Assembly (NCBI GenBank): GCA_029856045.1
Contig: JAHQWG010000039.1
Coordinates: forward strand, 32,001 to 96,000
Origin: Promethearchaeia archaeon
Lineage (GTDB): Archaea; Asgardarchaeota; Lokiarchaeia; Sigyniarchaeales; SOKP01
DNA: 64,000 nt
Direction of reading: 5' to 3'
In this document: positions 1 through 64,000 of the stretch, one piece after another
Position numbering within the stretch: position 1 is the first letter of the stretch
Layout: every line of letters begins with the position of its first letter
Notes under the pieces: model-generated
Seen by the model: only the letters and a program-made list of their open reading frames with translations
What the model was told of the DNA's origin: nothing
The model's database searches: none
Program-made: the position numbers and the translations under genes

Positions 1-803
1 CAAACATCTTTTAATTTTTTGAGAAAATTAGGAGGGAAGGCAATATGGCCTCCTGCTGCTTGCCATGGCTCTAGTATAACTCCTGCGAGTTTTTTGGGGG
101 CCATTCCCATTAAATATTTCTCGACCAAATCAAAGCATTCTAAATTACATTGAGGATCCCTTTTACCATAGAGTCCATTTTTATATTTCCATAAACATCG
201 ATAACAATAAGGGTGAGGAACTCTGGTGAAATGGTCAGTTCCAAAGGCCGAAAATCGTGTGACCGCATGAAATGGTTGTGATACACCAAATGTTGCTAAT
301 GAGGTGCCGTGATATCCGTGGAAAAATGTTAAGAAATGATCTGCGCCCCTCCCTGCAATGATCGCTAATTTTATGGCAGCTTCAATAGCTAAACCTCCAC
401 CTTGGTTATTTACAACAACTCTTCCATCTTTCAGCTTTCCTGGAGCTAGTTCAGCCAATTTATTACAAAATTTAGCGCGAGCAGGAGTTAAACATCCTGA
501 TCTTACGTGAGTTAATCTTTTCATCTGTTCATATACAGCATAATTAACATCCGGATGTGCAAATCCTAAGGCAAGAGTCCAATTCATTGATGTACAATCA
601 AATATTTCCTCTCTTTCACCAGTTTTATTATCTTTTACAATAACCCAGGGTGAACCGGGCTCTTTCGCTTCGATTATCGTTTTAGGCTCAACAAAATTAT
701 TTAGCGAATGTTTATCAAAATTCTCTATTTCTTCTAAGGAAATATCAGATGAGATTCCTTCTAATTCTTCCTTATCAATATATTTTGGATTAATATCTAC
801 CAT
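1..803 (-). CDS. Class III PLP-dependent aminotransferase (partial; runs off the window start)
   Basis: Translated by hand from ATG at 803: MVDINPKY...IFDCTSMNWTLALGFAHPDV...GGGLAIEAAIKLA...FFHGYHGTSLAT...AGVILEPWQAAGG, matching class III motifs (LGxxHP, EAAIK, GYHG, EPxQxxGG). Not in the ORF track because it is truncated. Confidence 0.9.
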   Translation of the reverse strand, partial: MVDINPKYIDKEELEGISSDISLEEIENFDKHSLNNFVEPKTIIEAKEPGSPWVIVKDNKTGEREEIFDCTSMNWTLALGFAHPDVNYAVYEQMKRLTHVRSGCLTPARAKFCNKLAELAPGKLKDGRVVVNNQGGGLAIEAAIKLAIIAGRGADHFLTFFHGYHGTSLATFGVSQPFHAVTRFSAFGTDHFTRVPHPYCYRCLWKYKNGLYGKRDPQCNLECFDLVEKYLMGMAPKKLAGVILEPWQAAGGHIAFPPNFLKKLKDV

Positions 804-926
804 TTTTATACATTCTCAATATATTTTTAATAAAAATAATATCCTATATTTTATCTAAAATGATATCATTTAAGAATTATAATATTAAGCTACTTTAATG
901 GAGTAAAACAAATATTATAATCTAAG

Positions 927-2561
927 ATGATAACAAAAGATTACTTCTTAGGATTGGATTGTTCAACTCAAAGTCTCACGGGAATCATTATTGATTTTAA
1001 AAGTAAAAAACCCGTTATTTCAAGATCACTCCCTTTTAGTGAATATTTTCCTCATTATGATACAGACCATGGGATTATAAAATTTGAGGATGAAAAGGTT
1101 GTTCATTCATATCCACTTATGTGGGTCGAAGCTTTGGACTTGATTTTTTCTAAATTTAGAGAAGCAGCAATTGATTTGAGTCTGATAAAAGCAATTTCAG
1201 GAAGCGGACAACAACATGGTACCGTATATTTAAATGAAAAATTTTTTAAAGCGCTTAAAAATCTTGATTCCAGCAAGAGTCTAAAAGAACAACTCGAGAA
1301 TGTATTTTCTAGGGAGACTGCACCTATTTGGATGGATTCCAGCACTAATAAACAATGTGAAGAGATTAGAGAAACACTTGGGGGAAAGAAAGAGATTATT
1401 AAATTTACTGGCTCAGATACATTTGAACGTTTCTCTGGACCGCAGATAAGAAAATTTTATCAGGAAAATCCAGAAGCTTATAAAAGGACAAAAGTGATTC
1501 ATCTTGTAAGTTCATTTATGGCTTCAGTTTTATTAGGCGATAATGCTCCAATTGATCATGGAGATGGAGCAGGAATGAATTTAATGGACATTAAAACGAA
1601 AAATTGGAGTGATAAAGCATTAAAAGCAACAGCCCCTAATTTAAAAGATAAGCTTCCAGATTTAATTGAGTCTTATCATATTATAGGAACGATCTCTCCC
1701 TATTTTGTCAAAAAATATGGCTTTAATTCTAAGACCATTCTTTTACCTTGGTCTGGCGATAATCCAAATAGTCTTATTGGTGTTGGATTAATCGAGAAGG
1801 GAAAGGCAGCAATTAGTTTAGGTACAAGCGATACGTATTTTGGTTTTATGGAAAAATTACATATAGATCCTCATGGAGAAAGCCATGTATTTGGTTCTCC
1901 AACAGGTCATTATATGAGCTTAATCTGCTTTAAAAATGGCGCTATTGCCAGAGAAAAGATTAAAAATAAATTTAATTTGAGTTGGGATGAATTTTCTAAA
2001 ATATTAGAAAAAATACCTCCAGGAAATAATGGAAATATAATGTTACCATATTTTCTTCCTGAAATTGTCCCGCATATATTAAATCCCAAAGTATATAGGT
2101 TTGGTTTTGATGAGAATAATAAGGATGCAAATGTTCGGGCTATTATCGAATCACAGATATTATCAATGAAACACCATTCTGAATGGATTGGAGAAAAGCC
2201 AGACATTATTTATGCTACTGGAGGAGCTTCAAAAGATATTGCAATACTTCAAATTATTGCGGATGTTAATGATGTTGATGTCGTTCAATTTGAAATCAGT
2301 GATTCCGCTGCATTAGGAGCAGCATTAAGGAGTGCTAAAACTTATTACGATAAAAATGGAGTTAAAAAATCGTGGTCAGATATTGTAAAAGATTTTACTT
2401 CATTGAGAGGAACTGTTATATCTCCTCGAAAAAAATATCGAAAATTGTATGATGATATGGTTCTTTTATATAAGGAATATGAAGATTTTGTGCTGCGTGG
2501 TGGAATAAATCCAGAAAAACATCGCCAAAAATTTAAGGAAATATATTTTAAAAAGAATTAA
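927..2561 (+). CDS. xylB: FGGY-family carbohydrate kinase, xylulokinase-like
   Basis: LGLDCSTQSL, SGSGQQHGTVY, PIWMDSST, ERFSGPQIRK, GDNPNSL, ISLGTSDT and ATGGAS motifs. Confidence 0.85.
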   Translation: MITKDYFLGLDCSTQSLTGIIIDFKSKKPVISRSLPFSEYFPHYDTDHGIIKFEDEKVVHSYPLMWVEALDLIFSKFREAAIDLSLIKAISGSGQQHGTVYLNEKFFKALKNLDSSKSLKEQLENVFSRETAPIWMDSSTNKQCEEIRETLGGKKEIIKFTGSDTFERFSGPQIRKFYQENPEAYKRTKVIHLVSSFMASVLLGDNAPIDHGDGAGMNLMDIKTKNWSDKALKATAPNLKDKLPDLIESYHIIGTISPYFVKKYGFNSKTILLPWSGDNPNSLIGVGLIEKGKAAISLGTSDTYFGFMEKLHIDPHGESHVFGSPTGHYMSLICFKNGAIAREKIKNKFNLSWDEFSKILEKIPPGNNGNIMLPYFLPEIVPHILNPKVYRFGFDENNKDANVRAIIESQILSMKHHSEWIGEKPDIIYATGGASKDIAILQIIADVNDVDVVQFEISDSAALGAALRSAKTYYDKNGVKKSWSDIVKDFTSLRGTVISPRKKYRKLYDDMVLLYKEYEDFVLRGGINPEKHRQKFKEIYFKKN

Positions 2562-2604
2562 AAAAACTTAAAGGTTTAGCCCATGTGTTTTTTATCCTAA
2601 AATT

Positions 2605-5600
2605 CTATATAATTTCAACCATTTTAACTGGTTTTATTATAACTGGGCCAATTAAGCCCGAAGGCATAAATTCCTTTTTCCTTTTATGATTTTTCCAATT
2701 TTTCCCTCCTTTTTTACCATACCCAATCAATCGATTACGCAATGTTGGAGTTATTATAATTTCAATAATATTTTCTCCAGTTTTAACATAATCGCTAATA
2801 TCTACTTCATATGGATAAACCAATAATGGTTGAGTATCAATATTGTTAATTTTTACAACTGCAACGTCGTGAACTCGACCGAGATTTAAAATTAATTTTA
2901 AGTCTTCTTGGATGTATTTTTCATCTAATGAGAATTTTGATGTATAAACACCTTTACTTGAGCAATATTTTAATTCCATTATATTACACCAATCTTTTAA
3001 TTCCTCAAAATAAATTTGAATAGGTGTGAAATTACCCAAATGATCTCGTAGCTGAGTTTTAAAATCCCATTTTTTAAGTGGAATAGGAGGAGGTATTTCA
3101 TTTTGGATTTTTATAACTTTCTCAGAATCATTGCTTAATTTTACTAAAAATTTACCAGTAGTTTCAATTAATCCAAAAATTTTATTATTAATTCTTTTAG
3201 TTTTGATTGGACTCTCGACAACATGAAACTCTTCTTTACTTTTCCTAAATTCTATGATATAAGAATCATAAGCATCAAAATGTAAATGCATTTTAATATG
3301 ACCATTTTCCTGTTTATACTGGACTGCTTGACTAATTTCTCCTGTCCATGGATTTAATATAAAAGGAATTTTGTCAAAATGAGAAAATATCATTGAGATA
3401 TTTATCGGTTGATTGGTTGAATGACGAAGGAAATAACAGTCAGAATTTTCTGTAGCCTTATGAATGTAATAAATTGAAGGTTGTTGTCCCTCATATAAAA
3501 TTCCAGGTTTAATTTCTAAATATTCTATAATATATTGAGATATATTTATAGAACTCTCAACGTAATAAGATTTCTTCTTTTCAATTAAATTCTTAATAAT
3601 GCCTTCTATCTCTTTATCATTTACTTCAAAATCTAAATATCCGGGTTGTTTTTTAGGTAAAATATTGATGAATATAATTGGGATTCCTGATGCAGCAATA
3701 TCATTTAGTTTACTTGCTAAATCAAGTGAAATAGCATCAACACTCGGTAGTATTAATACCTCAAATTTAGCTCCCCCTATTAAAATTTTATTTTCCTTAA
3801 CTTTACTATTTAATATACTTTCTTCATTGACGTGTGTATAATAAAAACCATTTGCAGTTAGGTTATCTGCTAAATTTATTAGAGATAAAGTCCACTTGTC
3901 ATTGCTGTCTAAATTTTTCTTATTTTTTAAATAGGCGTTAGTCTGACCTTTTGCTAAAGGAGCATCATTTTCATCCAAATACCCACCGACCAATTCTTCT
4001 TTTTTTAATATGGAATCACAATAATTAAATACTGGATAAAAGATTGCAACATTAGATACAGTTTTCCCGTGTTGTAATACATATTGGCATCTAGTTATAT
4101 ATTTATTCATTAGAGGAAAATACTCAGAAAATGGATTCATTCGACTAAAATTTGATGAAAAATTCATTAAATTTGGTAAATAAGGTGTAGAAAATCCACA
4201 ATAACCAGGGTATGGAAACAATGGATTCTGATAAGGGAAACCATGATATATCATCTGATTAATTCCTGAAATAAATAATCTATCTGCAGCAACTTTCCAC
4301 TTAAGTGGGGTTGTCATGTAATCTCTCTGATTCCATACAATGGATTCAGCCGTGACAATGGGTTTCTCATATATTAAACCTGCAGAACCAGCTAATTTCA
4401 AAAAATCAATAATTCCTCCAGCATAAAGTTGTTCGGTTTCGGGTATATGAGCAATTCCAAAACATTTTAAAGTATCTGTTCTAATACCATAAGCTTGAAT
4501 TCGATTTTTTAATTTATACTTATTGGCCCAATCTGTCATTGTTTGAACAAACTCTTCACAAAATAAGTCTGAAATTGTTTTTTCAAAATCATATCTAATT
4601 TTATCTCCGCTATCATCTTTAAAATCAAAACAAGGAGTTTCGCCACCAATAAATGCTTGGAGATATTTATTATCTCTATTTGGAACAAAACATACCGGAA
4701 GAAAGGGTGTTAAATCATATCCTCGTCGCTTTTTAAATTGTTCTAAAAAATTATCTGTCCATAACCAATCAGAACTTAATTCCAAACTATCTGTGAAAAA
4801 TGCCCTTAAAGTATTCCCATAATAATTCCCAAAATATTTCTTTCCTTCCCCTAGATGTACATCTAAATGCTTTCTAATAGAATTAGATGAGAGATGATCT
4901 ATAACCAAACTAACTTTTTCAGGAGAAGATCTGCAATCAAATAATGGTATTGATCCTGAAGGACCCTTGTAGAAAGCAAATATCTGCCAATCGCCTTCAG
5001 GTACTTGCCAATCTAAAATATTATTATATTCTACCTTATCAGTTAATATTATAATTGATTCTTTATCAAGATAAGCGGTCTCAATTTCTTTATATTTGAT
5101 TTCACCTGGTTTTCCTATCGGTTTAGCTGCTACAACAGCTTCTACTCTCATATCTTCCTTGAAAAATTCCCTCTGACCTAGCCCTACATTTGGTGGTTTT
5201 TGAAATTGTGGTAATTCACCTACATAGCGTATCGGGCCTTTTATAATTTTTTGCCCGATTAATAAAACTTTCATAGAATCATCTTTAGTAATGTGAGTAC
5301 CTCCAGCAGGCCAAGAAGAACCAATAGTGATGTCTATTATCATATCTCGTTTTGATGCTTCTTCCAAGACAACCTTAATCATTTCATAGTAATAGGGTTG
5401 CATAAACCTATGAGAACGAGCAACTCTTTTCATATCTTTTTTTTCCAATCCCATTGGAGAACCTATCATAAAAACTTGAATTTCGGCTCCTAAAAAACCC
5501 GCCTCATCCAATTCTTGGACTTCTTTTACCAATTCTTCTTGTTCTACATCTAATCCCGTCCACCACCAGCGCACTGTTGGACCAAAAGATTTAGGAGGTT

Positions 5601-5658
5601 GTATAAATTCATCCCAATCAATATCTTTTAGATTAAGCATCTTTTTTCGATATTTCAA
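2605..5658 (-). CDS. Glycoside hydrolase, GH106 alpha-L-rhamnosidase-like
   Basis: PTVRWWW, GFLGAEI, GSSWPAGG, FFTDSLE, GINQMIYHG, C-terminal LNLGRVHDVAVVKIN and PSGLIGPV. No obvious signal peptide. Confidence 0.8.
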   Translation of the reverse strand: MKYRKKMLNLKDIDWDEFIQPPKSFGPTVRWWWTGLDVEQEELVKEVQELDEAGFLGAEIQVFMIGSPMGLEKKDMKRVARSHRFMQPYYYEMIKVVLEEASKRDMIIDITIGSSWPAGGTHITKDDSMKVLLIGQKIIKGPIRYVGELPQFQKPPNVGLGQREFFKEDMRVEAVVAAKPIGKPGEIKYKEIETAYLDKESIIILTDKVEYNNILDWQVPEGDWQIFAFYKGPSGSIPLFDCRSSPEKVSLVIDHLSSNSIRKHLDVHLGEGKKYFGNYYGNTLRAFFTDSLELSSDWLWTDNFLEQFKKRRGYDLTPFLPVCFVPNRDNKYLQAFIGGETPCFDFKDDSGDKIRYDFEKTISDLFCEEFVQTMTDWANKYKLKNRIQAYGIRTDTLKCFGIAHIPETEQLYAGGIIDFLKLAGSAGLIYEKPIVTAESIVWNQRDYMTTPLKWKVAADRLFISGINQMIYHGFPYQNPLFPYPGYCGFSTPYLPNLMNFSSNFSRMNPFSEYFPLMNKYITRCQYVLQHGKTVSNVAIFYPVFNYCDSILKKEELVGGYLDENDAPLAKGQTNAYLKNKKNLDSNDKWTLSLINLADNLTANGFYYTHVNEESILNSKVKENKILIGGAKFEVLILPSVDAISLDLASKLNDIAASGIPIIFINILPKKQPGYLDFEVNDKEIEGIIKNLIEKKKSYYVESSINISQYIIEYLEIKPGILYEGQQPSIYYIHKATENSDCYFLRHSTNQPINISMIFSHFDKIPFILNPWTGEISQAVQYKQENGHIKMHLHFDAYDSYIIEFRKSKEEFHVVESPIKTKRINNKIFGLIETTGKFLVKLSNDSEKVIKIQNEIPPPIPLKKWDFKTQLRDHLGNFTPIQIYFEELKDWCNIMELKYCSSKGVYTSKFSLDEKYIQEDLKLILNLGRVHDVAVVKINNIDTQPLLVYPYEVDISDYVKTGENIIEIIITPTLRNRLIGYGKKGGKNWKNHKRKKEFMPSGLIGPVIIKPVKMVEII

Positions 5659-5768
5659 TTTTTCAAGATTAATTAAATTTTTATAATTGAAAAGAGTAAT
5701 TCTTTACCAATCAATTCAATTATCAGATAAATAAAAACTTATAAACTTCAAAGTTTAAATTCATAATT

Positions 5769-7079
5769 ATGTCGAGACGAGATATTGCTTGGTATGAAAA
5801 TCCTGAAATAAAAGGTTTATTTATCAAAGCAGCAAGCAATGCAATGCGTGGATACCATTCTCCCATAACAAGTCCCAAAACTACTTTTACTGGAACAAAC
5901 AGTTTAACTGATTTTATAAATCATTTAGGAGCATTTTTAAAGGATGGAGAAAAAAGGGTTTTGATAGTTGTTGATAAAGATTTGAGAAAGTTTGGAGAGA
6001 AGGTAGCTGAGCGATTGGCAACTTTAAAAGGCATTGATTCAAGGCTATTCGATAATGTTTTATCAGATGTTCCCAAATATACTGTTTCAGAAGGAGTAGA
6101 AATCTGTAAAGAATATGATCCAAAGGTAATTATATCTGTAGGAGGAGGTTCTGCTATTGATACCAGCAAAATGATTTTATTATATTATGAGAAACCGGAG
6201 ATTAATCTAAATAATTTAATGGCTCCAAGTTATTTAGGTCTTAGAAAAAAAGTATATTGGTTAGTTGCTATACCAACCACAAGTGGAACCGGAGCCGAAA
6301 CTACTTTTATTGCGGTTGTATCCGATACAGATCGAGACCCGCCAAAAAAGACTGAAGTTGTATTATATGAACTTTGTCCGGATTTCGCCGTATTAGTTCC
6401 TGAATTTGTAAAAACTATGCCTCCATACTTAACTATGGGGACAGGAATGGATGCTTTAGCACACGCTATGGGGAGTTATGTCTTAACAATGAGTACGGAT
6501 TTTTCAGATATGTGTAATTTAAAGGCCATTGAATTAATATTAAAATATCTTCCACGTTCTGTGAAAAGAGGAAATGATATGGAGGCACGAGAGAAAATGC
6601 AGTTAGCCGCTTATATCGCAGGATTGGGGTTTGGAAATGTTTCTGGTGGAATTGAACATTCAATGGGTCATTCATTTGGGGCTTTGTTTCACGTGCACCA
6701 TGGGGTATGTGTTGGACTATTTCTATGTGCTTCAATTGCATATCAATCGAAGGTAACAAATCGCTTTTTGGACTTAGCGAGGTTATTTAGCGTTAATACA
6801 GAAGGAAGAAAGCGTAATGAGATATTAAAAGAATTATTAGAAAAATTAAGAGAGTTCATGAGGTCGGCAAAGTGCCCTATTTCTATAAGAGAACTTGAAC
6901 AGCCAAAAATTTCCAAGGAAGATTATTTAGCCAATATTGATCAAATGGTTGAATTTGCATTCAATGATTATTGCACCTTATCTTCCTCACGTAAGATTGA
7001 TCCTCCTCAATATAGAAAGATTTTTCTTATGTCATATGAAAACAAAATAGAAGATTTAATGGATTTATATTATAAATAG
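5769..7079 (+). CDS. Iron-containing alcohol dehydrogenase
   Basis: GGGSAID, IPTTSGTGAE, GMDALAHA, HSMGH...HHG metal ligands. Confidence 0.92.
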   Translation: MSRRDIAWYENPEIKGLFIKAASNAMRGYHSPITSPKTTFTGTNSLTDFINHLGAFLKDGEKRVLIVVDKDLRKFGEKVAERLATLKGIDSRLFDNVLSDVPKYTVSEGVEICKEYDPKVIISVGGGSAIDTSKMILLYYEKPEINLNNLMAPSYLGLRKKVYWLVAIPTTSGTGAETTFIAVVSDTDRDPPKKTEVVLYELCPDFAVLVPEFVKTMPPYLTMGTGMDALAHAMGSYVLTMSTDFSDMCNLKAIELILKYLPRSVKRGNDMEAREKMQLAAYIAGLGFGNVSGGIEHSMGHSFGALFHVHHGVCVGLFLCASIAYQSKVTNRFLDLARLFSVNTEGRKRNEILKELLEKLREFMRSAKCPISIRELEQPKISKEDYLANIDQMVEFAFNDYCTLSSSRKIDPPQYRKIFLMSYENKIEDLMDLYYK

Positions 7080-7096
7080 AGAGGAGATGATAACAA

Positions 7097-8953
7097 ATGA
7101 CACAATTATTTGGATATAATGGAAAAATTGCATATATAGACTTAAGCAATCAGAAGGTTGATATTAAAGATCTTGATCCTCAAATTGCAGAAAAGTATAT
7201 TGGTGGAGTGGGTTTATCAGTAAAACTGACTTATGATCTCCTTACGGATAAAGATTATGAAATATTAAAATCAGATCCGTTTGCTGGTATTAACCCACTG
7301 ATTTTTGCAACTGGACCTCTAACAGGAACTGCTACACCTTCTAGCAGCAGATATTCAGTAACGGGGATATCTCCTTTAACGGGAATTTGGGGCGAAGCAA
7401 CGTCGGGGGGATTTTTCCCAATAGCGCTAAAAAGATGTGGTTTTGATGCAATTATTATAACTGGTAATGCTGATAAGCCTTTATATTTGTTTATAAATGA
7501 TGGTATCATTGAATTTAAAGACGCAAAAAATGTATGGGGCAAAAATACAAGGGAAACAATAGAATTAATTAAAAAAGAAATTAATGATGATAAGATTCGT
7601 CTTGCATGTATCGGAAAAGCTGGTGAAAACTTGGTAAAATATGCAGCGGTAATAAATGATGAGGGAAGGGCAGCGGGAAGATGTGGTCTCGGAGCTTTAA
7701 TGGGAAAAAAGAAATTAAAAGCGCTCATTGTTAAAGGAAAAAAAACCATAGAATATTATAGTAAAGATGAATTAATATCTAAAGGCAAAGCCTCATTAAG
7801 AAATATACATAATTCTTTTGCAGTTAATTTCTTTAGTCATTATGGCACATTAATATATTCTGATATGGGAATGGTTCTTGGGGATATTCCGGCAAATTAT
7901 TTCACAAATACGGAATTTGTTGCTGAAAACTTAACAGGACGGGCACTAAAAGAACAATACCCCGTTTTGAAATATGCATGTGCGGGATGTACAATAGGTT
8001 GTGGAAGAATAACAATTACAGAAGTAAACGGTGAAGAAATCGAAGTTCATGGACCAGAATATGAAACAATGGCAGCTTTTGGTCCAATGTGCGGAATCTT
8101 AGATTTTAATCCGATAATTAGGGCAAATCACATTTGCAATCTTGAAGGAGTAGATGTAATATCTGGTGGTGTTTCGATATCATTTTTAATTTATCTTGTT
8201 GAAAATAAAATCGCTTTGGATGAAATTAAAAAAAAATTATCGGATATTAACTTGGAGGAAATAAAATGGGGTAATGACAAAGTTGTACTAAAGTTATTAG
8301 ATAAAATTATTAAAAGGGAAGGAATTGGAGATGTTTTAGCAGATGGTGTCCGTATTATGGCGAAAAAATTGGGAGTAGATCCTGGTTTAGCTGCTCATGT
8401 TAAGGGTTTAGAAATTCCAATGCACGACCCTAGAGCATATGCAGGTCAAGCTCTTACATATTTGACATGTTGCACAGGAGCTAATCACAATAAAGGTGAT
8501 TTCTATAATATCGATGGAGATGCCGCATCATACCCTAAAATGAGAAAAGGTGATCGATTTGATATTAATGGTAGAGAAGCATCAGTTATGGCATATCAAG
8601 ATTTAACCAATATATATGATTCCAGTGTAATTTGTAATTTCACTCATGTAAATATTTCCACTATGTGTCAATTATTAAAAGCAACAACTGGCTTTGAATC
8701 CCTTGGGAAAAAGAAATTATTCATGAAAGCAGGGGAAAGAGGTTCAAATATAAAAAGATTGATTTCATGCAAATTAGGAATAACAAAAAAAGATGATGCC
8801 CTACCAGAAATTGTCACCAGAGTATTAGAGAGTGGTGGTACAGCTGGATTTAAATTGAATTTATCAGAAAATTTGAAAGAATTTTATAAAATAAGGGATT
8901 GGGATGATAATGGTGTCCCAACGAATGAAAAATTAGATGAATTGGAAATCTAA
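7097..8953 (+). CDS. aor: Tungsten-dependent aldehyde:ferredoxin oxidoreductase family protein
   Basis: GYNGKIAYIDLS, SPLTG, GRAAGRCGLGALMG, CAGCTIGC, GPEYET, KGLEIPMHDPR. GAGGAG SD-like sequence lies between it and the ADH gene, suggesting an operon. Confidence 0.93.
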   Translation: MTQLFGYNGKIAYIDLSNQKVDIKDLDPQIAEKYIGGVGLSVKLTYDLLTDKDYEILKSDPFAGINPLIFATGPLTGTATPSSSRYSVTGISPLTGIWGEATSGGFFPIALKRCGFDAIIITGNADKPLYLFINDGIIEFKDAKNVWGKNTRETIELIKKEINDDKIRLACIGKAGENLVKYAAVINDEGRAAGRCGLGALMGKKKLKALIVKGKKTIEYYSKDELISKGKASLRNIHNSFAVNFFSHYGTLIYSDMGMVLGDIPANYFTNTEFVAENLTGRALKEQYPVLKYACAGCTIGCGRITITEVNGEEIEVHGPEYETMAAFGPMCGILDFNPIIRANHICNLEGVDVISGGVSISFLIYLVENKIALDEIKKKLSDINLEEIKWGNDKVVLKLLDKIIKREGIGDVLADGVRIMAKKLGVDPGLAAHVKGLEIPMHDPRAYAGQALTYLTCCTGANHNKGDFYNIDGDAASYPKMRKGDRFDINGREASVMAYQDLTNIYDSSVICNFTHVNISTMCQLLKATTGFESLGKKKLFMKAGERGSNIKRLISCKLGITKKDDALPEIVTRVLESGGTAGFKLNLSENLKEFYKIRDWDDNGVPTNEKLDELEI

Positions 8954-9028
8954 ATTAACCTTAATTTTTTTTTTTCTATATTTTTCTGTAAAAAAGAATC
9001 TCTATTTACGATTCGATTTTTCTTTCAA

Positions 9029-9253
9029 TTATAATACTTTAAAAAATTGGTCCAATCGTTCCTTACTTTGATATTTAATAAGTTTTCTTAATGATTTTTT
9101 ATCTATACTATCAGTTGCTAACAGAAAAGTCTTAAATTCTCCATCTTGCTCAAAGTTAGCAATTATTTCTATGGTTTTATCTTCTTCTATTTTTACACTC
9201 TCTATCGTATTAAAATCATATATTTGTCCAGATTTTAATTTAATTTCCACCAT
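9029..9253 (-). CDS. Hypothetical protein (74 aa)
   Basis: Clean ORF with ATG start filling an intergenic gap; no recognisable motif. Confidence 0.6.
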   Translation of the reverse strand: MVEIKLKSGQIYDFNTIESVKIEEDKTIEIIANFEQDGEFKTFLLATDSIDKKSLRKLIKYQSKERLDQFFKVL

Positions 9254-9288
9254 TTTTTAAAACCATTTCACTTAGATGTGCTACCTTG

Positions 9289-9351
9289 TGAAGTAATTAT
9301 TACTTCAAATAAAGATAAAATCAATTTATTTTAATATAGAATTGATTTTAA
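9289..9351. repeat. Two adjacent inverted repeats (TGAAGTAAT-T-ATTACTTCA; TAAAATCAATT-N13-AATTGATTTTA), possible operator or terminator
   Basis: Seen directly between the thermosome 3' end and the start of the 74-aa ORF. Confidence 0.4.
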
Positions 9352-9394
9352 AATTTTGTTAAAAAAAAATAAAAAAAATAAAAAATCAATAAAT

Positions 9395-11077
9395 TTACAT
9401 CATTCCAGGAGGCATTCCTCCCATTCCACCCATTCCACCCATTCCACCCATTCCTCCCATTCCTCCCATTCCACCTGGAGGCATTGGGGGCATAGCAGAT
9501 TTTGAGCCGGCTATTATATCGTCAATACGCAGGATAAGGCTTGCTGCTTCATAAGCAGATTTTATTGCTTGCTTTTTGACAACGGTTGGTTCGATAACAT
9601 TTAAAATCATCATATTTTTCTCGATTTTTCCCTTCTCCAGATTAATTCCCGCAAATTTATTTCCACTTTGATGAGCAGCTCTTAATTTAACCAAAATATC
9701 AATTTGATCAAGACCTCCATTTTCAGCAAGTGTAGTCGCAATAATATCTAAACTATCAGCAAATACCTCAACAGCTAATTGTTCTCTTCCTCCAAGAGTG
9801 GATGCAAATTTTCTTAATTGAATAGCAGTCTCTATTTCTGGAGCACCTCCACCGCCAACAATATTCTCATCTTCGATAACATCTTTAACTACGCTCAAGG
9901 CATCATGTATCGCACGTTCTGCTTCATCTACTATTAATTCTGTTCCACCACGGATTAAAATCACTACTGCTTTAGGATCTTTACATTTTTCTACAAAAAT
10001 CCAAGAATCTTTCATAATTTTTCTCTCTTCTACTAATCCCGCATAACCAAGTTTATCTTTGTGTAAATCATTAAAATTTGTGAAAATCATACCACCTGTT
10101 GCTTTGGAAAGCTTTTCTAAGTCAGATTTCTTGACTCTTCTTACAGCCAATACTCCTGCTTTAGCCAGAAAATGCTGAGCCATGTCGTCAATACCTTTCT
10201 GACAAATTACTACATTTGCACCAGTATTGATAACGTTATCCACCATATTTCGAATCATATTTTCCTCCTGATCAAGATATGCCTGTATCTGCTCTGGACT
10301 AGTGATCTGCAACTTACTATCAAATTCTGTTTTTGTAATCTCTATTGCAGATTGAAGCAATAAAATTTTAGCGTCTTCAACGATCTTTGGCATACCAGGA
10401 TTAACAACTTCTTTATCCAAGATAATGCCTTTAATTAATGTTGTTTCATCTATGCTTTCACCTTCCTTTTTCTGAATTTGAACCTTATCTAAATCTGCTC
10501 TCCATTCTCCATTTACTTGCTCCGCAACAGAGATCATGGCTTCTACACAGATATCAGAGAGTAAATCTCTTGATTCTGCAACCAATTTAGAAGACATGGA
10601 AGTCATTGCTATTTTCTTAAGTATATCCTTATTTTCTATAGTTGCTTTTTCAGACATATTATCCAAAATTTCTAAACCTTTATCAGCGGCTTTTCTGAAA
10701 CCTTCAGCAATTATTGTTGGGTGTATCTTTTGCTCTAATAATTTTTGAGAGCGTTTTAACAATTCACCAGCGAGTATTACTGCAGTAGTTGTTCCATCTC
10801 CAACCTCAGAATCTTGTGTTTTGCTCACTTCCACCATCATTTTTGCTGCTGGGTGCTGTACATCAATTTCCTTAAGAATTGTGGCGCCATCGTTGGTGAT
10901 TACAATATCGCCAAATTGGTCCACTAACATCTTATCCATGCCTTTAGGTCCAAGGCTAGTTCGAACAGCTTCAGCAATCGTGATTGCAGCCATTATGTTA
11001 TTACTTTGTGCGTCTTTACCCTTAGTTCTTTCAGTTCCTTCTTTTAAGATCAGAACTGGTTGACCACCTAGTTGCAC
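9395..11077 (-). CDS. ths: Thermosome (group II chaperonin) subunit
   Basis: [35 protein letters not shown]; C-terminal GGM-repeat tail; GTG start. Confidence 0.98.
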
Positions 11078-11217
11078 TTTTAAATTTCATCTCTTCCTTT
11101 TAAATTTCAAAATTTTTTTAATACTATTTAAATGATCTCAATGTCATATAGATTTTAAATTTTTCTCTATTTTAACCAAGAAATATTTAATTTCAAGAGA
11201 ACAAAAATTTAAAGAAG

Positions 11218-11385
11218 TTATTTTGAACGTTCTCTTCTTTTTGGCCGTAGATCCTTACTCCGGCATACTCTACACTTTACGGCTTTAATTGGATTATGCG
11301 CTCCACATTTTCTACATATTGAATGTTTGGCTAATAAATGATATGCGGCAATCTTCCTCTTAAGTGGATCATCGATGGGAGCCAT
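11218..11385 (-). CDS. rpl40e: 50S ribosomal protein L40e (55 aa; below the ORF-track cutoff)
   Basis: Translated by hand: MAPIDDPLKRKIAAYHLLAKHSICRKCGAHNPIKAVKCRVCRSKDLRPKRRERSK, with the ICRKCxAxNP...CRxC...LRPK signature. Confidence 0.95.
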   Translation of the reverse strand: MAPIDDPLKRKIAAYHLLAKHSICRKCGAHNPIKAVKCRVCRSKDLRPKRRERSK

Positions 11386-11588
11386 TTTTGAGCACTGTTT
11401 TGAAATTAATATAAAAAATTTTAGATACTTTCAAAGATACTTAATAATCTATAAAATTTTCGAAATTTTCTATTTAGTCTTAAGGTAAATCAAAAATTTA
11501 ATATTTGATTTTTCTTTCATTTGATTATAATAGAGATAAATTGAGATTAATAGTAGAAAAATACGAGAACCGAAAAGCCGAAAAGCAA

Positions 11589-11783
11589 ATGCCTAAAGAA
11601 ATTATCGATGAAAATCAATTCATAGAATTAAGTAAAATTGCTATTCATTGTAGAGTAAAGCGTGGGAAAGAAGATGTTAAATTAAAATTGAGAACTAAGA
11701 AGTATTTATATACTTACAAAACAGATATTAAAACTGCAGATGATCTGATAAATAAAATTGATTGTTCAATTATAGAATTGTGA
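11589..11783 (+). CDS. rpl38e: 50S ribosomal protein L38e
   Basis: MPKEIID...CRVKR...VKLKLRTKKYLYT signature. The likely start is ATG 11589, not the TTG at 11505. Confidence 0.9.
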   Translation: MPKEIIDENQFIELSKIAIHCRVKRGKEDVKLKLRTKKYLYTYKTDIKTADDLINKIDCSIIEL

Positions 11784-11808
11784 AAGAATGTATAAAAGGT
11801 AAAAGAAA

Positions 11809-12312
11809 ATTTTAGATTTACCGGCAGATAAAACATGCATTAAATCGTCATTTTTATGTTCAAATTGTAAGCGAAAGTTAGAAAATAATGAGATATCTCA
11901 GTTTGATTTAGATATCGCAAGAGATCTTTTAGAAATAGAAGCTAAATACCCCTCATTAGAAAAGGCTTCTTTATATAGGACTATTGATTTTGGAGATGCT
12001 GTGATTTTTATTGTAGGAAAGGGAGATAAACTTAGATATAACACGGAGATTTTAAAAATTCTGAGAAAGAAATATAACGTTACATATATAATTTTAGTTG
12101 AAAAAACAAAAAAAATTAGACAAATTGTAGAGAGTTTAATCTCTCCGGGTAAATTGATTGGGTTAAATGAAATTTTTGTGCCTACGGGAGATGTTGAGTA
12201 TAAAGCAATGATTAGTAAGATTGATAAAGACAAAATTCTTTTTACCAAAGATGAGCTTGAAGAGCTTATTGAGGAGATATCTACTCAAATTATAAGAATT
12301 AGTTTTGAATAA
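11809..12312 (+). CDS. Archaeal NusA-like KH-type protein with N-terminal Cys motif; probable non-canonical start
   Basis: Frame is open from 11803 (after TAA 11800-11802): [44 protein letters not shown]...; resembles archaeal NusA-like proteins that begin LPxCxxCxKSxxLCxxC. No ATG, GTG or TTG occurs before 12001. Confidence 0.7.
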
Positions 12313-12364
12313 AAAGATAATTTTTCTTTTTATTGATTGTTTCACTATATATAGAGGATTTCAT

Positions 12365-12727
12365 ATGGTTGCAATTGAATATAAACAAGTTATTTTAGTA
12401 AGGACAGATCTTGGAATGAGTGCAGGAAAGAAGTGTGTTCAATCCTGCCATGCAAGTGTTAGCTCGTCAGATTTAGTTAGAAAACGAGATAAAATAGTTT
12501 GGAAGCAGTGGATTAATCAAGGTCAAAAGAAAATTGTATTAAAAATTAAAACTTTAGAAGAGTTATTATCAATTTATCATAGAGTTTTAAAAGAAAAAAT
12601 ACTATGTTTTTTAGTTCAAGATGCTGGTTTAACTCAATTGGAACCTGGAACTATTACAGCCTTAGGTATTGGTCCGGCGAAATCAGATATATTAGATAAA
12701 ATTAGTGGAGAGCTTAAACTCTTATAA
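12365..12727 (+). CDS. pth2: Peptidyl-tRNA hydrolase 2
   Basis: [44 protein letters not shown]. Likely start ATG 12365. Confidence 0.96.
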
Positions 12728-12735
12728 CGATTAAA

Positions 12736-14085
12736 ATGGAAAAAATTCGACTTAGAGAAAATGAAAAATTCGTCGGAATCGAATATTATGGAACCATTGA
12801 GAGAGGAATAGGGGGTATTATTAAACATAAATTTAAGGATTTTATTGTTAGGGAGATTACACGAGAAAGAAAAATATTAGAAATAAGGGAAGATCGTCCA
12901 GAGGTAGTTTTCCTACCAACTGGTAATTATACTACTTTTAATGTTACCAAAATAAAACGAGACACATTAGAAGTATTAAATATTATTGCACATGAACTTG
13001 GTATTCCATCTGAGCAAATTTCTTATTCTGGGTTAAAAGACCATCGAGCGATTACTGTCCAACAAATGTCAGTTAAAGGTAATGTAATCGAGAAATTGAA
13101 AAAAATTAAAAAACAAAACATATTTATTAGAGAGATAAGGTCTACAAAACATCGCGTTAAAGTGGGAGACAATTGGGGGAATCACTTTTCAATTATAATT
13201 AGAAATATAGAAGATTATCAAAAATTAAGCAAGAATATTGAAGCAATTAATCAATTTTTAAATAAATATGGGTTCCCAAATTATTATGGCTTACAGAGAT
13301 TTGGAATCTATCGTCCAAATTCTCACCTTATTGGCAAATATATTTTACAAAAGAAATACAAGGAAGCTATAGAAGAATTTTTGATGAGAATTTATTCAAT
13401 TGAAGAGATAAAAAACATAGGTGGAAGGAAAGAAATTTCTGAGAGTATTGAACGACTGAATTCATTTGATGAAATCCCAAGAAAATTTGAATTTGAAAAA
13501 AATATCATTGATTACTTGGCTAAAAATGGAGAAGATTATTTTGGATGCTTAGTATCTATTTCTAAGGGTGTACTTAATTTAGTTATTAGTGCATATCAAT
13601 CTTATTTATTTAACACAGCTCTCTCTAAGAGAATTCAATTGGGTTATCCAAGATTTAAGCCTGTAAAAGGAGATTTAATTGGTATATTAGAGGATGAAAT
13701 GGGCCATCTAACTAAAATAAAGTATTTATACAATGGACATTTAAAAAAACCTTTAAAAAAGGCATTGAAAATTGATCGAGCAGCAATTATTTCCCCAATA
13801 ATAGGGTATGATTCGGAATTAAACCCCTCGCATTTAATGTCTAAAATCTATTTAAAAATATTGAAAGATGAAGCAATAATGAGAGATATTTTTAGCCTTC
13901 CGGAATTTCCAGCTTTAGATTTCCCCGGGACATATAGGCCCATATCTATAAAACCTAGGGGATTGAAAATTGTTAAAATCGATGATGATGATTTATTTCC
14001 TGGGAAAAAGAAAATGAGATTAGATTTTGACTTAAGAAAAGGTTCATATGCAACTTTATTATTGAGGGAATTCATGAAACAATAA
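12736..14085 (+). CDS. truD: tRNA pseudouridine(13) synthase TruD/Pus7
   Basis: DFIVREI, SGLKDHRAITVQ, GNHFSIIIR, FPNYYGLQRFG, SAYQSYLFN, KGSYATLLLRE. Confidence 0.96.
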   Translation: MEKIRLRENEKFVGIEYYGTIERGIGGIIKHKFKDFIVREITRERKILEIREDRPEVVFLPTGNYTTFNVTKIKRDTLEVLNIIAHELGIPSEQISYSGLKDHRAITVQQMSVKGNVIEKLKKIKKQNIFIREIRSTKHRVKVGDNWGNHFSIIIRNIEDYQKLSKNIEAINQFLNKYGFPNYYGLQRFGIYRPNSHLIGKYILQKKYKEAIEEFLMRIYSIEEIKNIGGRKEISESIERLNSFDEIPRKFEFEKNIIDYLAKNGEDYFGCLVSISKGVLNLVISAYQSYLFNTALSKRIQLGYPRFKPVKGDLIGILEDEMGHLTKIKYLYNGHLKKPLKKALKIDRAAIISPIIGYDSELNPSHLMSKIYLKILKDEAIMRDIFSLPEFPALDFPGTYRPISIKPRGLKIVKIDDDDLFPGKKKMRLDFDLRKGSYATLLLREFMKQ

Positions 14086-14161
14086 ATTAATAAGATTATT
14101 TTGTTAAAGTTAAATATCACAATAGAAAAAATTTGAACTATATTAATAGGATTGATTAATT

Positions 14162-15484
14162 ATGTCTATGGATGAGATGGACGACTTTAGAAAAACTCAT
14201 TATACGAAAGATATAATTCCTGAGTTAATAGGAAAAGAAGTAATTCTTGGTGGATGGGTTCAAAATTATCGTGATTTAGGAGGACTGAAATTCATAATTT
14301 TACAGGATAAATTTGGCGAACGACAAATTACATTAAAGAAAGGCGTTGTTTCTAATGATCTTTTTGATATTAAAGTAGGATATCAATGGAATATAATGGT
14401 AAAAGGCATTGTTAAAGAATTTAAAAATGCACCTGGTGGAATAGAGATAATACCTTCCCAAATCAAGATTCTGAATAAAACTCCAGAAAAATTACCTATT
14501 GATATGACTGGAGAAACAGTTTCAGAATTGGATATTAGGTTAGATAACCGAGTTTTAGATTTAAGATCTAAGAAAAATCAAGCCATCTTTCGAATAAGGT
14601 CAGAAGTGATCAATTCAATAAGAGAGTTTCTTTTAAAAAATAATTTTACAGAAATTACAACACCAAAAATTATAGCTTCTGCAACGGAAGGTGGAACAGA
14701 ACTCTTTCCAATAATATATTTTGAGGAGGAGGCATTTTTATCTCAATCAGCTCAACTATATAAAGAACAATTATGTAGTGTTTTTGAGAACGTGTTTGAA
14801 ATAAGTCCTGCCTTCAGAGCCGAAAAAAGCCATACGAAACGTCATTTATGTGAGATTTTTACGTTAGATGTTGAAATGGCTTTTGCAAATATGCAAGATG
14901 TATTAAAATTACTTGAAGAAATGATTCAATTCATAATAAAAGACATTAGAGAAGTAAGATTGGATGATTTAAAATTTTTAAATATGGGAAAAAAAACAAT
15001 TGTTCCTAAAACACCGTTTCCAAGATATACGTATAAAGAGATAATTGAAAAAATTTCAAACGATTTTAATATAAATGTGGAATTCGGAGAAGATATCCCA
15101 ACTGAAGCTTATAGAAAATTAGGTGAAGTATTACCGGGTTATTATTATATTATTGATTGGCCAACATCGAGTAAGCCATTTTATATTTCACCCTATAAAG
15201 ATAAGCCGGAATTAACAGAATCATTCGATTTACAAAAAGGATATCTTGAACTCACATCTGGAGGAACGAGAGTTCATAATAAGGAATATTTAGAGAAAAG
15301 ATTAGAAGAAAAGGGTTTAAACCCCATATCTTTTGAATCTCATCTAAGAATGTTTGATTTTGGCATGCCACCTCATGCTGGGTTAGGGTTAGGTATTGAT
15401 AGATTAATTACTGTTCTCTGTGGACTTGAAGATATTAGAGAGGCTGTAATGTATCCAAGAACACCTGACCGATTAACTCCTTAA
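14162..15484 (+). CDS. aspS: Aspartate--tRNA ligase (archaeal type)
   Basis: OB-fold [48 protein letters not shown]. Confidence 0.97.
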
Positions 15485-15508
15485 AAAATTCTAAAAATTT
15501 TTTATAAT

Positions 15509-16417
15509 TTGAGAAAAATGATTGAAGATTATATAAAAGCTGGAAAGGCGACTAAAAGCGCAAAAAAGTTAGCACGGGAACTCACCAAACCTGGGACTCC
15601 ATTTATTGAAATTTGCGATAAATGTGAAGAAGAAATAATTGAAAATGGAGCAGAATTGGCGTTTCCTTTAAATATTTCATTAAATGAAATTGCAGCTCAC
15701 TATAGTTCTCCAATTGATGATCAGAGTGTAGTACCTGAGGAAGGTTTATTAAAATTAGACTTTGGAGCGCATGTTAATGGATATATCGCTGATACAGCCA
15801 TCACAATTAATTTAAACCAAGATAAAAAATTTGATACATTTGTTACAGCTGCAGAAGAAGCATTAGATGCAGCAATTGAAAACTTTCGACCCGGTGTTAA
15901 ATTATTTGAGATAGGAGAAAAAATTTCAGAGAAGATCATTAAACATGGATTAAAACCGATAATGAACCTTGGAGGACACAGATTATTACAATATACTTTG
16001 CATGCAGGGGAATTTGTTCCTAATTTCAAAGATAAAACTTATAATCAAGAAATTAATATTGGGGATGCATATGCAATTGAACCATTTACCACAAACGGGT
16101 TTGGACGTGTAAAAGATGGAAAAAGTAGTTATATTTATAGATTTCATAAAGATATCAAAAAAAATATACCATATGAACTAAGAACTGCAATAAGCCAAAT
16201 TAAAAAAAATTTTTCTACACTTCCATTTAGCCCCCGAGCGGTTTTAAACAAAAATTTATTTCCAAAAAAAAAAATAATGCCAATTATAAATCGCTTAGCT
16301 GGTAAAGGAGCTCTTCAACATTATCCAATTCTTGTCGAAGTAAGAAATGGATTTGTCGCACAAGCAGAGCATACGGTTGTGGTCAAAGAAAATGAAACAA
16401 TAATAACCACTAAGTAA
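15509..16417 (+). CDS. map: Methionine aminopeptidase type II
   Basis: AAHYS, DFGAHVNGYIADTA, GGH, AIEPF, AQAEHTV. Confidence 0.97.
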   Translation: MRKMIEDYIKAGKATKSAKKLARELTKPGTPFIEICDKCEEEIIENGAELAFPLNISLNEIAAHYSSPIDDQSVVPEEGLLKLDFGAHVNGYIADTAITINLNQDKKFDTFVTAAEEALDAAIENFRPGVKLFEIGEKISEKIIKHGLKPIMNLGGHRLLQYTLHAGEFVPNFKDKTYNQEINIGDAYAIEPFTTNGFGRVKDGKSSYIYRFHKDIKKNIPYELRTAISQIKKNFSTLPFSPRAVLNKNLFPKKKIMPIINRLAGKGALQHYPILVEVRNGFVAQAEHTVVVKENETIITTK

Positions 16418-16424
16418 AGAAAAT

Positions 16425-17291
16425 TTGAAAGAAAAAGTGAAAAATTATAATAAGTTATCTTTAATTATTCTCTGTGCAGGAGAAGGAAAAAGAATTCAAA
16501 AATTCTTTCCAAAAATTCCCAAATCTTTAATAAAAATAAAAAAACTCGATAAATCAATAGTAGAATATACTATAACGCAATTTTTAAATCTAAATTTTAA
16601 TAAAATTTATCTTATCTATGGATATAAAGCGAATATTTTTATTAACTATATTAAAGATTTGGAATCAAAAAATAAAATTGAAAACTTTCACTTAAATAAT
16701 TCAATTTTTCCTGTAAATGCGGAAAAGAATTACAAAAAAGGACCATTTCATTCATTTTTGGAGATTTTAAACGAACCTAATTTTATTTTCGATGATAATT
16801 TCTTCTTATTAATTCCAGGAGATACACTATTTGAAAATGAATTACTTAATACAATACTTGGATGCATTAAAGAAAAAATAAGGGAGAATGCTAATATGCC
16901 AATTATTTTTTATCGTGAATTTGATAAAAATTTAATAGAAATATATAAATTGAAAAAATGTTATTCTATTTCTGCTGTAAATATTTTAAAGCAAAAGAAT
17001 CATGAATTCTTAAAATCTATAGAAAAGATTGATATTAAATCCAAGAAATTAGAGGAACCTATTTTTCAAATGATTCCAGTTTATTTCTTCCCTTCTAAAT
17101 TTTTAAAAGAAATAAGAGATTCGATTGATATTAATCTAGGTGACTACTCAAATTTAAGGGAATTCATCAATAGCCTTTATTTAAAAGAAAAAAAAATTCT
17201 TACCTGCAAAATAAATAAATCTTTAAATTTTTTTGAAGTAGATACAATAGAAGATTTACAGTTTTTAGAAGCACATTATAAAGTAAAATGA
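16425..17291 (+). CDS. Nucleotidyltransferase (NTP_transferase) domain protein
   Basis: IILCAGEGKRI...PKSL, GDTLF, EVDTIEDL. Confidence 0.8.
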   Translation: MKEKVKNYNKLSLIILCAGEGKRIQKFFPKIPKSLIKIKKLDKSIVEYTITQFLNLNFNKIYLIYGYKANIFINYIKDLESKNKIENFHLNNSIFPVNAEKNYKKGPFHSFLEILNEPNFIFDDNFFLLIPGDTLFENELLNTILGCIKEKIRENANMPIIFYREFDKNLIEIYKLKKCYSISAVNILKQKNHEFLKSIEKIDIKSKKLEEPIFQMIPVYFFPSKFLKEIRDSIDINLGDYSNLREFINSLYLKEKKILTCKINKSLNFFEVDTIEDLQFLEAHYKVK

Positions 17292-17301
17292 TTTGAAGAT
17301 T

Positions 17302-17311
17302 AAAAAAAAAA
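17302..17311 (-). terminator. T10 tract, putative terminator of the candidate ncRNA
   Basis: A10 on + (T10 on -) just after the 3' strand of the closing stem and CCC. Confidence 0.55.
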
Positions 17312-17946
17312 GGGGGATAATAGTAGTTTTGCATTAGCAAACTTCAGAATCATTTGAATCCTCTTTTTTTTGATAAATTTTTAATTGAAATAGCGGAAAT
17401 TTTGGAAGATTCTAATTCATTTATCATTCTGGGATCTTGGGATATATCAAGATTATATATCTGAGATTTTTTTTCAAGTAGAACTTGTATTTTATAATTT
17501 CAGAGAAGTCAGTATTATGATTCTCTGTGTCAGAGTTTGGCAAACATTGCATATTATAATAATTGAAAACTAATTTTCACCGAATTTAACCATTATACAG
17601 TGAATCGAGAGCTTATACGATTAATATCTCAATATTTGATTCTTTGTAGCCGATTTTTATTTTAAAGAGAGGTTTTTTGATGGCTTTAGGTTTATTTGAA
17701 CGGAAACTAATTTTCTAATTACTTATCTTACTACCCATGAATCAATTAATTATATCAGAGAAGAACTTATTTGGTTCTCTGTATTATAGTTTGTTTAAGA
17801 AAGACTTTTTATTGATAGAACTTATGATTTAATTGAATAAAAGCCTAGTTTTTGAATTAATTTTTAACGAATTTAATGCAATAACTTTCTAAGGTTCCAG
17901 AAATTTTGTTAGAATATCAAACCAATGCAAACGGATACTATTATCC
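17312..17946 (-). ncRNA. Candidate ~630-nt structured non-coding RNA of unrecognised family
   Basis: No ORF of 60 aa or more in the 730-bp gap. The ends pair (GGATAATAGTA/TACTATTATCC plus TTTGCATTGGT/GCTAATGCAAA with G-U pairs on the minus strand). About 10 internal hairpins, a TATA box at -31 and a T-tract at the 3' end. Confidence 0.65.
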
Positions 17947-17969
17947 AAAATGATATAAGAAAATTCACA

Positions 17970-17977
17970 TTTATAAA
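17970..17977 (-). promoter_or_regulatory. TATA box (TTTATAAA) for the candidate ncRNA
   Basis: Starts 31 nt upstream of G17946 on the minus strand, canonical archaeal spacing. The box is palindromic, so it could also serve the + strand. Confidence 0.5.
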
Positions 17978-18021
17978 TATTTAGAAAATATTTTAATAAG
18001 GTCTTATTATATTAAATCCAT

Positions 18022-18423
18022 ATGAGTGATAATTCTGATAAAATAACAATTAACATAAATATTATTGACTGTGGAACAATTAAAGCAACTTTTTATAGAC
18101 ATTTAAGTCCTTTTTCAGTTACGGAAATTTTAGAAAAATTACCACTTATTATTAGGGGGAGATTTAATTTTATAGGTTCGAAGACTCATTGGATGCTTCC
18201 TCAAATAGGTATATCAGTGGGTCCTGACTCCAAGGCAACGCTAACGGTTGAGAAAGGAGACATTGTTTATTGCCCCCAGACTGACAGTATTTATATCTTT
18301 GTAGAGAATGATAATCTTACAACAAAGATGAATAAAATGGGGAAAATTAATAATATAGAGGATTTAAATTTATTTTCTAATGCAAAGAATGGAACTAATA
18401 CCGAATTAAAATTAAGTAATTAA
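18022..18423 (+). CDS. Cyclophilin-like fold protein
   Basis: RHLSPFSVTEILEKLP...VEKGDIVYCPQTDSIYIF pattern of cyclophilin-like (DUF3830-type) proteins. TTTTAATA lies 31 nt upstream of the ATG, so the mRNA may be leaderless. Confidence 0.7.
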   Translation: MSDNSDKITININIIDCGTIKATFYRHLSPFSVTEILEKLPLIIRGRFNFIGSKTHWMLPQIGISVGPDSKATLTVEKGDIVYCPQTDSIYIFVENDNLTTKMNKMGKINNIEDLNLFSNAKNGTNTELKLSN

Positions 18424-18431
18424 ATGTTGAT

Positions 18432-19238
18432 TTATTCTTCTTTCTTTTGCCGATCTTCCAAATATCGAGTCCAATCGAAACCAAATATAAACATCATAAT
18501 TGTTATTGTAAGAATAAGCATAATACCTTCAATTATCACATCTTGAATTGGAGTTAATTCTGCACCAATCCCTAAAAGTCCTAGTCTCACCAATACTGGC
18601 CAAGTGCAATAGAACAAAGTCGTAAAAGTCTTCCCAATCCATCCAGGCAATAATGCCTTGTACCATTTATAATGAAGCAAACCAAGCGGAATATATAATA
18701 AATCATCTGGGGCAGGAGTAAGGGCAAATAGGAAAATGTATAGGGGAGTTCGTTTATCATTTTCTAAAACCAATTTTCCAAACCCACTTAAATTCTTCAT
18801 ACTTTTGGAACTTGAAACATCTATTAATTTCCCAGCCCCATATCCAGCGATATAGCCAGCTAACTCTCCAATAACACAACCTAATCCCCCAAATACAACA
18901 AAACCCATAATTTCCATCCAAAAATTACTATTAGCTAATATTTCTTCAAATAATAATCCCTGATTTCCGTATTTCATTAATAATGAATTTGATAATGTAA
19001 ATAAAATGAATGGAAAAGGAATTGGGAAGCCAATGCTTGCTGATCCAATCAAACAAACTAAAAAAGCAATAAATAAACCCCAGAAATAATTAGTATCTTC
19101 TGTTAGGACCACAAAAGAAGAGCGCACTGATATTACAAAGTCTTGGAATTCAGGAAAAACAAAAAAACACAAAAGATAAGCCAAAACTATCACATAAAAA
19201 AATATAAAAACATTTAATAATCGCTTGGATAGGGTCAT
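18432..19238 (-). CDS. VTT/DedA-domain membrane protein
   Basis: IGFPIPF, GLGCVIGELAGYIAG, FALTPAPDDLLYIPLG, GWIGK. Confidence 0.8.
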   Translation of the reverse strand: MTLSKRLLNVFIFFYVIVLAYLLCFFVFPEFQDFVISVRSSFVVLTEDTNYFWGLFIAFLVCLIGSASIGFPIPFPFILFTLSNSLLMKYGNQGLLFEEILANSNFWMEIMGFVVFGGLGCVIGELAGYIAGYGAGKLIDVSSSKSMKNLSGFGKLVLENDKRTPLYIFLFALTPAPDDLLYIPLGLLHYKWYKALLPGWIGKTFTTLFYCTWPVLVRLGLLGIGAELTPIQDVIIEGIMLILTITIMMFIFGFDWTRYLEDRQKKEE

Positions 19239-19382
19239 GATAAATTAAAATTAATTTGGGTTATTAATCTTATTTAGTAATGATTCAAGCTCTAATTCTC
19301 AAACACAATACTGATTAAAAAATTTCTAATGGAATAAAGGTAATAAATAGCAGAAAAAAGATTTCTTCTTAGAATCAATGAA

Positions 19383-19769
19383 TCATTTTGTAGATAATTC
19401 GATTTCAATTCTAGATATAATATCTTTATTGTTTTTGTTGTTTTTGTTGTTTTTATTGTTTTTGTTGTAATTTTCGCCTCTCATTCGAGAATCCCGGTTT
19501 TTCCCATAATTCCCATAATTCCCATAATTCCCATAATTACCATAATTACCATAATTATTATTACGAGAACTTATAGATATATTGCTAATATCGATTCCTG
19601 GATACATTCTTCTTTTTAGATCAACAGCGGTTTCGACAGCAGTTGCAATCTCGTCTCCTTCTCCTTTAATTAAAATAGTTCTTGTCCCGGAAGTGAATGC
19701 AAATATACCATCTGTCGTGTATTTGCCTTTGTCCCGTCGATTTCTTACGGTGATAACCTTGGGATTCAT
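19383..19769 (-). CDS. Alba-like DNA/RNA-binding protein with a low-complexity NYG/NNK insertion
   Basis: TILIKGEGDEIATAVETAVDLKRRM...ISNISISS...ISRIEIEL aligns to the Alba pattern (IKARGxAIxxAVDVA...IxIGT...SxIEIxL). Confidence 0.75.
   Translation of the reverse strand: MNPKVITVRNRRDKGKYTTDGIFAFTSGTRTILIKGEGDEIATAVETAVDLKRRMYPGIDISNISISSRNNNYGNYGNYGNYGNYGNYGKNRDSRMRGENYNKNNKNNKNNKNNKDIISRIEIELSTK
19424..19556 (-). repeat. Two 9-bp tandem repeat arrays encoding ~(NNK)4 and (NYG)6
   Basis: (c/a)ccataatt x6 at ~19503-19556 and tttgttgtt-like x4-5 at ~19424-19467. Confidence 0.9.
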
Positions 19770-19906
19770 ATTTTAAAAAAAGATATTTAGAACTTAATAA
19801 TTAAAATTTGACTATACTAAATAAAAACCTTGTTATATTTAAATTATTTTTAGATTGTCAAAGCACAAGTAATTTGAAAATGAAGTATGATTTTTTTAAA
19901 GATGAG

Positions 19907-21058
19907 TTATCTTATTTTGAATTTTAATTTTTCTTCGATAATTGCAATCTCTTTTGAATAAGAACTTAGTCTTTCGTCCAAATATTCGATGATCTTTCTT
20001 TCGGCGGTATCTAAATAATCATAATAAGGGCGAATGACTTCCAATTTTTCATTGAATCTATCTTTAATCTTTCCTAACCATTCTTTTGGTTTCAGTAATT
20101 TCTTCTCGAATTCGCCTTGAATTTTTTTCTTTGCTTCCTCAAATTTCTTTTTAGCTTCAGATTTAGTAGATGTTTTATCTTTTAGGATTTTTTTCAATTT
20201 TCGTTTTGATTTTACTACTTCTTTCTCTAATTTTTCTCTATAATGCGGAACACGATATTTTTTTTCTAGGAATTTTGGATTCCATTCATACAGATAACGA
20301 TCTGCCTCCTCTTCAGCTAGTTCTTCTGAGGTTGTAATTTTTTTGTCTCTTTTTGCAACTAGGATTAATCCAAAATTTCTTTGTAATTGAGCCATCAATC
20401 TTTTTCGTAATATATTATGAATATATTGCAATATTTCTTTAATTTCTTTAAATTTTGGAAGTATTTCCTTAGCTTCATTATTAGCGTTATTTATTGCTTG
20501 ATCAACAGGAACATCAAATTTTAATTCTGCAAATGCATATTTTGAATAAATACCACGAGATGTATCAACAAGTCGTAAACCTTTAATTCCAGAAACATTA
20601 ATAGTGTGCTCTGTATGGTCATAAATAAGTCCTATGGCATATGGATTTGGACCTTGATATCCTAGTTGCGTTGAAGTATCAACTCTGGAGAAAAACCAGC
20701 CAAAGCCTGGATGCGTATGCCACCACCCTATAATAAAATCATCACTTTGTTCATTTAGGAATCTTTCATAAAGAGTTTCATCGATCTGAGCCATATCTGC
20801 ATATTGTTTTGTTTCAAATTTAACACCTGCACGACCACCAATGACCATCGGAATTGCATCCGAAATATAACAGATATTATCATTCTTAATATGTCCAATT
20901 AGAATTCCATATGCCTCTCTCCAATTTTTTGGCCTTATATCATTATTTGCATATCTCAAGGCGTATACTACAATTCTCCTATATGCTTTCATTGAGATAA
21001 TGCAAGGAGATTCTGGATCAACTTTTTTTGATGAAAAATTAATATATTTTCTTACCAT
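19907..21058 (-). CDS. MPN+/JAMM metalloprotease (Rpn11/CSN5-like) with C-terminal coiled coil
   Basis: REAYGILIG, IIGWWHTHPGFGWFFSRVD (E...HxH-x7-S-x2-D); K/E-rich helical C-terminus. Confidence 0.88.
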   Translation of the reverse strand: MVRKYINFSSKKVDPESPCIISMKAYRRIVVYALRYANNDIRPKNWREAYGILIGHIKNDNICYISDAIPMVIGGRAGVKFETKQYADMAQIDETLYERFLNEQSDDFIIGWWHTHPGFGWFFSRVDTSTQLGYQGPNPYAIGLIYDHTEHTINVSGIKGLRLVDTSRGIYSKYAFAELKFDVPVDQAINNANNEAKEILPKFKEIKEILQYIHNILRKRLMAQLQRNFGLILVAKRDKKITTSEELAEEEADRYLYEWNPKFLEKKYRVPHYREKLEKEVVKSKRKLKKILKDKTSTKSEAKKKFEEAKKKIQGEFEKKLLKPKEWLGKIKDRFNEKLEVIRPYYDYLDTAERKIIEYLDERLSSYSKEIAIIEEKLKFKIR

Positions 21059-21196
21059 AATTTAGAATATCAAATTTTATAAGAGCAGACAATTCATGAA
21101 TTTTTTATATAGTATAATAAATCAAAAAAAATTATTAAAAACCTTCTTTATTAAATAACTTATTATTAATAAAAACGATAATTTCTCTCTTCAATC

Positions 21197-21775
21197 ATGA
21201 CGCAACCAATTATGAAGAATAAAATTGTTATTGGTTTTGTTGGATTAGCCGGAGCCGGTAAATCATCAGCTCTTGAAGGGATAAAATCCATAGGAACAAT
21301 AATTACAATGGGAGATGTAATAAGAAAAGAGGCAGAACTGAGAGATATACCTCGTACTTCTGAAAATCTTGGAATGATTGCAAAAGAATTGAGAAAAAAA
21401 TATGGGAATAATATTATCGCAAAAAAAAGTGTTGAGCTCATAAAAGAAAACCCATCTAATATAATTGTGGTAGATGGATTACGCTCAATGAACGAAGTGA
21501 ATATTTTTCGCGAGTTTTGGAAATTCCCAATAATATCTATTATTATCGATGAAGAGATTAGGATTAAACGCCTATTAGAAAGGAGAAGAGAAGATGATTC
21601 AATAAAAATAGAGGATATTAAAGAACGAGATGAGAGAGAAATTGAATTTGGCTTGAAAGAAGTTATAGAGAATTCAGATTATAAAATTAATAACAATTCA
21701 ACAATTACAGATTTACAAGAAAAAACACGAAAAATTATTTTTTCAATAATTAAGAAATCATCTAATTTATTCTAA
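21197..21775 (+). CDS. UPF0200 / archaeal dephospho-CoA-kinase-like P-loop NTPase
   Basis: GLAGAGKS, MGDVIR, VDGLRSMNE, RDEREIEFG. Confidence 0.85.
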   Translation: MTQPIMKNKIVIGFVGLAGAGKSSALEGIKSIGTIITMGDVIRKEAELRDIPRTSENLGMIAKELRKKYGNNIIAKKSVELIKENPSNIIVVDGLRSMNEVNIFREFWKFPIISIIIDEEIRIKRLLERRREDDSIKIEDIKERDEREIEFGLKEVIENSDYKINNNSTITDLQEKTRKIIFSIIKKSSNLF

Positions 21776-22678
21776 TTGTTTTGCAATAAGTTTAGCAATA
21801 CTTACTTTACTCACAGGAGTATCAATAGAATCTGTTCCAATGATCTCATCGGCTCCTGCATTCAATATACGGTAGGCTGCATTTTCTAATAATAAAGCAT
21901 GGGTTCCCACTGCTAATATTTTATTTGCACCACATTTTTTAGAAATTTTAATTGCATTAGCCATAGTGCCTCCTGTCGCTATTATGTCATCTGAAATAAT
22001 TACATCATGTCCTGATAAATCTATATCAGCATACATTTCTATTTCTCCAGTTCTCACATCTCGTTCTTTTGAGAATAACTTTACAGGAATATTTTCTCCT
22101 AAATGTGCTGCAAATTGTTCTGAGCGGGCTACAGCACCCTTATCTGGTGCAATAACAATTGCATTTTTCAGATTCAATGTTTTCACGTAATTGGCAATTT
22201 CGGTCATTGGATCAAGATTTTTTGCGGGAATCGAGAAATCATTTAATATATCAGGTGCATGAACATCTACAGTATAAAATTTATCAATACCTAACGAGTC
22301 AATCATTTTCACGATTACACTAGCAAATCTAGTTTCTCCCGGTCTAAAGATTTTATCTTGGCGTCCGTAAGCTAGGTACGGAACTACTACTGTTAAATTC
22401 TGAGGATTCATTCTCTTCGCTGCAGAAATCATCATGAATAATTCTATAATCCTTGCATTTTGATTCTCCTTAATGCTCGCTCCTGTAGTTTGGATAATAA
22501 TAATATCATTTCCTTCGATTAGGGACTCATCATCAATATTTAGTCTAAGGTAATTTTCTCCGTCTGGGAATTTCTTCGTTTCTGTTGTTATAGTTTCAAT
22601 ATTGAGCAGCTTTGCAATTCTCATTCCTAACAACTGAGATGAAGGACCTATAATCAGATATTTACCCATTTTTTTCAC
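21767..22678 (-). CDS. prs: Ribose-phosphate pyrophosphokinase
   Basis: KFPDGE, VPYLAYGRQDK, VDVH, APDKGA, DDIIATGGT. Confidence 0.97.
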   Translation of the reverse strand: MKKMGKYLIIGPSSQLLGMRIAKLLNIETITTETKKFPDGENYLRLNIDDESLIEGNDIIIIQTTGASIKENQNARIIELFMMISAAKRMNPQNLTVVVPYLAYGRQDKIFRPGETRFASVIVKMIDSLGIDKFYTVDVHAPDILNDFSIPAKNLDPMTEIANYVKTLNLKNAIVIAPDKGAVARSEQFAAHLGENIPVKLFSKERDVRTGEIEMYADIDLSGHDVIISDDIIATGGTMANAIKISKKCGANKILAVGTHALLLENAAYRILNAGADEIIGTDSIDTPVSKVSIAKLIAKQLE

Positions 22679-22719
22679 CTATATTATATTTTGCAGATGT
22701 TCATATTAAAATTATTTTT

Positions 22720-23436
22720 TTATAACTTTTTTAGAAATTTTAGTATCTCTTGAAATAGATTTTCTCTATTTCCTTTAAATGAATGCCCACCTGTCTCATA
22801 AATAAATACATTTTCATCATTTAATCCTAATTGCTCCTTAATCTTAGAAAGATTTTCAAAGGGAATTCTATCATCATCTTTGCATTGGGCGATTAGAATT
22901 CTATTATTATTTGAAGGATCCTTATTAAGATAGAATTTTGGACTTACATTTTTAATTACTTCTTCACCAAAATTTATTTTACTCTGACCAACTGTAGCAT
23001 AATCGTATCTTGTACATAAAGCAATAAGAATTTTTGCCCGAACATCTTTAAAACCTTGAGTTAGTATAATAGCTCCTCCATAACTTCTCCCAAAAAGTGC
23101 AATTTTTTTATCCAAAATTCGATTTTTCTGATTATCTAAAATCCAACTGATTATCTCTGGAAGAAAAAAAAAGATTTTATCAAAAAACTTAATCCAATTT
23201 CTCCCAGTTTGTTTTCCCGGTAATAAATCATAAGCTAATACATAATATCCAACCTTAGCAAATTTTTCGGTAAATGTTTTTACAAATTTACCATTTCGAT
23301 CTTCCATAAACGCAGGAATATTAATTATCCATGGAGCCTTTTCGGGAGTATCATTTGTATAATAAATAGATCCATTCAAAAAGATTTTTCCATCATCTAC
23401 TGGAATTGAAATATTTTCTGTTAAAATGTCTTCCAT
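22720..23436 (-). CDS. Alpha/beta hydrolase
   Basis: GRSYGG nucleophile elbow, DDRIP, GGHSF catalytic-triad pattern. Confidence 0.85.
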   Translation of the reverse strand: MEDILTENISIPVDDGKIFLNGSIYYTNDTPEKAPWIINIPAFMEDRNGKFVKTFTEKFAKVGYYVLAYDLLPGKQTGRNWIKFFDKIFFFLPEIISWILDNQKNRILDKKIALFGRSYGGAIILTQGFKDVRAKILIALCTRYDYATVGQSKINFGEEVIKNVSPKFYLNKDPSNNNRILIAQCKDDDRIPFENLSKIKEQLGLNDENVFIYETGGHSFKGNRENLFQEILKFLKKL

Positions 23437-23447
23437 ATTTTCTACCT

Positions 23448-23720
23448 CTATTGTAAATGCTTCAATACATGTTTCTCTAACGCACCAAAAGATTCCTTAT
23501 CAATTTGATATTTTTTGATAATATGGATAATTTTTTCATTAAGTAGATTATGTTCCGATTTACACGAACTTGATTCTAAAAATTCACTTCCATGAAGTAT
23601 ACCTACGGTATTTTCAGTAATTCGGATAAGCTCCGTTGCGATTATGCTATTAATAAAGATTAAATCTTCCAATCTATTTAGAATCTCTTTATTTTCATTC
23701 ATACCTTTAGTAATATGCAT
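23448..23720 (-). CDS. Hypothetical protein
   Basis: Clean ORF, apparently co-transcribed with the hydrolase (GAGGT SD-like sequence between them). Confidence 0.6.
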   Translation of the reverse strand: MHITKGMNENKEILNRLEDLIFINSIIATELIRITENTVGILHGSEFLESSSCKSEHNLLNEKIIHIIKKYQIDKESFGALEKHVLKHLQ

Positions 23721-23918
23721 TTTTTTTTAAATCAATCCATTTTTTAAAGCATATTATCATATTTGAACAAATTAATTCAATTTAGAAATGTAAATACAAA
23801 CCTTTAAATATCTAATTTACCAGTTGCTGACCTTTAAATACTTTCTATTAACATTGTATAATAAAAATTTTAATAATACAAAAATAAAAAAAAACAAGGA
23901 GGTAAAAGAAAAAAAACT

Positions 23919-24131
23919 ATGTCTGCAGTTCCTGCTTTAACTGCCGCTGCTAGAAGGCGAAAGGCTAGAAGACGATGTCCCTATTGTGGCAATCATTTAG
24001 AAATATTTACCAGATATTGCAATGAATGTGGTCATGAAGTGCCAAGACCTTCAAAACGTGCAATTTATTTATTAGCTACGCTTGTTGCTATAACAGCTTT
24101 CTCAGTATTCATTATCATACAATTTATTTAG
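23919..24131 (+). CDS. Small zinc-ribbon protein with C-terminal membrane anchor
   Basis: CPYCG...CNECG, Arg-rich N-terminus, terminal hydrophobic helix; GGAGGT upstream. Confidence 0.75.
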   Translation: MSAVPALTAAARRRKARRRCPYCGNHLEIFTRYCNECGHEVPRPSKRAIYLLATLVAITAFSVFIIIQFI

Positions 24132-24242
24132 TAATATAATGGGATATATCGAACCTTGAAAAATAATATAATTATTTAATTAATCAAATTAAAAATAGAT
24201 AAAATCTTAGAAAATTAACATAAATAAAAAATTTATAATATT

Positions 24243-24257
24243 CGAAACCTTTAAATA
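24243..24257 (+). promoter_or_regulatory. BRE-TATA promoter (CGAAACC-TTTAAATA) of the ABC operon
   Basis: Matches archaeal BRE/TATA. Related ACCTTTAAATA copies occur at ~23800 and ~23830, upstream of the Zn-ribbon gene. Confidence 0.55.
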
Positions 24258-24350
24258 TGTAATTATATTTTAATTAAATTAAGTAAATGTAAAGTAAATT
24301 TAACATTTAAAAACTTTTTTACATAAAAAGAATAAAAAAGGAAAAAAAAA

Positions 24351-25166
24351 TTGCCGGATAAAAATATAATTGTAGTTCAAAATTTAAAAAAGTTTTTTGG
24401 AGATGTAAAAGCAGTAAATGGGATCTCCTTTGAAGTTCGTGCAGGGGAAGTCTTTGGTCTTTTAGGACCAAATGGTGCAGGAAAAACTACTACTATTAAA
24501 CTTCTCATGGGATTGCTCGAGCCCGAGCCTAATGGGGAGGAGATGTCTGTTTTTGGTTTAAATCCAGAACAAAATGAGGTGGAAATTAAACGTCGTATTG
24601 GATATGTGTCGGAAGAGCCTCTTATATTTAAATCTTTAACACCACGAAATTTATTTAATTTTATTGCTTCAATTAGGGGTTTAGATGAGGGAGAAACTAC
24701 AGAACGTGCAAGAGAATATTTGGAAAGTTTGGAAGCACTCGAATATTATGAACATCTTATTGCCACTTTATCACATGGAAATAAACAAAAAATGCAAATT
24801 ATTGCTGCGATTCTACATGACCCAGATTTACTTATTATGGATGAACCTCTTGCAGGTCTCGACGCAAAATCTGTTAGAGTAGTCAAGGAAATATTGGAAT
24901 TACATACTCAACAAGGTGGTTCAGTTCTTTTTTCTACCCACATTATGGAAGTTGCACAAGAATTATGTGATAGGATTGGAATATTAAATAAAGGTAAATT
25001 GGTAGGAATCGGTACAATTGAGGAGTTAAGACATCAAGCTAATAAATTAGGTGAAAATTTAGAAGATGTGTTTTTACGCCTTACTGAACAAGATACATCA
25101 GTTGAGGAGATTGTAAAAAAATTACATAAATCATATAAAAAGAGAATAAAGGAAGAAATGATTTAA
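24351..25166 (+). CDS. ABC transporter ATP-binding protein (ABC-2/export type)
   Basis: GPNGAGKTT, LSHGNKQK, IMDEP, STH. Confidence 0.95.
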   Translation: MPDKNIIVVQNLKKFFGDVKAVNGISFEVRAGEVFGLLGPNGAGKTTTIKLLMGLLEPEPNGEEMSVFGLNPEQNEVEIKRRIGYVSEEPLIFKSLTPRNLFNFIASIRGLDEGETTERAREYLESLEALEYYEHLIATLSHGNKQKMQIIAAILHDPDLLIMDEPLAGLDAKSVRVVKEILELHTQQGGSVLFSTHIMEVAQELCDRIGILNKGKLVGIGTIEELRHQANKLGENLEDVFLRLTEQDTSVEEIVKKLHKSYKKRIKEEMI

Positions 25167-25167
25167 T

Positions 25168-26919
25168 ATGGAAGAGCAAAAATTCAAATCTTACTCACTT
25201 TCAAAATACACTAACTACGAGATATTTCTTGAATCTCAGATTCAATCTGCCGGAGCTCATCAAGCTCGATTTTTAGAAAAACTCGAAAAAAATGCAAATT
25301 ACATTAGAAATGTATCAATGATGATGAAAGTTATTTACTCATTCCTCTTTGTTTTTTTACCCGTCTTACCATTAGTTACTTATTTGCAACTTGTGGATTA
25401 CCTTTATAGCAGAACATACACGATAGGAACCATATTATTTGTTGCTAGTTTTCTTTTTGGGATCTTTTTTGCGATGGTAATCATGTATCTTATTGTCTTA
25501 GGTATGTTGCCAATCAGCTCTTTAATGACAGGTAATGCTTTCAAATGGTTGCAAACTTTACCTATCCCAAAAAAAAATTTAAAAAAGTTAGGTTTTATGA
25601 CCATTTTTCGTTCTTTGAACATCCCACTTATTGTTTTGGGTGCTGCTTTTCCTATTATTATGCTTATTGGAACACAGAATATTTTGCTCTTCTTTATCTG
25701 CATTGCCACATCGATTCTCAATTTGATTTTTAGCTTTAGCGTGCTTGTTATTATTTCGGAACGCTTAAGTCGTATTTTGAATAATCCTAACCGCCAATCT
25801 AAAAAAGCAAGTTTAGCCAGAATTTTAAGTATGACTGGTTATATGATTATCGCTATGGGATCTGGATTCATTCTGTCATGGGGTATCAGCGCTATTGATG
25901 ACCTTCTTATCATTTTTGCCACATTTGAGCATTCTAATATATTAAATTTTATTTTAAGCTTAATCCCTTATCCATTTGCCCCAGGTTACTTAATATCATT
26001 GATTACCGCTCCAGATCAAATACCTATAGGACTATTATTTACTACTATTATTGGTGTCGTGATATTTATCTTTATAACATGGGGAGCTTATAAGGTTGCC
26101 ATTCGAAATCTAATAAGCGCAACATCTGCAGAACCTGAAGGAATTAAAGCTGGAGAACTTTTTATTCTCCCTGAAGAAGAAATCCAAGTTGAGATTAAAA
26201 CAAAATCTCCTCTTAAGTCATATATCCAAAAAGATCTGATTTCAGCATCTCGTGATTTTCAGACATTAATTTTTTTAATTATGCCAATTATAATTCCACT
26301 TATAATGATTTTTTCGATTGTTGGCCCATTTGGGAGTGATTTATCATCACCAACGGGTATAATGATAACTTGGTCGATAGTATTGATTTTCTCTATAATT
26401 GTACCTGCGATGTTAATATCGGGTCTTCTCAATATGGAAGAGTCTGGTGCAACCACACTAGCATCATTACCAGTTATTCCTCGAGATCAAGCGAAAGCTA
26501 AATTGATATTAATGTCAGTAATTCAATTAATATCATTTACTATACTTACAGTAGTGCTTACAATAATTACAAATTCGATATTATTATTGGTATTGTTTTT
26601 AGCTACAATTCCGATTGTTTGGGTTTTCTTATTTTTGATGTTCGAGATGAAGATACGATTATTTGGTAAAATGAAATACAAATATGTCATTGAAGAATTA
26701 AACAAAGAACATAAAGTAGGAAAGTGGTTTTTAATGCTTCTCATCCAAATCGTTCTGTATTTTGTGTTTTCAATTTTGAGTTTTACTTTATTTAATATAT
26801 TTGGAATAGAAGGTACGACACTTGGATTATTTATTATTGGAATCATGGGATTTATGAGTTTGGTTTTTTTGTTCACCAAAATGTTTCCAAAAATCGGGAA
26901 AATAGATTTAAAAAAATAA
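25168..26919 (+). CDS. ABC-2-type permease
   Basis: About 12-14 TM helices, two-fold internal repeat (LQTLPIP / LASLPV), translationally coupled to the ATPase. Confidence 0.8.
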   Translation: MEEQKFKSYSLSKYTNYEIFLESQIQSAGAHQARFLEKLEKNANYIRNVSMMMKVIYSFLFVFLPVLPLVTYLQLVDYLYSRTYTIGTILFVASFLFGIFFAMVIMYLIVLGMLPISSLMTGNAFKWLQTLPIPKKNLKKLGFMTIFRSLNIPLIVLGAAFPIIMLIGTQNILLFFICIATSILNLIFSFSVLVIISERLSRILNNPNRQSKKASLARILSMTGYMIIAMGSGFILSWGISAIDDLLIIFATFEHSNILNFILSLIPYPFAPGYLISLITAPDQIPIGLLFTTIIGVVIFIFITWGAYKVAIRNLISATSAEPEGIKAGELFILPEEEIQVEIKTKSPLKSYIQKDLISASRDFQTLIFLIMPIIIPLIMIFSIVGPFGSDLSSPTGIMITWSIVLIFSIIVPAMLISGLLNMEESGATTLASLPVIPRDQAKAKLILMSVIQLISFTILTVVLTIITNSILLLVLFLATIPIVWVFLFLMFEMKIRLFGKMKYKYVIEELNKEHKVGKWFLMLLIQIVLYFVFSILSFTLFNIFGIEGTTLGLFIIGIMGFMSLVFLFTKMFPKIGKIDLKK

Positions 26920-26975
26920 TAATATAATTAATTCTTGTATTTCTTTTTTTATATATTTAATCTGCTAGATTCTTT

Positions 26976-27002
26976 TAATAGTGATGGAAACATCCACTAT
27001 TA
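26976..27002. terminator. GAAA-tetraloop hairpin between convergent genes
   Basis: TAATAGTGATG-GAAA-CATCCACTATTA, 11-bp stem with one bulge. Confidence 0.4.
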
Positions 27003-27215
27003 TTGCAAATTGAATTGGTTTTAAGTATATTTTATAAAATTAAGCTTTTAATTGAATAATCTTTTCAATTTTCGAAATTATTCCATTAATTCCAATATCT
27101 TTACTAAATACATCCATTAAATCTAAATCAATATCATAATTAGAAAGATAGTCAATTTCTAAGCCGGTTATTAATATATCTTGAATTTTTACACTTTTTT
27201 TATATAAATATTGCC

Positions 27216-28439
27216 TTAAATCCTTTCAATGATTGTAGCAACCCCTTGTCCTCCACCCACACATGCCGTAGCGAGACCAAGGTTCCCTTCTTCAAATTGT
27301 AGAATCCTTGCAAGAGTTCCGATTAATCGCACACCCGTCATTCCCAATGGGTGTCCAAGAGCAATAGCTCCACCTTTCACGTTTATTTTTTCATGTGGAA
27401 TACCCAGCATTTTCTTTGCATATAATGGAACAATTGCAAATGCTTCGTTGATTTCCCAAAAATCGATATCCTCAACCCGTAATCCAGCGCGAGTAAGAGC
27501 TTTTTTACTTGCAGGAACAGGACCTTGTCCCATAACACTGGGATTAACACCTGCCCATGCCATCGCCTTAATTTTTGCTAGGGGTTTGATTTCGAGCTCG
27601 TCAGCACGAGACAATGATATAAGGACACAACATCCTGCCCCTGTATTCAATGGAGATGAATTTCCTGGGGTAATTTGAGCATTCCTTTCAATTCCTTCTG
27701 AAACAAGACGGAGTTTTTTCATAGTTTCCATATTGGATCCTTCTCGCATTGATTGGTCATATTTGATTATTTTTTTAGTACCATCTGGGAGAGTTATTTC
27801 GATAGGAAGGATTTCTCCGTCAAAAAATCCATCTTTTCGCGCCTTGACAGCTCTATTATGGGAAGTAAGACTCCAATAATCCATATCCTCCCGAGTTATA
27901 TCAAGATTCTGTTCCCATAATTTTTGTGCCGTCTGAACCATTGAGTATCCGGTTTTTAAATCGTATTTTGTATGGTTTGGATAGATTTTTTCATCGGTTA
28001 ATTCATAATGCCGGGCAGTTAAATCAGTTCCACGGGGAATTCTTGTCATATGTTCCATGCCACTTGCAATAACTATTTCTGAGTTACCTGTTGCGATCTC
28101 CATTGCCCCGATATGAATACTTGTCATACTTGATGCGCATTGTCTATCAATACCCATAGCAGCGACCGTTTCAGGTAATTCTGCTAAAAAAACAGTATGG
28201 CGTCCTCCATAAAGAAAGTTTTCTTTTACTTGATTAGCACAACCTGTGATAACTTCATCAATTTCGGCTGGATCGAATTTTGCTCTTGCGATTATTTCTT
28301 TAATTACTAAGGATAGTAATTTATCAGCTGGAATTTTATAAAAAACATCTCGCTCTGGTTGGTTGGGACGACTTCTAGACATTGGGGTACGTAAATAATC
28401 CACAATAACAACTTCTCTTAATTCTGGCATTTTTATCAT
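27216..28439 (-). CDS. Acetyl-CoA C-acyltransferase (thiolase)
   Basis: DRQCASS, EINEAF, GHPLG, CVGGGQG. Confidence 0.96.
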   Translation of the reverse strand: MIKMPELREVVIVDYLRTPMSRSRPNQPERDVFYKIPADKLLSLVIKEIIARAKFDPAEIDEVITGCANQVKENFLYGGRHTVFLAELPETVAAMGIDRQCASSMTSIHIGAMEIATGNSEIVIASGMEHMTRIPRGTDLTARHYELTDEKIYPNHTKYDLKTGYSMVQTAQKLWEQNLDITREDMDYWSLTSHNRAVKARKDGFFDGEILPIEITLPDGTKKIIKYDQSMREGSNMETMKKLRLVSEGIERNAQITPGNSSPLNTGAGCCVLISLSRADELEIKPLAKIKAMAWAGVNPSVMGQGPVPASKKALTRAGLRVEDIDFWEINEAFAIVPLYAKKMLGIPHEKINVKGGAIALGHPLGMTGVRLIGTLARILQFEEGNLGLATACVGGGQGVATIIERI

Positions 28440-28449
28440 TTAAACGATA

Positions 28450-29247
28450 TTATTTTCCAATAAAAAAGGGTTCCTTTTTTTCGTTTAATGCAAATACACC
28501 AATTTTATAATCTTCTGATTCAGCTGATTTTATTTGCATTTGTCTTTCATTTTCAAGATGTTCTTCAAGTGGTGTGCTAAGTGCTTCAAAAAATAATTTT
28601 TTAGTTCTTGCATAGGTTAAGGTTGGTCCTTTAGCAAATCTTTGAGCCCAATTTAGTGAAGCCTCTTCTAATTTTTCTGCAGGGACAATTTCATTAATAA
28701 ATCCAAGTTTTTTCATTTGTTCTGCAGAATAAGTATCTCCAAAAAAAGACACTTGTACAGCTTGTTGCCAAGGGATTTGGCGACTTAATAAGATTGTTCC
28801 AGCAAATCCAGGAATTAAAGCAAGTTTACAAAAGGATTGTCTAAATTTTGCATATTCTGAAGCAATTATAATATCACATGAAAGCGCAAGGTTCATCCCT
28901 GCTCCAACAGCCCATCCATTTACGGCTGCTATAACTGGTTTTGGATAAAGGCGCAAAATTAATGCAATTTTGTAAAGATCTCTTGTTAAATCATCCATTA
29001 ATTGACCTGGTGTTCCATTTTCAATACTTAACTTAAATTGTTTTATATCTCCGCCTGCTGAAAAAGCCTTTCCTGAGCCAGTAATTATTACACATCTTAT
29101 ATCACTATTGTCTCGAAGAGATTCTAAAACATCTAATAATTTTTTTCCCGTATCTTTATTTAATGGATTGGAATTCTCTGGATCAATGAATTTTATCGTT
29201 GCGATATTATCTTTGATTACTAATTTAATTTTTTCTTTCATCATCAA
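28450..29247 (-). CDS. Enoyl-CoA hydratase/isomerase family protein
   Basis: AFSAGGDI, AAVNGWAVGAG, LALSCDI. Confidence 0.93.
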   Translation of the reverse strand: MMMKEKIKLVIKDNIATIKFIDPENSNPLNKDTGKKLLDVLESLRDNSDIRCVIITGSGKAFSAGGDIKQFKLSIENGTPGQLMDDLTRDLYKIALILRLYPKPVIAAVNGWAVGAGMNLALSCDIIIASEYAKFRQSFCKLALIPGFAGTILLSRQIPWQQAVQVSFFGDTYSAEQMKKLGFINEIVPAEKLEEASLNWAQRFAKGPTLTYARTKKLFFEALSTPLEEHLENERQMQIKSAESEDYKIGVFALNEKKEPFFIGK

Positions 29248-29262
29248 TCTCCTTTTTTTTAT

Positions 29263-30483
29263 TTATTTGCCCCACATTCTAACCATTTCTCTTGAAATAA
29301 GGTATCTCATAATTTCTACAGTACCAGCTGATATTTGTCCAACTTTTGCATCTCGATAATAGCGTTCTAATGGATATTCTTCAGTGTATCCAAGTCCACC
29401 AACAACCTGTATGGCTTCTTGAGTAATTTTAACTGCATCATCTGCAGTTCGGGCCTTAATTGCAGCTACTGAAGCTCTACAATAATGACCATCATCAAGC
29501 ATTCTGGCAATTTGAATTACAGCCATTCTATTTATCTCTATAGACATAAACATTTCACTAAGTTTAAATGAAATCCCCTCAAATGAATAAAGAGGTTTTC
29601 TAAATTGCACACGTCTATGTGCGTATTTGTATGCCACTTCAAATGCACTTCTTGAGATGCCGATATATTGAGACGCAGTAAAAGTTCGTTCCCCATCAAG
29701 ACCAAAAAGCAATACATCTAATCCCGCATTTTCTTTATGAAGCACATTTTCAACTGACACCTTACAATTATTAAATCGCAGATGTGAATTAGGCATTCCT
29801 CTGCGTCCCAGATGTTTATAATCTTTGATAACTTCAAAACCAGGAGTATCAGTTTCAAATATAAATGCTGTAATACCTTGATGAGGTCTTACTTTATCAT
29901 TTGTTATTGCATATAAGCAAATATAATCAGCCACACTGCCATTTGTTATGAAACACTTCTCTCCATTGAGGATATAATGATCCCCTTCTCTTTTAGCTTT
30001 TAATTTCATTCCACCAATTGCATCAGATCCCCCTGTAGGTTCTGTTACACCTATCGCACCAATTTTTGTGCCATCAGCAATTCCTGAAAGAAATTTCTTC
30101 TTTTGCTCTGGAGTTCCAAATTCTATAACAGGACCAGCAAATAAACATGAAGATGCTCCAAATGTACTTGCTAAAGCATAATTGAAAGCAGTTAATTCTT
30201 CACCAAAAATAGTACGATATAAAACCCCTTTACCAAGACCTCCAGCCTCTTCTGGGATAATTATATTTAAATAAGGCTTCATTTTTCGTAAAGTTTCAAC
30301 TACAAGCTCATAATTTCTCTCCCTATCAATTTTTTCTACAACAGGTTCAACATTTTCTTTACACCACTTGCGTACTTCCATCCGGAAATTATTTTCTTCA
30401 TTGGAATAATAGTGCAGAGTTTTAGGCATACAAGAATATCCATATTCCAAATTCAAATCTTCAAAATGAACATGTCCTTCCAT
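29263..30483 (-). CDS. Acyl-CoA dehydrogenase
   Basis: TEPTGGSD, LNGEKCFITNG, GGLGY, RYYRDAK. Confidence 0.95.
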   Translation of the reverse strand: MEGHVHFEDLNLEYGYSCMPKTLHYYSNEENNFRMEVRKWCKENVEPVVEKIDRERNYELVVETLRKMKPYLNIIIPEEAGGLGKGVLYRTIFGEELTAFNYALASTFGASSCLFAGPVIEFGTPEQKKKFLSGIADGTKIGAIGVTEPTGGSDAIGGMKLKAKREGDHYILNGEKCFITNGSVADYICLYAITNDKVRPHQGITAFIFETDTPGFEVIKDYKHLGRRGMPNSHLRFNNCKVSVENVLHKENAGLDVLLFGLDGERTFTASQYIGISRSAFEVAYKYAHRRVQFRKPLYSFEGISFKLSEMFMSIEINRMAVIQIARMLDDGHYCRASVAAIKARTADDAVKITQEAIQVVGGLGYTEEYPLERYYRDAKVGQISAGTVEIMRYLISREMVRMWGK

Positions 30484-30634
30484 TTACATCACAATTAAAA
30501 TAGTACGATTTATTGAATTAGTAAATTATTAATTCGTTTAAAGGATATTTAAATTGTAATTCTTTAACATTTTTCTTACTTTTAAAAATATCTATAGAAA
30601 GGATTTAAAGTGTGAAAAAGTTTTTATAAAATTT

Positions 30635-32293
30635 TTAAAAGATAGTTGTCATTTTATAAGTGCCATAAACTTCTTTTAATATATCACAAATTTCCCCAGT
30701 AGTAGCATATACTTTTACGGCATTTATCAAATAAGGCATTAAATTCTCATCAGTTTTAGCAACTTCTTTGATTTTAATAAGTTTCTCATGCACAAGATTG
30801 TTATCTCTTGACTCTTTAATTTTCTTTAATTTATCAATCTGTTGTTGCTCAATTTCCGGATCTGATTTTAAAATCTCCAACTTTAAATCTTCTTTATCAA
30901 TTTGAAATTTATTTACTCCAATTACAATTTGTTCTCCCTTCTCAATGGATTGTTGTATTTTATATGCATTTTCTTGGATTTCTTTTTGAATATAACCGTT
31001 TTCTATCGCATTAATTGCGCCTCCTTGTTGTTCAATTTTTTTAATTATTTTAAACGCTTCCTCCTCCATTTGATTTGTTAGTGATTCCAAATAGTATGAT
31101 CCGCCAATTGGATCTATTACATTTCCAGCACCAGTTTCATATGCGATTATTTGTTGAGTTCGTAATGATAAACGTACAGAATCTTTACTTGGAAGACTTA
31201 GAGCTTCATCTCTACTACTCGAATGAATTGATTGAGCTCCTCCCAATACAGAAGCAAGAGTTTGAATGGCAACTCTTATTAAATTTACATCGGGTTGCTG
31301 AGCGGTTAATGAGGAACCGATAGTTTGAGCATGAAATCTTAATTGCATTGATTTTAAATTTTTTGCTTTAAATCTGTTTTTTATTATTTTAGCCCATATT
31401 CTTCTTGCAGCTCTAAATTTAGCAATTTCTTCAAAAAAGTCATTATAAGTACAAAAGAAGAAAGCTAATCGACTTGCAAATTGATCAATATCTAAACCCC
31501 GTTTTAATACTTCTTCCACATACGCTATTGCATTTGTTAAAGTAAAGGCAATCTCCTGAACTGCTGTTGCTCCAGCTTCTCGAATATGATACCCTGAGAT
31601 GCTTATTGTATTAAAATGAGGGAGTTTTTTTGAACAATACTCGATTACATCGGCGACTAACTTCATAGATGGGATGGGTGGGAAAATATAGGTATTTCTA
31701 GCAATATATTCTTTTAAAATATCATTTTGCACAGTTCCACGTAATTTATCTATAGATACACCTTGTTTTTCAGCCAATGCGATATACATCGCAAGAATTA
31801 TAGCAGTAGGAGCATTGATGGTCATAGAGGTGCTAACTTGGTCTAACGGAATACCTTCAAAAAGATCTTCCATATCCTTTAATGAGGAAATTGGTACTCC
31901 CGTCTTTCCAACCTCTCCTTGAGCTAAAATATGGTCACTATCAAAACCCATCTGGGTACATAAATCAAAAGCGACGCTTAGGCCAGTCTGACCATGTTCA
32001 AGTAAATATTTATAACGTTGATTCGTTAATTTAGCGTTCTGAAAGCCACTATACTGACGCATCGTCCACAATCTCCCTCTGTACATTGTTGAATATGGTC
32101 CTCTTGTGAAAGGAAACTCCCCCGGTAAATTGATATCACCATAAGTAGTATCTTTCAGATCTAAAGGTGTATATATGGGTTTTAATTGAAAATACGAACT
32201 ATTTTCAATTTTTTCCAAGTCAAATTTCTTAATTTTTCCTTTCCATCTTTTTAAATCTTCGGAAAGTCTTTTTTCTTCTTCCTTATCAATCAT
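30635..32293 (-). CDS. Methylmalonyl-CoA mutase, substrate-binding (large) subunit
   Basis: PGEFPFTRG, WTMRQYSGF, GLSVAFDL, QNDILKEYIARNTY, SISGYHIREAG; no B12-binding domain. Confidence 0.95.
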   Translation of the reverse strand: MIDKEEEKRLSEDLKRWKGKIKKFDLEKIENSSYFQLKPIYTPLDLKDTTYGDINLPGEFPFTRGPYSTMYRGRLWTMRQYSGFQNAKLTNQRYKYLLEHGQTGLSVAFDLCTQMGFDSDHILAQGEVGKTGVPISSLKDMEDLFEGIPLDQVSTSMTINAPTAIILAMYIALAEKQGVSIDKLRGTVQNDILKEYIARNTYIFPPIPSMKLVADVIEYCSKKLPHFNTISISGYHIREAGATAVQEIAFTLTNAIAYVEEVLKRGLDIDQFASRLAFFFCTYNDFFEEIAKFRAARRIWAKIIKNRFKAKNLKSMQLRFHAQTIGSSLTAQQPDVNLIRVAIQTLASVLGGAQSIHSSSRDEALSLPSKDSVRLSLRTQQIIAYETGAGNVIDPIGGSYYLESLTNQMEEEAFKIIKKIEQQGGAINAIENGYIQKEIQENAYKIQQSIEKGEQIVIGVNKFQIDKEDLKLEILKSDPEIEQQQIDKLKKIKESRDNNLVHEKLIKIKEVAKTDENLMPYLINAVKVYATTGEICDILKEVYGTYKMTTIF

Positions 32294-32527
32294 TAATTTC
32301 AGCTCAAATAAATAACCGAATAAAAATAATTATGAAACCAAATTAAAAATTAGCATTTACATTAGGATAATTTTTTTTGATCTTGTTTAAATTATTCATA
32401 ATTTGTCAGAAAAATTAAAATTAAATAAAATTAAATAAAAATTTTGTCAATTAAAATTAATTCAAATTAAATTTCAAAATAAAATATACGCAAAAAGTTG
32501 AATAAATCACATAGGAGATAAAAAAAA

Positions 32528-33721
32528 ATGGAACTTAAATTTACTGAAGAGCAAGAAATGTTCAGAGAAAGTGTAAGGGAGTATTGTCAAAGGAAAATTG
32601 CACCCGTTGCTCTTGAAATGGAAAAAACCAGGGAGATATCAATAGAAATCAAGAAAGGAATGGCCGAACTTGGTCTTCTTGGATGTACAGCCTCACCAGA
32701 ATATGGTGGTTCAGGACTTGATGCCGTGAGCGCTGGTGTTATAGGAGAAGAGCTGGCAAGAGCAGATCCTACGGGTTCAATACCCGTTTTCTATCTCGTT
32801 CAAGCAGCATGGGGTTTTGTTCTCAATAAATATGGAACAGAAGAAGCAAAAAAAGAGATATTTCCAAAAGTTATTGCGGGAGAATATTTTCTTGGAATCG
32901 CTACAACTGAAAGTGATGCCGGGTCAGATGTAGCAGGAACTAGAACTATGATCAAAAAGGAAGGTGATGGTTATATTGTAAATGGAGAGAAAATGTATAT
33001 AAGTGGGGTACGCGAAGCTGCAGAAGGTGGTGGAGGACATCTTACGATTGCGAAGCAGAACCCAGAACTTGGCACTAGAGGTATGACAATGTTTTATTTA
33101 CCTCTTACGGCTGATGGTATTACCCCAACATACATTGATGATTTAGGCAGAGAGGGTATATCCTGTGGTGGATTTGCAATAGATAATGTAAAAATTCCGA
33201 AGTATTATATATTAGGAGAAGAAAATAAGGGGTTTTACATTGTTCACGAGGGGTACGAATTTGCAAGGGGATTAATTGCAGTAATATGCGCAGCAGCAGG
33301 TCTAAAATCATTAGAAAACGGTATGAATTACATTAAAGAAAGAAAATGTTTTGGTACTGCTATTGGAAAATTTGAAGAAATTAACTTCAGACTAGCCGAA
33401 CATTATACTAGGCTTAATATGTTAAGAGATTTGGCATATAAGTCATTATGGACTATTGACAAAGAACAACAAGGAAAGGGATCCAGATTTGAAACAAGTA
33501 AAGCAATCGCTATGGCAAAAATGTTTGCATCTGATTGGGCTTGCAATGCTATAAATGATGTAATGCAATGGCAGGGAGCATTTGGCTATTCTAGAGAGTG
33601 TCCAGACCAAGCCGCTTGGAGAGCTATAAGGTCTTTTGCGCTTGCAGAAGGTTCAAAAGAAATGATGAAGATGATCGTAGCTAGAGAACTACTTGGCAAG
33701 GAATTTATTGCCTACAAGTGA
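32528..33721 (+). CDS. Acyl-CoA dehydrogenase
   Basis: TTESDAGSD, NGEKMYISG, GAFGY, AEGSKEMMK; AGGAG SD. Confidence 0.95.
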   Translation: MELKFTEEQEMFRESVREYCQRKIAPVALEMEKTREISIEIKKGMAELGLLGCTASPEYGGSGLDAVSAGVIGEELARADPTGSIPVFYLVQAAWGFVLNKYGTEEAKKEIFPKVIAGEYFLGIATTESDAGSDVAGTRTMIKKEGDGYIVNGEKMYISGVREAAEGGGGHLTIAKQNPELGTRGMTMFYLPLTADGITPTYIDDLGREGISCGGFAIDNVKIPKYYILGEENKGFYIVHEGYEFARGLIAVICAAAGLKSLENGMNYIKERKCFGTAIGKFEEINFRLAEHYTRLNMLRDLAYKSLWTIDKEQQGKGSRFETSKAIAMAKMFASDWACNAINDVMQWQGAFGYSRECPDQAAWRAIRSFALAEGSKEMMKMIVARELLGKEFIAYK

Positions 33722-33796
33722 AAAGAATAATTTTTTAAAATTTTTTTTATTATTTTATATTATTATTTTAAGGAAATAAAGATTAAAAAAATTTTA

Positions 33797-34594
33797 GTGG
33801 ATATTATTGTGAGATTTATAGTTTGTGTGAAAGAGGTTCCAGAATCAATAGATGTAAAAATTGATCTTAAAACTAATAAACTTCAGGAAGAAGGCATTTC
33901 AACCACTTTAAATCCCTTTGATCAATTCATATTAGAGGAGGCTTTAAAGTTGAAGAAAAATGAGGATGAAATCATTGCAATATCAATAGGAACACCTCAA
34001 ACAAAAAAGGTTTTAATGAAATGTCTTGCACTTGGTGCTGATAAAGCTATTTTGCTCAGTGACAATGTCTTTATAGGATCTGATTCTTTTGCCACAGCCT
34101 ACACTCTTTCTAAAGTAATTAATAAGATTGGAGATTTTGATATAATTTTTTGTGGACAACAAACAGTTGATGGTAATACAGCTCAAGTTGGTCCCGAATT
34201 AGCCGCTCAACTCAAAATACCGCAAGTCACTTATGTAGAAAGTGTAGAAAAATTTGAAGGAAAGAAATTATTGGTAAAATCACAAACAGATGATGGATTT
34301 AAAATAGTAGAATCACAAATCCCGGTACTTTTAGCGGGGATTCCTCCATCATCATTTACACCAAGCCTCCCACCTTTGCGAAATATAATAGCAGCTCAAG
34401 ATAAACCATGTATCATATGGAATTTTGAAAATTTAGATGGTCCCAAAGATAAATATGGCTCGGTAGGATCGTTAATACAGATTACTAAAGTTTATTATCC
34501 TCCTCCAAGAGAAAAAGGTATTATGATTGTTGAAGAACCTATAACTGCAGTTGAAAAGCTTATTGAATTATTAACTAAGGATAAGGTGATTTAA
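33797..34594 (+). CDS. etfB: Electron transfer flavoprotein beta subunit
   Basis: VCVKEVP, LNPFD, GSDSFATA, GQQTVDGNTAQVG. The start may be GTG 33809. Confidence 0.95.
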   Translation: MDIIVRFIVCVKEVPESIDVKIDLKTNKLQEEGISTTLNPFDQFILEEALKLKKNEDEIIAISIGTPQTKKVLMKCLALGADKAILLSDNVFIGSDSFATAYTLSKVINKIGDFDIIFCGQQTVDGNTAQVGPELAAQLKIPQVTYVESVEKFEGKKLLVKSQTDDGFKIVESQIPVLLAGIPPSSFTPSLPPLRNIIAAQDKPCIIWNFENLDGPKDKYGSVGSLIQITKVYYPPPREKGIMIVEEPITAVEKLIELLTKDKVI

Positions 34595-34595
34595 A

Positions 34596-35612
34596 ATAGA
34601 GTCCACAAAAGATAATTTTTCTAGTTATCAAGATGTATGGGTATTTGCCGAGATTAAGAATAATGAAATAAGAGAAATTACTTTAGAATTGCTTGGTAAA
34701 GCAAAAGAACTTGCAAATGAGTTAAGCCAAGATATTTGTGCTGTAATTATTGGAAGCGAAATAAGAAAATTCTGTAATGTACTCTCTACTTTTGGTGCAA
34801 ATAAAATATATATTGCTGAAGATGGTGCCCTTAAAGAATATAACACAGAAATATATACTTCCATTCTTACTAAAATAATTCTAAAGCATAAACCAAATAT
34901 TTTGCTATTCCCTGCCACAAAAATTGGAAGGGATTTAGCCCCAAGAGTCGCCTCCACACTAAAATTGGGGCTCGCAGCTGATTGTATAAAATTGACTATA
35001 CAAAATGGTAAATTATTAATGACTCGCCCGGTGTATGGCGATAATATCTTAGCCGATATTATTTGTCCAAATACTCGACCACAAATGGCAACAATCAGAG
35101 CTAAAATGATGGAAAAGGCAGAACCAAAACAAAATGAAAGTGCTGAAGTTATTAAAGAACCTGTTAATATTAATGTTGATTCTTTTAAGACAATTGTAAA
35201 AGAAAAGAAAAAGACATCAATACCGGGTGTAAAATCAATTGATGAAGCTGATATTATTATATCTGGAGGCAGAGGTGTTGGAAGTAAAGAGACATTTAAA
35301 ATTATCGAGGAATTAGCTGATGTATTGAATGCTGCTGTAGGAGCAAGTAGGACTGCGGTTGAAGCTGGCTGGAAACCAAAATCATGTCAAGTAGGACAGA
35401 GTGGTACAACAGTTTCACCAAAAATATACATTGCCTGTGGAATATCAGGGACAACCCAGCATCTAGTAGGAATGAAAGGGAGTGATGTTATAATAGCAAT
35501 AAATAAAGACCCCGAGGCACCGATATTTGAGGTTGCAAATTATGGTATTGTCGGAGATTTGAAAGAAGTTGTACCGCTATTAACAAAAGCATTAAAGGAA
35601 AAAAAGATTTAA
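34596..35612 (+). CDS. etfA: Electron transfer flavoprotein alpha subunit (probable ATA start)
   Basis: The conserved N-terminus YQDVWVFAE...ITLELLGKAKELA lies upstream of the track start 34689; SGGRG, GASR, QVGQSG, GISG, INKD motifs. Confidence 0.93.
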   Translation: MESTKDNFSSYQDVWVFAEIKNNEIREITLELLGKAKELANELSQDICAVIIGSEIRKFCNVLSTFGANKIYIAEDGALKEYNTEIYTSILTKIILKHKPNILLFPATKIGRDLAPRVASTLKLGLAADCIKLTIQNGKLLMTRPVYGDNILADIICPNTRPQMATIRAKMMEKAEPKQNESAEVIKEPVNINVDSFKTIVKEKKKTSIPGVKSIDEADIIISGGRGVGSKETFKIIEELADVLNAAVGASRTAVEAGWKPKSCQVGQSGTTVSPKIYIACGISGTTQHLVGMKGSDVIIAINKDPEAPIFEVANYGIVGDLKEVVPLLTKALKEKKI

Positions 35613-35668
35613 AAAAACAGACATTTTTTTTCCTTGTCATTGGGGAAGATAAGAAGCTGTGAAATTAG

Positions 35669-36337
35669 ATGATGGAATTTAACTATTTATTTATTGAACA
35701 AAAATTAGCAAATTTTCCGCCATTGGAGTTAAATTCTTCTTTTTTAAAAAAATCTGCTGTAATAATTCCAATTAAACCAACGAAATCGAGCTATAATATA
35801 ATTTTTACTTCTCGTTCTCCAAAATTAAAACATCATACAGGCGAAATGAGTTTTCCTGGAGGCACTTTTGATTCAAATCTTGATAATCAACTCCAAGATA
35901 CTGCTTTAAGAGAGATATATGAAGAAATTGGTATCCCTCGTGAAAATTTAAAAATTATTGGAAGACTTGATGATTTGCCTACACTTACAGGTTTTATAAT
36001 TCGCCCTTTTGTAAGTTTAATTAAAAATACAAATGAAATAAAATTCAAAATTAATCATAATGAAGTAGCAGAATTAGTTGAAATACCAATTGAATATATT
36101 GCTCAAAAAAATCTTTTTTATGAAATTCCATTTCCAAAAGATCCTAAAAATTGGAAAATGTTATGTTTTAAATATAGAGATCCTAATATAAATAATATAT
36201 TTAATATTTGGGGCGCTACAGCACATATGCTCCAAGAATTTATGAAAAAGTTATATGATATAAAAGTCATTAATCCTGAATATGAAAGACCTACTCTTCC
36301 AGAATGCGTAGAATTTTTGCAAAAAAAGAAATCATAA
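35669..36337 (+). CDS. Nudix CoA pyrophosphatase (NudL/Pcd1-like)
   Basis: RSPKLKHHTGEMSFPGG, TALREIYEEIG, NEVAE, IWGATA. Confidence 0.92.
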   Translation: MMEFNYLFIEQKLANFPPLELNSSFLKKSAVIIPIKPTKSSYNIIFTSRSPKLKHHTGEMSFPGGTFDSNLDNQLQDTALREIYEEIGIPRENLKIIGRLDDLPTLTGFIIRPFVSLIKNTNEIKFKINHNEVAELVEIPIEYIAQKNLFYEIPFPKDPKNWKMLCFKYRDPNINNIFNIWGATAHMLQEFMKKLYDIKVINPEYERPTLPECVEFLQKKKS

Positions 36338-36440
36338 AAATTACAAAAAGAAAAATTGAAAAAAAATATAAAATTAGAAATTTCAAACAATTTTTTTTAA
36401 TTAATTAACGAATTCAATATTGCAGAGTGAAGTATAGAAA

Positions 36441-37031
36441 ATGTTTGAGAATTCTGAAATTTCAGAAGAATTTAAATTGAAAGATGGTAGAGTTGTTTTG
36501 ATTAAACGACTGTTAATTGAGGATTATGAAAAAAATAACAATTATGAATTTGTCCACGATTGGCTTAATAAAGTAAATAAGTATCTATTAGGAGAATTTG
36601 AGAAAGAAGATTTACAGCAAAACAGAGAATATTTTTACAACAAATTATCTAATAAAGCGGAGGACTTAATGATAGGGGCAATTTATAATCAGAGAATTAT
36701 TGCTTCAGCAGGTATTAGCGTAAATCTGAAATTAAAAAAAATAAAGCATATTGGTAATTGGGGTATATCTATACATCCAGATTTTCAAAATCAAGGATTG
36801 GCTACGAGAATAATGAAGATCCTTGAATATATTGCAACAGATGGAGGGTTAAAGAAACTTGAAGCAGATTTTTTTGAGGGAAATGATATTGCAGAGCACC
36901 TCTATGTTAGAAAATTAGGGTATGAGATTGAAGGTAGACGAAAATATGCAGCTCTTTTAAAAGATGGAACCTATGTTGATAAATTCATAATGGGTAAAAT
37001 AATAGATAAATCTATAAAAAAAAATAAATAA
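36441..37031 (+). CDS. GNAT acetyltransferase (RimJ/RimL-like)
   Basis: GISIHPDFQNQGLA, N..A..LY..LGYEIEG. Confidence 0.9.
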   Translation: MFENSEISEEFKLKDGRVVLIKRLLIEDYEKNNNYEFVHDWLNKVNKYLLGEFEKEDLQQNREYFYNKLSNKAEDLMIGAIYNQRIIASAGISVNLKLKKIKHIGNWGISIHPDFQNQGLATRIMKILEYIATDGGLKKLEADFFEGNDIAEHLYVRKLGYEIEGRRKYAALLKDGTYVDKFIMGKIIDKSIKKNK

Positions 37032-37064
37032 AATTTCTATCTTTCGATAGCATAAATTATATGT

Positions 37065-39575
37065 TTATCCTGATTCTTGTTTCAATTTTTTAATTTCTGA
37101 AAGATAATTTTCTGCTTTTTCAATCCAACATGTTTTTGTTTCAAGTTCACATATCATCCTATTTGAAATCATTTTTCCTTTTTCAATATATTCAGTTGCT
37201 AAATCATATTTACCAAGCTCTTTATAACAATTACCCATTTTGATACATGTCTCATAAGAAAAGAAACCATATGGCTCAAGTTTTAATGCTTTTTGAAATT
37301 CTTTTATGGCTTCTTTATATTCATTAAACATCATTAATATTTCACCATAAGAATCATGGTAATTTCCATTATCTGGAACTAGTGTAACTAATTTTTTAGC
37401 AGCTTCTATAGCTTCTTCTTTTTTCTCTAAGTATGCTAACCCATAAACTTTACTATTCAAAAGTACGTAATCTTCAGGGTATAACTCAATTAAACTGTCA
37501 AGTATTTTTATTCCTTCATCAAATTCTTTCATTTTAAAAAATATGTGTGTTTTTTTCCATAAAAGATCCTTCCTTTTCTCTGGAAATTCCTTAATACCTT
37601 CTTCTAATAAGGCTAATATATTATCAAATTTATTAACTGAAATTAAAATGTGTATTTTGGTGAAATAGAGATGTATATTTTTTGGATTTAGATCAATAGC
37701 AATATCGATTGCACTAAATGCTTCTTCATATCTTTTCAATTCTCGCAAAATAGAACTTTTTAATTGATAAAATAGGGATTTATTGGATTTATTAGGCTCT
37801 AATGAAATAGTTTTATCAATCATATCTAGGGCAATATCCTCATGTGCTTTTAGTATATCAAATCTATAAATAATATTATAACCAAGCACTATTGCTTTTG
37901 TGGCATAGGAAATAGGAATGTTAGAATAAAGTTCAAGTAATTCATTAGCAACATTTAAAGCCTTCTCAAATTTTCCAAGAGTCATATAACAAAAGGCTAT
38001 TATGAAAGAAGAGGAAGCGTAAATCTCTTTTTGAGCAAGATTAATATCTATTTCTTTATTCAACAATTCAATGGCATCATTATGTCTATTGGATACACAT
38101 AAAATTATTGCTTTCAGAAGATAAAGTTCAAAGTTTTTTGGATTCAATTTAATATCAGAATCTACAATCTTTAAATCTTCATTAACTTCTTTCTTCTTTT
38201 CAAATTTGTCTTGTTTTATTAAGTAATCTAATTTAAATGAAAAATAAGGTTCTAATGTTTTAAATATCTGCAGGTCTAAATAATACTTAAATTCACTTTG
38301 TTCAATAAAATCATATTGGGAATCAGTAGAATCATATGTTTGAAATACATCAGGAATATTTTGCCAAACAATACCTTCTAATTTATCTAGTGGATCAATT
38401 AAACTTTTTTCAGTTTCGATTTTATAAGCCAAATATTTAATATATTCTGGTAAAAATTCTCTTAATGGTTTTTTCAGATTATTATTAAATACACTATTAC
38501 AGATATCATCTAAGATATTATCTAGTAAATGTGTTAAATCTAAAGACGGATTATTGTAAAAAGTTTTTTCATAAAGCTTATTCAAATAAGTAAATTTTAT
38601 GATAAAATCTTTTACCATAGCTCTTAATACTTTCTCTATTCTCTCATTTACATGAAAAAAATAAATTTTATCTTGTTTAGTTTCTAATTTGAAAAATTTT
38701 ATTGGATAAAAATTCTCTTCTATAATTTTATAAACGTAATAATCAAGAATTGTTTTTTTAATATCATATTTGCCAGAGAATTCCTCAGGTGAAATATATT
38801 CAGGATATTGATTCGGATGATTTAGGGAAAGAAAAAGTAAAATTTTGTCAAAATCTTCCTCATTACTTAAAGTATTTTTAACTTTAGCATAATCTAATTT
38901 TAACTTGTTATTTAGAAATCGAAACTTTAATTCGTCTTCTTCTATTTCATATTTTTCGAAAAATTTTATGGTTTTTTGTGTAATATCTTCAATTCTCTTA
39001 CTTTCTTCTTCCAAAATTGATTGTCGGTCTAGATCATATAATTTCAACATTTTAGAGTATTCCGTCTTACCCTCTGGAGTAATCTTATATTGCTTATTTT
39101 CGTTTATTACAAATCCTTTGGTCATTAATAAATTAAGATTTTTTGATAAAGAAGATTGATTAATTGAAAGAGGTTCTTCACGAAAATCTGACCATTTGCA
39201 ATAATCATTGTTATTTACCATCCAAAGTGCAACATGATCATAATTCCTTTTACTTATAATTGCTTTTGGGGGATAATTTAATTTTCTTCTACCAGATTCT
39301 TTTAAATAGACCAATTCACTTAGTCTTTCTTTGCCTGCTGGTGTAATTTGATAGTAATCTCGCTCAGGTTTTTCAACAAGACCTTTACTAATAAGATTAT
39401 TTAATTTACCTGATAATGTTGACTCACTTATTTCAACTTTAAAATCTGACCATCTACAAAACTTATTGTTAGAAAGCATCCATAATATGATTTGTTCATT
39501 ATCTCGGTTACCATAGGGAGGACTTAAAATATCTTCAGGTGGATACATTATATTTATTTTTTCTGAGCGACTCAT
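37065..39575 (-). CDS. Tandem winged-helix plus C-terminal TPR protein (putative regulator)
   Basis: Two repeats of YPP...IxWMx.NN.C.WSDF...I..S.LS..L..L..KG.V...Y.ITP.GK (wHTH-like), then about 8-10 TPR-like repeats. Likely start ATG 39575. Confidence 0.8.
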   Translation of the reverse strand: MSRSEKINIMYPPEDILSPPYGNRDNEQIILWMLSNNKFCRWSDFKVEISESTLSGKLNNLISKGLVEKPERDYYQITPAGKERLSELVYLKESGRRKLNYPPKAIISKRNYDHVALWMVNNNDYCKWSDFREEPLSINQSSLSKNLNLLMTKGFVINENKQYKITPEGKTEYSKMLKLYDLDRQSILEEESKRIEDITQKTIKFFEKYEIEEDELKFRFLNNKLKLDYAKVKNTLSNEEDFDKILLFLSLNHPNQYPEYISPEEFSGKYDIKKTILDYYVYKIIEENFYPIKFFKLETKQDKIYFFHVNERIEKVLRAMVKDFIIKFTYLNKLYEKTFYNNPSLDLTHLLDNILDDICNSVFNNNLKKPLREFLPEYIKYLAYKIETEKSLIDPLDKLEGIVWQNIPDVFQTYDSTDSQYDFIEQSEFKYYLDLQIFKTLEPYFSFKLDYLIKQDKFEKKKEVNEDLKIVDSDIKLNPKNFELYLLKAIILCVSNRHNDAIELLNKEIDINLAQKEIYASSSFIIAFCYMTLGKFEKALNVANELLELYSNIPISYATKAIVLGYNIIYRFDILKAHEDIALDMIDKTISLEPNKSNKSLFYQLKSSILRELKRYEEAFSAIDIAIDLNPKNIHLYFTKIHILISVNKFDNILALLEEGIKEFPEKRKDLLWKKTHIFFKMKEFDEGIKILDSLIELYPEDYVLLNSKVYGLAYLEKKEEAIEAAKKLVTLVPDNGNYHDSYGEILMMFNEYKEAIKEFQKALKLEPYGFFSYETCIKMGNCYKELGKYDLATEYIEKGKMISNRMICELETKTCWIEKAENYLSEIKKLKQESG

Positions 39576-39599
39576 TAAAAAACACAAAAAAAATATTAT

Positions 39600-39679
39600 T
39601 TCAATTACATTTAAAAATAGTTCAATTACATTTAAATACTTTGCACTTCACATCGGCTCTTGAACTTCGTATGGAGTTC
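39600..39679. promoter_or_regulatory. Divergent promoter region with a 16-bp direct repeat and an imperfect palindrome
   Basis: TTCAATTACATTTAAA at 39600 and 39621 (21-bp period); GAACTTC-GTAT-GGAGTTC at 39662-39679, just upstream of a TTATATA box. Confidence 0.55.
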
Positions 39680-39762
39680 GGCTTCAAAACTTATATATGA
39701 ATTATTTTCTTAATTTAAATTAATAATAAAAAATTGAAAAAAATTAGAAGGGATAAAAAAAA

Positions 39763-40005
39763 ATGGCCCAAGTATGTGCAAAAGATGAAGCACTTCTCGA
39801 TTGTGCTGAAATAGAAATTGCTTTAGAAAAACTCCCTAAATCAAGAAAGCAAATCGAGATAAAAAAAGTTGAAGATAAACAAGATAAATCACGATTATTG
39901 AAATTATATGAGGAAGCAAAGTATAACGTAAAATGTTATAAAGAGTTAATTCAAATAAAGAAAGTTAAAAGCAAGATTCATTTTAGAAACTATGGAGTTT
40001 TTTAA
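39763..40005 (+). CDS. Hypothetical protein (80 aa)
   Basis: Clean ORF preceded by GAAGGGA and an A-tract leader. Confidence 0.65.
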   Translation: MAQVCAKDEALLDCAEIEIALEKLPKSRKQIEIKKVEDKQDKSRLLKLYEEAKYNVKCYKELIQIKKVKSKIHFRNYGVF

Positions 40006-40070
40006 GAAATCTAATTTTTTGTATTAAATATTAAAAAAAAAATAAAAAATCACAAAAGAGGGAAAAAAAA

Positions 40071-40157
40071 ATGAATAAAAAAAGAAATAAAGAAAAACAA
40101 GTAAAAAATATAAAAAATTATCCTACAGGATATAATCCTCAGTATTTTCGATATTAA
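40071..40157 (+). CDS. Putative 28-aa peptide MNKKRNKEKQVKNIKNYPTGYNPQYFRY
   Basis: Translated by hand; its GAGGGA plus A-tract leader resembles that of the preceding gene, and T-tracts follow. Confidence 0.45.
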   Translation: MNKKRNKEKQVKNIKNYPTGYNPQYFRY

Positions 40158-40265
40158 ATAATCTGTTTTTTTATTTTTAGTATATTTAATTTTTGGTAAG
40201 AATTGCTTCTACTTAAGATTATCATTTTCGTGTTAATTTTTTGCATTATTTAAAATAATTTAGTA

Positions 40266-40664
40266 TTAATGGTCATGCAAAAAACCATTGGGAAGTATTT
40301 CTCCACATAAACATTGGTTTGGATGGCTATAAGCTTCGCAAATTCTTTCTATCAAATCACAAGAAATAACATTTGCAATTTTTCTGGCTTCTTCATGAGC
40401 AAATTCTTCGGGAAGATTTAACACATCCATTAAGAAATGGGCAACCAGATGTTCATGCAATTTAAAATGCTGAGCTTCTTTCTTTCCGGCAGCAACTAAC
40501 TCAACACTTCTATAAGGTTCCCATCTTACAAATTTTTTTCCAACTAAACGTTTCACTGCACTATTCACAGTGCTATGTTTGAAATTTAAGGCTTTAGCGA
40601 GAGCACCTACACTTATTGGTTTGTTAATTTTCTCTAAATAATTCAAAATTTTATCTTCAAGCAT
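40266..40664 (-). CDS. DtxR/MntR-family metal-dependent regulator
   Basis: HTH (LAKALNFKHSTVNSAVKRL), PYRSVEL, HEHLVAHFL, AHEEA, HPNQCLCGEILP. Confidence 0.9.
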   Translation of the reverse strand: MLEDKILNYLEKINKPISVGALAKALNFKHSTVNSAVKRLVGKKFVRWEPYRSVELVAAGKKEAQHFKLHEHLVAHFLMDVLNLPEEFAHEEARKIANVISCDLIERICEAYSHPNQCLCGEILPNGFLHDH

Positions 40665-40712
40665 AGTAAATCATATTTTATTTTATTTTATTTTCCTTTA
40701 AAATAATTAAAA

Positions 40713-41492
40713 TTACATATGCAGTTGAAAGACTAATATCATGGTTCCTATCCCTGCCATCATAAAAATAAATTGCCTAAGCGTATGTTTTAATTCTATG
40801 TTTCGATGTTGTAATTCAGGATATAAATCAGATAAAGCAATGTAAATAAAACTAGCAGCTGAAAATGCCAAGATATAAGGAATCGATGTTTTAACAATAT
40901 CTAAAATAAAATAACTTATAATCGCTGCAGGAATGGTCGATGAGCTAGATAAAGTATTGTAAAATAATGCTTTCTTTTTTGAATAACCCTGATCAAGTAA
41001 GATCCCGAAGTCCCCTACTTCTTGGGGCACTTCGTGAGCAATAACAGAAAGGCTTACAGCTATACCCATTGCAAAATTAATTAAGAAACTAGATGCAATA
41101 ATAACACCATCAATAAGATTGTGGAAAGAATCTCCAATGAGAATAATTGGACCAGGAGCACCATGCACTTCACAATTTGTTACATGACAATGGCGCCAAA
41201 TTATTAATTTTTCAAGAACAAAAAAAACAATAACTCCCATTAAAATAGTTGCTAATATCAATGATATATTTTGATTAATCTGTTCTATTATGGTAATATT
41301 TTCGTTAGCATACCCGATAGCATGCGGTATCATTCCTAAAAAAGCTGCTGAAAGTAATGTTCCAGTAGCGTATGAAATTAAAACGGGAATAAGTGTATTT
41401 TGTACTTTATCATTAAATAGCAATAATGCACCTGCTGATAATATTGCTCCAACACTGCCTAAAATACTGAATAGAATAACCCATATTAACAT
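40713..41492 (-). CDS. ZIP-family metal transporter
   Basis: GDSFHNLIDG, HEVPQEVGDFG, His/Cys loop HCHVTNCEVH, FIYIALSDLYPEL. Confidence 0.95.
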   Translation of the reverse strand: MLIWVILFSILGSVGAILSAGALLLFNDKVQNTLIPVLISYATGTLLSAAFLGMIPHAIGYANENITIIEQINQNISLILATILMGVIVFFVLEKLIIWRHCHVTNCEVHGAPGPIILIGDSFHNLIDGVIIASSFLINFAMGIAVSLSVIAHEVPQEVGDFGILLDQGYSKKKALFYNTLSSSSTIPAAIISYFILDIVKTSIPYILAFSAASFIYIALSDLYPELQHRNIELKHTLRQFIFMMAGIGTMILVFQLHM

Positions 41493-41538
41493 TTTTTCAT
41501 TATCTTCTATAATTTATTTTAAATATTTATAATAAAAA

Positions 41539-41606
41539 TTACGATATATCGTAAACTAATATAATTAGAAGATAAGAAGATATTTAAACTTTACGATATG
41601 TCGTAA
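41539..41606. promoter_or_regulatory. Pair of 16-bp palindromic operators flanking a TATA box upstream of ZIP-DtxR
   Basis: TTACGATATATCGTAA (41539-41554, perfect) and TTACGATATGTCGTAA (41591-41606); TTTAAATA on the minus strand at 41581-41588. Confidence 0.75.
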
Positions 41607-41642
41607 TTATACAATTTCGTTAATTCCAATCTTAATTTAAGA

Positions 41643-43343
41643 TTAAACAAATGAAGATGCCAAATATATTGATGTACCGATTATAGTTGCAACAACCATT
41701 ATTACAATAATCAATAATCTTAAAAGAAATGTTCTTTTAAGCGGTTTTGATAATATTGCTTTAAAATTAAACCTTTTTCGAGATTTTAAAGTCACTGGTA
41801 GGAAATAAGTTATTGTAGAAGTCTTAAATTTTACTTGATCCAAAGGAACACAGAGATACATAAAAATTAGAACGCAAACAACGACCATAAAAATCGTGCT
41901 GATGATTGAATTAAGAATTAAAACAAGTGATGTTGCAAAAGCCCAACTTTGTGTTAATTGTAAAGAAATAAAAAATAACAATCCCGGGATGGCAGCTACA
42001 TCAAAAAAATCTAATTTTCTAAACTGTTTAACAAGTTCTAGTTCAGTAGGTTTATATGTGCAAATTTTGAAGAATTTATAACGAAATTTTCTTTGAAATC
42101 TTAAAATTTTATCAGATTGATTATAATCAATTGAATCTCCATTAACATCACTGAAATCCTGAGAAATTGCTCTTATGACTAAAATTGAACCGAAAATGAT
42201 TGCAAACCACCAATAGAGAGTGCCAAATAAAACAAAAAAATTCCACATTATAACGGATGTAGCAATAAAGAAAATACCCAAAATGAGATTAGTATAATGA
42301 CGATGAGTCGCATTAATTTGATTGCTTTTCATAAATTCTGAGGATTCATTGCTACTTATTGCGCAATTAAGAACATTTGATATTTCATCACATACTATTG
42401 GGATTTCTTTCAATTCTATTTTTAATGGTTCTGGCGTGAACCACATTTCATATAAATCATCCTTTGTTGCAATTTCAAAATAATGTTGAGGAGTTAAAAC
42501 CAAAAAGAACAAAGCAAAACATTCCATAATAGCAGAAAAAATTAATAAAATTCCCTGAACTGGGATTTCTAATCTCGGAATTGCGATCATGTTTATAAGA
42601 TAAAAACCTTCAATAAATGACAAAATGATAAAAGGCATTAATAGAACCACCCAAATAAGTTTAGGTCCTAATTGATTGTTTTGATACCGTAATGCTTCAA
42701 TATCATTTTTCAGAATTTTTGTAGTCCATGGAGAGGTGGGTCTGAATTCGTGGAGATACAAATTATTTTTTGAATTTGAGAAGGCACCTCGGAAAGAACT
42801 GATAACTACATATAAAAATAAACCGATCCCAAAAAGACTGGGAAAAAGACCAACAGTATAGAAATAAGAAGGACCACCTAAAACTATTGCTTGACCGAAT
42901 GGAGCTGAGTGGTGAGAAAGACCTCCAGTTAAAATGAATAGATCTACGAAACCCAAAATAAGGAATAATAATGAAGCAATTAATCTACTGAGGGCAAATG
43001 AATAAAATCTTATGGACTTTTCTGGTTTCTCATTAACTTCGAAAAACTTATCCAAATAATAAGAAACTATATGTGGTTTTGGAATTTTCATTATTGTAAT
43101 CTTTATACACATAAATAAACCTACTCCAAATAAAATCCACCCAAGAATGAAAGCAACCTCAAAATCAATACCTACATCTATAAATTCTACAGCATAACTT
43201 AGAACAAGAATAAAGAAACCAAGAATTAAAAAAAATGCTCCTAAGATAAGAATTATTAAAATTAAACGTCTTGGCTTTTCATATAATTCCTTAATTATAT
43301 CAATTTCAACGGCTTGGTTTCTTTCTTCCATTTTAACCATCAA
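41643..43343 (-). CDS. Hypothetical polytopic membrane protein
   Basis: About 11 TM segments in pairs separated by soluble beta-rich stretches; no family recognised. Confidence 0.7.
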   Translation of the reverse strand: MMVKMEERNQAVEIDIIKELYEKPRRLILIILILGAFFLILGFFILVLSYAVEFIDVGIDFEVAFILGWILFGVGLFMCIKITIMKIPKPHIVSYYLDKFFEVNEKPEKSIRFYSFALSRLIASLLFLILGFVDLFILTGGLSHHSAPFGQAIVLGGPSYFYTVGLFPSLFGIGLFLYVVISSFRGAFSNSKNNLYLHEFRPTSPWTTKILKNDIEALRYQNNQLGPKLIWVVLLMPFIILSFIEGFYLINMIAIPRLEIPVQGILLIFSAIMECFALFFLVLTPQHYFEIATKDDLYEMWFTPEPLKIELKEIPIVCDEISNVLNCAISSNESSEFMKSNQINATHRHYTNLILGIFFIATSVIMWNFFVLFGTLYWWFAIIFGSILVIRAISQDFSDVNGDSIDYNQSDKILRFQRKFRYKFFKICTYKPTELELVKQFRKLDFFDVAAIPGLLFFISLQLTQSWAFATSLVLILNSIISTIFMVVVCVLIFMYLCVPLDQVKFKTSTITYFLPVTLKSRKRFNFKAILSKPLKRTFLLRLLIIVIMVVATIIGTSIYLASSFV

Positions 43344-43378
43344 ATATTTTTACTTAACTCTTTTATTTTTATTTTTAT

Positions 43379-44917
43379 TTAACTTGAAGGTGGTGGAATA
43401 ATTCCATAAGCGCGACCCATCCAATAAATGCAATTATATGTTCGACCATCTCCTTCGGTTAAGCCATTTCCCTGACGTCCACCATCTTCTTCAAATGGAT
43501 TATCACCCCAGAAGTTCCCAGGGTCATAATACATCATATCAACTGTGGCAGGTTGCAACCAAAGTTCATCATCAAAATCAATTTCTAGTGAAATAGGTGC
43601 ATACAGAATCCCTAATGGTCCATTTAGAATTTCACTCCACTTTTCTGGTGCTGGATTCCTTGTATGCCATGAGGGACGTTCTGTTGCATTAAAGTTTATA
43701 TATGCTCCCTGTCCCCATTCTATATTATTTTGAAACCGCATTAACTGGTCATAGATATCATTTCGAATAGTTAGATTTTCATCTCCCGTCCAAACAAGAT
43801 AAATCATATTAAAAAAAGCATTACGATGATATCTTATGAGCGGATAAGTGCCTTGAATATATTCATTAATAAAATATTGCTTTAAGTTAGGATCTTGTGT
43901 AGTCATAATTAAATTGAAGAGGTCCATGTGTCCAAAATTCCATCCGTAGTACTCTTCAATTATGTTGAAAGCAGAACCCTCTCCAATACCATTCATATAC
44001 ATGTTTTTAGTTGCATAATAGTGCCATAAATCATCATATAATCCAGGATATGCTATTCTACCCAAATTTAATAGAGATAAAATCCATTCTCCTGAGCCTA
44101 AGGTTGCTTTCAAGTCAGTTCCGCAAGGATTCCCATCTCCTCCAATAACCAGCCAGTTGGTTTCTCGAAAACCCTCAATTAATTGAGCGATTAATAGTTT
44201 TACACGTTCTTGAACCCATGGGTCATCACATAACTGAAGTGCGCGCCCTAAACCAAACAAATAACCGCCCATTTCATCCTTTGAGGTATATAACCTACAG
44301 CGCCAGTTTTTATAATCTCCAGAACCATTAAAATGCCTTACATGGGGGCTTAGCATCCAGTTGCTGACATGTTCATATCCTGGGATATTTTTATGCTCAG
44401 GAGCCCAATAAAATCTTGCCGGTATTCCCGGATAATCAGGACCAATTCCACCATTGGGAACAGCGAGCATATAAGAGAATCCGGTTAGTAATCCCTTTAT
44501 TATTTTCAATGCATCTTCCATCATTGTTTGGTTTCCTTCATCTTTCGTTGCTTTGTATTTAAAGCAATAAGTAGCTAGTGAAGTTCCAGTTGATAACCCA
44601 GCATTATCGGTAGAATGGTAATATGCAGGTATCGTGTAGTTATAATCTGTGAATGTAATTGTTAAGGATAAATTTGAAGCCATATGGTATTGTTCAAATC
44701 GATCATCTATTTTTGCAGACCACTGAGCCATTTTGTTGAAATCGGGCTCAATAAAATCAGTCGTATTTAATCCGATAGTATAAGTAAAGGAGGCTATATC
44801 ATCCAAAATATAAAATACACCGCCAGCGTATCCCAAAAATGAACCAAATGGGAGAAAAAATAACAATACTACAAGTAAATTATGTCGTTTTAAATGTTTT
44901 CTTGATCGAATTCTCAT
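43379..44917 (-). CDS. Exported or membrane-anchored hypothetical protein, possibly an (alpha/alpha)-barrel glycosidase-like enzyme
   Basis: Basic N-terminus plus hydrophobic helix; STDNAGLSTG, TSKDEMGGYLFG, YWMGRAYG motifs; W/Y/D-rich. Confidence 0.6.
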   Translation of the reverse strand: MRIRSRKHLKRHNLLVVLLFFLPFGSFLGYAGGVFYILDDIASFTYTIGLNTTDFIEPDFNKMAQWSAKIDDRFEQYHMASNLSLTITFTDYNYTIPAYYHSTDNAGLSTGTSLATYCFKYKATKDEGNQTMMEDALKIIKGLLTGFSYMLAVPNGGIGPDYPGIPARFYWAPEHKNIPGYEHVSNWMLSPHVRHFNGSGDYKNWRCRLYTSKDEMGGYLFGLGRALQLCDDPWVQERVKLLIAQLIEGFRETNWLVIGGDGNPCGTDLKATLGSGEWILSLLNLGRIAYPGLYDDLWHYYATKNMYMNGIGEGSAFNIIEEYYGWNFGHMDLFNLIMTTQDPNLKQYFINEYIQGTYPLIRYHRNAFFNMIYLVWTGDENLTIRNDIYDQLMRFQNNIEWGQGAYINFNATERPSWHTRNPAPEKWSEILNGPLGILYAPISLEIDFDDELWLQPATVDMMYYDPGNFWGDNPFEEDGGRQGNGLTEGDGRTYNCIYWMGRAYGIIPPPSS

Positions 44918-45129
44918 TTTTTATACACAAGATTACATTAAATAAAAGATTGGATTTATAATTATATAAATTTTAAATTTTAGATTTGTTAATTTAGAAT
45001 AATTATTAAAGAGATTTTTTACAATATTTTTAAAAATGTAAGTTAAAAATTAAAAATAATTCATAAAAAAAGAAATTATTTTAAAAAAGAGGATTTTCAG
45101 AATTATAAATCTTATTTAAAACAGCCTCT

Positions 45130-45747
45130 TTAAGTATTTAGTAAATATTTTATTGAAAAACCAGCTATATTTGAAAGATATTTAATTAATTTATCATCTG
45201 TATCAAATAATTTCATTAAAGATAAATGATGAAATATAATCGCATTAAGAAGATTAAAAAGAAATATAAATACTTCAATCAATTTTTCTTCAGGTATTAC
45301 ACTAAAGTCTTTATTTATCATTCTTAATTTTTGCGCTAGATCTTTAAAAATTTTAAAAATACCTTTTTTATGTGCTTCGAGTAATGTTTTATCAGATTGA
45401 ATAGCAGATCTAAATGCTATATTATATCCCTTATTTTCCTCATGATTTTTAAATAAATCAAAAATGAAATTATTAAGAAATTCTATGGTATTTTTATTAC
45501 TAAGCTCAATTAAATCTTCTCTATCTAACATAGTTTCCATTGATTTTTCGAAATATTTTCTTACAATATCTTCTTTACCTTTTGGAAAATATTTATAAAT
45601 GGTTCCTATACTAAATTTAGCTGCATTTGCCACATGATTTGTGCTTGTTTTATGATAACCATTTTTTAATACAAGATCAAAAAAGATTTTATAAATTTGA
45701 TTTATTTTTTTTTGTTTATTTCGAGAAAATTTTTTTCTTGTCATCAT
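45130..45747 (-). CDS. TetR/AcrR-family regulator
   Basis: GYHKTSTNHVANAAKFSIGTIYKYFPKGKEDI. Likely start MMTRKK at 45747. Confidence 0.92.
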   Translation of the reverse strand: MMTRKKFSRNKQKKINQIYKIFFDLVLKNGYHKTSTNHVANAAKFSIGTIYKYFPKGKEDIVRKYFEKSMETMLDREDLIELSNKNTIEFLNNFIFDLFKNHEENKGYNIAFRSAIQSDKTLLEAHKKGIFKIFKDLAQKLRMINKDFSVIPEEKLIEVFIFLFNLLNAIIFHHLSLMKLFDTDDKLIKYLSNIAGFSIKYLLNT

Positions 45748-45758
45748 AATAATATAAA

Positions 45759-45801
45759 ATGAGCAATGGCTCATAAATTTTATAAGTAAGCAAATACTCA
45801 T
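45759..45801. promoter_or_regulatory. TetR-type operators ATGAGC-N4-GCTCAT (one perfect and one degenerate copy)
   Basis: ATGAGCAATGGCTCAT at 45759-45774 and GTAAGCAAATACTCAT at 45786-45801, in the divergent intergenic region. Confidence 0.65.
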
Positions 45802-45834
45802 TTATTTAAATATTAATTAAAACAGTTTAAAAAA

Positions 45835-46710
45835 ATGCCCCAAGGAGATTTAATAAAATTTCATAGATCAAATCATCAGAATGATCTTGATGTTCTCGAA
45901 GGTCTAATTTATCCTATATTTTCTAAGAAAAACAAAAAAAATAAGCAACATTGGAAGGAAATCCGCTCATTATTATTATCTTCCATGAAATGTGCTAAGG
46001 TTAATAAATTTAAAAGAACTATATTTTGGTTTTATGTAAATAGAACAATAACTAAAGGCTTGAAAAAAGGAAAACGATTTATTGAGGTTGAACATATACT
46101 ACGAAAATTTATTAGAAAATACGTGGATCATGAAAAAGATCGAAAGATCAATGCAATCAAACGCGCAAAAAGGAGTTTTGAAAAAGTTAAAGACTACATC
46201 GTAGGAGATAGGATACTAGATCTTGGTGCAGGAGATGGATTTTTGTCTTTAGAAATAAAAGAACAACTTGGAAAAGAAGTTGTGCTTATTGATATTGTAG
46301 ATTACAATTATACAGACCTTCCATTAATTTTGTACAATCCAGATGGAGAGATACCGTTAGCAGATGAGGGAGTAGATACTACCATTCTTTATACTGTTTT
46401 ACATCATGCGGATAATCCAGAATATTTATTAAAGGAAGCAGTGAGAGTAACGAAACATCGCTTAGTAATTTTAGAAGCATATGCTGAGGATGACGATATA
46501 AGAGTGACCAATAGCTTTTTCGATTGGTTTTACAATCGAGTAATTGGGGATGAAGATATCAATGTTCCTCTTAATTTTCGCAATCTGGACGGATGGGAAA
46601 AAATTTTGAAAAAATATGGATTTGAAGTGATTGAAAGTAAATATATTGGACTTGATGAACCTATTGTACCAGAATATAAAGTAATTATTATAGCTAAACA
46701 TGCCAATTAA
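45835..46710 (+). CDS. Class I SAM-dependent methyltransferase
   Basis: ILDLGAGDG, VLHHADNP, LKEAVRV. Confidence 0.9.
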   Translation: MPQGDLIKFHRSNHQNDLDVLEGLIYPIFSKKNKKNKQHWKEIRSLLLSSMKCAKVNKFKRTIFWFYVNRTITKGLKKGKRFIEVEHILRKFIRKYVDHEKDRKINAIKRAKRSFEKVKDYIVGDRILDLGAGDGFLSLEIKEQLGKEVVLIDIVDYNYTDLPLILYNPDGEIPLADEGVDTTILYTVLHHADNPEYLLKEAVRVTKHRLVILEAYAEDDDIRVTNSFFDWFYNRVIGDEDINVPLNFRNLDGWEKILKKYGFEVIESKYIGLDEPIVPEYKVIIIAKHAN

Positions 46711-47002
46711 TAAATCTAATATTAAATTAGACGAGAATTATCGAAAAAAAAAGAGACCTATGAATTTAGATTTATCAGGGTTAATATTATTCTTTCTTCA
46801 ATAATGCTTGTAGGATTAATTAATACTCTAGGTTTTGAAGAAATAAATAAATTTTTTTTTCCGTTATCTTCAATATTATTTTTAGCAATAGGGATAATTA
46901 TTAAAAAGATGAGATAGAAAGTAAATATTAAAAATGTGAAAATTCAAATAATAATTGTTCTAAGAATAATATTTAGTTAAAAATATTTAAAAGGTTTTTA
47001 GA

Positions 47003-47779
47003 GTGTTTTTTCAAGTTAGTCAGTTGGCTCACGTTTCCGGGATAACTGCACTTATATCTAACTTTGCGGCTTTACTTTTAGCGGGAATTATATTTATTAA
47101 AGCATATAATGAGAAATCTCGAATTTTGTTTGAATTTGCTTTATGTGTAATGTTCACGTCTTCACCATGGTATCCAAGTGGATTCGGATATCTTAATCTT
47201 TTAATTACTGGTTCTCCACTTCCATATGATATTTATATTATAATTGGAAATCTTTTACTTCCTCTCGCAATAATCTTCTGGCTTGATATATATCTTACGA
47301 CAGTTAAACCAAGAAAGAGAAAGTTAATATTAAGTATATATGTTATATTTTCGCTAATTTTCTGGATATATTCTTTTTATTTCTTATATTTTTCTCCAAA
47401 TTCTCCTGTTGAAGAGATGTTAGGAATAATAGATGACCCAACAAATCCATTTGATATTGATTATAAAGGATTTGTTTTAGTGTATTTAGCAGTTAGTATA
47501 TTTACATCATGTGCAACCGGCTTTCATTTTGCTGCAAAATCTTTAAAAATAGAAGAAAAAGAAATCCAATGGAAGGGGAGATTTTTATTAATCGCATTTT
47601 TATGCTTCGGTATAGGTGCTATCGCAGATTCAGTTATTCCAATGAATGAGATCTCATTGGTGATTTTCAGAATAATATTAATTTTAGCAAATTTGTTTTT
47701 CTATATCGGTTTTATTCTGCCTAAGTGGATAAAAAAGATTATCTTTCGTGAAAATAAAACCCTGACAGTCGGAATATAA
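47003..47779 (+). CDS. Seven-transmembrane protein of unknown function
   Basis: Seven hydrophobic segments counted; C-terminal GFILPKW. Confidence 0.7.
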   Translation: MFFQVSQLAHVSGITALISNFAALLLAGIIFIKAYNEKSRILFEFALCVMFTSSPWYPSGFGYLNLLITGSPLPYDIYIIIGNLLLPLAIIFWLDIYLTTVKPRKRKLILSIYVIFSLIFWIYSFYFLYFSPNSPVEEMLGIIDDPTNPFDIDYKGFVLVYLAVSIFTSCATGFHFAAKSLKIEEKEIQWKGRFLLIAFLCFGIGAIADSVIPMNEISLVIFRIILILANLFFYIGFILPKWIKKIIFRENKTLTVGI

Positions 47780-47878
47780 ATTTTTATTGAATTTGAGATT
47801 TTTTTTTATTATATATTAAATTTCATTAATGAATTTTACATTTTAAAATGAAAGAGAATTTTTTGGGCATAAAATGAA

Positions 47879-48253
47879 ATGCGACTAAATAAAAAATTTT
47901 TAAAAGAATTTCAGGATTACGATTTTTCCCTAATAAAAGAAAAGGATATATTTTTAGTGGGATCAGCAAGGTTTCATGATTATTTCGTTAAAATTGAGTC
48001 GATCTTACAAATAAAATATAAAAAATTAGTTTCTATTGCCTCGGTGGATGGACTCTTGAATAAAGATATGTTTTCAGAAGATGAATGGGAAATTTTACAA
48101 GACATTGCATTTTCTAAATTAAAAGATCAGAAAGCAATTTTAGTTTTAGATATAAATGGTTATATTGGAGATCATACAAAACAAGAGATAAAATTCTTTC
48201 AGAATGAAATACATAGACCTATATATTATTTATCACGATTAAGAATTTCTTAA
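47879..48253 (+). CDS. Hypothetical protein, possible nucleoside deoxyribosyltransferase-like fold
   Basis: IFLVGSARF...AILVLDINGYIGDHTKQEI pattern. Confidence 0.5.
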   Translation: MRLNKKFLKEFQDYDFSLIKEKDIFLVGSARFHDYFVKIESILQIKYKKLVSIASVDGLLNKDMFSEDEWEILQDIAFSKLKDQKAILVLDINGYIGDHTKQEIKFFQNEIHRPIYYLSRLRIS

Positions 48254-48363
48254 TTTTTAAGAGGAAGTTTTAGTAATATCTGGATATTCCTTTTTTTTTT
48301 TTAGTAATTTAAATATTTAGAATTAGAACTAGACTAATTCATACATAATAGATTTTTGGATAT

Positions 48364-49119
48364 TTGATGATTAAGGATATTTTTATTATAAAGGATGGAG
48401 TTCCCCTATTAACTGAGCAATGTCCAAAAGTAAATGGGATCCTAAGTAAAAATGATAATGCACTTATGATTTCTGGGTTTTTCTCAGCCTTGGATTCTCT
48501 ATCGGACCAATTTCAAGATTTTGGAAATATTAGTGAATTAAAATTATCTAATGATATGAAATTATCTTTTATGAGGGACCCCAAAATCGATAATTTAATC
48601 TATATAGCATCAACAGATACAAAAAGTGATGAGAAATCAGTTAAAAAAATATTAAAAAAAATATCTTCTTCATTTTCAAATAAATATAATGCTGATATGT
48701 TAGAAAAATGGAGTGGTAAGCGAGCTGATTTTAAAGAATTTAAAGAAGAATTAGAAAAAATTTATTCTTATGATGATAATTTAGAAGAGTCTAATAATAA
48801 TCAAGATATGGAAGAAAAACTGGATGTTCAGAAAAATCACGAAGAAAATGTTAATGAAGATAAAAATGAACAAGTTATTGAAGTAAAAACTCCCCCTAAA
48901 AAAAACTCATTTTCAAATGCCAAACCAATATTAAGAATTAAATCAAATTTAAATCCAGAAAGGTTTTTAACTGGAGAAAAGGCTATTAATATCATTAAAG
49001 AGATAAATGGAAACAGAACTGTTGCTGATATCTCCAGTAAATTACAATACGATGAAAAGGAAGTTTTTAATATATGTAAAAATCTCATGAAAATGGGATT
49101 AATGTCATTTTGTATGTAA
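48364..49119 (+). CDS. Longin/roadblock-like N-terminal domain, acidic linker and C-terminal winged helix
   Basis: IFIIKDGVPL...MISGFFSALDSLS...F..KY...WSG....F..F (longin-like); INGNRTVADIS....L.KMGLM (wHTH). Confidence 0.7.
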   Translation: MMIKDIFIIKDGVPLLTEQCPKVNGILSKNDNALMISGFFSALDSLSDQFQDFGNISELKLSNDMKLSFMRDPKIDNLIYIASTDTKSDEKSVKKILKKISSSFSNKYNADMLEKWSGKRADFKEFKEELEKIYSYDDNLEESNNNQDMEEKLDVQKNHEENVNEDKNEQVIEVKTPPKKNSFSNAKPILRIKSNLNPERFLTGEKAINIIKEINGNRTVADISSKLQYDEKEVFNICKNLMKMGLMSFCM

Positions 49120-49502
49120 TTTATTGATTTTTTTAAATTTGAAAGCTTTATAAAATAAAAACTGCCTGAATATGTTCTTTATTTGCTGAATTTTTTTTTA
49201 AATTGAAATTTCTCTGGCTTTTTAGATAAAGTTTCATAAAGATCTTCGAATTTAAGGTTAAAATATTGTTCTTATTGAAATATTTTATCAAATTCCCAAT
49301 TTAAATCAATATTTGTTGATTTTTGTTCAAAAATTTCTACTTCATCTTGATAAATTTTGAAAGATCTTTCAGATTTTAAGAGATAATAAGTGATAATTAA
49401 ATCACTAATTTTATAACCTGCTCCTCAAAATGAAACGTTATTTACTGAATCTTTATTTGAAAAAAAAAAAAATTATTAAAATTAAAATATTTTAATTGAA
49501 AG

Positions 49503-52500
49503 TTAGTTTCTAAATTTTATTCTCTTAGATTTATTAGAAATCACAATTAATCCTATTCCTGCAAGCAGTGAAATAATTATCCAGCCAGCAGGATATCCAG
49601 GAATCTCTGGAACACCATCACCATTGCCATCTCCATCACCATTGCCATCTCCATCACCATTGCCATCTTCTGTTATTAAAAAAAGAATATCATCACTAAC
49701 TGGGGAAGTCTCTCCTATTGCATTTCGAAATTTCACATAAATTGAATATTCCGTATTGTTTATAGAGTCCTCTAAATACAACTGTTTTGTTGTAGCATAT
49801 GACTCCCAACTAGTCCAAGCACCGGTTGTCCCGTTTCTGAAGCACATTTCTATTGCTCCATCAGCTGAGAGCGTGAGATTTACCAAAGTAGAATTAGTAC
49901 TCCCATCTCCATTATTTATGATAATGGATGGATTCAATGGTGGTGTTAATACCAAATATAAAATGCTATCACTAACTGGGGTGGTATCTCCTATTGCATT
50001 TCGAAATTTCACATAAATTGAATATTCTGTATTATTTGTAGGTCCTTCTAAATATAATTGTTTTGTTGTAGCATATGACTCCCAACTAGTCCAAGCACCG
50101 GTTGTCCCGTTTCTGAAGCACATTTCTATTGCTCCATCAGCCGAGAGCGTGAGATTTACCAAAGTAGAATTAGTACTCGCATCTCCATTATTTATGATAA
50201 TGGATGGATTCAATGGTGGTGTTAATACCAAATATAAAATGCTATCACTAACTGGGGAAGTCTCTACTATTGCATTTCGAAATTTCACATAGATTGAATA
50301 TTCCGTATTGTTTATAGAGTCCTTTAAATACAACTGTTTTGTTGTAGCATAAGGTTCCCAACTAGTCCAAGCGCCGATTGTTTCGTTTCTAAAGCACATT
50401 TCTATTGCTTCATCAGCCGAGAGTGTGAGATTCACCAAGGTGGAATTAGTACTTGCATCTCCATTATTTATAATTATGGATGGATTCAATGGAGGTGACA
50501 CTAATTTTTTATAAAATATATCGTTATCCGTTCCCGAACCGCCATAATTCGTAGAATCATGCCACGCAATGTGTACGCTTCCAGAACCACTCGCTGCTAT
50601 TGTCGGATAATGAGAATTACCAGTACTTTCCATGGTGACCACTTCAGTTATGGTCCAGGCTGAAGTAGTCGCATTCCAGCGCTTATAGAATATATCATGA
50701 TCAGTTCCCGAATTGCCATAATTCGTATAATCCTCCCATGCAATGTGCACGTTTCCAAAATTATCTGCTGTTATTGTCAAATAACCAGAATAATCAGTAC
50801 TTTCTGTGGAGACCACCTCGGTTGTGGTCCAAGCTGCCATAGTCGCATTCCAGCGCTTATAAAATATATCCTCATCCGTTCCTGAATCATCATAATTCGT
50901 CCCATCATACCACGCAATGTGCACGTTTCCGATACCGTCCTCTGCGATTGTTGGACGCGAAGAATCATCGGTACTTTCCGTGGAGACCACCTCGGTTGTA
51001 GTCCAAACTGCCGTGGTCGCATTCCAGCGCTTATAAAATATATCATGATCAGTTCCCGAACCGCCATAATTCGTATAATCTTCCCATGTAATGTGCACAT
51101 TTCCAGAACCGTCCGCTGCTATTGTTGGATAAAAAGAATCACCAGTGCTTTGCGTGGAGACCACCTCGGTCGTAGTCCAAGCTGCCGTAGTCACATTCCA
51201 GCGCTTATAAAATATATCCCAATCCGCTCCCGAACCGCCATAATTCGTCTCATCCTGCCACACAATGTGCAGGTTTCCAGAACCATCTGCTGTTATTGTT
51301 GGATCCCGACAATCACTAGTACTTTCCGTCGAAATCAATTCAGCTGTGGTCCAAGCTGCCGTAGTTGCATTCCAACATTTATAAAATATATCTAAATTCT
51401 TTCCAGAACCACTATAATCATACCATGCAATGTGCACGTTTCCAGAACCATCCACTGTCATTGTCGGATCCCGACAATTATAAGTGCTTTCCGTGGAGAC
51501 CACTTCAGTCGTGGTCCAGGTCGCCGTTGTCGCATTCCAGTGCTTATAAAAGATATCCCAATCCGTTCCCGAACTACCATAATTCGTTTCATCATACCAC
51601 GCAATGTGCACGTTTCCAGAACCGTCCACTGCGATTGTTGGACGCCAAGAGTCATCGGTGCTTTCTGTGGAGACTACTTCGGTTATGGTCCAGGAGAATA
51701 TAAAATATAGAATGCTATCACCGATTGGGGAAGTCTCTCCTATTGTATTTCGAAATTTCACATAAATTGAATATTCTGTATTGTCTGCATAGCCTTCTAA
51801 ATACAATTTTTTTGTTGTAGCATATGGTTCCCAACTGGTCCAAGCACCAATCGTTCCGTTTCTAAAGCACATTTCTTCGGTTAAATCCGCCGAGAGCGTT
51901 AAATTCACTAAAGTAGAATTAGTACTCACATCGCCATTATTTATAATTATTGATGGATTCAATGGGATGAATACCAAATATAAAATGCTATCCCCAACTG
52001 GAGAAGTCTCTCCTATTGCATTTCGAAATTTGACATATATTGAATATTCCGTATTATTTATAGAACCCTCTAAGGACAATTGTTTTTCTGTAGCATAAGA
52101 TTCCCAACTAGTCCATGCTCCTATCGTTCCGTTTCTAAAGCACATTTCTTCGGCTAATTCTGCTGAGAGTGTGAGAGTCACTAAGGTGGAATTAGTACTG
52201 GCAACTCCGTTATTGATAATTATGGATGGATTCAATGGAGTTGATGCTAATTTTTTATAAAATATATCCCTATCTGTTCCTGAACCGTCATAGTTCGTCA
52301 GATCATTCCATGCAACGTGTACGTTCCCGGAACCATCCGTTGCTATTGTTTGATACCAAGAAGCACCTGTACTTTCAGTAGAGACCACCTCGGTTATGGT
52401 CCAAGTCTCCGTACCACTGTCCCATCGTTTATAAAATATATCCCCATCCGTTCCCGAACCATCATAGTTCGTCAGATCATTCCATGCAACGTGTGCGTTC

Positions 52501-53621
52501 CCGGAACCATCCGTTGCTATTGTTGGATCAATAGAACCACTAGTACTTTCCGTGGAGACAACTTCGGTCGTGGTCCAAAGCTCAGCACCACTGTCCCATC
52601 GTTTATAAAATATATCCCCATCCGTTCCCGAACCACCATAATTCGTCCCATCATCCCATGCGATGTGTACATATCCAAAATCCGCTGCTATTGTTGGATT
52701 TTGAGAATAATCAGTGCTTCCCGCGGAGACCACTTCGGTTGTGGTCCAGGCAACCATGGAAACATCCCAGCGCTTATAAAATATATCTATATCGGTTCCC
52801 GAACCGCCATAATTTGTATAATCCCTCCATGTAATGTGTATATTTCCAGGATCGTCCACTGCTATTGTTGGATCATAAGAACTGCTAGTGCTTTCCGTGG
52901 AGACTACCTCGGTCGTGGTCCAGGCTTTCGTGGTTGCGTCCCATCGTTTATAAAAGATATCTCCATCCCCTCCAGAACCACCATAATTCGTATAATCCTC
53001 CCACACAACGTGCAAATTTCCGGAATTGTCCGCTGTTATTGTTGGAACTCGAGAATCACCGGTGCTTTCCGTGGAGACCACCTCGGTTGTAGTCCAGGTC
53101 GCCGTGGTCGCATTCCATCGTTTATAAAATATATCCATATCTGTTCCCGAACCACCATAATTCGTCTCATCCTGCCATGCAATGTGCACATTTCCGGAAC
53201 CGTCCACTGCTATTGTTGGATAATAAGAATCACCAGTGCTTTCCGTGGAGACTACCTCAGTCGTAGTCCAGGTCGCCGTGGTCGCATTCCAGCGCTTATA
53301 AAATATATCATTATCCACCCATGAACCGCCATAATCTGTCGCATCATACCATGCAATGTGCACATTTCCGGAACCGTCCACAACTATTGTTGGATGACCA
53401 GAATAATCAGTGCTTTCCGTGGAGACCACTTCGGTCGTGGTCCAAACCAAAGCAGAATTTTTTAATTCCTTTGAAAAGCTCTCTAAATTTTCAACTACAC
53501 TATCTTTCAATAAATTGTTGTTATTATAGAGATAAATCGGAATGAAGCCATTAAAATAAATAATCAAAGAGAGCAATAAAGCTAATTTAAATTTATTTCG
53601 TGTCATAGATTTTACCCCCAT
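49503..53621 (-). CDS. Large cell-surface protein: 7-blade propeller, 2 Ig-like, 7-blade propeller, 3 Ig-like, GDG linker, IPGY/TM sorting tail (Loki-CTERM-like)
   Basis: 14 copies of a ~58-aa repeat (174 nt) and 5 copies of a ~92-aa repeat (276-nt period measured for the last three); N-terminal hydrophobic signal; C-terminal PEIPGY, TM helix and basic tail; many N-x-S/T sequons. Confidence 0.85.
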   Translation of the reverse strand: MGVKSMTRNKFKLALLLSLIIYFNGFIPIYLYNNNNLLKDSVVENLESFSKELKNSALVWTTTEVVSTESTDYSGHPTIVVDGSGNVHIAWYDATDYGGSWVDNDIFYKRWNATTATWTTTEVVSTESTGDSYYPTIAVDGSGNVHIAWQDETNYGGSGTDMDIFYKRWNATTATWTTTEVVSTESTGDSRVPTITADNSGNLHVVWEDYTNYGGSGGDGDIFYKRWDATTKAWTTTEVVSTESTSSSYDPTIAVDDPGNIHITWRDYTNYGGSGTDIDIFYKRWDVSMVAWTTTEVVSAGSTDYSQNPTIAADFGYVHIAWDDGTNYGGSGTDGDIFYKRWDSGAELWTTTEVVSTESTSGSIDPTIATDGSGNAHVAWNDLTNYDGSGTDGDIFYKRWDSGTETWTITEVVSTESTGASWYQTIATDGSGNVHVAWNDLTNYDGSGTDRDIFYKKLASTPLNPSIIINNGVASTNSTLVTLTLSAELAEEMCFRNGTIGAWTSWESYATEKQLSLEGSINNTEYSIYVKFRNAIGETSPVGDSILYLVFIPLNPSIIINNGDVSTNSTLVNLTLSADLTEEMCFRNGTIGAWTSWEPYATTKKLYLEGYADNTEYSIYVKFRNTIGETSPIGDSILYFIFSWTITEVVSTESTDDSWRPTIAVDGSGNVHIAWYDETNYGSSGTDWDIFYKHWNATTATWTTTEVVSTESTYNCRDPTMTVDGSGNVHIAWYDYSGSGKNLDIFYKCWNATTAAWTTAELISTESTSDCRDPTITADGSGNLHIVWQDETNYGGSGADWDIFYKRWNVTTAAWTTTEVVSTQSTGDSFYPTIAADGSGNVHITWEDYTNYGGSGTDHDIFYKRWNATTAVWTTTEVVSTESTDDSSRPTIAEDGIGNVHIAWYDGTNYDDSGTDEDIFYKRWNATMAAWTTTEVVSTESTDYSGYLTITADNFGNVHIAWEDYTNYGNSGTDHDIFYKRWNATTSAWTITEVVTMESTGNSHYPTIAASGSGSVHIAWHDSTNYGGSGTDNDIFYKKLVSPPLNPSIIINNGDASTNSTLVNLTLSADEAIEMCFRNETIGAWTSWEPYATTKQLYLKDSINNTEYSIYVKFRNAIVETSPVSDSILYLVLTPPLNPSIIINNGDASTNSTLVNLTLSADGAIEMCFRNGTTGAWTSWESYATTKQLYLEGPTNNTEYSIYVKFRNAIGDTTPVSDSILYLVLTPPLNPSIIINNGDGSTNSTLVNLTLSADGAIEMCFRNGTTGAWTSWESYATTKQLYLEDSINNTEYSIYVKFRNAIGETSPVSDDILFLITEDGNGDGDGNGDGDGNGDGVPEIPGYPAGWIIISLLAGIGLIVISNKSKRIKFRN

Positions 53622-54218
53622 AAAAAATTTTCATTATTAACTTCTAATAATGATATTCCTAGAAGGTTCAAGAGAAGAATAGCCATTTGTAAAATTTTTT
53701 TAAAATTTTTTTTAGATATCAAATTTTTCACTTTTTTAATAGATTCAATAAAAATGTGTATTTATGGTTCCATTTATAGTTGAGATTTCGATAATTCAAT
53801 GGAAGTTTGAAAACTTTCTGGAAGTCTCCAAATAAATATAAAAAAAATAAATATGCAATAATTTTTTATAATTAAGATCCAGATTCAAGAAAAATAACTT
53901 AAATAAATTATTAAGATGTTCTTAATTTCTCAGATCCAGATAAGATTATTCATAAAGTTGATACGAGAGGAATGTGCCTTAAGATAATGTTAATATCATA
54001 CTATTTTTCGATTTAGTTTTTTGAAAAAAATTAAATAGTCCGAAACAAATTTTAATTCGCTCAGAGTTTTATTTTTTTCCTCATTTATTATTTAACATTT
54101 TAGTAAGTCCAGAGGAGAACTATTTCTACTGACGATATAAAATTAAACATAACCTATTTATTTAGATAAATATAATTATAAAATAAGCGAATTATAAGAA
54201 CCCAAGCTAAGTTTCAAT

Positions 54219-56216
54219 ATGAATAAAAAAGATATTGTTAAAAACAATAAAAAAAATCTTCCAAAGAGTAACGAAAAAAAGAGACCCAGTGTAAAATCTA
54301 AAGAATTAAAGCTGTCAAAACAACTAATGACCGAAGGTAAATATCAAGAAGCCCTTTTGCTTTTAAACGATTTTGAAGGAAAGCAAGAACTAACAGATTT
54401 TGACTCTCTTTCACTTTATCTCCTTAAAAGCTCCGCTTTGAACAGAACGGGTAATCATCAAGAAGCTTTTAAGTTTGCTGAAAATGCTTATCAAATTTGT
54501 CAGAAGCTTAATAATATCCCCAAGATGTTTGATATACTGGTAAATTTGGCATGGTCATTAAGTTGGCTAGGCGATTTGGACAAAAGTGCTAACTTTATTG
54601 TTCAAGCTGAGGAGTTATTAAAAAAACTCTCATATATTTCACCCTCGGAATATGATAAAAAGGAAGCAGAGATTTCTTTTTGTAAAGGATGTGCTTACTT
54701 TTTTCAAGGAAATGCAGATCAAGGTTTAGAATGTGCCCGAAAAAGCTTAGAATTACGAGAAAAGAGAGGTGATAAGTTTGGAATAGCTCTTTCTTTATAT
54801 CAAATGGGAAACTATTATACTTTTTTAAAATGGGATTTTGATCAAGCTCTCAAGAACGCTGAACGCTGTCAGTCTCTTGCCGAAGAATTAAATATTGGAT
54901 ATATAATCACACTTAATTTTATTACTCTTGGGGTTATTTATATTATGAAAGGTGAATTAGAGAAGGCTCTCATGTATCATAAAAGGGCATTAGATAAAGC
55001 TAATGAAAAATACATGATCATGACAATTCTTAATAATATTGGCAATATATATATTCAAAAAGGAGATTTAGATCAAGCTTCAAAATATCTCGAAGATTGT
55101 TTAGAGCTAGCAGAACAAGTTAAACATATGTATATTTTAGCTAATAGCATCGGGAGCATAATAGAAATATTAGCTTTGAAAAATGAGGTCGAGCAAGCTC
55201 AGAAATATTTGAAAAAATTGGAACATTTAAATAATCAAGAGGATAACAAGATTACTAAAATAATCTATCTCTTTAGTAAAGCATTAATACTTAAGACAAG
55301 TCCGCGGATTCAAAATCGGGCAAAAGCCCAAGAAATTTTTAAGAAAATTTCTCAAGGTGAGACTATATCGGGTGAAGTTACGATAAAAGCTTTAATAAAC
55401 CTTTGTGCCCTATTGCTAGATGAATTACAGATGACGCAAGAATTAGAGATATTAAAAGAGTTAGAGCCTATTATTACACAACTATTAAGCATGGCAGAAA
55501 ATACAAATTCATTTTGGATTTTAGCCGAAACTTACATATTACAAGCTAAATTGGCGTTACTAACATTAGATCTCAAGGGAGCTAGACGTCTATTAACACA
55601 AGCCCAAAAAATAGCCGAAAAGCATGGGATTCATCAATTAGCAGCTAAAATTTCCATTGAACATGATGAATTACTTCAGAAATCAAGTATATGGGAGAAA
55701 TTAAAAGACTCAGAATCTTCATTATCTGAACGTTTTAAGTTAACTAACGTGAATGAACAGATGAAAAATATGATTCAAAAACGTATAAGTGGAGTTCCCG
55801 AGATACTAGAGGAAAAACCTGTTATAATTTTAGTAATTTCAAAAGGAGGGGTTCCCATATTCTCCAAATTATTTACAAAAATATTGATTAACGAAGAAGA
55901 TATCATTAGCAGTTTTTTAGCTACTTTTAACACATTTAGTAGTGAACTCTTTTCTGAGGGGCTCGATCGCGCAATTTTTGGTCAATATACCTTACTTATG
56001 AAGTCAATTTCAACATTTTTAGTTTGTTATTTATTCAAAGGACAATCTTTTTCTGCTCAAAAAAAAATACAAAATTTTGTAGAAAATATAAAAAATAATG
56101 AAGATTTATTGGAAAAGTTTAATAAGTATTATCAAACCAACCGAATAATCAAACTTGAAGATGTTCCAATACTCAAATCATTGATAACAGAAATATTTAT
56201 TGAAAAAAATATTTAA
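54219..56216 (+). CDS. TPR-repeat protein with C-terminal longin/roadblock-like domain
   Basis: Long TPR array (LGVIYIMKGELEKAL, LNNIGNIYIQKGDLDQA); C-terminal LVISKGGVPIFS...IISSFLATFNTFSSELF...LVCYLFKGQS. Confidence 0.8.
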   Translation: MNKKDIVKNNKKNLPKSNEKKRPSVKSKELKLSKQLMTEGKYQEALLLLNDFEGKQELTDFDSLSLYLLKSSALNRTGNHQEAFKFAENAYQICQKLNNIPKMFDILVNLAWSLSWLGDLDKSANFIVQAEELLKKLSYISPSEYDKKEAEISFCKGCAYFFQGNADQGLECARKSLELREKRGDKFGIALSLYQMGNYYTFLKWDFDQALKNAERCQSLAEELNIGYIITLNFITLGVIYIMKGELEKALMYHKRALDKANEKYMIMTILNNIGNIYIQKGDLDQASKYLEDCLELAEQVKHMYILANSIGSIIEILALKNEVEQAQKYLKKLEHLNNQEDNKITKIIYLFSKALILKTSPRIQNRAKAQEIFKKISQGETISGEVTIKALINLCALLLDELQMTQELEILKELEPIITQLLSMAENTNSFWILAETYILQAKLALLTLDLKGARRLLTQAQKIAEKHGIHQLAAKISIEHDELLQKSSIWEKLKDSESSLSERFKLTNVNEQMKNMIQKRISGVPEILEEKPVIILVISKGGVPIFSKLFTKILINEEDIISSFLATFNTFSSELFSEGLDRAIFGQYTLLMKSISTFLVCYLFKGQSFSAQKKIQNFVENIKNNEDLLEKFNKYYQTNRIIKLEDVPILKSLITEIFIEKNI

Positions 56217-56309
56217 TAATGTAAGCATTAAATAAATTAAATTTTATATTGAAGAACATTTATCCTTAAATTATAATAGATAAATAATCTGGCGATTATA
56301 AAGATTTTA

Positions 56310-56861
56310 ATGAACAATAATCAAATATTTATATTTAAAATTGTAGTTATTGGGGATGAAGGAGTAGGAAAAACATCATTAATTAAGAAATATACACAAG
56401 GATCTTTTGAGAAGGACTATATTAAAACAATTGGTGCACAATTTACCAGATACGAAAAAGAAATTAATGGAGATACAATTAAATTAATATTTTGGGATAT
56501 TGCTGGTCAAAGCGACTTTAATTTTCTTAATCCTTTATTTTATAAAGAGAGTAGGGCTTGTATAATTGTTTATAGCCTTGAAAAAAATGATTTAGGCAAT
56601 GAAAGTTTTAAACATATAGAAAATTGGCACAATGAATTAAATAAGTATTGTAGGAATATTCCTGTAATTTTATTTGCAAATAAAGTTGATCTAGTGGAGG
56701 AAAATGAATTGGATACTACTAAAATTCAAAAAATTTTAAAAAAACAGAATTTTCTTGGCTATTATATAACTTCCGCAAAAACAGGACAGGATGTTATTGC
56801 TGCATTTAATACCATCATTAATGAATTATATTATAAATTTAAGGCTTTATCTTCGGTATGA
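56310..56861 (+). CDS. Rab-like small GTPase
   Basis: G1 GDEGVGKTS, G2 YIKTIG, G3 WDIAGQ, G4 NKVD, G5 TSAK; no C-terminal prenylation Cys. Confidence 0.95.
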   Translation: MNNNQIFIFKIVVIGDEGVGKTSLIKKYTQGSFEKDYIKTIGAQFTRYEKEINGDTIKLIFWDIAGQSDFNFLNPLFYKESRACIIVYSLEKNDLGNESFKHIENWHNELNKYCRNIPVILFANKVDLVEENELDTTKIQKILKKQNFLGYYITSAKTGQDVIAAFNTIINELYYKFKALSSV

Positions 56862-56907
56862 TAAACTAATCTATTAATAATATTTCTATCTAATCTTATT
56901 AGAAGTT

Positions 56908-57275
56908 TTGAAAATTTACTCAGATTACACATATAAAAAGGTTAAAAAAACAACAGAATATATTGATGTATGTAAGGTACATAATGTATTTACTGTTCTT
57001 GAAGCGATCCAAAGTGAAGACATAGGCGTTTTCAAGAAAGATGAGGGTGCTAAAGCCGCACACGAGGGCTTAACAGAAATATATAGATAAATATCAATCC
57101 TTCAGGTGGATTGAAAGCAAGTGGATATCCTTTAGATTTTATTGGCGTTGCACAGGGTGTAGAGTTGGTTTGTCAATTAAGAAATGAAGCGGGAAAAAGA
57201 CAAGTCGATAGTGCTGAAACGAGAATTCTTATAATTATGGAGGATTTGAAAATAATATTATATCAATTTTAATAG
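56908..57275 (+). pseudogene. Decayed C-terminal fragment of an SCP2-type/archaeal thiolase
   Basis: IDVCKVHNVFTVLEAIQSEDIGVFKKDEGAKAAHEGLTEI, then stop/frameshift, [38 protein letters not shown], then frameshift, YNYGGF. Matches thiolase EVHDCF...[13 protein letters not shown]...HNxGG with the catalytic His lost. Confidence 0.85.
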
Positions 57276-57349
57276 AGGGAAAATAATTTTAAACAAAAGA
57301 AAGGCTATGAAAATAATTAAATATTTTACTTAATAAACTAAATCTCTAT

Positions 57350-59242
57350 TTACAGTTGCTCAATTTCGGTTAAGAAAAGATCTGCAATAGCACCCCATTT
57401 TTGTTTTGTATCGGGATCAATTGAGCTTTCATTTATAAGATCTTTTCCTTTTTTAAGATTTTTAACTGCTAAATTATAATTTCCAACCGCTTTATAACAA
57501 ATTCCCAATTTAATATAAGTTTGGTAAATATACCAATCATCACTACCCATTACAAGCGCTTTTAAAAATCTTTTTATGGCTTCTTCATATTCTTCAAAAT
57601 ACATTAAAATTTCTCCATAATTATCATAATAAATTCCTTTACCCTGTTCACTATCTATAAGTTTTTGAATAATTTCTAAAGATTCATTTTTTCTATCTAA
57701 ATATTGGAACCAATAAGCCTTATAACTAAGAAGTGCCTTATTTTTTGGATACTTTTTAAGTAAATCTTCTATAATGTCTAATCCTGCTCTTAAATTCCTC
57801 TTTCTTTTAAGAATAGATGCTTTTTTCATCATAATATCTATTTCCTCTTCAGGATATGTTTTTAACATATTATCTAATACCCGTAATACATCATTGTATT
57901 GATTAAAGTAAATTAAAATTTTAATTTTTAATTTATATAAATCGATATTATTTGGATTTAATTCAATTTTCCTATCAATTTCTTTAACTTCTTCTTCATA
58001 TTGACTTTTTAAATCTTCAGAAATTTGCAAATCAAAAATTTCTGACAAATCCTGCCAAATTAATACATCTAATTTGTCATAAGAATCTTTTAACTCTCTT
58101 TTAATTTCAAACTTGTACGCTAAGTATTTAATATATTTTGGTAAAAACACTCTTAATGATTCCATTAAACCTTTATTAAATAAGGTGTTACAAATTTCTT
58201 CTAAGATATTGTTTATTAAAGATTCCAACCTCTCAGATCCTCCAAATTTTTGCATATATTTGTTTTTTTTTATATATTCTTCAGTAATCGCCTGAAGCAT
58301 CTTCTCTAATTTTTCATCTGATTGAAAAAAATAATGCTTATCAGGGGGAACATCTAATCTAAAAAACTTTGTTTCATATAAATCTCCTTCTACAATCTCA
58401 TCTACCCAGAAATCAAGATTTTTTTTTTTAATTTGATAAAGCACCGAAAATTCTTCAAAAGATATATAGTTAGGGTAATTATTTGGATGATTAATCGAAA
58501 TAAAAAGTAAGATTTTATCAAAATCTTCTTTATTTGTTAATACTATACTAACTTTTGAATAATCTAATTTTAGAACTTTATTAAGATATCTAAATTTAAT
58601 ATTCTCATCAATAATATTGTATTTCTTGAAAAACCGTGTTGTTTCTTTAGTAATTTCATCAATTCGTTTACTTTCTTCTTCTAAAATTGTTTGTCTATCT
58701 ATATCATAATGTTGCAGTATCTTCGAATATTCTACTTTACCTGATTGCGTTATAATGTATTTGCTATCCTTTTTTAGTATAAAACCATTTTCAATAAGAA
58801 GAGTAAGATTTTTTGATAACGAAGATTGATTAATAGATAAAGGTTCTTCAAAAAAATCAGACTTTTTACAAAAATTATTATTGTATACCATCCAGAGTAT
58901 CCAATGGTTGTAATTCCTTTCACTTTTTAAGATTATTTCAGGAGGATAACTTAACTTTCGTTCTTTTCCTTTATATCTAGATAATTCGTAATATCTGTTT
59001 TTCCCCTCTGGAGTTATTCTATAATGACCTCTAGAAATTTTATTTACAAACCCTTTTCTCTTTAATGTAGTTAAATGCCTTGATAGTGTGGCTATAGGAA
59101 TCTCAATGGGTTTTTCGATAAAATGAGACCATTCACAACCATCGTTGTTATATAATATCCAAAGTATAATTTGCTCATAATTCTTCCCAATTAATTTTTG
59201 GGAGTTTAGAATCTCTTGAGAGGGATAATTTATTTTTTCCAT
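57350..59242 (-). CDS. Tandem winged-helix plus TPR protein, paralog of 37065..39575
   Basis: Shares EEPLSINQSSLSKNL, DRQxILEEESKRI, EDFDKILLFxSxNHPNxYP, DxYGEILM, TxIKxGxCYK. Confidence 0.82.
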   Translation of the reverse strand: MEKINYPSQEILNSQKLIGKNYEQIILWILYNNDGCEWSHFIEKPIEIPIATLSRHLTTLKRKGFVNKISRGHYRITPEGKNRYYELSRYKGKERKLSYPPEIILKSERNYNHWILWMVYNNNFCKKSDFFEEPLSINQSSLSKNLTLLIENGFILKKDSKYIITQSGKVEYSKILQHYDIDRQTILEEESKRIDEITKETTRFFKKYNIIDENIKFRYLNKVLKLDYSKVSIVLTNKEDFDKILLFISINHPNNYPNYISFEEFSVLYQIKKKNLDFWVDEIVEGDLYETKFFRLDVPPDKHYFFQSDEKLEKMLQAITEEYIKKNKYMQKFGGSERLESLINNILEEICNTLFNKGLMESLRVFLPKYIKYLAYKFEIKRELKDSYDKLDVLIWQDLSEIFDLQISEDLKSQYEEEVKEIDRKIELNPNNIDLYKLKIKILIYFNQYNDVLRVLDNMLKTYPEEEIDIMMKKASILKRKRNLRAGLDIIEDLLKKYPKNKALLSYKAYWFQYLDRKNESLEIIQKLIDSEQGKGIYYDNYGEILMYFEEYEEAIKRFLKALVMGSDDWYIYQTYIKLGICYKAVGNYNLAVKNLKKGKDLINESSIDPDTKQKWGAIADLFLTEIEQL

Positions 59243-59549
59243 AATTTATAGAAACAAAAACTTATGTTTTATATAGAAGAATAGAAATTTTTTTATATAT
59301 ATATTTTTAGGAAACTTCTATATAAATTTGGAACCTCCATAAATTTTTGAAATCATTAATATAAATGGAACGGAAGATAAATATTTTTTTAATCATCCTT
59401 GTTGTGATATATTTTAAGAGAGAGAAAAGAAGAGTTGACTCTACATTTTTTATATATAATTTAATAAAAATAAAATAAAAAGAGATAATTTCTCGTACTT
59501 GTCTCGCATTGCTAAATTCTACCACAAGTTTGAATTGATAGAGAATCCT

Positions 59550-59846
59550 TCATTTTTTTTTCTTTTTCGCTTTTATATCTTTTTCTTTTGCAAGAATAAC
59601 CTCTTCCATAGACTCATTAAGTTCTTTTGATTTTCCTTCTAATCTAAATTTTCCAAAAACCTTACTTTCCTCTTTCTGCCCAGCTGTTGATATTTTTTCA
59701 AATGTTAAAGTAACATCTCTCTCGTTCTTAAGAGCATAATTAATAAAGTTTATGAATCCTATATGTTTACTTGGAGCAATATTAAACTTTATTGAAGAAT
59801 CTTTTCCCTTCTGATTTTTTACTTTTAAAACTAACTTTAACTTCAA
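59550..59846 (-). CDS. Hypothetical protein
   Basis: TTG-start ORF, beta-rich, Lys tail. Confidence 0.6.
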   Translation of the reverse strand: MKLKLVLKVKNQKGKDSSIKFNIAPSKHIGFINFINYALKNERDVTLTFEKISTAGQKEESKVFGKFRLEGKSKELNESMEEVILAKEKDIKAKKKKK

Positions 59847-60099
59847 GATTTATCAACTTATTTAAGAGGAAATTTATATTTAATTATATTTCTACAATTA
59901 ATAATTATATTAAAAATTAATAGATATTAAAAAATACCGATATTAAAAATTTAAGCAAATAAAAATAGAGAAAAGGAGATTTTAAAAAAAAAAGAACCAT
60001 AAAAGCTTTATTTCTAAATATATTTTAAGTACTTATAGATAATCTAAAAGTTTATTCTTATTTATAGTTAAAGATCGTTATATTTAGAGTATAAGAACT

Positions 60100-60756
60100 A
60101 TGAAAAAAAATTCTGGAAATAAAAAATTAAAAGTAGAAGATGAGTGGGAAGCCTATGATTATAATGCTAATTTGACATATAAAGTAGAAAATGTTGTTGG
60201 GACAGTAATTACAGATATTATTGAACCAATTGATTTGAATCTAATTGCACACTACGATGAAAATGTTCAATACAATCCTGAAAAATTTCCGGGGTTAGTT
60301 ATGAGAATTGAAAAGCCACGTGGCACCGCATTAATATTTTCTACAGGAAAAATGGTTATTACTGGTCTTAGAGCAGCATCTGAAGCAGATAAAGTTGTTC
60401 AAAAAATTATCAAGAATATAAAAAAAGTGGGAATAGAAATAAAAAATCCGGTAATAACCGTTCAAAATATTGTAGCGAGTGGGGATCTCCATACAAACAT
60501 AGATTTAAATATGGCTACTGTCGTTATGGACGATGCAATGTATGAACCTGAAGTTTTCCCTGGATTAATTTATAGAATGCAAGATCCAAAAACTGTATTT
60601 CTTGTTTTTTCAACTGGAAGAATTGTCTGTACTGGGGCTAAAACCAAATCAGCAGTTCGAGAAGCAGTTCTCAAATTAAACAAGTATGTTCGAGAGATAG
60701 GAATTGCCAAGAAGAATTTAGCTCCATTTGATAATGATGGATTTGATTTTTTCTAA
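60100..60756 (+). CDS. tbp: TATA-box-binding protein
   Basis: Two repeats: VENVV...YNPEKFPGLVMR...IFSTGKMVITG and VQNIVAS...YEPEVFPGLIYR...VFSTGRIVCTG. Confidence 0.97.
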   Translation: MKKNSGNKKLKVEDEWEAYDYNANLTYKVENVVGTVITDIIEPIDLNLIAHYDENVQYNPEKFPGLVMRIEKPRGTALIFSTGKMVITGLRAASEADKVVQKIIKNIKKVGIEIKNPVITVQNIVASGDLHTNIDLNMATVVMDDAMYEPEVFPGLIYRMQDPKTVFLVFSTGRIVCTGAKTKSAVREAVLKLNKYVREIGIAKKNLAPFDNDGFDFF

Positions 60757-61037
60757 CTATGTCTATTTTTTTTTTTAAGACATTTATTATGTTTTCTTTC
60801 ATCGTGGTAGAGCTCTGATTATAATTTCTACTTTGTTTGTATCTTTCTAATTTATTCCAATTAGGATTATTTTAATCAGATAGGTCTATTTAGATAAATA
60901 AAATTTTAGAGTTTATTTTTGGGAGTTTAATATTTATTATAAAATAATTTTATTAATATAATTAATAGAGTAAAATATTTAATAGAGATCAACAATAATA
61001 TAAGTTGAAATTATTATTTTAAAACTGATTAGAAACA

Positions 61038-61829
61038 ATGTCTTCAAAACTTTTCCCGTATTTATTAAAAAACAATCAATGGATAAAGTTAGATGAAATT
61101 TCCAGTGATGATGTAGCAGTTTTAGTAGATACTTCGAGAGATATCATTTGGTATCTAGAAGGAGAGAAAGCTACAGCAAGAATAAAATTTGATGCAAGGG
61201 GGCTTTTAGGAGAATTGAAAAAAAAGTATGTACCATATAAATTTAAAAAAATAGATAGTAGAGCCCCCATTGATGTTTTAGACAAAATAGAGGAATTAAA
61301 GAAAAGTAGTTCAACTCTAAGTATGAAATTTAGAGGTAAAGAAATTCAAGAATTTTCAAAATACCTGTATTCTTTAAATATTATTGCTGGGATATTACAA
61401 GTAATTGGCATGATAATCATTACAGGCGCCCTTTTTTGGCCTCAGGTTTATGATTCCCAATCATATTTGAATTATATTATAGATTCTAATCACTTTGACT
61501 TTTATATAGAATTAGATTCACTATTACTCTTTTTATCCTTGATAATTTTTATCTTTACATCATTTTTTGGAATAATTGTGAGAAGAAAAATGTTCGCTAC
61601 GAGTTCAATTTTTTTAGCGGTAATAATATTTTTTTCATTGTTATATATTAGAATTGGACCTGCATTATTATATTTTCAGGCTACCACACCTTTTCCTAAT
61701 ATTTTAATAAGAGTAGATGCTTTCTTATTTTTCATTATTGGATTAGAGATTACATTAATTATATCAATTATGGGCTCAATTATCCCAGGAACATATTGCT
61801 TAATAAAGAAAAATATTAAAAAAAATTAA
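61038..61829 (+). CDS. Membrane protein with N-terminal gelsolin-like domain and ~4 TM helices
   Basis: ISSDDVAVLVDTSRDIIWYLEGEKATARIKFDA resembles the gelsolin core (LxSxDVxxLD...IxxWxGxxA...K..A); four hydrophobic segments follow. Confidence 0.55.
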   Translation: MSSKLFPYLLKNNQWIKLDEISSDDVAVLVDTSRDIIWYLEGEKATARIKFDARGLLGELKKKYVPYKFKKIDSRAPIDVLDKIEELKKSSSTLSMKFRGKEIQEFSKYLYSLNIIAGILQVIGMIIITGALFWPQVYDSQSYLNYIIDSNHFDFYIELDSLLLFLSLIIFIFTSFFGIIVRRKMFATSSIFLAVIIFFSLLYIRIGPALLYFQATTPFPNILIRVDAFLFFIIGLEITLIISIMGSIIPGTYCLIKKNIKKN

Positions 61830-61862
61830 GATTCCATTTAAGTTATTTTTAAATATAAAATA

Positions 61863-62495
61863 ATGCCATCAAAATTTCGTTTACGCTATATTTTTAGACC
61901 GTTAATTAATAGATTAGCAAAAATATTGGCAAAAATTGGTCTTACTCCAAATTATGCTACGGGAATTATGCTCATTTTATCTTTTTTTTGCTTTATATTT
62001 CTTACAGTTTTGAAAATTGAATGGTTATTTGGTATTTTTGTTTTTTTAGTAGGTATATTCGATGGAGTAGATGGCGCAATTGCAAGATGTTTGGATAGAG
62101 AATCAAGATTTGGAGGATTTTTGGATTCAATTGCTGATAGATTCTCCGAATTTATAATCTTCTTAGCAATTTTACTTCATTTTTGGTACCAAAAATATTG
62201 GAATTTGATTGAAATTAATTTTATTATTTACATTTCATTGGGAGCTTCTCTTCTTATTAGCTATGCTCGAACACGAGCACAAAATATTTCTCCGGGAGAT
62301 TATGATATTGGATTAATGGGAAGATCTGAAAGATTATTTTTTATCTCAATATCTTCTATTTTAGGGTGGCTTTGGGAGTGCCTTCCCATATTTATGATAT
62401 TAACGGTTAGCACGACCATTTTTAGATTAGTTAAAGCCTGTTCAATCATCAAAAAAGAAGAATTTTTAAAATCTAACTCGAATAGTAAATTCTGA
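61863..62495 (+). CDS. CDP-alcohol phosphatidyltransferase
   Basis: TPN, DGVDGAIAR...G.FLDSIADR, SYARTRA, GRSER. Confidence 0.95.
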   Translation: MPSKFRLRYIFRPLINRLAKILAKIGLTPNYATGIMLILSFFCFIFLTVLKIEWLFGIFVFLVGIFDGVDGAIARCLDRESRFGGFLDSIADRFSEFIIFLAILLHFWYQKYWNLIEINFIIYISLGASLLISYARTRAQNISPGDYDIGLMGRSERLFFISISSILGWLWECLPIFMILTVSTTIFRLVKACSIIKKEEFLKSNSNSKF

Positions 62496-62681
62496 AATAG
62501 AATGATAATTTTGAGATAGAATAAAATATTAAAATATTACCCAAATAATAATAATTTTTAATAACAATTATGTAAATCTATATAATAACCTATAAGACTA
62601 GAGAAGTTTATTTAAATATCACGATTAGTATATAATATATTAAGTCCAATGAAAGGTTTTTTTAAGATAGTCTAATTTAAG

Positions 62682-63221
62682 GTGAGAAAGATGAGAGATG
62701 TCGTTTTTAAGATGTTTATTTGTGGGGAGGGCGGTGTAGGGAAGACTACATTAACTAATCGATATGTTAAAGGGATTTTTAAAGACCAAACGATGACTAT
62801 TGGACTTGACTTTTACCTCAAAGATGTTGAAATTGAAGGTAGAAAGGTTTCTCTACAAATATGGGATTTTGCCGGTGAATCACGTTTCAGAGCCTTAATT
62901 GGTGGTTATGTGAGAGGAGCTACGGGAGGAATTTTCATGTATGACATCACAAGATATTCTACTTTAATAAATGTAGATGAGTGGTTAGACATAATTCGTC
63001 GCAATATAAAAGATAGTTATTATAATATACCTATTATTTTAGTCGGGGGAAAAGCAGATTTAGAGGAAATAAGATCTGTAACTAAAGAAGATGCAATAGA
63101 GGTTGGAAAGTCACGACATTTATACGGATTTATTGAATGTTCCGCAAAATCGGGTCAAAATGTAGAAACCGTATTCACTAGCTTAGCACGTGCAATGATG
63201 GAAAATGCTAAATTAATCTAG
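62682..63221 (+). CDS. Rab-like small GTPase (variant G3/G4)
   Basis: GEGGVGKTT, TIGLDF, LQIWDFAGE, GKAD, ECSAK. Confidence 0.93.
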   Translation: MRKMRDVVFKMFICGEGGVGKTTLTNRYVKGIFKDQTMTIGLDFYLKDVEIEGRKVSLQIWDFAGESRFRALIGGYVRGATGGIFMYDITRYSTLINVDEWLDIIRRNIKDSYYNIPIILVGGKADLEEIRSVTKEDAIEVGKSRHLYGFIECSAKSGQNVETVFTSLARAMMENAKLI

Positions 63222-63331
63222 GAAATTTTATTCTTTTTCAAATTTTATAGAAGCAACTCATAATACCGTAACAATAAAAAGATTAAATTAATTTTAGAAA
63301 ATATCATAAAACTTCAAGGAATAGATGAAAA

Positions 63332-64000
63332 ATGCTCCATAAATCTAAGAAAAATTCAAATAAAAAAGAAAAAAAAAATCATAAAGTAAAAATGCAAGAT
63401 CTTTTCATCGAAGCAGCTGAAAAGATTGAAATTGCAATTAATTATATGTGTGAAACGATAGTGGCACTCTGCAATGAAAATTTATCAGAAGTAAAAAAGT
63501 ATTCGAATCTTACTATAAAAACAGAAAAAGAAGCAGATCGTCTTTATGAACAAATTATAGAAAGAATGTATTCACGAGAAACATTAGTATTTTCTCGACC
63601 TGATCGTTTATATCTTTCCAACCAAATAGAAAAGGTTATAGATAAAGCCGAATTAGTTGTACGGCGAATTGGGAGCTATAAACCAAGCCATATTCCCGAA
63701 TTAGCAGATTTACTAATAGAAACAACAAATATTTCAAAACAGATTGGAACTCTACTTAAAGAAACTATCATTAAAGTGTTTACTGATTTTGACGCGGCAG
63801 ATAACCTTGCTAATAAAATTGAGGATATCCGCCGAGAGATAAGAAAATTAGAATGGGATTTTCTTAAGAAATTATATAAAATAAAACCCGATTTTCCAGA
63901 TCTGCTATTTTATGATAATTTAATTCAAATAATTGCGATTACTATTGATAAGGCAGAGGAATTTGCAGATGGAATCAACGGATTGATCTGTAAATATCGT
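63332..64000 (+). CDS. DUF47/PhoU-like phosphate transport regulator (partial; runs off the window end)
   Basis: Translated by hand: ...TEKEADRLYEQIIERMY...SRPDRLYLSNQIEKVIDKAE...IDKAEEFAD. Start is 63332 or 63392. Confidence 0.8.
   Translation, partial: MLHKSKKNSNKKEKKNHKVKMQDLFIEAAEKIEIAINYMCETIVALCNENLSEVKKYSNLTIKTEKEADRLYEQIIERMYSRETLVFSRPDRLYLSNQIEKVIDKAELVVRRIGSYKPSHIPELADLLIETTNISKQIGTLLKETIIKVFTDFDAADNLANKIEDIRREIRKLEWDFLKKLYKIKPDFPDLLFYDNLIQIIAITIDKAEEFADGINGLICKYR

Follow-up and report, generated by a model that had tools for sequence, protein, structure and literature searches.

A probable stand-alone structured RNA gene with conserved, covarying ends in one family of Promethearchaeia

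Asgard archaea are the closest prokaryotic relatives of eukaryotes. To our knowledge, very few large structured non-coding RNAs of archaea have been described beyond rRNA, RNase P RNA, and SRP RNA. Protein-sequestering RNAs of the CsrB/RsmZ type and 6S RNA are built of repeated hairpin modules. The Sm site reads RAU(4-6)GR, and the RNAs bound by Sm/LSm proteins comprise snRNAs and SmAP-associated archaeal RNAs. OLE, ROOL, and GOLLD are large orphan RNAs which form homo-oligomeric RNA-only assemblies (10.1101/2024.12.08.627333). Here we describe the minus-strand unit 17946-17315 (632 nt) in a 64,000-nt stretch of DNA from a Promethearchaeia archaeon (the window), which, judged from comparison with its relatives, very probably is a real, new, stand-alone structured ncRNA gene.

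Like OLE, ROOL, and GOLLD, this RNA is stand-alone, several hundred nucleotides long, multi-helix, lineage-restricted, and defined by comparative genomics, and, as with those RNAs at their discovery, its function is not known. Whereas they are bacterial, this predicted RNA is archaeal, and it matches none of them in sequence or structure. Its interior is also far less conserved, with a nearly two-fold length range and only an end-proximal core kept. With archaeal RNase P and SRP (7S) RNA it has in common a single-copy gene, its own promoter, and a terminal helix formed by the 5' and 3' ends; this AT-rich lineage tolerates U runs inside such RNAs. The RNA nevertheless matches neither of the two models at E values up to 10. 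The likeness to CsrB/RsmZ and 6S RNA is one of architecture only (repeated hairpin modules, three in the source genus; a fast-changing body; conserved ends; a strong promoter and a terminator), but no repeated loop motif common to the genera was found, and this RNA is archaeal and has no known partner protein. Many homologues carry A-A-U(6-12)-G-A tracts between or inside hairpins, putative sites of the kind found in Sm/LSm-bound RNAs, whereas the source genus lacks these tracts and no snRNA model matched.

The unit lies in a 730-bp interval (17292-18021) flanked by two plus-strand genes. A sequence-only reading of the window had called it the largest ORF-free gap, which holds for internal gaps at a threshold of 80 aa but not at 100 aa. 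Other ORF-free gaps at the 80-aa threshold (23721-24350, 630 nt; 53622-54218, 597 nt; 56862-57349, 488 nt) are without an Rfam match. The features of the interval and its borders, in the direction of the RNA, are as follows:

18022-18423, plus strand: small cyclophilin-like gene (~130 aa), bordering the gap on one side
17977-17970, minus strand: TATA box TTTATAAA, at -31 from the inferred start (sequence)
17946-17936, minus strand: 5' strand of the terminal helix P1, GGAUAAUAGUA; inferred transcription start at 17946 (sequence and repeat search)
17931-17921, minus strand: 5' strand of P1b, UUUGCAUUGGU, a genus-specific extension containing the CAUUGG box (17927-17922)
17885-17480, minus strand: RNA body of three diverged tandem modules (direct repeats and three-way alignment)
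17418-17347, minus strand: 3' hairpin adjoining the closing stem, GAAUUAGAAUCUUC ... GAGGAUUC..UGAUUC (RNAalifold, four congeners)
17338-17328, minus strand: 3' strand of P1b, GCUAAUGCAAA, followed by AC and then the 3' strand of P1
17325-17315, minus strand: 3' strand of P1, UACUAUUAUCC (sequence, repeat search, and RNAalifold of congeners)
17314-17302, minus strand: CCC and then T10, an oligo-T terminator of the archaeal type immediately behind P1 (sequence)
16425-17291, plus strand: NTP-transferase-like gene, bordering the gap on the other side

The closing stem of about 22 bp proposed earlier was found as 11 + 11 pairs, with UCCG on the 5' side facing AC on the 3' side as a 4x2 internal loop, and its G-U pairs are strand-specific as claimed, since they become A-C mismatches if read on the plus strand. 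A repeat search of the sequence returned the outer 11-nt arms as perfect. The TATA box at -31 and the CCC-T10 element behind the stem were likewise both present where they had been placed. Between the terminator and the stop codon of the convergently transcribed NTP-transferase gene lie 10 nt. On the other side, the ATG of the divergent cyclophilin-like gene is 75 nt from the RNA start in the source genus and about 45 nt from the TATA box. As this element is near-palindromic and so close to that ATG, it may serve both directions in the source genus. The roughly 580 nt between the two ends are A-rich and the longest T run on the sense strand is 4, although 17% of shuffled sequences equal this absence of T runs of 5 or more, which is not significant. 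The MFE z-score was -2.18 for the minus strand and -0.76 for the plus strand (20 shuffles each), a weak signal when taken alone. The single sequence by itself thus folds mildly better than shuffles and is unconvincing without relatives.

Known RNA families and trivial explanations were considered for the interval. With Rfam 15, no match was obtained in the whole window at gathering thresholds; at E values up to 10, the region 17200-18100 gave only scattered matches of 14-21 bits to eukaryotic miRNA and snoRNA models, and in 16 homologous loci no match fell inside the RNA at E values up to 5. OLE, ROOL, GOLLD, HEARO, 6S, the snRNAs, and RNase MRP were all among the models without a match. The absence of RNase P, SRP, tRNA, and tmRNA signatures, noted previously by inspection, was confirmed by covariance models and ARAGORN: neither archaeal RNase P RNA (RF00373; 17200-18100) nor archaeal SRP RNA (RF01857) matched in the region at E values up to 10, and ARAGORN found no tRNA or tmRNA gene in 16500-18800. 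On another contig, the genome has its own RNase P RNA at G000:C27:158767-159094 (L070; full-length match, 70.4 bits, E 2e-19, gathering threshold 84) and its own SRP RNA at G000:C27:163914-164235 (L071; full-length match, 77.2 bits, E 2e-17, gathering threshold 96.5). Because both scores lie below the gathering thresholds of Rfam, standard annotation would miss both RNAs.

A box C/D sRNA, which would have a C box (RUGAUGA) and a D box (CUGA) beside a short terminal stem in a K-turn, was rejected, the best match being snoR160 with 20.9 bits against a threshold of 42. No GA-GA arrangement flanking P1 was seen by eye in the alignments. A BHB-flanked RNA, in which 4 bp would separate two 3-nt bulges on opposite strands, was rejected as well, since the closing stem has one 4x2 internal loop in the source genus and the other genera have continuous P1 helices. 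Nor does the unit look protein-coding: the median longest sense ORF was 30 aa compared to 33 aa in shuffles, and indels with lengths not divisible by three abound in the alignments of homologues. U6 snRNA carries an ACAGAGA box; a look-alike in the source genus, AUACAGAGAA, was discarded, being located in a hairpin stem, not conserved elsewhere, and without a match to the U6 model.

Homologues were searched with the cyclophilin-like gene as anchor in 41 genomes of the family and in public genomes titled Promethearchaeota or Promethearchaeia. In three congeners, the gap was 86-91% identical and both arms were invariant. Under strict criteria, the unit was found divergently upstream of the cyclophilin-like gene in 20 of 30 loci (13 genera) and in 58 of 80 public loci, and each of the 16 complete-gap loci missed by the strict scan had the conserved 3' end when inspected by eye. 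Collection of the syntenic intervals therefore showed the unit at the same position in at least 13 genera, all from one family of Promethearchaeia, which are Loki-type Asgard archaea. The homologues are 343-632 nt long (median 488), with the longest form in the source genus. They have a common layout, in which the RNA starts with GGAYAAUAG, the 3' end is complementary to the first 10 nt, and an oligo-T run follows directly; this T run after the 3' arm was present in every homologue listed. A BRE/TATA promoter is present in 67 of 68 homologues, with [AG]A..TTTA[AT]A[AT]A at -33 to -40; written as aAGATTTAAATA, it spans about -35 to -24. The CAUUGG box follows P1 at a distance of 5-20 nt and is invariant across all genera (alignments A1 and A4).

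The gene order TruD/AspRS/M24 peptidase/NTP-transferase/RNA/cyclophilin-like/VTT-domain/Alba/JAB-MPN (12736-21058 in the window) is syntenic in essentially all 80 public loci (L072-L151). Reading a function from the neighbours was rejected, because the block is syntenic across the family and because in genus g7 the RNA has moved away and is unlinked from the cyclophilin-like gene. The cyclophilin-like protein is itself well conserved: its RH, P, RGRF, W, Y-P-D, and NG-N positions do not vary within the family. It scored below threshold with Pfam Cyclophil_like, and a remote match to TM1367, a protein whose function is not known, had an E value of 0.33. One public contig titled 'Candidatus Nanopelagicaceae bacterium' (L084, DATKTW010000163.1) carries the complete Asgard block with the RNA and is probably mis-binned or mislabelled. 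This Loki-type block is also present on several contigs whose labels read Thor-, Hod-, or Hermodarchaeota.

A covariance model of the 3' domain (R1) matched 92 of 131 family genomes, these belonging to genera whose 3' domain is of the standard type; in 89 of the 92, it matched once. In two of the three genomes with a double match, the second match was the opposite strand of the same site. The genome G135 has near-identical R1 matches at C57:3272-3380 and C117:897-1005, which, at 9% contamination, may be an assembly duplicate. In three sister families (f2-f4), R1 matched none of 19 genomes; there, different genes adjoin the cyclophilin-like gene, and such an RNA is missing from its upstream side. 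The 5' pattern GGAYAATAG-N(1-14)-CATTGG occurred in 100 of 134 family genomes, compared to 46 of 266 genomes that represent 32 further families of the phylum, which is roughly the chance rate, and the 21 of these outside loci that were fetched were without promoter, partner arm, and T run. As far as is detectable by these searches, the RNA family is restricted to one Promethearchaeia family, though diverged homologues could escape. The earlier description as an unrecognised, possibly Asgard-specific family is hence upheld as to an unrecognised and lineage-specific RNA, but it was detected in that one family and not across Asgard archaea.

In the set of 115 unique RNAs, P1 was paired in 1150 of 1150 cells (10 positions), a figure that is partly circular, as perfect pairing was a criterion of the scans. 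The identity of the pairs varied: position 4 was CG in 96, UA in 8, UG in 9, AU in 1, and GC in 1 of these RNAs, and position 10 was UA in 74, GC in 25, AU in 7, GU in 7, and UG in 2. In one lineage, five further P1 pairs showed compensatory change (GGGAAAAUAA/UUAUUUUCCC). Because of the circularity, the test was repeated on 26 loci for whose retrieval only the 3'-domain model had been used. In 23 of them, a perfectly pairing 10-nt 5' partner was located 300-720 nt upstream, each time with a correctly spaced TATA box; for 10-mers taken as controls from within the RNA, a partner was present in 3 of 104 cases. The terminal stem is thus conserved in the relatives and covaries, with both compensatory and U-G changes. 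With this, the relatives support the core of the sequence-only reading, namely that the minus strand holds a stand-alone gene for an RNA of about 630 nt, complete with promoter, closing stem, and terminator.

The same data bear on an element that would act as DNA, such as a MITE or transposon remnant, a replication origin, or a protein-bound inverted repeat, as might be suspected from two perfect 11-nt inverted arms flanking 600 nt of AT-rich non-coding sequence. The U-G pairs in P1, seen in the arms of 9 of the 115 unique sequences beside compensatory changes, and the tandem U-G pairs in helix Hx (see below) would be mismatches on the opposite strand and in duplex DNA, which fixes the strand and argues against an inverted repeat at the DNA level. 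BLAST of the interval against the 3.34-Mb genome returned only the self-match, and the flanks ..ATCATTTT and CCCTTTTT.. share no direct repeat. With neither dispersed copies nor a target-site duplication, the unit is not a multi-copy MITE. Furthermore, there is one copy per family genome, its syntenic site is fixed in 13 genera, and promoter and terminator frame the arms exactly. We regard a DNA-level element as largely refuted and its probability as negligible.

The standard form of the RNA was described from a MAFFT alignment of 53 sequences, 425-515 nt in length. P1 and the CAUUGG box are followed by a variable hairpin, then by a hairpin with a U6-12 tract in its loop, by a long-range helix GUUCC..UAGUGC/GCACU..GGAGC enclosing a variable insert, and by a helix UCUUG/CGAGA enclosing a second U tract. 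The last element is an imperfect hairpin of about 100 nt, Hx-Hy-Hz, ending 2 nt before the 3' strand of P1. The parts of this standard-form 3' hairpin are:

Hx: GCUUUGAU/AUCGGAGC
Hy: variable
Hz: UUCA..GGA/UCC..UGAA

For the 43 pairs of the standard form, 90.1% of the cells were paired, compared to 39-50% when the partners were slid by 1-3 columns. The covariation score was 0.138, compared to 0.04-0.06 for the slid partners, and none of 500 shuffles reached 0.138. Tandem U-G pairs were present in Hx in 41-46 of the 53 sequences. The sequence of Hy is fully different between subgroups (e.g., CAGAUUUG/CAAAUCUG, UCAGGAGA/UCUUCUGA, and AUAAUUG/CAAUUAU). Model R1, which covers the 3' domain only, has Hy just 55% paired because its seed alignment mixed registers; Hy was therefore tested by swapping partners between subgroups. 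Own partners gave -4.26 kcal/mol and swapped partners -2.48 kcal/mol, the own partner being better in 47 of 63 cases. For the U-loop hairpin, the difference in the same test was weak (-6.81 versus -6.23 kcal/mol). Apart from P1 and Hy, most helices show conserved sequence rather than covariation. RNAalifold returned no structure when the 3' ends of all genera were mixed, and a naive column-pair scan returned mostly U-run artefacts.

In most genera, the strand immediately preceding Hx (CAAUAGG-AGCUUUGAU) is similar to the 5' end, GGACAAUAG...GCAUUGGNU (e.g., L054:872-1354, minus strand; columns 525-541 versus 1-30 of alignment A4). The 3' strand AUCGGAGC-NN-CUAUUGUCC consequently has two possible partners that exclude each other, and a switch between two conformations is possible in most genera. 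In the source genus, the 5' end outcompetes the other partner of the 3' strand with 22 bp.

In nearly all genera except the source genus, U6-12 tracts fall between +88 and +110 and again near +330. Equal in length to the final terminators and similar in appearance to archaeal terminators, they could end many transcripts early in these genera. On these grounds, the promoter might, in most genera, yield mainly a small RNA of ~100 nt whose 3' end is the first U tract, and the remainder would be read-through. This does not agree with the covariation between the 5' end and a 3' arm located 350-600 nt downstream, nor with the source genus, where internal T runs of 5 or more are missing altogether. 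The position of the first U tract in a hairpin loop, with the 3' half of the hairpin beyond the tract, is a further, weak point against it. In addition, the RNase P RNA of the genome contains a T9 run and its SRP RNA contains T5, T5, and T6 runs; oligo-T is evidently not an absolute terminator in this lineage, as far as these gene sequences tell. Promoter-like sites inside the RNA were rare and not conserved in position, and no promoters of sub-transcripts were found. The covarying distant arm, the lack of internal promoters, and the T runs in RNase P and SRP RNA together argue that the full-length RNA is made, and we consider a predominantly short transcript improbable.

Beyond the first ~35 nt, the RNA of the source genus is unalignable to the standard form, with its 3' hairpin (17418-17347) occupying the position of Hx-Hy-Hz. 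Three diverged tandem modules, each some 120-150 nt long, make up its body (17885-17735, 17735-17600, and 17600-17480); they share ..AAACU..ACA(G/A)AGAAYCA-AAUA.. and have a mean column identity of 66% in a three-way alignment. The direct repeat families D1, D3, D5, and D10 lie behind this assignment. The three-module body explains the extra length of the RNA in the source genus. Modules one and three form the hairpins CAGAGAA/UUCUCUG at 17781-17756 and 17527-17501.

The internal hairpins listed in the sequence-only reading fared unevenly. CAGAGAA/UUCUCUG and GAUAUAU/AUAUAUC persist throughout the four close congeners, while UUUCUGG/UUAGAAA, CAAGU/ACUUG, and UGAUAAAU/AUUUAUCA are broken in at least one; CAAGU/ACUUG is kept on the plus strand only in one congener. 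In AGGCUUUUAUU/AAUAAAAAGUCU, a G-U pair changes to A-U among the congeners. Double compensatory changes were found in none of the 138 predicted pairs in the genus alignment of four congeners. On this alignment, conservation is not supported for most of the internal hairpins of the source RNA. Within the genus, the RNA diverges by 7-13%, compared to 5-24% at fourfold-degenerate sites of the flanking genes. As this matches the fourfold-site rate, the gap identity of 86-91% is no evidence of constraint, and the interior is, by this measure, without purifying selection at within-genus depth. Given the broken hairpins and the missing compensatory pairs, we regard the ends, the CAUUGG box, and the 3' hairpin as the putative functional core and the interior as loosely constrained.

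A strong stand-alone promoter, clamped ends, an invariant box with an adjoining hairpin, and a fast-changing body fit best with a stable RNP scaffold or a protein sponge, which we propose tentatively as a function of the RNA. P1 would protect both RNA ends, and the P1-proximal core, that is, the CAUUGG box and the 3' hairpin, would serve as a specific docking platform. The repeated modules and the U-rich loops may serve as binding sites for a general RNA-binding protein in multiple copies, an Sm-like protein being one example.

The CAUUGG box can also be read as the seed of a trans-acting antisense regulator, in which single-stranded CAUUGG(UUU) would pair with mRNA, rRNA, or tRNA precursors and the remainder would provide stability or bind a chaperone. 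The box is the only internal sequence that is invariant across all genera and is dispensable for P1 in most of them, and the U-rich tracts resemble the Sm/Hfq-type sites of base-pairing sRNAs. A seed of 6-8 nt, however, yields no testable target set, the box is paired with the 3' end in the source genus and in G003, and 350-630 nt is very large for a seed-type regulator, so that we think an antisense role rather unlikely.

A self-assembling or catalytic large RNA without a dedicated protein, comparable to the OLE, ROOL, and GOLLD oligomers, would be in line with the size, the multi-hairpin architecture, and the orphan status of the family, and homo-oligomeric assemblies are documented for large orphan RNAs (10.1101/2024.12.08.627333). 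Ornate RNAs have many covarying helices, whereas the interior here is poorly conserved over lengths of 343-632 nt, and no conserved tertiary motifs were found; such an RNA is very improbable. More far-reaching, and distinctly unlikely in our estimate, is the idea of an Asgard-specific large RNP RNA that would recruit SmAP/LSm or other eukaryote-type RNA-binding proteins through its end-clamped core and its U-rich loops, which are similar to Sm sites. In architecture, it would then correspond to end-clamped, fast-evolving eukaryotic scaffolds of the snRNA or telomerase RNA type. Equally far-reaching would be an assembly made of RNA only, as with OLE, ROOL, or GOLLD, in which the 3' end might switch between two partners.

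Literature searches found no description of such an RNA. A metagenome scan with the 3' motif returned 99 contigs, all of them genomic and none with transcript ends. On the comparisons made here, the RNA family is without a known relative, and the claim of novelty concerns the family and does not extend to a mechanism. The gene is single-copy, is present in every sampled genus of one Asgard family, and matches none of 4227 Rfam families. As an object of study it is well defined: its ends are predicted exactly, a 10-bp clamp joins them, the 6-nt box does not vary, and the 3' hairpin is conserved. It also exemplifies an RNA whose ends would be conserved while the body turns over and expands by module duplication.
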